From assembly GCA_964603325.1 (NCBI GenBank), contig CAZRUH010000005.1:1-32383 (forward strand): 32,383 nucleotides of DNA. Reading direction: 5' to 3'. Below the pieces are notes generated by a model. That model made no database searches and had not been told where the DNA came from. It was given only the letters and a program-made list of their open reading frames with translations. Of this stretch, positions 1 through 32,383 are shown in pieces. A program made the position numbers and the translations under genes. How positions within the stretch are numbered: the stretch's first letter is position 1; each line of letters begins with the position of its first letter. The DNA comes from an uncultured Bdellovibrionales bacterium. Lineage in GTDB: Bacteria > Patescibacteriota > Minisyncoccia > Moranbacterales > UBA9337.

Positions 1-2262
1 TTCGTTATTATCTGATTTGCCATTTTCAGAATTTTCCGTACTCAAAATATCTGCGTCCTTAACTTTAATTTCGAATTGAGATTTTTTATTTAAATCTGTT
101 TCACCTTCAAATGTCAGCGTTTTCTCAGAAGCTGTGTCATCATCTTTTTGCAAAATATTAGTCACTTCTATTTTATAATTCCCATTACCAACTCCTTGCG
201 CTAAAATCTTGTATTCACCGTCAATTGGATTTGGAATTGTAATAAACTCCGTATCCGTTTTATACCCGGTATAATACGCACCCGGAATTTCATTGAAAAT
301 TTCTCCCGCCTCAAAATTCTTTCCAATTCTCTTTCCATCGGGAGCAATAATTTGAATATCTATTGGAGAGAAAACTTGAAATAATAACATATTTGGAATA
401 TCCCATTCATCTATAAATTTGCACACTCTATCTTCTTCATCTAAATTTTCATCTTCAAAATCTCCGGTTAATTCACGAACAACTTCACATTGAGTTTTTG
501 TTGGCAAAGCAGTATGCGATGCGTCAAACTCCTTTTGGATATCTGATTCAATAACATTAGCACTTGCTATTGGAACTGTTCCATCGCCACTTCCCAGTAT
601 CAACCCTCTATCACTTTTTGCATCATCAAAATTTTCCGGATAACCATCCTTCCACTTATCCACAATTTTTTTATCTACAATTTTAATCTGAGAAATTGTT
701 TTATTACTTTTTGTTTTTCCTATAAAATCTATAATCTGGAGATTTTTCAATTTTGCTAAACCTTCTTTTGCATTTAAGTTTTCCAAAAATTTATTCCGTG
801 GATAATTGTCCGGATACTTTTTTAATTGTTTGTCATTTTTCACATCAATCAAATAACTATAATTTGGAAGAAGTTCTTGTACGGAAGGGATTTTTTCACG
901 AATATATTTTCCCAAATCATCATATCCTTTTTCTTTTGCTTCGTGATTAAGATGTCGTCGCAAATATTTATCTCCTATTCTGAAATAGCCTTCACCAGCC
1001 TCCCACATCAAATAGGTTTTCGGGGCTCCTTTATGAGGTGTTCCCAAAAATATCAGTTGATCAATATCATTTCCGTAATCTCCATCCTCAACATATTCCC
1101 TCGCCACCAAACCACCCATAGAATGTGCCACAATATCAACCTTGGAAATACCAGTTTTTTTCTTAACCTGCCTTATTTTGTATTTTAAAAGAATAGCCGT
1201 TTCCCTATTGCTTCTACGCCAATCATAGGGAAAAGTAAAAAAATTCTTATTCTCTTCAAATCCATTTCTTTTAAAAGATTCTATTAGATCATCATATTTA
1301 TGCCAAATCGGATCAATCTTTAACTCTCCGTTAGTATTAAATGCCGACCCTAAAATTCCGGGAATTAAAATAACAGGATCTGTAATCATTTTATTTTTTT
1401 TAAATCCATCCAAGTTATAATCTCCAAACAAACTGAATCCATCCTCAACAAACGGTCCCTTCTCATCGCCATACCAATTGTTTTTTAAATAAACCAGATC
1501 TTTACAATTATTAATTTTTTCATTTTTTAAAAGACTATATTCCGCACACTGATTAGCAAAAACGGCTTGCTTATCGGAAAAATTACTATTGACTATTTCT
1601 ACTTTTGGTAAATAAATATCTTTGGGAACGCCATTATTATCAGTAACTACACCCACGCCAACTTTCACATCTCCGCCGACACTATTTAAAAAAGTAGAAT
1701 TTTCAATTTTCACATTGCCCCCATTTATTTGCATAGCAGGCAAACTTGCTTCGTTATAGTAAATGGCAGATTGTGCATAAACATTACTTAATAAAGACTT
1801 TTTTTCAAATCTGGGGAGTATTGCCTGAAAAAATGAATCATTCCCACCTCCATCAATAACTGCGTAACGAAAGAATGACTGATATTTTTTACTTTCAATT
1901 GAAATGTTAAAATGGATATGTTTTTTTGCAGAAAAAGTAATCTCTTCGTTTGTTTCTCCATTGGCAACAATTTTCCCATTCAAAACCTTAATTCCCAACA
2001 TTAACATTGGGTTTTCGCTTTGGTCAAAAACAATATTTGAACCACTCTCAATGGTTAAAGTGGCTCCATTTTTGATAATTATCGGCCTGTTAAAAATCAA
2101 GTTGTCATTTTTATGCCAAACAGTATTTTTGGAAATTACAAGAAAATTATCCTCTAAATTGTTTGGCACTAAAAACAGAAAAGAATTGGCATTAATATTT
2201 GGAACTATCGGAGCAAACATGAAGACCAATATCAAAACACTATAAAAAAATTTCTTAACCAT
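1..2262 (-). CDS. Secreted alpha/beta-hydrolase of the LCAT/PGAP1-like lipase class with an N-terminal beta-rich region; 3' end truncated by the window edge (at least 754 aa)
   Basis: Not in the ORF track. Manual translation from ATG 2262 is open to position 1. Signal-peptide-like start MVKKFFYSVLILVFMFAPIVPNINA; DPVILIPGILGS (PGILGS at 1345-1362); FPYDWR; nucleophile elbow VDIVAHSMGG (AHSMGG at 1111-1128); FLGTPHKGAP; GDGTVP (571-588); candidate catalytic His in SHTALP (514-516). Confidence 0.88.
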   Translation of the reverse strand, partial: MVKKFFYSVLILVFMFAPIVPNINANSFLFLVPNNLEDNFLVISKNTVWHKNDNLIFNRPIIIKNGATLTIESGSNIVFDQSENPMLMLGIKVLNGKIVANGETNEEITFSAKKHIHFNISIESKKYQSFFRYAVIDGGGNDSFFQAILPRFEKKSLLSNVYAQSAIYYNEASLPAMQINGGNVKIENSTFLNSVGGDVKVGVGVVTDNNGVPKDIYLPKVEIVNSNFSDKQAVFANQCAEYSLLKNEKINNCKDLVYLKNNWYGDEKGPFVEDGFSLFGDYNLDGFKKNKMITDPVILIPGILGSAFNTNGELKIDPIWHKYDDLIESFKRNGFEENKNFFTFPYDWRRSNRETAILLKYKIRQVKKKTGISKVDIVAHSMGGLVAREYVEDGDYGNDIDQLIFLGTPHKGAPKTYLMWEAGEGYFRIGDKYLRRHLNHEAKEKGYDDLGKYIREKIPSVQELLPNYSYLIDVKNDKQLKKYPDNYPRNKFLENLNAKEGLAKLKNLQIIDFIGKTKSNKTISQIKIVDKKIVDKWKDGYPENFDDAKSDRGLILGSGDGTVPIASANVIESDIQKEFDASHTALPTKTQCEVVRELTGDFEDENLDEEDRVCKFIDEWDIPNMLLFQVFSPIDIQIIAPDGKRIGKNFEAGEIFNEIPGAYYTGYKTDTEFITIPNPIDGEYKILAQGVGNGNYKIEVTNILQKDDDTASEKTLTFEGETDLNKKSQFEIKVKDADILSTENSENGKSDNNE

Positions 2263-2548
2263 TATTTTTAGATTTTATCTTTTTAAAATATCTAACAATA
2301 ATAAATAAAAGTAATGCTATGTTTATTATTGGCCAATAATCTAATATGAAAAATATAAACCATTTATTATAAGATAATACACTTACATCTTCATATAAAA
2401 TCCAATTACTTAGGATTGATATTACAAGAATGGTTGGCAGCAATTTTTTTTTGGTTACAAAAAATACAATAATTGTTATCATGAATGCAAGCAAAAATAA
2501 GATTGCTAGTATTAAATTATTATCTGGTCCTACATCAAACATAAACAT
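2255..2548 (-). CDS. Small membrane protein (97 aa, about 3 hydrophobic segments)
   Basis: ORF with hydrophobic stretches separated by Lys clusters; overlaps the start of the lipase gene by 8 nt. Confidence 0.7.
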   Translation of the reverse strand: MFMFDVGPDNNLILAILFLLAFMITIIVFFVTKKKLLPTILVISILSNWILYEDVSVLSYNKWFIFFILDYWPIINIALLLFIIVRYFKKIKSKNNG

Positions 2549-2685
2549 TTTTGCAAATTACACGCTTTCTAAATTGAAAACATACAATTTTTTATTAATA
2601 GTTAATTAATTTTCTTTTATTAAGTATATGCACAAATAACAATTAAAATTAAACCAATAAACACTGCGCTATCCAAAAAATGGTA

Positions 2686-2721
2686 TACGACACTTTAGAC
2701 CGATCAGTCTAAAGTGTCGTA
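2686..2721. repeat. 36-bp near-perfect palindrome (REP-like element or hairpin)
   Basis: TACGACACTTTAGAC-CGATCA-GTCTAAAGTGTCGTA: 15-bp perfect arms, central GATC, one mismatch overall; GC-richer than its flanks. Confidence 0.9.
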
Positions 2722-2792
2722 GCAAAAATCAAAATTAAATTTTCAACAAATTTATTTTAAATATTTAAATGTTAGATATTCCGGTAGTATTG

Positions 2793-3332
2793 TTATTTCT
2801 CAGAATAAAAAGCGTTCAGTCGCTCCTCCAAATATTCTATAATTTCTTTTGTGTTTTCCTCTTTGCTTTTATTCTCAGTGTCTATTACAAGTTCCGGATT
2901 GCGAGGTTCCTCAAAAGGGTCTTGGATTCCCGTAAAATCCTTTATTTCACCTTTTCTTGCTCTAACATACATACCTTTTACATCTCTTTTTTCACATTCC
3001 GATAAAGAACATTTTACATAGACTTCCACAAAATCATTACAAAGACTACGCGTAAAATCACGCATTTTTTGATAAGGCGAAACAAATGCGGATATTACAT
3101 TAACCCCATTATCTGATAACATTTTCGCAACATAAGCTAATCGTTTAATATTTTTATTTCTATCACTCTTACTAAATCCCAAATCACTGCTAATAGTCTT
3201 ACGAACCGTATCACCATCCAGCCTCTGAATTGGTAAATTTTTATTCCTAAAATATTTTTCTATTTCCTTTGACAATGTTGTCTTACCACTACAAGGTAAT
3301 CCCGTAAACCAAATTACTATTCCTTTTTTCAT
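2793..3332 (-). CDS. cysC: Adenylyl-sulfate (APS) kinase
   Basis: WFTGLPCSGKTT P-loop, LDGD, DLGFSKSDR, RDVKGMY, FTGIQDPFEEP. ATG at 3332 preferred over TTG at 3350. Confidence 0.95.
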   Translation of the reverse strand: MKKGIVIWFTGLPCSGKTTLSKEIEKYFRNKNLPIQRLDGDTVRKTISSDLGFSKSDRNKNIKRLAYVAKMLSDNGVNVISAFVSPYQKMRDFTRSLCNDFVEVYVKCSLSECEKRDVKGMYVRARKGEIKDFTGIQDPFEEPRNPELVIDTENKSKEENTKEIIEYLEERLNAFYSEK

Positions 3333-3351
3333 ATTTATTTCTATCGCCAAA

Positions 3352-4629
3352 CTATTTAATTTGCCAATTATGCTCCAAAAAAATTATTCCGGCTCTCTCA
3401 TCTCTGGATATTATTTTTATAAATTGATCATTATCCTTGCCATTGTATTCATCAACGATATCATAAACCTTTCCATTCTTTTTTAATAAAACAACCCGAC
3501 AATAAAATGTTCCTCTGTTAAAAATGGTTTTATTAAATAGAATGGTTACGGTATTTACTCCTCTTTTCCACCTAACACCGACTTTATCCACTTTTGTATT
3601 ATTGCCACACAAAATACCTCCACTACCGCCATCAAAAATTTGGACGGCGACAACAAAATCCTCTCTCTCAACCTTATCAAGATTAATTTTTGCTTTGATT
3701 GCCAAAAAATCGCCGTATTTAATTGCTTTTATATTTTCATTGTTTTTATCTAAAACTTCAACTTTCACAATTCTGTTTTTTGTTGATTTATTTTTTTTGT
3801 TCTTCAATTTATTTTTTCTTTCCAATTCTTTCTTTTTTATCCTTTCTTGTTCTTCTATCTCTTGTCTGGCTTCTTCGCTTATATTCTTTGAAACATAAGC
3901 ATCACAAACCTTGTCAACATTATCATATTCAACAACTTTGCCATTTCTCAAAAGCATCGCTCTATCGCAATATTTTCTAATAACTCCAATATCATGCGTT
4001 ACCAAAACCACGGTTTTATTGGTATCACGATATTTTCTAAAAACATCAATACATTTTTTTTGAAAATTACTATCACCAACCGCCAAAACTTCATCCATTA
4101 AAAGTATTTCTCTGTTGGCAAAGATTGAAACACTAAAAGCCAACCTGACACTCATCCCGGAAGAATAATTTTTTAATTTCTGATCAATAAATCTTTTTAA
4201 TTCCGAAAAAGCAACTATGTCATCAAATCGCTCATCAATTTCTTTTTTGGTCAAACCCAAAACCGTTCCGTTAAGATAAATGTTATCCCGTCCGGAAAGT
4301 TCCGGATTAAAACCAATTCCCAATTCCAAAAAAGGAGACACTAATCCGTTAATTTTTATTTTTCCTTTATCAGGACGATAAATTCCCGCCAAAATTTTTA
4401 AAAGCGTTGATTTTCCACTTCCATTTCTACCGATAATTCCAAAAAATTCACCCTTTCTAATTTCAAAAGAAACTTCATTGAGAGCATTGAATTTTTCATA
4501 ATCATTATCTTTCAAAGCATTAACAAATGCTCCCCGCACACTATTTATTTTATTGTGAGGAATTTTAAAAGTTTTAAACACCTTGTCAACTTTTATGGCC
4601 ACATTGCTTATTTCGGTTTTTTTTGTCAT
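3352..4629 (-). CDS. wzt: Polysaccharide/O-antigen export ABC transporter ATP-binding subunit with C-terminal Wzt_C-like domain
   Basis: Walker A GRNGSGKST, LELGIGFNPELSGRDN, signature YSSGM, Walker B ILLMDE, H-loop VTHD, beta-rich C-terminal extension. Confidence 0.9.
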   Translation of the reverse strand: MTKKTEISNVAIKVDKVFKTFKIPHNKINSVRGAFVNALKDNDYEKFNALNEVSFEIRKGEFFGIIGRNGSGKSTLLKILAGIYRPDKGKIKINGLVSPFLELGIGFNPELSGRDNIYLNGTVLGLTKKEIDERFDDIVAFSELKRFIDQKLKNYSSGMSVRLAFSVSIFANREILLMDEVLAVGDSNFQKKCIDVFRKYRDTNKTVVLVTHDIGVIRKYCDRAMLLRNGKVVEYDNVDKVCDAYVSKNISEEARQEIEEQERIKKKELERKNKLKNKKNKSTKNRIVKVEVLDKNNENIKAIKYGDFLAIKAKINLDKVEREDFVVAVQIFDGGSGGILCGNNTKVDKVGVRWKRGVNTVTILFNKTIFNRGTFYCRVVLLKKNGKVYDIVDEYNGKDNDQFIKIISRDERAGIIFLEHNWQIK

Positions 4630-4694
4630 AATTTGTTTAATTAAAAATCATTTTCAATTATATACTTGCTTGTTTTATTATAAAATACTTAAAA

Positions 4695-6482
4695 TTATTT
4701 ATTGTCTCTTTTTAAACTTCTGTCATTTTCAAATAATAGCGCTAATTTTATATCATCATAGGAAATTTTTTTATCCAAACATTCAAAAATCGCTTTCAGT
4801 TTCATCGTCCCATCTTCCAAAAAATCAGCATCCGAATTTTTCTTTTTAATATTTATAATCGCTTTTTGGATATTTTGCAACACTCTTTTGTTCGGTTTTA
4901 AAAAATCAATATCAATATTTGGCAACAACTTTTTTATTTCTTTAATATGTCTATATATTGTATCTTTCGTCAATCCTCGTTTTTTTGAAATTTCCTCAAT
5001 GTCGTTATTGCTTAAAATCATTTTTTTTGTAATTTCAATGGTGCTTCTTTTTTCATTTGCTTTATTTATCTTTCCATTTTTATTGTTAATAATTTTTACT
5101 TTCTTATTTTTACTATTGAAAATATTTTTTCTATTTTTCAGAATATTCTCTTTATTATTGGTTCCTCCTATGCGAATTATAAATTTTTTAAATTTTTTTG
5201 TTTTTTCCTCATCCGAACATTTTTCCCATTTTAAAGCATTTGCTTGAGAAATTTTTTTCATCTCGTTATCAATGCTTATAACTGATTGATCCACTTGTAA
5301 AGCTATCTCATTTAATCCCATCAGTCGCAAACCGTCTATTGACTTTATGCGCGATAAAGCCACATATCCCTGACCAACTTCAAAAGTTTTGGATAAATCA
5401 ATCTCAGCGACATCTAAAGTCATTCCTTGTGATTTGTGAATCGTTAAAGCCCACGCCAGACGCAAGGGAATTTGTTTTACAGATGCTTTCACATTTCCAT
5501 TATCATCTTCCAATGTCCATTCTTCATAGTCAACTATAATTTCTTGTCCGAAAGAAGTTTCCACAATAGGTAATCCCAAATCATTTGAAAAACCGATTAC
5601 TTTTCCAAGCGTGCCGTTAACATATCCTTTCTCGTAGTTATTTTTAATGAAGATAACTACAACATCTTTTTTTAATTGCAACTTCTCATCAATCAATGTT
5701 GAGTTACATATCTTTCCCACATCCTTTTTTGAACCTTTGGAAACGGAATAAAATGTTTTGGGCGTCATTTTCAGATTATTCAATTCCTTCTTGTTTATTT
5801 TGTCCACATCTATATTGTGTGTATATAGTCGCGTTGGACTAAAACTAATTTGCAATTTTTTCCTATAGCAAGAACGAAAAATATCCATTGAATTTTCTGA
5901 AATTTCTCCGGAGCGTATCTCATCTAAAATATTTATCAAAGTAGTATCATTTTGTCTATACTTTTTCTCCAAATAACAAATCTTGAGATTGCTTTCCTCC
6001 CAAATATCCGTCTGCCAAATAAAACGAATTTCTTTGCCACCACTTGATATCGGAGGTAATTGAAAAAAATCACCGGTTAAAACTATTTGCACTCCCCCAA
6101 AAGGCTCCTCGGAATATCTAAAAAATCTTAAAATTTTATCAACGGAAAAAAATAATTCCGGGGAAACCATAGAAACCTCATCCATCAACAAAACTTTTAA
6201 ATCTGTCAACTTTTTTCGCAAAAATTTTCTATATACCAATCGCTTTAAATATTCATCATCCACATATTCTTTTGCGCCAATACCAAAAAAAGAATGGATT
6301 GTTTTTCCTCCAATATGCGAAGCTGCTATTCCGGTCGGGGCCACTATGGCGGGACTGATATTTCTCTCTTTTAAATAATTTATATATTCATTTAAAACAT
6401 ATGTTTTTCCGGTTCCCGCAGATCCGGTTAAAAAAACATTTTCTCCCGACTTTAAAATATCTAAAGCTGTTTTTTGTTCCAT
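4695..6482 (-). CDS. Pif1-family (SF1B) DNA helicase with C-terminal helix-turn-helix (HTH_40-like)
   Basis: GSAGTGKT, APTGIAA, TIHSFFG, DEVSMV, FGGVQIVLTGDFFQLPP, QIPLRLAWALTIHKSQGMT, GQGYVALSR; C-terminal IEEISKKRGLTKDTIYRHI...ISYDDIKL. Confidence 0.9.
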   Translation of the reverse strand: MEQKTALDILKSGENVFLTGSAGTGKTYVLNEYINYLKERNISPAIVAPTGIAASHIGGKTIHSFFGIGAKEYVDDEYLKRLVYRKFLRKKLTDLKVLLMDEVSMVSPELFFSVDKILRFFRYSEEPFGGVQIVLTGDFFQLPPISSGGKEIRFIWQTDIWEESNLKICYLEKKYRQNDTTLINILDEIRSGEISENSMDIFRSCYRKKLQISFSPTRLYTHNIDVDKINKKELNNLKMTPKTFYSVSKGSKKDVGKICNSTLIDEKLQLKKDVVVIFIKNNYEKGYVNGTLGKVIGFSNDLGLPIVETSFGQEIIVDYEEWTLEDDNGNVKASVKQIPLRLAWALTIHKSQGMTLDVAEIDLSKTFEVGQGYVALSRIKSIDGLRLMGLNEIALQVDQSVISIDNEMKKISQANALKWEKCSDEEKTKKFKKFIIRIGGTNNKENILKNRKNIFNSKNKKVKIINNKNGKINKANEKRSTIEITKKMILSNNDIEEISKKRGLTKDTIYRHIKEIKKLLPNIDIDFLKPNKRVLQNIQKAIINIKKKNSDADFLEDGTMKLKAIFECLDKKISYDDIKLALLFENDRSLKRDNK

Positions 6483-6487
6483 TTCGG

Positions 6488-8704
6488 TTATTTAAAAAAA
6501 TTACTAATGACTAGCCCGTAAAATTTATCGGTAGTTAATTTTGCGCTTAAACAATAAGATTTGTCATTTTCTTCCGACGATGAACATTTTTTAAGCTCAT
6601 CACTTTTCCAATTTAAATGGTATTTTTTGGGATAATTGATTTGCAGATTATAATCACTTCCAAATCCGCCCAACTGTTTTTGAATTAAAACCGAGTAAGT
6701 GCTTGTCGGATTATCTCCGGTAAAATTTATTTTGAATGGCAACAAATACTTGTACTTAATTGTAACGGTTTCCTGGGGGCTAACATAAACCCAGTTGGCA
6801 AAAACGGTTTTTCCAAATTCATCGTAAATTCTTGTGCCTGTTTTTTCATCAATCCTGATACTATTTTCTTCCCTTTCAACATCAGAATCTCTTTCAAATC
6901 CAAGAGCATCATAATCTACCGGAGATTTGTTAATCTCCCTGGTTTGTCCTTCCACTCCTAAAAATTTTGACCCCTTTGGAACATACACTCGCATATAATC
7001 AGCATTGACCTTATTCCACCACTCATACTTTTTGCCTCCACCATTGTGTTTTCTGGTAATTGCAAGAGTATCTATTACTCTGCCATCATCCAAAATATCG
7101 ACTTGATGATTAACAGTTTCATCAATAACCCCGTCAGTTTTATATCCGTTTATATTAGTATTAACGACATTTAAATAATCTTTTTCCGTTTGCAATATTT
7201 CTCCCGACCATCCCAAGTCAGAAATTATTTTTTGCAAATTATCGTTGGCGGAAAATAAAATTATTTGTTTTTCAGACAATGACCTCTCCACAACTTCCAT
7301 TATTTTGAAAAGTATTTTTGGATCATCGGAAGACAATATTTTGTTAAAAACTATCGGTGTCAAATCCGCCAAAATTTTCTTGGGACGATTTTCTTTTTTG
7401 TCGTAATTTTCCTCAACTTCATATTGAATATTTTCTATAAAATTATCTTTAGTCAATACGAGATTATACTTATCCATTTTTATCGGTCCGGTAATTGCCA
7501 AAAGTTTTTGCATTACAACGGGAGTAACGGCAATTACACCATCTACTGTCGGTCCTCCGGTCTTTTCGTAAAAAAGCATTGCTTTTTTTGCAGACAATGG
7601 AAAATCAGGAAACCAATTACTATCATGCAAACTCCACGAAACACTTATTTTTTGAATTGGTTTTGGTGGAACTATTTTATCCGTTAATTGCCCGTCAGGG
7701 TTAAATATTCCGTCCACAAAAAATTTTTGCACCCTCCCATAACTATCAATACTTAAAATACCGTAAGTACCGATAAATCCCCCCGTAGCTCTCATTTCCT
7801 GATTATTTTGAAATAAAAACAAATATTTACGAGGACCGTTGGCGCCCAATAAATCCGCTATCATAGCGCTATTTTCAGAAAATATATTTATTGAACTTGT
7901 TGCCAAATAAATGTTGTTTTTCAAACTTAAAACTTGCTCTCTTTTTTCTTCCGGCAAATCATCTATTTTAACTTTTTTCAAATATTCTTGCGCTTTTTCA
8001 ATATTAAGTTGAATATTTTTTAATTCACTGTTTAGTGTTAAAAAAATTTTCAGAAGTGATTGTTGCTCCCTTTTTTTGTTGTCATTTTTTAAATTATAAA
8101 ATGCTTCCGCCAACCGACTTACTTTTTCTCCCGCCAAAGCCATTTGTTCGCCGGCTTTTGCCAAATAATAACCACTGGAAATTTTTGAAACTCCGGGAAT
8201 GTATCTGATAAAAAACACGCTACCTAAACTTAACTCTCTCAACTGTTTAGATATATCGTAAAAATTGTGGTATGCTTCATTAAATTTTTTTCCGGAAGAA
8301 TAAAAATTTTGTCTTTTTAGATTTTCTAACGCTAAGTTTGTGTTATTACCGGCCTGATCGCTTATTCCCAAAACCCGTTCTTTTATCTCTAATCCCCTCT
8401 TTAAAAACAAATATACTCCGACAACAAGAATAACCAAAGCAAAACCCAATAAAAAATATTTGATTATTTTCTTAATATTGTCATCAAAGAAGTTGTCCGT
8501 TTGATATTTTTTATTGTCACTGACATAATTTAAATACTCTTCATCTTTTCCGTGTTTGTCTCTCCACTCAACTTTGGAATAATGATTTTTTGCAAAATCA
8601 TTATTGTCCGCATATACCCCCTCTCTGTATTTTTGTTCCAAAAAATTTTTTCGCTCATCATTGCTGTTTTTATTTAATTTTCCTTTTGTTTTGATGATAT
8701 CCAT
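6488..8704 (-). CDS. DUF4012-domain membrane-anchored extracytoplasmic protein
   Basis: Single TM near the N-terminus, long helical region, then YLFLFQNNQEMRATGGFIGTYG, DSNWFPDFP, DGVIAV, NINGYKTD, YMRVYVPKGS motifs typical of DUF4012. Confidence 0.85.
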   Translation of the reverse strand: MDIIKTKGKLNKNSNDERKNFLEQKYREGVYADNNDFAKNHYSKVEWRDKHGKDEEYLNYVSDNKKYQTDNFFDDNIKKIIKYFLLGFALVILVVGVYLFLKRGLEIKERVLGISDQAGNNTNLALENLKRQNFYSSGKKFNEAYHNFYDISKQLRELSLGSVFFIRYIPGVSKISSGYYLAKAGEQMALAGEKVSRLAEAFYNLKNDNKKREQQSLLKIFLTLNSELKNIQLNIEKAQEYLKKVKIDDLPEEKREQVLSLKNNIYLATSSINIFSENSAMIADLLGANGPRKYLFLFQNNQEMRATGGFIGTYGILSIDSYGRVQKFFVDGIFNPDGQLTDKIVPPKPIQKISVSWSLHDSNWFPDFPLSAKKAMLFYEKTGGPTVDGVIAVTPVVMQKLLAITGPIKMDKYNLVLTKDNFIENIQYEVEENYDKKENRPKKILADLTPIVFNKILSSDDPKILFKIMEVVERSLSEKQIILFSANDNLQKIISDLGWSGEILQTEKDYLNVVNTNINGYKTDGVIDETVNHQVDILDDGRVIDTLAITRKHNGGGKKYEWWNKVNADYMRVYVPKGSKFLGVEGQTREINKSPVDYDALGFERDSDVEREENSIRIDEKTGTRIYDEFGKTVFANWVYVSPQETVTIKYKYLLPFKINFTGDNPTSTYSVLIQKQLGGFGSDYNLQINYPKKYHLNWKSDELKKCSSSEENDKSYCLSAKLTTDKFYGLVISNFFK

Positions 8705-9833
8705 TTTTATAAATTTCTAATGTTTTCTTCGCCATTTCTTCCCAACTATATTTTTTTACTTGCAAATAACCTCTCTTTATTAAAGTATTTCTCATTTTTT
8801 CATCTGTGGTTATTTTTTCTATTGCCTGAACAATACTATCATTATCCTTTGCGTTAAAATAATGAGCCGCTCCCTCCAAAATCTCCTTCATGCATTGATG
8901 ATTTGATGAAATTACCGGTATTCCATTTTGCATTGCTTCCAGTGGAGGTAACCCAAATCCCTCATATAACGACGGGAATATGTATGCTTCCGAGTTTTTG
9001 TAAATATCATACAAATCAACATCCGAAACGAAACCGGAAAAAATCACATTTTCAATGCCTTTTTCTTTAACAAACCTTTTTAGTCTTTTATAAAAATAGT
9101 CTTCTTTACCAACCAAAACCAATTTAAACTCTTGGTTATCTTTTTTTTTAAAAACATTCCATGCACTTACCAGTCCTTCTAAGTTTTTATGAGGATATGC
9201 ATTTCCAACGTAAAGAATGTATGGTTTAATTATACCATATTTACTTAAAACATCATTTTTTTTAACTTTTAGTTTATTCTTGTCACAAGACTCATAAGTA
9301 ATATAAATTTTATCACTATTTATCAACGGATAATTTTTTAAAATATCTTTCTTGGTGAACTTTGAAACCGTAATTATCTTTTTGGATTTTTTAATGGCGT
9401 TTTTAATAATAATCTTGTATGCTAAGAACTTTAACCGATACAAAAACGGATTAAGTGTTGTCCCGCGAGTTGTTGGAAAATGTAATAAAATTAAATCGTG
9501 AATAGTAACAATAAAATTTTTGCGATAAAAAAATGGAACATTAAAATGTGGAAAATGCACCAAGTCCAACTTATATTTACTTAAAAGAATAGGAAATTTT
9601 ATCTGTTCCGAGAAACCATACCATTTATAATCGGCCAACACTTTGTGAAAATTTTTATTTTTTGGACAATACTTATTATAAGTTTCGCTTTTTAAAAAAA
9701 CAAAAAACTGATCTCTGTCATCATTTTTTTTCCGTAAATAAATTTTTTCCAAATTCTCTATCAACTTTTGAACGTATCTCCCCAATCCCTTACTATCTGC
9801 TCCATAAAATCTGGCATCAATTCCTATTCTCAT
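8670..9833 (-). CDS. GT4-family (GT-B) glycosyltransferase
   Basis: MRIGIDAR, GLGRY, HFPHFNVP, VTIHDL, YVGNAYPHKN, PSLYEGFGLPPLEAM. Confidence 0.93.
   Translation of the reverse strand: MRIGIDARFYGADSKGLGRYVQKLIENLEKIYLRKKNDDRDQFFVFLKSETYNKYCPKNKNFHKVLADYKWYGFSEQIKFPILLSKYKLDLVHFPHFNVPFFYRKNFIVTIHDLILLHFPTTRGTTLNPFLYRLKFLAYKIIIKNAIKKSKKIITVSKFTKKDILKNYPLINSDKIYITYESCDKNKLKVKKNDVLSKYGIIKPYILYVGNAYPHKNLEGLVSAWNVFKKKDNQEFKLVLVGKEDYFYKRLKRFVKEKGIENVIFSGFVSDVDLYDIYKNSEAYIFPSLYEGFGLPPLEAMQNGIPVISSNHQCMKEILEGAAHYFNAKDNDSIVQAIEKITTDEKMRNTLIKRGYLQVKKYSWEEMAKKTLEIYKNGYHQNKRKIK
9229..9237 (-). promoter_or_regulatory. Possible internal extended -10 promoter (TGGTATAAT) inside the GT4 gene
   Basis: Exact TGnTATAAT on the minus strand, identical to the motif at 24234-24242; about 525 nt upstream of the DUF4012 start. 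Confidence 0.35.
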
Positions 9834-10755
9834 ACAAACTATTTTTTAAATAATTTTGAATATCATTAACAGCAATGGCTCCTTCGGCGGCAGCGGTTAT
9901 TATTTGTTTAAATTTATTTGAACCGGTTGTAATGTCTCCCGCCGCCCAAATACCGGCTACGCTTGTTTTACCGGAATTATCAACTTTAATATATTCATCT
10001 TTATCAAGTTTTACGCCCAATTTTCTAGCCATTTCAACATTCGGTTCAAAACCGATCTCTATAAAAACTCCAGCTACCTTCAATTCCATATGACCATTAA
10101 AGGGTTTATCAAGTTTTATTTTCTCAACCCTATCACCGCCAACTATTTTTTTAATATTGGTATTATAAATTATAGTCACATTTTTATTTTTTTCTATTAA
10201 ATCTATCCAAAATTTTTCCGCTCGCAATTTATCTTTCCTGTAAATCAAATAAACTCTGTTAGCGATATTTGACAAAAATAGCCCGGCCGAAACAGCGCTG
10301 TCACTTCCTCCAACTATCGCAACCGTTTTGTTTCTATAAAAAAATCCGTCACAAGTGGCGCAATAAGAAACTCCCTTTCCAAGTAATTCCTCTTCACCGA
10401 CAACTCCAAGTTTGCGATGCGTTGAACCAACGGCAATTAGCACAGTTTTTGATGTAAACTCTTGACCGTTTGACAAAATAAGTTTAAATCCGGTTCCTTT
10501 TTTCTTTATTTTATTTACCGTTGCAGGCAAAATTTCCGCACCCAAACTTTTTACATGTTCTACCGCCCTCTTGGTAAAATCATAACCCGTAATATTTTTT
10601 TCTCCCAACCAATTTCCAATTTCATTGGTTTGTGTAACCAATCCTCCGGAAACTTCTCCTATAATAATATTTTTTAAGCCATATCTTGATGCATAAACGG
10701 AGGCGTTTAATCCTGCCGGACCGGCGCCAACAATAATCAAATCGTAATTATTCAT
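9817..10755 (-). CDS. trxB: Thioredoxin-disulfide reductase
   Basis: GAGPAGL FAD motif, GVSYCATCDG redox CxxC, GGSDSA, AAGDIT, QIITAAAEGAIA. Confidence 0.92.
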   Translation of the reverse strand: MNNYDLIIVGAGPAGLNASVYASRYGLKNIIIGEVSGGLVTQTNEIGNWLGEKNITGYDFTKRAVEHVKSLGAEILPATVNKIKKKGTGFKLILSNGQEFTSKTVLIAVGSTHRKLGVVGEEELLGKGVSYCATCDGFFYRNKTVAIVGGSDSAVSAGLFLSNIANRVYLIYRKDKLRAEKFWIDLIEKNKNVTIIYNTNIKKIVGGDRVEKIKLDKPFNGHMELKVAGVFIEIGFEPNVEMARKLGVKLDKDEYIKVDNSGKTSVAGIWAAGDITTGSNKFKQIITAAAEGAIAVNDIQNYLKNSLYENRN

Positions 10756-10775
10756 AAAAAATACATTATTATAAA

Positions 10776-12182
10776 TTATAAATTTTCCTTTATTTCTTTT
10801 ACAGCTTCCTTAAACTTATCACCACGATCAAATTCATTTACAAAAACACCGAAACTTGCCGTTCCCGGCGAAAGTAAAATAATATCACCTTTTTCCGCGC
10901 AACGAGTGGCTTCTTCCACCGCTTTTTTCATAGAGTCTTTTATTTCAAATTCCAAGTGATTTGATTTAATTTTTCTTTTAATAACGGCAATTATTTTATC
11001 AGTAGCGTCACCTTTCAAGAATACCACTCCCTTAACTTTTTTAGCGATAACATCGCCCAATTCAGAAAAATCAAGATTTTTATCGGCGCCACCGGCAATT
11101 AAAATAATCGGCTTATCAAAAGATTTTATCGCGGCAACCGTCGCTTGAGGAATTGTCGCCGCACTATCATTATAATAACTAATTCCATTGATAGTATCTA
11201 CAAACTCCATACGATGAGCTATCAGATTGATTTTTGAAATTGATTTTTTAATTTCTTTCAATCTCAGTCCATAAACAAATGCCACGCCTATAGCCGCCAA
11301 AACATTGGAAATATTATGTTTACTGTGTAAATTTAATTCTTTTGTCGTAGCTACTTTTCTTATATCAACTCCATCATCAATATAAATTACCCCATCTTCG
11401 CAAAAAACAGACCTCTCTCCTTGACGTCCATTTAGAGAAAATCTTAAAATTTGTGAATTCGCTTCTTCTATAATTTCTTTTAAGTTTTCATCGTCTCCAT
11501 TGATTACCAGCCAACTTGTTGATTTTTGAAAACGAAAAATATTTTTTTTATCCTCCAGATATTCCTCCATTCCTTTATAATAATTGAGATGATCCGGTAA
11601 AATATTTTTAAAAACGGCAATGGGTGGACTTATTTTAGCGTTTTTCAGAGCTGACAATCTCCAACTTGATAACTCAAAAACTACCGGAGAATTTTTTTTA
11701 ATTTTTTCCAATTTATCCAAAACGGACGTTTGTCCAACTCCAACCATAATGGGTTTTTTTCCGGCATTTTTCAAAATGTCAAAAATCATTGAAGCCGTTG
11801 TTGTCTTTCCTTTTGTTCCCGTCACTCCTATAATTTTATTTTTACAAAGTTTGAAAAATAAACTGGAATCCATTTCAACGGGAATTTTATTGGCTAGCGC
11901 TCTTTTTATATATTTATTATTCCAAGAAATACTGGGATTCTTAATAACCATATCAACTTTGGTAAAATCTTCAATGCGATGATACCCCAAAACAAATTCA
12001 ATATTATGAATCCCCTTTAATTGATCTAAGCTTTTTTTTAATTCCTTTTTGGTTTTTATATCCGTAACAACAATTTTTTTTACTCCTTGCTTCGCCAAAA
12101 ACTTAACAACACCCAAACCGCCTCCCAGCAGTCCCAATCCAAAAACCGTCACTTTCTTGTTTTTAAAATAATCTATTTTCAT
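10776..12182 (-). CDS. murD: UDP-N-acetylmuramoyl-L-alanine--D-glutamate ligase
   Basis: GLGLLGGG, GVTGTKGKTTT, ELSSWRL, PDHLNYY, HRMEFV, NDSAAT, IAGGADK, LLSPGTASF, RGDKF. Confidence 0.93.
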   Translation of the reverse strand: MKIDYFKNKKVTVFGLGLLGGGLGVVKFLAKQGVKKIVVTDIKTKKELKKSLDQLKGIHNIEFVLGYHRIEDFTKVDMVIKNPSISWNNKYIKRALANKIPVEMDSSLFFKLCKNKIIGVTGTKGKTTTASMIFDILKNAGKKPIMVGVGQTSVLDKLEKIKKNSPVVFELSSWRLSALKNAKISPPIAVFKNILPDHLNYYKGMEEYLEDKKNIFRFQKSTSWLVINGDDENLKEIIEEANSQILRFSLNGRQGERSVFCEDGVIYIDDGVDIRKVATTKELNLHSKHNISNVLAAIGVAFVYGLRLKEIKKSISKINLIAHRMEFVDTINGISYYNDSAATIPQATVAAIKSFDKPIILIAGGADKNLDFSELGDVIAKKVKGVVFLKGDATDKIIAVIKRKIKSNHLEFEIKDSMKKAVEEATRCAEKGDIILLSPGTASFGVFVNEFDRGDKFKEAVKEIKENL

Positions 12183-12188
12183 ATTTTT

Positions 12189-13760
12189 TTAATTAGAAAT
12201 AATTTCACCATTTCTTGTTTCCGTATATTCGCCATTTTCCACAACAATTTTTCCATTAACTATTACATAATCAATCCCCGTTGAATATTGATAAGGTTTA
12301 TCAATTGTGGCGTTATCTTTAATTGTTTCCGGGTCAATAACAACCACATCCGCAAAATATCCTTTTTGAATAATCCCTCTCTTTTTAATATTAAATCTCT
12401 TGGCCGGCTTCCCCGTCATTTTATTGATGGCATCCTCCCATTCCAGCAAGTTTTTCCTTTTTACAAAATCATAAAGAACTTTGGGAAATGAACCAAAATC
12501 TCTTGGATGAACCAAATCACCACTACTTTTGTGGGAAATTCCATATCCGGCCCCATTTGAAGAAATTATGGACAAAGGATGCTTAATCACTTTGTTTAAA
12601 TTTTCTTCGCTCAATACTTTTGTAATGGTTGTAATTTGCCCATTACTGGCTATCAATAAGTCAATTACCGCATCTTCAATTCCTTTTTCCTGTGACTTGG
12701 CAACATCTTTAATTGTTCTTCTTATGACCGTGTTATCAAAAGAATATACCGAAACAATAATATTGCCATAATCAATATTATCTTTTTTCATTTCTTTTAT
12801 GATTTTTTTTCTAATACGAGAATCTTTTAAACGACCAATCATCAACTTTCTTCCTCCTCTGGAAACCCAGTCCGGCAAAAAAGTATACAAAACCGATCCG
12901 GTGGCTGTATATGGGTATACATCAAAACCGATATCAACGCCTTTCTCCTTGGCATTTTCAATTTTATTCAAAACATCATCCATAAAAGACCAATTTTTCT
13001 CCCCCATTATTTTTAAATGCGATATCTGCAAACGAGCGCCTGTTTTCTGAGCAATCTTTATTACTTCATCAATTGATTCCAAAATATTTGAGGATTCATC
13101 TCTAATATGCGCGGTAAATATTCTTTTTTTGCGAGAAACCAATTTAGCCAACTCTTGCAGTTCCCGTTGTGATGCCAATTTTGCATGAGAATAAACCAAT
13201 CCCGTAGATAATCCGACAGCGCCTTCTTTAAATGCTTTTGCGATAATTTTTTTCATTTCTTCCAATTCTATATCCTCCAAATCCTTAAGTGAATCACCCA
13301 CAATACCACGTCGGACCGTGCTATGACCGATTAATGTGCCGAAATTAACCGGCAAATTAACTTTCTTTACCTCTTCCAAAAAATCTTTTATTGAAACCCA
13401 ATTTATATTTATTTTTGTTATATCCAGCCACTTTCGTATAGATTTAATCATTTCCGAATTATCCAATGGCGCCAAAGAAGATCCGCAATTTCCTCCAATG
13501 ATGGTGGTAATTCCTTGATATACCAAACTTTTTAAATTCGGATCGGAAAAAATTCTCCACTTGGTGTCGGAGTGATTATTTGTATCTATAAATCCGGGAG
13601 TTACATATTTTCCCTGTGCGTCAATTTCATATTCCGCCTGTTCATTACTCAAATCTTCCATTTTTGAGATTTCATCATCCTTAATTCCAATGTCACTTTT
13701 AAACATTGGTTTCCCACTCCCATCAATTATGGTTCCACCTCTAATAATAATATCAAACAT
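12189..13760 (-). CDS. N-acyl-D-amino-acid deacylase (D-aminoacylase) homolog, amidohydrolase superfamily, with substituted active-site residues
   Basis: IIDGSG, PGFIDTNNHSD, GNCGSS, GLSTGLVY, HIRDES, ISHLK, DVYPYTA, HPRDFGSFP, KMTGKPA, GIDYVIVNG. Confidence 0.85.
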   Translation of the reverse strand: MFDIIIRGGTIIDGSGKPMFKSDIGIKDDEISKMEDLSNEQAEYEIDAQGKYVTPGFIDTNNHSDTKWRIFSDPNLKSLVYQGITTIIGGNCGSSLAPLDNSEMIKSIRKWLDITKININWVSIKDFLEEVKKVNLPVNFGTLIGHSTVRRGIVGDSLKDLEDIELEEMKKIIAKAFKEGAVGLSTGLVYSHAKLASQRELQELAKLVSRKKRIFTAHIRDESSNILESIDEVIKIAQKTGARLQISHLKIMGEKNWSFMDDVLNKIENAKEKGVDIGFDVYPYTATGSVLYTFLPDWVSRGGRKLMIGRLKDSRIRKKIIKEMKKDNIDYGNIIVSVYSFDNTVIRRTIKDVAKSQEKGIEDAVIDLLIASNGQITTITKVLSEENLNKVIKHPLSIISSNGAGYGISHKSSGDLVHPRDFGSFPKVLYDFVKRKNLLEWEDAINKMTGKPAKRFNIKKRGIIQKGYFADVVVIDPETIKDNATIDKPYQYSTGIDYVIVNGKIVVENGEYTETRNGEIISN

Positions 13761-13774
13761 ATCCGCTGAAAAAA

Positions 13775-14779
13775 TTATTTTATATTTATTATTTTTTCCG
13801 CCATATCAACAAGTCTATTGCTATATCCCCACTCATTATCATACCAACCGGCAATTTTTATTAAATTTCCTCCAACCACTTTTGTTAAATCTTTCTGAAA
13901 AATAACCGAATGTGGATTTCCGATTATATCGCGAGACACCAAAGGTATATCGGTCACTTGCATAATATTTCGCATTTCATTCTCAGACGCTTCTAAAAAA
14001 GCGCTATTTATTTCATTTTCATCAACTTCCTTCTTTAAAATCGCCGTTAAATCACTTACTGAACCCACTATTGTCGGCACTCTGTAAGCCATTCCGTCAA
14101 AATTACCTTTTAAAGATGGTAATGTTAATGTTGTTGCAATCGCCGCCCCGGTTGATGTCGGTATAACATTTTGAGCTGCCGCCCTACCTCTTCGCTTATC
14201 TTTTTTACCAACTCCGTCCACCAAAGATTGAGTTGACGTATAACTATGTATCGTTGACATTAGAGCTTTTTCCACTCCAAAATTATCTTCCAAAACTTTC
14301 ATCATCGGCGCCAAACAATTCGTTGTGCAAGAAGCATTGGAGACAATATCATCGGAATTGCTTATTTCATTGGAGTTAACACCTATTACAAATGTTTTTA
14401 TCGTCTCATCTTTTGTTGGAGCGGATATAACCACTTTTTTTGCTCCCGCTTTCAAATGATTACTTGCACCCTCCCTGTCGGTAAAAAATCCCGTACATTC
14501 CAAAACAACATCTACATTCATTTCTTTCCACGGAAGATTTTTGGGATCTCTCTCTGAGAAAACGGGATATTTTTTACCATCAATCACTAAGTTATTCTCA
14601 TCAAATTCCACTTCTTTGCCATAAACCCCATAGGCAGAATCATATTTTAAAAGATACGCCAAATCTTCTGTCGAAGAAAGGTCATTGATTGCCACCACCT
14701 CCAAATCATTTCTCTCTAAAATTATTTTAAATGACGGCCGACCGATGCGACCGAACCCGTTAATTGCTACTTTAATCAT
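13775..14779 (-). CDS. gap: Type I glyceraldehyde-3-phosphate dehydrogenase
   Basis: INGFGRIGR, ECTGFF, SNASCTTNCLAP, PTSTGAA, WYDNEWGYS. Confidence 0.97.
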   Translation of the reverse strand: MIKVAINGFGRIGRPSFKIILERNDLEVVAINDLSSTEDLAYLLKYDSAYGVYGKEVEFDENNLVIDGKKYPVFSERDPKNLPWKEMNVDVVLECTGFFTDREGASNHLKAGAKKVVISAPTKDETIKTFVIGVNSNEISNSDDIVSNASCTTNCLAPMMKVLEDNFGVEKALMSTIHSYTSTQSLVDGVGKKDKRRGRAAAQNVIPTSTGAAIATTLTLPSLKGNFDGMAYRVPTIVGSVSDLTAILKKEVDENEINSAFLEASENEMRNIMQVTDIPLVSRDIIGNPHSVIFQKDLTKVVGGNLIKIAGWYDNEWGYSNRLVDMAEKIINIK

Positions 14780-14800
14780 ATTTTTCTACAATTTTAATTT

Positions 14801-16069
14801 TTATTTATAATCTACTTTATTCATAGCTCTTTTTAAAATAGTCATTAAAACCTTTTCTTCGCCGGATAATTCCAAAACCAAACTTGCCAATCCTATGGGA
14901 GTAACATCCTGAGTGCTTACCAATTCACCGGTCTCATCAATAATATGCGCCGCATCTTGTGGTCGCAAAAAGATAACCTTCGGCTGATCAACAAATGACA
15001 ACCTTTCCGCCCATCCCGGAGAAAGTAAAACTTTTTTTATGCCCGGCAAGCCGGATCCTCCGCCACACATCAATATTCTTGTCGGCAAAATATCATTTTG
15101 CGAAAATTCTGACAATGCTAATTCTACTCCACTTAGCCAAATACGGCAATCTTCTTCAAACATTTTTTCTATTTTTTGCGTATCAAATTTGTTTAATTTC
15201 CCCAAAGAATAATTCAATTTTATTTGTTCCGATTTTTCCAATTCAATATTAAATTCTTGAGATAATTTTTTGGTAAAAGCTCTACCCCCCAAAGCAAACA
15301 TTTTTGTACCTTCCAATCCGCCATTTCTAACTACGGCAATATCGGTAGTTCCTCCACCAACATCAATAAACACTGCATTAAAATTTAAATCACCTTCAAA
15401 ATCAACCAATCGCGCTACCGCATAAGGCTCAGCTGCAATATTTACCAATCCAATGCCCAATTCATTAACTATTGTTTCAATTGCCCCCAGATGAATTGTT
15501 GGGGCGTAAGCATTAAAAACACTAATGGACACATTGTGACCTTGAAATCCCAAAGGATTGCTTATTCTATACCCATCAATTTTAACACTGGAAATGGCGG
15601 CATTTATCAATTTTATATCAATATTACTTTGATTTGTTTCCCATGCGATTTGTTTTTGTATCCTTTCATAAGCTTTTTGTTGAACTTTTTGAATAATATC
15701 TTTCAATTCCGACATTCCTATTTTTACATCGGAATTTACTCTTTCATAATGAACCGTGGTTGTCGTTCCCTTAACTAATTCTCCGGCAATTCCGACAATT
15801 GCATATTTTATTTTTCTAACTCCCGCCTTGTTTTTAGCAATATTTATCGCTTCTTTGGCAACCTCAATAACTCCGGAAATATCCGAAACCGCTCCACTTT
15901 GCATATTACCAAATTTTTGTCTAACTTTTCCAACACCAATCACCACACCTTTTTTATTTTCATCATCAATTTTAACAACCAAAGCTTTTACCACTTCCGT
16001 CCCAATATCTAACGCTAGGATCAACTTAGGTTTTTTTTGCCCGGAAAAAATTTTTGAAATAAAATTCAT
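14801..16069 (-). CDS. FtsA-like actin-fold ATPase (probably a paralog, since it is not beside ftsZ)
   Basis: ALDIGTE (phosphate 1), GAVSDI, AEPYA, IDVGGGTTD (phosphate 2), GGRAFT, CGGGSGLPG (adenosine motif). Confidence 0.8.
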   Translation of the reverse strand: MNFISKIFSGQKKPKLILALDIGTEVVKALVVKIDDENKKGVVIGVGKVRQKFGNMQSGAVSDISGVIEVAKEAINIAKNKAGVRKIKYAIVGIAGELVKGTTTTVHYERVNSDVKIGMSELKDIIQKVQQKAYERIQKQIAWETNQSNIDIKLINAAISSVKIDGYRISNPLGFQGHNVSISVFNAYAPTIHLGAIETIVNELGIGLVNIAAEPYAVARLVDFEGDLNFNAVFIDVGGGTTDIAVVRNGGLEGTKMFALGGRAFTKKLSQEFNIELEKSEQIKLNYSLGKLNKFDTQKIEKMFEEDCRIWLSGVELALSEFSQNDILPTRILMCGGGSGLPGIKKVLLSPGWAERLSFVDQPKVIFLRPQDAAHIIDETGELVSTQDVTPIGLASLVLELSGEEKVLMTILKRAMNKVDYK

Positions 16070-16084
16070 AGTTTTTATTAAAAA

Positions 16085-17092
16085 TTAATTCAATTTTTCC
16101 AACTTAACTTTTGAAAATTTCTCTAAAATACTTTTTTTATCCAATAATCCCCGCTTGGCTCCATAATGTCGTATTACACTTAAACTGTTGGAAATTCCCC
16201 ACCTTAAAGAATTATCAATGCTTTCACCACTTAAAATGCCTGCCAAAAAACCACTTGAAAAAGAATCTCCGGCACCCAATGTGTCAACAATCTTATCCGC
16301 TTTTGATTTCGCTTTGAAAACATTTTTACCATCAAACAACCAAGCGCCTCTATCTCCATCAGTTAATGCCACTATACGCGCACCCATATCGTTTAAGCAT
16401 TTTACTAAAAACACTTCATTGTTTAAATTATCAGGATTTTTCTCAATTTCATTATTTTGTAAAATTTCTATAGCTTCATCTTTATTTAAAATCAGAATTT
16501 CTGTTTTTTTAATCATTTCAAATATTTTCGCGGGATTATCTTTTATATTTCGTTGTCCGGGATTAAAATAAACGCCAATATTATTGCTTTGAGAAATTTC
16601 CAAAAGCACATCAAAATGATTTTCCCAATCACCATTTAAAGCGCTCACAAACAATTTTTTTGTTCTTTTCAATACTCTGCGATTTAACTCCAAATTTTTA
16701 TTGGCATCCCTATTAAAAAATATCAGATGTTCTTTATTTTTCCTGTCTACTATTATGGCAGATAAATCGCTCCGACAACTTCTATCAACTTGCAAAAATC
16801 TTACATCAACACCTTCCTTTTTTAATTCTTTCCTTATCCATTTCCCGGTATGATCATTTCCAATTTTTGTATAACAAGCCGTTTTTATTTTTAATCTTGA
16901 AAGCCCCTGATTAACAATAGCCGCGCAACCACCGGGAACCTCATAAATATTATCCGCTTGAAACTTCGCCCCCAATTCAAACGCTAACTTTTTCTGAGAA
17001 GTTAATTCCTCAGGGGTGTTTAAAATTTTTCCTCCGGCAACCGGGAAAAAAATATCTTTTGACGATGATCCAATGCAAATTACTTCATTCAT
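16085..17092 (-). CDS. PfkB/ribokinase-family carbohydrate kinase
   Basis: PGG, IGNDHTG, FNPG, LNKDEA, TDGDRGA, DTLGAGDSFSSGF signature. Confidence 0.92.
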   Translation of the reverse strand: MNEVICIGSSSKDIFFPVAGGKILNTPEELTSQKKLAFELGAKFQADNIYEVPGGCAAIVNQGLSRLKIKTACYTKIGNDHTGKWIRKELKKEGVDVRFLQVDRSCRSDLSAIIVDRKNKEHLIFFNRDANKNLELNRRVLKRTKKLFVSALNGDWENHFDVLLEISQSNNIGVYFNPGQRNIKDNPAKIFEMIKKTEILILNKDEAIEILQNNEIEKNPDNLNNEVFLVKCLNDMGARIVALTDGDRGAWLFDGKNVFKAKSKADKIVDTLGAGDSFSSGFLAGILSGESIDNSLRWGISNSLSVIRHYGAKRGLLDKKSILEKFSKVKLEKLN

Positions 17093-17127
17093 TTTATTTA
17101 AAATTTAAAACCATTTTACTTAATTAT

Positions 17128-17592
17128 TTACCAACCACCACCGGAACCTTGCCCTCCAAACTGTCCACCGCCGGGGTTTACAGTTTGTTGACTTTGCGCC
17201 GGATTTTGAAAATAATTAAAACTATCCAAATTTATATTTATTAAATCCGGATTAATCTTATACAAAATCATTGCCGCCACCATAACAGCAACCAGCCCAA
17301 ACAAAGCGTCGGAAATAACTTTTTTAGCACTTTCCATTTGAGAATTATTCCCGGCTGCAGTGATATACATAAAACCACCCATGGAAATCATTAGTAATGC
17401 GGCTATTCCCACCGACCAAATGGCAAATTTATATATTGCCTGAACATATGCTGGAAAACTAGAAATATTTTCTACTCCGCCACTTCCCGGTATTGCCTCC
17501 ATTGGAACATATTGTTGCGCTATGGAAACATTGTTTCCAAAAACAATTGCCAAGAAAAAAACAATTATTATTACTGAAACTATTTTTTTCAT
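17128..17592 (-). CDS. VirB2/TrbC-like (T4SS-type) pilin with Gly-rich C-terminal tail
   Basis: Signal peptide ending VSIA, two hydrophobic helices around GGFMYITAAGNNSQMESAKKVISDALFGL, then INPDL, a pattern typical of CPR T4SS pilins. Confidence 0.8.
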   Translation of the reverse strand: MKKIVSVIIIVFFLAIVFGNNVSIAQQYVPMEAIPGSGGVENISSFPAYVQAIYKFAIWSVGIAALLMISMGGFMYITAAGNNSQMESAKKVISDALFGLVAVMVAAMILYKINPDLININLDSFNYFQNPAQSQQTVNPGGGQFGGQGSGGGW

Positions 17593-17614
17593 TTTTTAAA
17601 AACCGATTATTAAA

Positions 17615-20113
17615 TTAAATTATTTCTTTAAACCTTGCCCTTTCCATTATCTCCTTATTTACTATAGCAACATCTCTCCCATACTTCAAACGAGAAATCT
17701 CTTTTAAATATTTGACTATTTCAGGGTTTCCATCACTTGGCGGATATGTTTTTATGTTAAAAGGCTTGGTAGTCTCATTATTTATCAACAATTTAACAAA
17801 TCCGTTATAATTATCAACATTAACCAAGTCCGTTGCCTTAAATATCGGCTCAAATTGTTTTTCTAAAAACTCCGCATCTTCCGGACCAACTCTAAACGCG
17901 CACAATGATCCCACATTGCCGAAAACCGCTTTGGAAATTTCCTCACTTAATTGACCGATAAACTGATGCGCAATAATTAAATTTAACTTATATTTTCTGG
18001 CCTCGGAAAGAATTTGCGATATTGAATCTGTGGTTACATTTTGAAATTCATCAATATACAGATAATAATCTTCTCTTTTTTCTTCAGGAATATTTACCCT
18101 GGACAATGATGCCATTAATATTTTTCCAACCATAACCATTCCCAAGAGATGGCTGTTTATTTCCCCTATTTTACCTTTAGATAAATTTATAAGCAAAATT
18201 TTCTTTTCATCCATAATTTTTCTAAAATTAAGAGTGCTTTTTTGCTGAGCAATTATGGAACGCATCATATCATTGGAAATAAAAGTTGTTAATTTTGAAG
18301 TAATATAAGGAACCATATTGGCCAAAGCCGCTTCTCCTCCCGCTTTTTCAGCTTCTTTAATCCAAAAATCTTTAACAACGGGATTGTTACAATGTTTTAA
18401 TTTCATTCTTCTAAAATCCTCATCGGCCAAAACTTTTGGTATTTCCATTAACGTTGACCCTGACTCCGGATGTTCCATTGCCAAAAGCATTGCATTCCTC
18501 GCATACTGCTCAAACATTGGACCTCCCGTTTGTTTTAAATCATAGAGTTTGTCAAAAATACTAATCATTTCATTAATCACAAAACTTTTTTCTTCCGGTT
18601 TTTCATATTCTAACATATTTAGTCCCAACGGTCGTTCCGTATCAGAAGGATCAAATATTATAACATCTTCCGCTCGTTCTTTGGGAACGGCTGTTAAAAT
18701 ATCTTCTACCGCGTCACCATGAGGATCAATGAAACAAACTCCTTTACCGTTACGCACATCTTGCTTTGCCATTTCCTGCAAAAAGGTGGATTTACCTGTG
18801 CCGGTTTGTCCAATCGTATAAAGATGCCTCCTTCTGTCATTATCGGAAATTCTTATTTCCGTATTTACTCCGCGATAATTATTGTAACCAAGTAAAATTC
18901 CTTCTTCGGGAATATCAACCGGTGGGGGTGCTGATCCGGACTTTAACCATTTTATTTTCGGAGTTTCCGTAGTAGAAATCGGAAAATGAAAAATACTTGC
19001 TATTTCCGCTGTGCTCAAAATTACACTGTTTTCCTTTTCAAAATTTCTAAAAATATAATTAAATGAAACTTCTTTTTCTTTTGTTCTTTTCTTCACCTGA
19101 AAGTAATTTATCTCTGAATTTTCAAACTGAGAAAATGAATTTTCCATTTGTGATAAAATTTCTTCCGCCCTTTCTTGCGTATCAGCAGATGCCAATAGCC
19201 TAATATTTGTATAAAAACCGGTTTTATTTGCCTTATCTTCAATGCTTTTAACCAATTCTTGCTCTTCAGGCGTTAATTGCACAATATTTTCATTATCTAC
19301 CGGAAACTCCTCACCACCACTTTTACTTGAACCAAATAAAATAGATACTATTTCATTGATTGCTCCAAAAAATCCCTTTACAAAACTTTTTGCAAAAGAA
19401 TTGGAATGAACATCTTTCAGTTGTTTGCCCTGTTGCATTTTATGAGCAATTGAATGACCCAATTTTTTCCACCTGTTTTTTGCGGGTACAATGACCAATT
19501 GAACGGCCGCGCCCTCCTTTTCCGTTTTAAATTTACTTAAAGAATTGGTTATTTCATTAAGAGGATCCACCTTCATATCTTCGTAAGTTTTTAACGGTAA
19601 AGCATACTTATTCTTTAATTCCAAAACAGCTGTTGCCGTAAAACTTTTCGGAGAAAAAATAGAATAATCGGAAACTTTTTCTATGGAAGCATTTGGGAAA
19701 AAACTGTGAATTTGCTTTTCTATGCTTTCTCTGAATTTTTTGGCAATAGCGACAAAAAAGAATATCTCTTCACTGTTGGACGGATTTGCTATTTCAAAAG
19801 ATATATAGGGAGCATTATAGAAAATACTCAGAAACCAATTGTTTTTTCTTTTAAGTTTTGCTAAAGTCGTTAACAATTGCTCCATTGCGCCAACTTCATC
19901 TTTCCAATCGCCCCCTTCTTTGGAAACATTCGTCACCTCATCACCACTTATTTTTGTTACCTTGATAATTTCCAAGTCCATATTCAAAGAATAGTTTATT
20001 TGGGCGCGAAATTTCAAAAAACTTCGCAACAACAAAAACAAGCCACTCACCAAAGATAGCGTCCCAAAAAATACAAGCGACCAATTGATAAAAACTTTCA
20101 ATACTTCCTCCAT
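17615..20113 (-). CDS. VirD4/TraG/TrwB-like type IV secretion coupling ATPase (FtsK-HerA superfamily) with N-terminal membrane anchor
   Basis: N-terminal TM; DRRRHLYTIGQTGTGKST (Walker A), IDPHGD, NLSKGKIGE, LYIDEFQN (Walker B), LSEARKY, AHQFIGQL, FRVGPEDA. Confidence 0.88.
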   Translation of the reverse strand: MEEVLKVFINWSLVFFGTLSLVSGLFLLLRSFLKFRAQINYSLNMDLEIIKVTKISGDEVTNVSKEGGDWKDEVGAMEQLLTTLAKLKRKNNWFLSIFYNAPYISFEIANPSNSEEIFFFVAIAKKFRESIEKQIHSFFPNASIEKVSDYSIFSPKSFTATAVLELKNKYALPLKTYEDMKVDPLNEITNSLSKFKTEKEGAAVQLVIVPAKNRWKKLGHSIAHKMQQGKQLKDVHSNSFAKSFVKGFFGAINEIVSILFGSSKSGGEEFPVDNENIVQLTPEEQELVKSIEDKANKTGFYTNIRLLASADTQERAEEILSQMENSFSQFENSEINYFQVKKRTKEKEVSFNYIFRNFEKENSVILSTAEIASIFHFPISTTETPKIKWLKSGSAPPPVDIPEEGILLGYNNYRGVNTEIRISDNDRRRHLYTIGQTGTGKSTFLQEMAKQDVRNGKGVCFIDPHGDAVEDILTAVPKERAEDVIIFDPSDTERPLGLNMLEYEKPEEKSFVINEMISIFDKLYDLKQTGGPMFEQYARNAMLLAMEHPESGSTLMEIPKVLADEDFRRMKLKHCNNPVVKDFWIKEAEKAGGEAALANMVPYITSKLTTFISNDMMRSIIAQQKSTLNFRKIMDEKKILLINLSKGKIGEINSHLLGMVMVGKILMASLSRVNIPEEKREDYYLYIDEFQNVTTDSISQILSEARKYKLNLIIAHQFIGQLSEEISKAVFGNVGSLCAFRVGPEDAEFLEKQFEPIFKATDLVNVDNYNGFVKLLINNETTKPFNIKTYPPSDGNPEIVKYLKEISRLKYGRDVAIVNKEIMERARFKEII

Positions 20114-20120
20114 AAAAAAA

Positions 20121-20564
20121 CTAATATTCTTTTATTAATCCTTTTTCTATTAACATTTTTCGCAATTTATCCACTAAAAGACTGTCGTGTAATCTATCTA
20201 GAACATAATTATCATCTAGATGCTTGGCAACTTTGATAGCATAAACCACACTTTTGTTTGTTGCCAAGTCCACTAAGCTGTTAATTTGACTTTCTGCATC
20301 TACTTGTTTGGATATTTTCTTAGCATCCATCACTATTGATTCTTCATCTTGATTTGATTTGCCGGCTGTTTTTTTAATCTTGCCCAATATTCTGTGATAG
20401 GCAGACTCTTTTTCAGCAATTGCAACCTCGTCAAAGCGCTCACTCTCCTTTTCTAATATTTTTTTCTTAGATTTACCATTATTCTCTTTTTTTTCTGAAA
20501 CTAACTTTTTTTCTCCAATTTTTGCACTCTCACTACTTTGAATTATTGTTTTTTCATCAGACAT
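20121..20564 (-). CDS. Hypothetical protein (147 aa): charged N-half, helical C-half
   Basis: Tightly packed in the run (7 and 18 nt gaps); C-terminal AIKVAKHLDDNYVLDRLHDSL resembles small proteins I associate with CPR VirD4-like genes (recollection, unverified). Confidence 0.75.
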   Translation of the reverse strand: MSDEKTIIQSSESAKIGEKKLVSEKKENNGKSKKKILEKESERFDEVAIAEKESAYHRILGKIKKTAGKSNQDEESIVMDAKKISKQVDAESQINSLVDLATNKSVVYAIKVAKHLDDNYVLDRLHDSLLVDKLRKMLIEKGLIKEY

Positions 20565-20582
20565 ATTTTTAAAATTAAGTCT

Positions 20583-20888
20583 TTAAATTGCTTCCCTTAG
20601 CTCTTTTTTTAAGTCTTCAACGATTTTTTCCACCACAGCATTATAATTATCAATTTTGGTATTCAAAAAACTTTCAATATCCTCAGCGCTTGCCTCGCTT
20701 TCCAACATAAATCTAAATTCCTCGGCATTTTTATTATCCAATTTATCTATGGTTTCAACAAAAATTTTTTTTAAAAGCAGTTCTCCAATTTTTGCCAAAA
20801 CATCATCTCGTTTATCTTCGGGCAATTTATCCAATCCAAGTTCATTTAATATTTTTGTTGTTATATTGCTTTCATTTTTTTTATTCAT
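20583..20888 (-). CDS. Small acidic helical protein, DUF5663-like
   Basis: ILNELGLDKLPEDKRDDVL...IESFLNTKIDNYNAVVEKIVEDLK pattern; 101 aa; tight packing. Confidence 0.75.
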   Translation of the reverse strand: MNKKNESNITTKILNELGLDKLPEDKRDDVLAKIGELLLKKIFVETIDKLDNKNAEEFRFMLESEASAEDIESFLNTKIDNYNAVVEKIVEDLKKELREAI

Positions 20889-20903
20889 ATTTTTGTTTTA
20901 AAA

Positions 20904-23900
20904 TTATTTCTTAGAAACGATATCGTTTAAATCTTTTTTTACTTCATCCAGCAATCCTCTGTCGTAAGCAAATTTTGTTAATCTTAACAACCACTTATCA
21001 ACATTTTCTCCCGGTTTGGCAAATAATGAAAACTTCTTTGACATTTCTGAATAGAATTCTCTAAAATTCTCATTTAATTCCGATGTTGCCAAATGGTTTT
21101 TCATTTCATTCCATTTATGTACATTAAAGCCTGCCAATTCACTTTTTAAATCTCTGGCTTCATAATTTATAACACTTGCCAAATAATCAATATAATCCTC
21201 TCCCGACATTTCAGCCAAACTCATATTTTTTGGCAATTTATCAAAGTCAATTTGACGAAAAAATTCCCCCAAAGTAATCTTTGAAGGATCCAGCGCTTTT
21301 TCACCGAACATTCCCCACAATCTTTTAATTCTTATATCGGTAATATTGGCAACGGGAACATCATTTAAACGAGCATATTGAGCGGGCGTAAAACCTAATC
21401 CATAAGCAATTTTTAATTCCGATCCGGTTATATTTCTATGGGCGATTAAATTTGGATTAAGTATCTCTTTTTTAATTTCTTTTCCGGATATTGCCTCAGT
21501 GCGATCATTTGTTTGGATATTCTCCTTAACATCGGCGGAATTAACCACTTTAACATTTTCTTGCACATTATGTTCAACACTATGCGTATCACTCAAGTTC
21601 TCATCGCCCAAAGGTCTTGGTTCCAATATATCATCTTTGTTGGAAGTATTTTCAATATGTTCATAATCACCACCATGATTATGATTGGGAATAATTTCAT
21701 CTTTGCGATAATAATTATCCATTAACTTTTTTATTTTCTCATCATTAACGCTTCCATGGGTTTCATTTTGCACATTACCAAGTTGATGATCTTGTTGCTG
21801 AATATGATAATTATCGCCTTTAAAATATTTGCTCAATAGGTCAGCGCCAACAAAAGTTCCCAAAGCCATCCCACCGGCCATAATCGTTCGCCAATTTCGC
21901 CAATATTTCTCATTCTGTATTCTTTCACTCAGTTCTTCATTTTTTTGTGTTAACCATCTATCCAACTCATCTATATTTTTTCCGGATTCAAAAGTGGCAC
22001 CATAAGATCTAAGAACTTTCTTGATTTCTTTCTCATCTTGACTCATTCTTTTTTTCTCCGCCATAACTTCCAAAAATTGTTTATATCCGACAGCGGAAAC
22101 AGCCACCGAAAAAACCTTAAATGCGGGATTTCCAATCATCCCAAATTCCTTCAACATCTTGCCCGTAATTAACATCCCTGAAACAATTCCAACCCCCTTA
22201 GTTAAACCCTTAAAGCCAAACAATTCCGATATTTTGTCTCCCGGCCATTTTCTCATTTTTCTATATCTATCCACCGCTCCGAGTATAAACTTTTTAAAAA
22301 CTTCATACTCGGGATTATTCTCCATAGCTATATCAAGTCTGTCATTACGCCATCTTAATTGTTCATACACTTGAAACTCGTATGCCAAAATCTCCGCATC
22401 CTCTCTGTCTTTGACGGCTTCCAACTCTAAAATTGCCTTTTTATAATTCTCTCTGGCCTTTTCATAATCTTTTTTGTAAAATTCCAATTCTTTTTCAAAG
22501 CCATCCATTTTAAATGTTTTGCCAAAAAAGCGTCTAATCCCGCCGAGTCTTCTATCCATTTGATAGTCCTTTTCCAAATATTTTTTTCTTGCTTGATTTG
22601 ATTGTTCTCCAAGCAACATCAAAACCCTGTCTTTTAATTTCGCTTTGTTATATGCTTCCTGTAAATTTTTTGACACTGACATTTTTCCCGTGATAATATC
22701 TTTAACTTCAGGATTGTTTTCAATGATACTGTTTAATTTTTTTTCCAACTCATTATCAACTGCTTTAATATTCCTCCGTTCTGTTATTTCCGCATCGTCC
22801 TTGTTTGCGACCGGTTTTCGCTCCTTTTGAATACTTCTTTTTGCATCTCGCCCATCAGCTCCTCCCGGAGATATTATTTCTTTTTCTTTTTCTTTTTTAT
22901 TTTTTCCCTCCATTCCCACTTCTTTACTTGGATTGCTCTCCTCATCAATAATATTATTCGCGCTTCCATCTTCAGTTTTCATTTTCTTTACACTTCCTTC
23001 TCCCTTTTTAACCGCTTTTATTTTTTTTGGTTTACCCTCAACATATAATCTTCTTACAAATCCTTTTTTATTAACCAATTCTTTAAACTCGGAAACGGTA
23101 ATTTTTTTCCTCTCTCCGTTTATTGATATAAGAACTTTATCATCCTCCTCATTGTTTTTCACCAAATAATTAAGCAAAGTAAACTCTTCTGAAACTACCT
23201 CTTTACCATCAATTTCTCTTTTTAAAATATACTTTTCTCCCTTTTCTCCATAAACCCCAAAAAAACCTTCTTTTCTTTTTCTTTTTGCCTTTCTATTTCT
23301 TTCGGCAATAACATCAATATCTCTCACAATAAAATCAATATCTTTTCTTTTCACCTTGACTTTATAAAAAACATCAGGTGTTATTTCCTCTTTTTTAATG
23401 TTTTCCAATCCTTTCACCACTTCATCCAACCTCTCTTTGTATCTATCTCTGATTTCTTTTTTGGCTATATCTTCAATTGATGATAAACCTTTTCGGTACC
23501 AAAAAATTATATGATTAATATCAGCTTTGATTTTATTTTTATAATTTTTGTGTCTTCCATTTATAGTGTATTCATTGCTAAATTTTTTGAAAGACTTGTC
23601 TTGCTTATTTCCCTTGTCATCATAAAAAACAACTCTAACACCATCCTCACTAACAATATATTTTTCAACTATAATTGTTCCCTTGTTTGTATACAAAACT
23701 CGACCTTCTTTGGCAAACTTTCTGGCTTCTTGCAATTGCGCATTCTCTATTTTTGATCTCTCGCCGTCAATATCTTTTGCAGATAATTCTTTAACTTCTC
23801 CATCATCCTTTTCTTTTTTTGCGCCAACATTAAAAAAAACTTCTCTAACACTATTTTTGAATCCTTCTGAAACGGTAAAATTATCTATGCTTTTTAGTTT

Positions 23901-24197
23901 TCCGAGCGCACTGTTTACTTTTTTCTTAAACTTTTCTAATGAAATTTCTTCTTCACCGGACAGATTTATAACTATTTCTTGTAATTTTTTGAAACTTTTT
24001 AAAGCTCTCTGTTGAGGATCTTTCCTATAACTTCCGACCGCCTTTTTAAAAAAATATTCATTATCCGCAAACAGCTCCTCTATCCAAAGTGCGGGACTCT
24101 TCTTTTCCTCTTGTTTATTTTCTTGTTTGTTCTTCACTCCAAGTATTTCTTTTTCATCCAAATCTTTAATTTGTTGTCCGTTTTCTTTTTTCGCCAT
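20904..24197 (-). CDS. Large hypothetical protein (1097 aa) with charged N-half, coiled coils and Gly/Ala-rich hydrophobic segments; candidate secreted or membrane-inserting protein
   Basis: Long open frame; ATG 24197 chosen because the track's TTG start at 24254 lies upstream of a TGGTATAAT promoter motif; no signal peptide; hydrophobic segments at about 22080-22220 and 21835-21893. Confidence 0.85.
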   Translation of the reverse strand: MAKKENGQQIKDLDEKEILGVKNKQENKQEEKKSPALWIEELFADNEYFFKKAVGSYRKDPQQRALKSFKKLQEIVINLSGEEEISLEKFKKKVNSALGKLKSIDNFTVSEGFKNSVREVFFNVGAKKEKDDGEVKELSAKDIDGERSKIENAQLQEARKFAKEGRVLYTNKGTIIVEKYIVSEDGVRVVFYDDKGNKQDKSFKKFSNEYTINGRHKNYKNKIKADINHIIFWYRKGLSSIEDIAKKEIRDRYKERLDEVVKGLENIKKEEITPDVFYKVKVKRKDIDFIVRDIDVIAERNRKAKRKRKEGFFGVYGEKGEKYILKREIDGKEVVSEEFTLLNYLVKNNEEDDKVLISINGERKKITVSEFKELVNKKGFVRRLYVEGKPKKIKAVKKGEGSVKKMKTEDGSANNIIDEESNPSKEVGMEGKNKKEKEKEIISPGGADGRDAKRSIQKERKPVANKDDAEITERRNIKAVDNELEKKLNSIIENNPEVKDIITGKMSVSKNLQEAYNKAKLKDRVLMLLGEQSNQARKKYLEKDYQMDRRLGGIRRFFGKTFKMDGFEKELEFYKKDYEKARENYKKAILELEAVKDREDAEILAYEFQVYEQLRWRNDRLDIAMENNPEYEVFKKFILGAVDRYRKMRKWPGDKISELFGFKGLTKGVGIVSGMLITGKMLKEFGMIGNPAFKVFSVAVSAVGYKQFLEVMAEKKRMSQDEKEIKKVLRSYGATFESGKNIDELDRWLTQKNEELSERIQNEKYWRNWRTIMAGGMALGTFVGADLLSKYFKGDNYHIQQQDHQLGNVQNETHGSVNDEKIKKLMDNYYRKDEIIPNHNHGGDYEHIENTSNKDDILEPRPLGDENLSDTHSVEHNVQENVKVVNSADVKENIQTNDRTEAISGKEIKKEILNPNLIAHRNITGSELKIAYGLGFTPAQYARLNDVPVANITDIRIKRLWGMFGEKALDPSKITLGEFFRQIDFDKLPKNMSLAEMSGEDYIDYLASVINYEARDLKSELAGFNVHKWNEMKNHLATSELNENFREFYSEMSKKFSLFAKPGENVDKWLLRLTKFAYDRGLLDEVKKDLNDIVSKK

Positions 24198-24233
24198 AAT
24201 TTTATAATTAAAAGTATTCCTTTTGATTTTCAA

Positions 24234-24242
24234 ATTATACCA
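24234..24242 (-). promoter_or_regulatory. Extended -10 promoter (TGGTATAAT) for the long minus-strand run
   Basis: Exact TGnTATAAT in a divergent intergenic region, 36 nt upstream of ATG 24197. Confidence 0.7.
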
Positions 24243-24266
24243 CAACTTTATCAATTAGACAAAAAG

Positions 24267-24281
24267 TGTTATTATTATAAT
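24267..24281 (+). promoter_or_regulatory. -10 region (TGTTATTAT followed by TATAAT) for the GT-C gene pair
   Basis: TGTTATTATTATAAT about 35 nt upstream of ATG 24317 in the divergent intergenic region. Confidence 0.5.
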
Positions 24282-24316
24282 CGGTAATGATTTTTAAAAT
24301 TAAAAAATAACAAAAA

Positions 24317-25933
24317 ATGAAAACAAAAACCATAGGAAAAATAATTCCTCTTATACTGATATTTGTCTTGGCTGTTTTTGTGCGTTTGTACAATATCAAT
24401 TTTGTTCCGAGCGGAGTCTATCCTGATGAAGCGGTTAATGGCATAGACGCCTTAAAAACTTTCTATTCCGGAAATTATAAATGGTTCTACACCGACAACA
24501 ACGGACGAGAGGGATTGTTTATGAATTTAATAGCGCTATCCTATCATTTGTTTGGAATAAGTATATTGGGATTAAAATTTCCCTCCATAGTTTTCGGCTC
24601 CCTATCTGTTTTGGGAAGTTATTTTCTTACTAAAGAACTGTTTCGCAGTCATAGGGCGGGACTTCTTGTGGCATTTTTTATCGCCACATCTTTTTGGTCA
24701 ATAAATTTTTCTCGTATCGCATTTCGCGCAATTATGCTTCCCACCATTTTAACTTTCTCCTTTTATTTTCTTTTTCGCGGAATCAGAAATAATAAGTCTT
24801 TTAAACTTGAAAAAATAAAACAATTCTTTTATTTTTCTTTATCGGGCTTTATTTTCGGTGTGGGATTACATACCTATATTGCCTTTCGTATTGCGCCGGC
24901 GATTTTATTTATCTTATTCGTGGCCCTTTGGATAACCAAGAAAAATTTTTTAAAAGATTATTGGTTACCCGGTTTGTTTTTTATAATATTTTCAATAATT
25001 TCAATGTCCCCGATGCTCTTGGATTTTTATCACCACCCCGAGCATTTAACTTCTCGTTCCGGAGAAATTTCCATTTTCTCTTCGGCTATGAATCACGGAC
25101 ATTTTTTAAAAACAGCCGGAAAAAGTTTAGGATTAAGTCTAGTTAAGTATTCTTTTTGGGGTGATCAAAATTGGAGACATAACTACCCCCCATATCCAAT
25201 TCTTAATCCACTATTGGGAGTGGCGTTTTTGATTGGCTTAATATATATAATATCAAAATGGTTTCATTTGTTATTTTTGAGATTTAAACATAATATAAGA
25301 GATCGCAAATTTTATGTTTACAGCTTTCTTTTGGCTTGGTTTTTTGGAATGCTATCTCCGGAATTTTTAAGCGCCGAGGGCTTGCCTCACGCTCTTCGCG
25401 CCATAGGAACACTTCCGCCAACCTATATGATTGTAGCTATTCCTTTTCTTTGGACTTTTGGAAAAATTGACAATCTTAAAAATCAACATGGATTTAGATC
25501 TATTGTCATATCATCCATATTTATAATTTTATTGTTTATCGGAGTCAGCAATATTATAAAATATCACTATTTTTGGGCGAAAAACAAGCATCAAGCGATC
25601 GCTTTTGAATCAAGTTTGATGAATGTTTCCGATTATTTAAAAACTTTACCAAAAAATAAAAAGAAAATTATCATAGCCGGAAATATGCAAATTATTCCGA
25701 TAAAACTGTTTAACTATAAAATGCCAAACACCTACAGAATACATCCGGATAACTTAAATCACATTACCTCCAAGTTGCCAAAATCGTTTTCAGACGGTTA
25801 TATATTTATTTTAACCGATAATCAAAAATGGATTGTAGATAAACTTATTAATACTTATCCAAATTTAAAATTTAAAAAATTTAAAAAAGTAATCAATGAG
25901 CAACCGCAAACTATTTGGACGGTTCAAAAATAA
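24317..25933 (+). CDS. GT-C fold membrane glycosyltransferase (ArnT/PMT-like)
   Basis: VRLY..YPDE motif after the first TM, NNGREGLF, many TMs, NFSRIAFR, PHALR, soluble C-terminal domain. Confidence 0.85.
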   Translation: MKTKTIGKIIPLILIFVLAVFVRLYNINFVPSGVYPDEAVNGIDALKTFYSGNYKWFYTDNNGREGLFMNLIALSYHLFGISILGLKFPSIVFGSLSVLGSYFLTKELFRSHRAGLLVAFFIATSFWSINFSRIAFRAIMLPTILTFSFYFLFRGIRNNKSFKLEKIKQFFYFSLSGFIFGVGLHTYIAFRIAPAILFILFVALWITKKNFLKDYWLPGLFFIIFSIISMSPMLLDFYHHPEHLTSRSGEISIFSSAMNHGHFLKTAGKSLGLSLVKYSFWGDQNWRHNYPPYPILNPLLGVAFLIGLIYIISKWFHLLFLRFKHNIRDRKFYVYSFLLAWFFGMLSPEFLSAEGLPHALRAIGTLPPTYMIVAIPFLWTFGKIDNLKNQHGFRSIVISSIFIILLFIGVSNIIKYHYFWAKNKHQAIAFESSLMNVSDYLKTLPKNKKKIIIAGNMQIIPIKLFNYKMPNTYRIHPDNLNHITSKLPKSFSDGYIFILTDNQKWIVDKLINTYPNLKFKKFKKVINEQPQTIWTVQK

Positions 25934-25943
25934 TTTTAAACAT

Positions 25944-27761
25944 ATGAAAAAATTTTTAAAACAAAAATATAGATTGCTTATAGCCACAATATCAATTGTG
26001 TTTTTAACTGTTTCTGTTTTAAATGCCAATAATGATACTATTACTTTTGATGAAGTTGCACATATTCCGGCAGGATATTCATACCTAACTCAGCATGATA
26101 TGCGTCTGAATCCGGAACACCCTCCGTTAATAAAAAATCTGGCGGGCATTCCTCTGCTTTTTATGAATTTAAATTTTGATACTTCTCAAAAATTTTGGAC
26201 CGAAAAAGTAAATGGGCAATGGGCTGCCGGCAGGCATTTACTCTGGGAAGCGGGAAATAACCCGGATCGCATTATTTTTTGGGCAAGAATACCGATAATT
26301 CTGTTATCTTTGATATTTGGATTATTCATTTTTAAATGGACAAAAGAAATGGCCGGGACACTCGCCGGATTATTAGCATTTGTTTTTTATTCTTTTGATC
26401 CAAATATTTTGGGCCATAATCATTATGTAACAACAGATTTGGGAATTGCGGCATTTTTTACTTTTTCCTTTTATTATTTTTTGAAATTCATCAAAAAACC
26501 AACATGGAAAAACGCTCTTATTGGAGGTATATTTTTGGGTTTGTTGCAGTTAGCAAAGTTTTCATCCATTACAGCGTTTCCCGTATTTGGCTTAATTTTA
26601 ATATTCTACCCTCTCGTTAGCAAAACTCATTCAAGTAAAATTAAAAATTGGTTTAACTATTTATTTAAAGGAGTTGTGGCATTCCTTTTGTCTGTGGCAA
26701 TTGTTTGGCTTTATTATATTCCCAATACCTATAAAATGCCCACTGAAAATTTTCAAAAAACCGCCGATTTCTATTTTTCACCAAATGATTTAAATATCAA
26801 AAATCAAGCTACCAGACAAGTTATGTTGACACTAAACAAAAACAACTTAACTCGCCCGTTAGCAGAGTATCTGCTTGGAGTGGGAATGGTTTTTAAGCGA
26901 GTGGCCGGAGGAAATGGAGCTTATTTTATGGGAGAAGTTTCCGATAATGCTTTTGTCGCTTATTTTCCAACAGTTTTTGCGCTAAAAGAAACCATCCCTT
27001 TTCTTATTCTTTCTTTACTTGCTTTAATATTTACACTTTGGCAAATTTTTTGCTCATTCAAAAAAATAAAAGATTACGATTTTCACAAAAATTTAAATCG
27101 CTTTGTTTTGTGGCTAAGAACAAGTGTTACTTACTACGCGATGTTCGGTTTTATTGTTTTGTATGCTTATCTAAGTATTGCGGGAAATTTAAATATTGGA
27201 TTTAGACACTTGTTTCCCATCCTTCCGTTCTTGTATATTTTAGTCGCTAAAAAAATATTTGACTTCTTTAAATTGTTGCCAAAAGAAAAATCATTTTTTC
27301 CTAAATATATATTTACTTTTCTGTTAATATGGCTAATGATTGAACCAATAGTTAATTATCCTTATTATCTGTCATACTTTAATGAATTCGCCGGTGGTCC
27401 AAAAAACGGCTACCATTATGTAACCGATTCCAATGCTGATTGGGGTCAAGATTTAAAAAGATTGAAGAAGTTCCTTGATAGACACCCCGAAATAAACAAG
27501 ATTAGAGTTGACTATTTTGGCGGAGGAAATCCACAATATTATTTGGGTGATAAATATATCCAATGGTGGGACAGTAAACGACCTATTGAAAAAGGATGGT
27601 ATGCGATATCTACAAATTTTTTACAAGGTAGCGTTTATGATACAAGAATGAAGCCAAACGGAAAGCCACGAAAACCTGATAATGAGTCATGGAGATGGAT
27701 TACAAAATACAATCCGAGTTATCAAGTGGGAACATCCATTTTAATCTATAACATAAAATAA
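25944..27761 (+). CDS. GT-C fold membrane glycosyltransferase (ArnT/PMT-like)
   Basis: TFDEVAHIPAGYSY, NPEHPPLIK, YVTTDLG, AKFS, NIGFRHLFP, YLSYFN, DSNADWGQDL. ATG 25944 avoids overlap with the upstream gene. Confidence 0.87.
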   Translation: MKKFLKQKYRLLIATISIVFLTVSVLNANNDTITFDEVAHIPAGYSYLTQHDMRLNPEHPPLIKNLAGIPLLFMNLNFDTSQKFWTEKVNGQWAAGRHLLWEAGNNPDRIIFWARIPIILLSLIFGLFIFKWTKEMAGTLAGLLAFVFYSFDPNILGHNHYVTTDLGIAAFFTFSFYYFLKFIKKPTWKNALIGGIFLGLLQLAKFSSITAFPVFGLILIFYPLVSKTHSSKIKNWFNYLFKGVVAFLLSVAIVWLYYIPNTYKMPTENFQKTADFYFSPNDLNIKNQATRQVMLTLNKNNLTRPLAEYLLGVGMVFKRVAGGNGAYFMGEVSDNAFVAYFPTVFALKETIPFLILSLLALIFTLWQIFCSFKKIKDYDFHKNLNRFVLWLRTSVTYYAMFGFIVLYAYLSIAGNLNIGFRHLFPILPFLYILVAKKIFDFFKLLPKEKSFFPKYIFTFLLIWLMIEPIVNYPYYLSYFNEFAGGPKNGYHYVTDSNADWGQDLKRLKKFLDRHPEINKIRVDYFGGGNPQYYLGDKYIQWWDSKRPIEKGWYAISTNFLQGSVYDTRMKPNGKPRKPDNESWRWITKYNPSYQVGTSILIYNIK

Positions 27762-27788
27762 AAAACTGCGAATTATTTCGTTTCGCCA

Positions 27789-28691
27789 TTATTCCTTTTT
27801 TTCGAAGTCGTTATTTTCTTCATTGGCTATTTTCTTTTCTTCTTCAACAGCAGCTCCTTTAAGACGGTAAAATGCCTTATTTTCCAAACGCAAATCAATA
27901 TATTCCAATTGATTAAATTCTTTTAATGTAATTTGTTTGTCTAAAACCACCTTTAATGTTTGCGCGGACTTTTCAGGAGGAATTTTCGCGCTTAGCAAAA
28001 TATCCCATCCATTTTTTGTTTGCGCAATAATTTCTTCCGATACGCAAGAATTTGTTCTATAATCATCACGCAACTTTATTCCCAAATAATCATTAAAAAC
28101 CTTTGATATGTTTGTTAAAAAAAATACAAAATTTGCAGACAAAATTTTATCTCCTTTTTTAATTGATTGCTTACTTTCATCAATTAACCTAATAACTTTA
28201 TTTCTGCCAACATTATTTAAATTTGAATCCACCCTAGAATAAGCGACTCCCTTTTGATTAATAAAAAAGCAATCTCCATTAGAACAAACAATCAAAATAT
28301 TATTTCTTTCAACAACACTTACTTTAAGTTTATTGGGAAATTGTTTTTTTATTTTAATTTGTTCAATTTCTTTGAATTCATTTTTCAAATCTTGTTCTTT
28401 GTTTCGTTTATTAAAGAGCAAGATATTATTCTTGGAAATAAAATTAAAATATTCTCCGGAAATATCCTCATTTATTGTGTTTTTTATTTTTTTGGATAAA
28501 GTTTCATCACTTCCATTAACAGAAATGTCGTTAATTACCAAAAAATCTGAAAATATAAAAGAATATATAAACACAAAAAGAAAGACCAAACTTAGCAACA
28601 AAGAAAGCATCTTTGAAAAATATTTTTTTGAATGCTTCTTTTTATTTTTTTTAATATTGGCCCAATGATTTATCTTTTTGTTGGGTATCAT
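27789..28691 (-). CDS. ftsQ: FtsQ/DivIB-like POTRA-domain cell division protein
   Basis: Basic N-terminus, one TM, INDISVNG, IKKQFPNKLKVSVVER, FFINQKG, C-terminal YIDLR. Confidence 0.75.
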   Translation of the reverse strand: MIPNKKINHWANIKKNKKKHSKKYFSKMLSLLLSLVFLFVFIYSFIFSDFLVINDISVNGSDETLSKKIKNTINEDISGEYFNFISKNNILLFNKRNKEQDLKNEFKEIEQIKIKKQFPNKLKVSVVERNNILIVCSNGDCFFINQKGVAYSRVDSNLNNVGRNKVIRLIDESKQSIKKGDKILSANFVFFLTNISKVFNDYLGIKLRDDYRTNSCVSEEIIAQTKNGWDILLSAKIPPEKSAQTLKVVLDKQITLKEFNQLEYIDLRLENKAFYRLKGAAVEEEKKIANEENNDFEKKE

Positions 28692-29599
28692 AGATTTAAA
28701 AATAAGTTTTCCAAAATTAGTTTTTTGTTTAAATTTTGAGTTGTTTTTATTTTTTGCAAAGTCTGATCAATTTTCTCTATTAGATAATAATATCTCTCCC
28801 ACTTCTTGTTATCATCATTCATTTGTCTATATGCTTGAATTCTTAAAAACCATATCCAAAACTCCAGCAAATCTGAGGTTTCTGAAAAATTTTTGGAATA
28901 TTTTTCTGCCAACTCAAACTTTTCAAAATTATTTGAAACAATAATTTTTTTTAATTCTTTAATTTCAAAATCTCTTTTTTCCGTATCGCTTTTTTTCTCT
29001 AAAATTTTTAGAATATTTTTCGGTCTTCCCATTGAATAAACTATTGCCTTATCCAATTCTTCGGATGATAAACTGTTTGCAAAAGCATATCTCATTTCCT
29101 CAAAACTTACCAAATCAAATTGTATTCTTTGACATCTGGATAAAATTGTTTTTAAGATACCCTCCTCTTCACTGGCAACTAAAATTATTATTGATGTTTC
29201 ATTAGGCTCTTCCAGTGTTTTTAATAATGTATTTTGAGAAGAAATGTTTAGTTTCTCTGCATCATCAATAATTAATACCCGGAATTTTCCCCTTGTCGGA
29301 AACAAACTCAACTTATTGCATTCTTTGCGAACATCTCCCACTCCAACCGTTGCTTTATTCTTTTCAATAATATTTTTATTAGACTCCAAATTTAAAACAC
29401 TTAAATTCAATAAGGAGTTGTTCTTGTCATTGTAGTCAATAATTTCTTCATATTCATTTATTAAAGAATTGGCAAATAATTTAGCAACAAACAACTTTCC
29501 GACCCCTTTAGGGCCTGAAAAAAAATATGTTTGCGGAATATTCTTAGAAGCTAAAATATTGTTTAATATTCTGATTTGTTTTTTATGACCGATAATCAT
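28688..29599 (-). CDS. holB: DNA polymerase III delta-prime subunit
   Basis: IIGH, FSGPKGVGK, IIDDAEKLNISSQNTLLKTLEEP, TILSRC; TGA stop overlaps the ftsQ ATG. Confidence 0.88.
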   Translation of the reverse strand: MIIGHKKQIRILNNILASKNIPQTYFFSGPKGVGKLFVAKLFANSLINEYEEIIDYNDKNNSLLNLSVLNLESNKNIIEKNKATVGVGDVRKECNKLSLFPTRGKFRVLIIDDAEKLNISSQNTLLKTLEEPNETSIIILVASEEEGILKTILSRCQRIQFDLVSFEEMRYAFANSLSSEELDKAIVYSMGRPKNILKILEKKSDTEKRDFEIKELKKIIVSNNFEKFELAEKYSKNFSETSDLLEFWIWFLRIQAYRQMNDDNKKWERYYYLIEKIDQTLQKIKTTQNLNKKLILENLFLNL

Positions 29600-30767
29600 A
29601 CAATTTGTCAATGTTTTTTTTCAGTTCTTTTTTAAATTTTTCAACACTAAATTCCTTTGCATATTCTTGGATTTTTTTCTTGTTGTATTTTTTTTCATTG
29701 TTTATAAATCTTCTAACTCCATCCGCAAGCACTTCTGTTGTTTGAGCGTCAAATAATTCTCCGGTTACCCCCCTCTTTACTATTTCTTTAGCGCCACCCC
29801 TATTAATTGCCACAACGGGAATGCCATAATTCATAGCCTCTATCATTGTCATCCCAAAATCATCTATTGTCGGAAATATGAAAGCCCTGGCATTTTCATA
29901 ATACTTCCGTAATTCATCATCATTTTTCCATCCCAGAATTTTTATATTCTTTTTGGAAATTTTTTGTAAATATTTCTTTTGCTCTCCTTCACCAATCACA
30001 ATCAACGGCAATTCTAATTTATTAAAAGCTTCTACTACAAGATTAATTTTTTTATATGCCGATAAACGAGAGACCACTAAAAAATAATTTCTATCTTTTC
30101 TCTTTTTATTTTTCTCTTGTTTATTTTTAACAGAAACTCCCGGATAAATCACATTACTTTCGCGCCTGTAATATTTTTTAATTCGTTCCTGTGTGTATCT
30201 AGAATTAGCGATCAAAACATCCGGTCGTTGTGTTGCTTGATAATCCCATAATCGTAAATAAGTTAAAAACATCCTCTTGCATAATCCAATTTTTTTATTA
30301 TTATCTTTCAAATATTTTTCATTATAATCCCACAAAAACCTTATTGGCGAATGAATATAAGAAATATGCTTTGTATTAAGTCTAGTCACAACTCCCTTAC
30401 TCCATGCTCCGGAAGAAGAAATAATTAAATCAAATTCTCTTAAATCAAACATCTCTATAGCCACCGGCATAAATGGCAACAACAACCGACGATATCTTAT
30501 TTTTAAAATCTTTGGAAATTTTTGCAGAAAAGAAGTTCTTATTATTTTGTCAGAAAACTTCCCTCGCATTTTTTCTTTGTCATAAATCAAAGTATAAATT
30601 GGTGCATCCGGAAACATTTCACATAAAGTTTCCAGAACCTTTTCCGCACCTCCACGCTGAATTAAAAAATCGTGCACAATAGCAATTCTCAGGTGTTTTA
30701 TTCGTTGAGATTGTGATGATATTAATTTATCTATTAAAACTGTTCTGTCATCTTGACTTTTTCCCAT
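29583..30767 (-). CDS. GT4-family (GT-B) glycosyltransferase
   Basis: AIVHDFLIQRGGAEKVL, HSPIRFLWD, IANS, VIYPGV, SRLSAYK, DDFGMTMIEAM. Confidence 0.92.
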   Translation of the reverse strand: MGKSQDDRTVLIDKLISSQSQRIKHLRIAIVHDFLIQRGGAEKVLETLCEMFPDAPIYTLIYDKEKMRGKFSDKIIRTSFLQKFPKILKIRYRRLLLPFMPVAIEMFDLREFDLIISSSGAWSKGVVTRLNTKHISYIHSPIRFLWDYNEKYLKDNNKKIGLCKRMFLTYLRLWDYQATQRPDVLIANSRYTQERIKKYYRRESNVIYPGVSVKNKQEKNKKRKDRNYFLVVSRLSAYKKINLVVEAFNKLELPLIVIGEGEQKKYLQKISKKNIKILGWKNDDELRKYYENARAFIFPTIDDFGMTMIEAMNYGIPVVAINRGGAKEIVKRGVTGELFDAQTTEVLADGVRRFINNEKKYNKKKIQEYAKEFSVEKFKKELKKNIDKLYDYRS

Positions 30768-30820
30768 ATTAGGATAGTTCTTTAAAAGATTTAATCAAAA
30801 AAGTGAATAATCTATAGCTT

Positions 30821-30829
30821 ATTATAGCA
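30821..30829 (-). promoter_or_regulatory. Extended -10 promoter (TGCTATAAT) for GT4-holB-ftsQ
   Basis: Exact TGnTATAAT 53 nt upstream of ATG 30767. Confidence 0.7.
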
Positions 30830-30842
30830 TTTATTCATTTTT

Positions 30843-30851
30843 TGGTATAAA
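30843..30851 (+). promoter_or_regulatory. Possible divergent extended -10 (TGGTATAAA)
   Basis: One mismatch to TGnTATAAT (at the conserved last T); back-to-back with the minus-strand promoter and upstream of the structured region. Confidence 0.3.
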
Positions 30852-30871
30852 AAATTAAAAAGTTAAAAAAG

Positions 30872-30902
30872 GAGAAAGAATGAGAAAATGAGAACTGGAG
30901 AA
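30872..30902 (+). repeat. Four GAGAA direct repeats
   Basis: GAGAA at 30872, 30882, 30890 and 30898, including a tandem AATGAGAA x2 (30879-30894). Confidence 0.6.
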
Positions 30903-31061
30903 AAACAAAAAATAAAAATTGCAATTTTTATTTTAATCGCCGTCACCATTTTTGGCAATTCGGCGATTGAATTTCTTGGCGAGGCAAGATGCCTTGCTAT
31001 CGCCAATTTTGTTGGAGAAATTCTTGCTCCGTTTTTTTTATCGGAGCATTTTTTTTGCTAA
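30888..31061 (+). CDS. Possible 57-aa hydrophobic peptide MRTGEKQKIKIAIFILIAVTIFGNSAIEFLGEARCLAIANFVGEILAPFFLSEHFFC
   Basis: Manual translation (below the track cutoff); AAGGAG at 30869-30874; basic N-terminus plus hydrophobic segment. It lies largely over strong hairpins, so it may be incidental. Confidence 0.3.
   Translation: MRTGEKQKIKIAIFILIAVTIFGNSAIEFLGEARCLAIANFVGEILAPFFLSEHFFC
31025..31056 (+). terminator. Intrinsic terminator-like hairpin
   Basis: TGCTCCG / CGGAGCA stem followed by 8 T. Confidence 0.45.
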
Positions 31062-31145
31062 TTTATTTTTTTGGGTATTATTTTATTTATATACCCAAGA
31101 AAATAATCTATCGACTGAAAAGTCGATAGGAAACAAAAGTTTCCG

Positions 31146-31178
31146 AGGGGTGTTTCACGAAGTGAAACACCCCTTTTT
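31146..31178 (+). terminator. Strong hairpin with T-tract on the plus strand; lies 25 nt past the leuS stop on the minus strand
   Basis: AGGGGTGTTTCAC-GAA-GTGAAACACCCCT 13-bp perfect stem, then TTTT. Confidence 0.55.
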
Positions 31179-31199
31179 AATATCATTTTTTTCAGAAAC

Positions 31200-32383
31200 C
31201 TATACCACAATACTTATTAACCTTCCTTTCACAAAAATCACTTTTTTAATTTCTTTGCCATCGGTATATTGCTTAATTTTTTCAGACTGCAGAGCTTTTT
31301 CCTTGGCCTTTTCTTCGGAAATATCCGCTGATACTTGCATTTTATCTCGTACTTTACCATTAATTTGAATAACCATTTCCACAGATTCATCTTGAATCAT
31401 TTTCGGATTATATTTCGGCCAGGATTGATTGAAAATGAAATCTTCTTTTTTTGTAGCTTCTTTTTCTAAAACGTCATTTTTTTGCAACTTTAAAAATTCA
31501 TTCCATAAAATTTTTAAATCTTCGCTCCGTACTTCTTTTTCAACCTCATCAAAAGTTAACCAAGTTAAATTAAATTTTTCATGTGCTTCCAATTGCTGTT
31601 TAACTTGTTTATTGTTTGCTAATTTTATAAATATGCCCTGCACCAAAGCTTTTCTGTTTACACCCCTTGGTTTAGAATAAAATTCAGTTATAAACTTATC
31701 ACCGAGTAATTTAATAGTTTTTATATTATAATAGCCAGTCTCTTCTTGTAATTCCCTTTTGGCAGCTTGCTCTAGCGTCTCTCCTTTTTTAATTCCACCA
31801 ACGACAAAAGACTTCATATTTAAATTGTCCCAATTAAGCATCAGAACTTTATCATCTTTCCAATGTTTTATAATGCAATTAACATTACTCCTTTTTATTG
31901 TTTTTTTACCACTCCTTGGGGGATTTGCATTGTCAATAAAATGAGGAGTATTATTAGACAATAAGGCAAATAACTCTTCCGCAATATGCGGAGCAAAGGG
32001 AGATAATAAAATTAAAAATCCTTTCATTGCTGACATTGGCAGTGTCTTATGTTTAGAACATTCATTTATAAATATCATCAATTTGGAAATCGCTGTATTA
32101 AATCTTAAATTTTCTATATCTTCCGTAACTCCTTTAATAGTTTTATGCCATAGAGGAGGAATAGTTTTAGCGATGTCTCCACATTCTCCTGCCCCACATT
32201 CTACTAATTCTTTTTCATTAAATATTCTCCAAACTTTTTCCAAAAACCGATAGACACCTTTTACTCCTTCTTCTTTAAACATAACATCTTCCTCTAATGG
32301 ACCAGCAAACATCATATACATTCTTGTGGCATCAGCGCCAAATTTTTCTACCATATCATTGGGATTAATAACATTTCCTTTGG
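31200..32383 (-). CDS. leuS: Leucine--tRNA ligase, C-terminal part (5' end outside the window), with inserted NUDIX domain
   Basis: Frame open to the window edge (KGNVINPNDMVEKFGADATRMYMMFAGP, the segment that follows KMSKS), FNTAISKLM, LLSPFAPHIAEEL, WP, IQINGKVR, KKVIFVKGRLISIVV C-terminus. Confidence 0.95.
   Translation of the reverse strand, partial: KGNVINPNDMVEKFGADATRMYMMFAGPLEEDVMFKEEGVKGVYRFLEKVWRIFNEKELVECGAGECGDIAKTIPPLWHKTIKGVTEDIENLRFNTAISKLMIFINECSKHKTLPMSAMKGFLILLSPFAPHIAEELFALLSNNTPHFIDNANPPRSGKKTIKRSNVNCIIKHWKDDKVLMLNWDNLNMKSFVVGGIKKGETLEQAAKRELQEETGYYNIKTIKLLGDKFITEFYSKPRGVNRKALVQGIFIKLANNKQVKQQLEAHEKFNLTWLTFDEVEKEVRSEDLKILWNEFLKLQKNDVLEKEATKKEDFIFNQSWPKYNPKMIQDESVEMVIQINGKVRDKMQVSADISEEKAKEKALQSEKIKQYTDGKEIKKVIFVKGRLISIVV

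Follow-up and report, generated by a model that had tools for sequence, protein, structure and literature searches.

To our knowledge, apart from RNA phages and type I toxin messages, there are few cases in which RNA structure is under selection along an entire bacterial reading frame. The hok-type mRNAs are type I toxin messages with functional hairpins, and toxins of this type are usually under 60 aa and have one helix. Dual-function small RNAs such as RNAIII/hld, SR1/SR1P and SgrS/SgrT also encode small proteins. Another point of comparison is lpp of E. coli, reportedly a long-lived message of 322 nt for a 78-aa lipoprotein, in which about nine hairpins are said to have been described around 1980. 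In Helicobacter pylori, aapA3/IsoA3 has a type I toxin mRNA with functional hairpins in both the 5' UTR and the ORF (PMC6733600). TIGR arrays consist of units with large loops, in which box C/D motifs flank two spacers of 8-12 nt, and a Nop-domain Tas gene lies next to the array (PMC12045711). Finally, frameshifts in homopolymer runs can be rescued by transcriptional slippage or by -1 ribosomal frameshifting (PMC5009743), and the gag-pol shift site of HIV is U6A (PMC5737442).

How does the locus studied here compare with these systems? It lies in a 32,383-nt stretch of contig CAZRUH010000005.1, hereafter the window. A first-pass annotation of the window had noticed eight back-to-back hairpins in 270 nt. 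All eight stem-loops were found at the same coordinates, and each is reproduced within the minimum free energy (MFE) structure given by RNAfold. In our view the region probably corresponds to the mRNA, on the plus strand, of a gene for a small membrane protein, an RNA that would have been selected to fold as a chain of stem-loops. This mRNA would be about 320-330 nt long, running from a promoter near 30823-30851 to a terminator at 31145-31179. Hairpins H1-H6, which fall inside the plus-strand gene 30888-31129, would be coding sequence, H7 would be 3' UTR and H8 a Rho-independent terminator, and selection on sense-RNA folding would add to selection on the protein. The features are as follows.

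30823..30851, plus strand: promoter-like block TATAGCATTTATTCATTTTTTGGTATAAA, its 3' end being the extended -10-like TGGTATAAA at 30843-30851
30869..30874, plus strand: Shine-Dalgarno (SD) AAGGAG, read from the sequence
30880..30891, plus strand: mini-ORF of three codons, ATG AGA AAA TGA, 5 nt past the SD
30888..31039, plus strand: gene, first part (frame 0), MRTGEKQKIKIAIFILIAVTIFGNSAIEFLGEARCLAIANFVGEILAPFF; the frame-0 continuation stops at TAA 31059-31061, giving 57 aa
30909-30934, plus strand: hairpin 1 (H1), a perfect 26-nt palindrome with arms of 13+13 nt, 100% complementary
30935-30968, plus strand: hairpin 2 (H2), arms AATCGCCG / CGGCGATT
30969-31023, plus strand: hairpin 3 (H3), a long bulged stem with conserved R-C codons at its centre
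31025-31048, plus strand: hairpin 4 (H4), stem TGCTCCG / CGGAGCA with a 10-nt loop
31032..31039, plus strand: T8 run with the -1 frameshift, a single-base gap against G001 in alignment A1
31040..31129, plus strand: gene, second part (frame -1), IGAFFLLIYFFGYYFIYIPKKIIYRLKSR; stop TAG at 31127-31129
31063-31106, plus strand: hairpin 5 (H5), arms of 16 nt, 94% complementary
31108-31129, plus strand: hairpin 6 (H6), CTATCGACT-GAAA-AGTCGATAG, spanning the final codons and the stop
31129-31144, plus strand: hairpin 7 (H7), GGAAAC-AAAA-GTTTCC, in the 3' UTR
31145..31179, plus strand: hairpin 8 (H8) and T-tract, arms within 31146-31174, 13 nt, 100% complementary, then TTTTT

Judged by sequence comparison, 30888-31129 is a protein-coding gene of a rare, unnamed Parcubacteria family of about 80 aa with two predicted helices. 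The family comprises six lineages; DNA represents four of them (the window, its congener G001, G002 and L016), and P0003 and P0004 contribute protein sequence alone. In alignments with family members, the first part of the gene covers their N-terminal two thirds and the second part their C-terminus with the invariant P-(R/K)-K-I; the second part also has an HMM match of its own (9.4e-7). At the equivalent place G001 has an intact homologue of 80 aa, and a phmmer search of 1.84 billion representatives gave three relatives of 79-93 aa (E 1.5e-18, 3.5e-10 and 6.4e-9). Thirteen residues are invariant across the family, intact ORFs of 79-93 aa are present in five further lineages, and an SD-like site precedes the start codon in 4/4 loci with DNA (outside the window, GAGGAA in G001, AAGGAG in L016 and AGGAGG in G002). 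Between the window and G001 the differences by codon position are 31, 11 and 37, the second position being the least changed, and of 56 codons that differ 20 are synonymous. The protein is hydrophobic, and AlphaFold models it, with low confidence (pLDDT 62), as two helices. Neither Pfam nor NCBIfam has a family that matched above cut-off, the ESM Atlas had no match of at least 0.9 (best 0.85, in unnamed clusters only), and a word-indexed protein search returned the query alone. In the literature outside subscription journals we found no earlier description of the family or of hairpin-chain mRNAs in these bacteria. The locus adds an unannotated small-protein family.

Where does the gene occur? 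Its neighbours in the window are a GT4 glycosyltransferase gene and leuS, and in 4/4 lineages with DNA (the window, G001, G002 and L016) it is divergent from the same GT4 orthologue. Of 19 loci of the family inspected upstream of their GT4 orthologue, only three carry the gene, those of G000, G001 and G002, and in four genomes an unrelated small ORF with one helix occupies the position. At the order level it occurs in 3/319 genomes, and a class-level sample of 401 genomes gave only G000 and a weak match in G321 (7.7e-4, with an internal stop). Another weak match, in G018 (1e-3), has two stops. Among viral contigs, 0/54 candidate stretches were confirmed. The region itself is single-copy in its own genome, with a self-match only and other matches of 25 nt or less, A/T-rich; in 60 other genomes the sole extended match is the syntenic G001 copy, with none in the other 59. 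Internal direct repeats are absent beyond two short A/T-rich 15-nt pairs.

The signals at both ends of the transcript were compared among lineages. The promoter-like block is almost invariant between the window and G001 in alignment A1, and the -10-like motif that the first-pass annotation had placed upstream of the hairpins is conserved there. A simple promoter scan, which needs a -35 match, did not flag the block in the window; promoter-like plus-strand sites at the equivalent place are TTTACA-16-TATAGT in G001 and TTGACT-17-TATTAT with TG in G002. The stop codon of the mini-ORF overlaps the main start codon (ATGA), and a coupling of the two by termination and reinitiation is possible; the mini-ORF is absent from G001. 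At the other end, H8 passes as a Rho-independent terminator (plus strand 31145-31175, 14 pairs with 7 G-C, loop of 3, T-rich tail), and a stem with a T-run ends the locus in G001, L016 and G002 too. T-tracts had been reported after stems 4 and 8, and both are there, T8 at 31049-31056 and TTTTT, with only stem 8 flagged as a terminator. The loop of H4 contains the T8 run 31032-31039 and the second T8 directly follows its stem, so that H4 looks like an internal terminator; the terminator scan left it unflagged because its 10-nt loop is above the limit of the scan.

The reading frame of the window copy is broken at the first of these T8 runs. Across it frame 0 reads CCG UUU UUU UUA, and the heptamer U UUU UUA at 31034-31040 has the slippery X XXY YYZ pattern. 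Across the T8 run, a Logan contig from run X1 agrees with the window in every base, and a contig of run X3, from a strain about 91% alike, spans it with 0 gaps, the U8 run being retained at about 9% divergence. Is the break then repaired on expression? A -1 shift or one extra U recovers the C-terminus of the family in the window copy. For a full-length window protein, either the polymerase would have to slip during transcription or the ribosome would have to slip by -1 on U UUU UUA, and otherwise the copy would yield a truncated product of 57 aa. The break in a U8 run reading U UUU UUA is like those of the slippage rescue systems named above. Unlike programmed -1 sites, the window copy has no stimulatory structure at 5-9 nt past the run, the first strong stem beyond it being H5 at a distance of 22 nt, and the T-run and shift are absent from the same site in G001, L016 and G002. 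If the window copy is a pseudogene, as it may be, its unusually strong structure (z -7.7 in the synonymous test below) would not represent a working mRNA.

How strongly does the region fold? The plus strand of the 270 nt folds at -110.8 kcal/mol against -54.2 +/- 4.5 for dinucleotide shuffles (z -12.58), and the minus strand at -103.2 (z -12.26), with 0/200 shuffles equal to the native sequence for either strand; the shuffle check suggested in the first-pass annotation thus puts both strands far below expectation. When the plus strand of the 702-kb genome was scanned in 5,490 windows of 250 nt and folding was scored as the residual after GC regression, the two grid windows over the locus ranked 5th and 8th. 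The chain is nearly gap-free: its 286 nt contain 95 base pairs, and the loops measure 3-18 nt. In H1, Lys/Ile codons pair with Ile/Phe/Leu codons at the beginning of helix 1, and in H5, F-F-G(GGG) codons pair with the invariant P(CCC)-K-K codons; P-R/K-K codons anchor hairpins in 4/4 lineages with DNA. Compared with G001, two pairs of H2 are altered at both sides, and H3, H5 and H6 have three double compensatory pairs each, H6 with 100% pairing. The stem of H4 is invariant in G001, and the same codons in L016 form ACTCCAA/TTGGAGT. At the position of H7, GAATAAC-AAG-GTTATTC can be picked out by eye in G001; it is not a separate stem in the whole-transcript fold of that genome, and 75% of cells pair on MAFFT columns. 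In strain X3, the H3 changes 30993 C>T and 31023 C>T retain G-U pairs and 30998 T>C makes a G-C from a G-U pair, and in H8 the change 31174 T>C matches a G inserted after 31146.

Does the coding sequence fold more than the protein requires? The native sequence of each lineage was set against 300 synonymous-codon permutations. The z values are -7.73 for the window, -3.82 for G001, -3.42 for L016 and -4.15 for G002, and 0/300 permutations were as stable in each of the four. As controls, 36 segments of 18 other genes gave a mean z of -0.34 (sd 1.02, minimum -2.61), and an ATP-synthase-c-like small membrane gene gave -0.07. Genome-wide, only 4 of 36 SD-preceded small ORFs fell below -3, the hairpin locus included, and the same excess of structure is a feature of C8:3373-3573, an unrelated lipoprotein-like small gene in the same genome.

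Compensatory change leads in the same direction. When the 95 pairs of the window structure are placed on the window/G001 alignment, G001 breaks 18 and keeps 77, namely 50 that are the same, 12 with one-sided changes and 15 with two-sided changes. Six slid controls gave 1-4 such double compensatory pairs instead of 15, and shuffles gave 8.2 +/- 2.0 (0/500 reach 15), figures which rest on two sequences of one close pair and on a structure derived from one of them, and favouring it. The covariation which the first-pass annotation had proposed to look for is present in these 15 double changes. Compensation even crosses amino-acid replacement, as where a W-to-G change (TGG>GGG) is matched by Pro CCA>CCC. 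The strand preference claimed from G-U pairs is borne out, since in 4/4 lineages the sense strand has more G-U pairs and folds 7-16 kcal/mol more stably than the antisense. All 12 one-sided changes go via plus-strand G-U, against 5 breaks of the A-C type (wobble on the other strand), and two changes in strain X3 create G-U pairs on the plus strand only. The fold of the coding sequence is selected beyond protein need, with the sense strand favoured. Bracket agreement is good between the window and G001 (z 3.0, 0/285 shifted controls as good) and weak for the distant lineages (z 1.0-2.1, 3-42 of 285 shifts as good). That the hairpin register is clearly kept within the genus only suggests selection for a generic "pairedness" (for stability or translation control), not for one specific fold; what is preserved over long distances would be the degree of local pairing and not a single architecture.

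There is a further question of what such a chain would do. Our tentative answer is that it might act in cis on its message, with a role in stability or translation. The chain would leave few single-stranded A/U-rich entry sites for decay enzymes of the kind represented by RNase Y and RNase J; the genome encodes both of these as well as RNase III, and RNase E/G was not found in it at 89.9% completeness. It may also slow or meter ribosomes, and the outcome would be a long-lived, throttled mRNA of a small envelope protein. The locus shares several traits with lpp: the message is about 320 nt long, ends in an intrinsic terminator, has many predicted hairpins and is that of a small envelope protein. 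In the same synonymous test lpp gave z -1.09, with 46/300 permutations as stable and no significant excess, unlike the -3.4 to -7.7 of the window family. The stability analogy therefore finds no precedent in lpp. If the reading holds, it would give a clean case for the coupling of mRNA structure, RNase Y/J decay and small membrane-protein synthesis, from an uncultured lineage whose minimal genome should make each such investment count. A bolder scenario, which we regard as rather unlikely, is that ultrasmall Parcubacteria have a class of "armoured" mRNAs for small envelope proteins, with almost all nucleotides of the frame locked in back-to-back stem-loops selected on the sense RNA. The hairpin locus and C8:3373-3573 would then be two independent examples within a genome of 0.7 Mb, with a second RNA job or a gating of translation as in toxin mRNAs, and the window protein would be completed by slippage on U8.

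Could the locus instead be a type I toxin-like module? The small hydrophobic protein would then do harm if made without restraint, and the chain would keep the mRNA translation-poor, with the RBS sequestered co-transcriptionally and an antisense RNA as control, which may come from leuS read-through on the convergent side or from an internal antisense promoter. The likeness to aapA3-type mRNAs lies in a small hydrophobic protein, selected stem-loops in the reading frame, lineage-restricted occurrence and a structure that acts in cis on translation, as that of the window mRNA would. The aapA3 mRNA offers a precedent for ORF hairpins sequestering the SD (PMC6733600), and the patchy occurrence given above would suit a toxin. 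The SD is predicted to be mainly paired in 4/4 full-length transcripts (P(unpaired) 0.11-0.37), but with low-complexity U-runs as partners, which makes the prediction unreliable. A minus-strand promoter-like site, TTGCCA-17-TAAAAT (10/12), lies inside the window gene; however, G001, L016 and G002 have none at the same place, and the window scan found 3 promoter-like sites against 2.1 expected from shuffles, which is no excess. The aapA3-type mRNAs have one or two SD-sequestering hairpins, while the window family has hairpins back to back across the whole frame, proteins of 80-93 aa with two helices, no conserved antisense promoter and a fixed, syntenic position. A protein of this size is larger than most type I toxins, and a single copy at one chromosomal position beside a housekeeping-type GT4 in four lineages also speaks against a toxin. 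We therefore think a toxin module improbable.

A lesser chance is given to a dual-function RNA, that is, an mRNA which is also a structured regulatory or scaffold RNA and owes its hairpins to the second function. Structure selected beyond coding need on the sense strand would fit, as would its rank among the most extreme RNA-like loci of the genome scan and the fact that the window copy keeps its structure despite a broken reading frame. The transcript is like RNAIII, SR1 and SgrS in being hairpin-rich, a few hundred nt long and containing a small ORF. But in those RNAs the ORF is minor and there are defined single-stranded regions for target pairing, whereas in the window transcript the ORF makes up three quarters, and no conserved loop or single-stranded motif, for target or protein binding, was evident by eye in the predicted folds. 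The drift of hairpin register among distant lineages is also unlike RNAs with a specific fold. The first-pass annotation had seen no tRNA, tmRNA, SRP or RNase P hallmark, and a covariance-model search of Rfam 15 gave no family at threshold: for 30500-31500 with E up to 10 there were 23 matches, none near threshold, and the best, snoR74, scored 26.1 bits where the gathering score is 44.

Then is the transcript a purely non-coding structured RNA with the ORF as a by-product? Its very strong folding, an ORF that belongs to no Pfam or NCBIfam family and the interruption in the window copy might be read that way, but the intact ORFs with conserved residues in five other lineages, the SD before each start and the codon-position pattern with 20 synonymous differences make it very improbable. 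Of the proposed plus-strand non-coding RNA of 200 or 320 nt convergent on leuS, the length of about 320 nt, the run from promoter-like block to terminator and the orientation find support; the transcript is not non-coding, because it has a conserved ORF with an RBS, coding-type substitutions and protein homologues. In genome scans an extreme fold z-score should not be taken as sufficient sign of a non-coding RNA, even when covariation accompanies it.

Palindromes at the DNA level without RNA function, be they mobile elements, a TIGR-type guide array or quasi-palindromes perfected by template switching, are just as improbable: the two strands fold almost equally, H1, H8 and H5 are perfect or near-perfect, and parasitic bacteria do have stem-loops in tandem arrays (PMC12045711), but the region is single-copy with one extended match in 60 other genomes, the loops of 3-18 nt bear no spacers, and the G-U pairs and one-sided changes point to sense RNA. 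The composite of palindromic mobile DNA offered as another reading in the first-pass annotation, with genome copy number as its check, fails on the self-match only, on synteny in four lineages and on the lack of direct repeats beyond the two 15-nt pairs. The locus resembles TIGR arrays in tandem variable palindromic stem-loops, in occurring in parasitic or ultrasmall bacteria and in the terminator at the end; it differs in its short loops and its conserved ORF, and no match to the Nop domain (PF01798) was found in the 89.9%-complete genome.

Two minor observations concern single hairpins. The arms of H8 resemble what we take to be parS half-sites, and a parS-like site was considered and dropped, as the terminator of G001 differs in sequence. 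H6 has a terminator-like score on the minus strand, where it could end leuS.

All eight of the back-to-back stem-loops that the first-pass annotation had reported at 30909-31178 are present there, in the sequence as well as in the RNAfold minimum-energy structure, and the three most perfect stems (hairpins 1, 5 and 8) are those returned by the inverted-repeat finder. The plus strand folds to -110.8 kcal/mol, compared with -54.2 +/- 4.5 for dinucleotide shuffles (z -12.58, 0/200 as good), and the minus strand is almost equal (-103.2 kcal/mol, z -12.26). When all 701,809 bases of the assembly were scanned in 250-nt windows (5,490 in total) and ranked by the folding residual after G+C regression, the two grid windows of the locus came 5th and 8th. 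The eight hairpins are confirmed and lie far outside what chance would give. The contig, which the window covers entirely, belongs to a 0.7-Mb genome of 31% G+C, and the hairpins lie in a 432-nt intergenic gap flanked by two minus-strand genes.

Features of the hairpin locus
29583-30767, minus strand: GT4 glycosyltransferase gene
30843-30851, plus strand: TGGTATAAA, the end of a promoter-like block
30869-30874, plus strand: Shine-Dalgarno (SD) sequence AAGGAG, preceding the ORF
From 30888, plus strand: ORF of 57 aa, behind AAGGAG
30909-30934: inverted repeat of hairpin 1, 13+13 nt, 100% complementary
31063-31078 with 31091-31106: inverted repeat of hairpin 5, 16 nt, 94%
31146-31158 with 31162-31174: inverted repeat of hairpin 8, 13 nt, 100%
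Hairpins 1-6, plus strand: coding sequence
Hairpin 7, plus strand: 3' UTR
Hairpin 8 and T-tract, plus strand: predicted intrinsic terminator
31200-32381, minus strand: C-terminal portion of a class I tRNA ligase, named leuS at first reading

Do these hairpins belong to a gene? The congener G001 has an intact, clearly homologous 80-aa ORF, whose site and orientation with respect to the GT4 orthologue are those of the window ORF. With its protein as query, an exhaustive phmmer search over 1.84 billion representatives gave three further members of 79, 85 and 93 aa (E 1.5e-18, 3.5e-10 and 6.4e-9), each a singleton cluster; the four full-length proteins share thirteen invariant residues. No family for this small membrane protein was found in Pfam or NCBIfam and no informative neighbour in the ESM Atlas, and the AlphaFold model has two long helices at low confidence. 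Window and G001 differ at 31, 11 and 37 sites in codon positions 1, 2 and 3, and 20 of the 56 differing codons are synonymous, a pattern that reads as coding sequence. From these substitutions and the family homology, hairpins 1-6 are therefore coding sequence. The -10-like motif noted upstream stands as a putative promoter: the block ending in TGGTATAAA is nearly invariant in the alignment with G001, and promoter-like plus-strand sites occupy the equivalent position in G001 and in G002, a further genome with the gene. The gene also ends in a stem and T-run in the other three lineages, which are G001, G002 and the metagenome locus L016.

The family is rare: it is carried by 3/319 genomes of the order (G001, G002 and the window's own genome); nothing convincing was found in a class-level sample of 401 genomes, and no member in viral contigs. 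Three metagenome loci have the gene: two match the G001 record except for a single nucleotide in the 563 nt compared, and the third, L016, is new and encodes the 93-aa protein. In 4/4 lineages with DNA, the small gene and one and the same GT4 orthologue form a divergent pair; in the window and L016 the gene is convergent on leuS, as first described. The GT4 orthologue is found in 22/22 family genomes, and the small gene adjoins it in only 3/19 loci inspected. Four other family genomes have an unrelated small ORF at this GT4-upstream position (L035 in G016, L036 in G021, L050 in G019 and L041 in G012); it is 48-75 aa long, and a single helix is predicted (e.g. MKKNHSFLTPFGKKV...). On the other side, a NUDIX domain (PF00293, 5.2e-13; 31515-31817, minus strand) lies inside the tRNA-ligase fragment and interrupts its anticodon-binding domain, leaving two stretches; the convergent LeuS-like fragment of L016 gave no NUDIX match.

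Is the structure only a consequence of the protein? Synonymous codons were permuted within each gene, 300 times each, with protein and codon composition held constant.

Folding energy of the small gene under synonymous permutation
Window: native MFE -86.9, permuted mean -51.9, z -7.73
G001: native MFE -82.4, permuted mean -60.3, z -3.82
L016: native MFE -67.2, permuted mean -50.1, z -3.42
G002: native MFE -100.7, permuted mean -80.7, z -4.15

In each of the 4/4 lineages, 0/300 permutations are as stable as the native gene. The control, 36 in-frame segments from 18 other window genes, has a mean z of -0.34 (sd 1.02, minimum -2.61). Just 4/36 SD-preceded small ORFs of the genome, the hairpin locus included, fall below -3; an ATP-synthase-c-like membrane gene gives -0.07. 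The hairpin structure is thus selected and not a by-product of the protein. Covariation is also present. Of the 95 pairs in the window's local fold, mapped onto the window/G001 alignment, 77 are kept in G001 (50 unchanged, 12 with one-sided and 15 with two-sided changes) and 18 are broken. Against these 15 double changes, sliding the partners by 1-3 columns gives 1-4, and shuffles give 8.2 +/- 2.0 (0/500 reach 15), counts that rest on two sequences with the structure derived from one of them. Several compensations involve an amino-acid replacement: Glu>Lys (GAG>AAA) goes with silent ATC>ATT, and Trp>Gly (TGG>GGG) with silent Pro CCA>CCC. Small, concordant evidence is added by a strain about 91% alike in sequencing run X3, where two C>T changes, at 30993 and 31023, stay paired only as plus-strand G-U, 30998 T>C converts G-U to G-C, and in the terminator 31174 T>C is the counterpart to a G inserted after 31146.

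On which strand does the constraint act? In 4/4 lineages the sense strand is stabler than the antisense; the difference is 7-16 kcal/mol, and G-U pairs are more numerous in the sense fold (7 vs 2, 12 vs 3, 9 vs 7 and 13 vs 8). Plus-strand G-U pairs, noted at first reading, are also the route of 12/12 one-sided window/G001 changes, and just 5/18 breaks are A-C, the wobble of the other strand. Because of this G-U pattern and sense stability, the constraint appears to act on sense RNA and not on DNA cruciforms or antisense RNA; the evidence is moderate, since T-rich coding strands favour G-U anyway. Bracket agreement between window and G001 is 0.57 vs 0.33 in shifted controls (z 3.0, 0/285 shifts as good), and is weakly above controls in the distant lineages (z 1.0-2.1, 3-42 of 285 as good). 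By eye, hairpins recur at the same codons (K/E vs F at the N-terminus, I-F-G-N, R-C, A-P..G-A, W/G vs P-R/K-K, and the C-terminal end). Judged from these alignments, the register is clearly common only within the genus, and over long distance it seems to be dense local pairing that is conserved and not a single architecture. This fits a generic, cis-acting role for the message better than a specific ribozyme- or riboswitch-like RNA.

There is a further question, what such a role might be. The ribonucleases of this genome include RNase Y, RNase J and RNase III, and no RNase E/G was found in the 89.9%-complete assembly; this combination is that of Bacillus-type decay, so decay should be of that type here. 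In a genome of 31% G+C, single-stranded A/U-rich RNA would be the default, and stems that follow each other with just 0-5 nt between them would leave few endonuclease entry sites on a message ending in a protective terminator. The ribosome would have to open each stem, which could meter elongation of the two-helix membrane protein. We tentatively propose this stabilizing and throttling role in cis. The E. coli lpp mRNA, a precedent for such a role, has no such excess in the same test (z -1.09, 46/300 permutations as stable). A type I toxin-like arrangement is unlikely: the product is hydrophobic, the distribution patchy and the SD mostly paired in predicted full-length folds (P unpaired 0.11-0.37), but its pairing partners are low-complexity U-runs, the window's single antisense promoter-like site is unmatched in other lineages, and the gene position is fixed. 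A dual-function RNA seems less likely still. DNA-level explanations of the hairpins are very improbable; the suggested composite of palindromic mobile DNA is rejected because the region is single-copy in its own genome (beyond the self-match only A/T-rich words <=25 nt by blastn-short), has no meaningful direct repeats, and among 61 genomes (its own and 60 relatives) has its sole extended match in G001 (66% identity, query 9-346, E 1.5e-14), the other 15 genomes with a match having short, A/T-rich stretches only. A purely non-coding RNA, the original proposal, is just as improbable given the homologous intact ORF, the SD, the protein relatives and the coding-type substitutions. No Rfam family comes near threshold (top score 26.1 bits, gathering score 44). 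TIGR-Tas tandem stem-loop guide arrays, found in parasitic bacteria, are described as requiring a Nop-domain protein and units whose large loops contain two spacers plus box C/D motifs (PMC12045711); they are ruled against by the loops of 3-18 nt here and by the lack of any Nop-domain protein found in the 89.9%-complete genome.

The window copy is one base short of G001 within the T8 run 31032-31039 in the pairwise DNA alignment. The -1 frame from 31040 reads IGAFFLLIYFFGYYFIYIPKKIIYRLKSR, which aligns with the family C-terminus and stops at 31127-31129. T8 is reproduced in a Logan contig of run X1, identical over 30813-31386 and probably the same data as the assembly, not independent. Since the X3 strain contig spans 30970-31104 with 12 differences and no gap, the frameshift is probably real and predates divergence from that strain. 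The frame-0 codons across the run are CCG UUU UUU UUA, containing U UUU UUA, a -1 shift site of the U6A type as classed in PMC5737442; one extra U from transcriptional slippage, as outlined in a review (PMC5009743), would also restore the frame. RNAfold places no stimulatory structure at the usual distance downstream, and the slip site is absent in G001, L016 and G002. The copy may thus be recoded, yield a truncated 57-aa product, or be decaying. As for the start, a mini-ORF of three codons (ATG AGA AAA TGA, 30880-30891) lies at ideal distance from the SD, its stop overlapping the main start (ATGA); 13 nt separate the GGAG core from the main ATG, and the arrangement is absent from G001. The leader is the most variable part of the transcript, for the X3 strain has 71 other letters in place of 55 nt of 5' UTR (30844-30898) and G001 an extra inserted hairpin.

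Structured coding mRNAs and dual-function RNAs are already known kinds. What is new is that a chain of selected stems spans a whole reading frame, that the small-protein family concerned is unannotated and comes from ultrasmall bacteria, and that the same genome has a second, unrelated example. No description of the family or of such hairpin-chain mRNAs was found in the literature covered, which excludes subscription journals. The result is moderately surprising, lends itself to direct testing, and has few sequences behind it. The second example, C8:3373-3573 on another contig, is a 66-aa lipoprotein-like ORF with an SD (AAGGAGG), a signal peptide and a lipobox-like LQSC, packed with perfect hairpins; its CDS folds to -120.8 vs -76.8 permuted (z -6.64, 0/300 as stable). 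It lies in the genome's most over-structured 250-nt window (C8:3290-3640, locus L022 at ~490-840; MFE -163 kcal/mol, G+C 0.58 vs 31%). The locus has no Rfam match, and relatives were found in 0/21 family genomes, the protein collection returning only itself. Among the more structured windows of the scan is also C24:919-1935. Here the 14-nt palindrome GTTCCACGTGGAAC occurs eight times without a mismatch in a stretch of 1 kb, the copies lying at irregular distances (63-279 nt), and the rest of the assembly has none; the motif resembles a parS-type centromere site. At C10:2700-3800 (L031), a series of over-structured windows contains a reverse-transcriptase-like ORF with a YMDD motif and may represent a group II intron or retron, and a 98-aa ORF on the same contig (C10:15364-15660) has z -3.75 under synonymous permutation.
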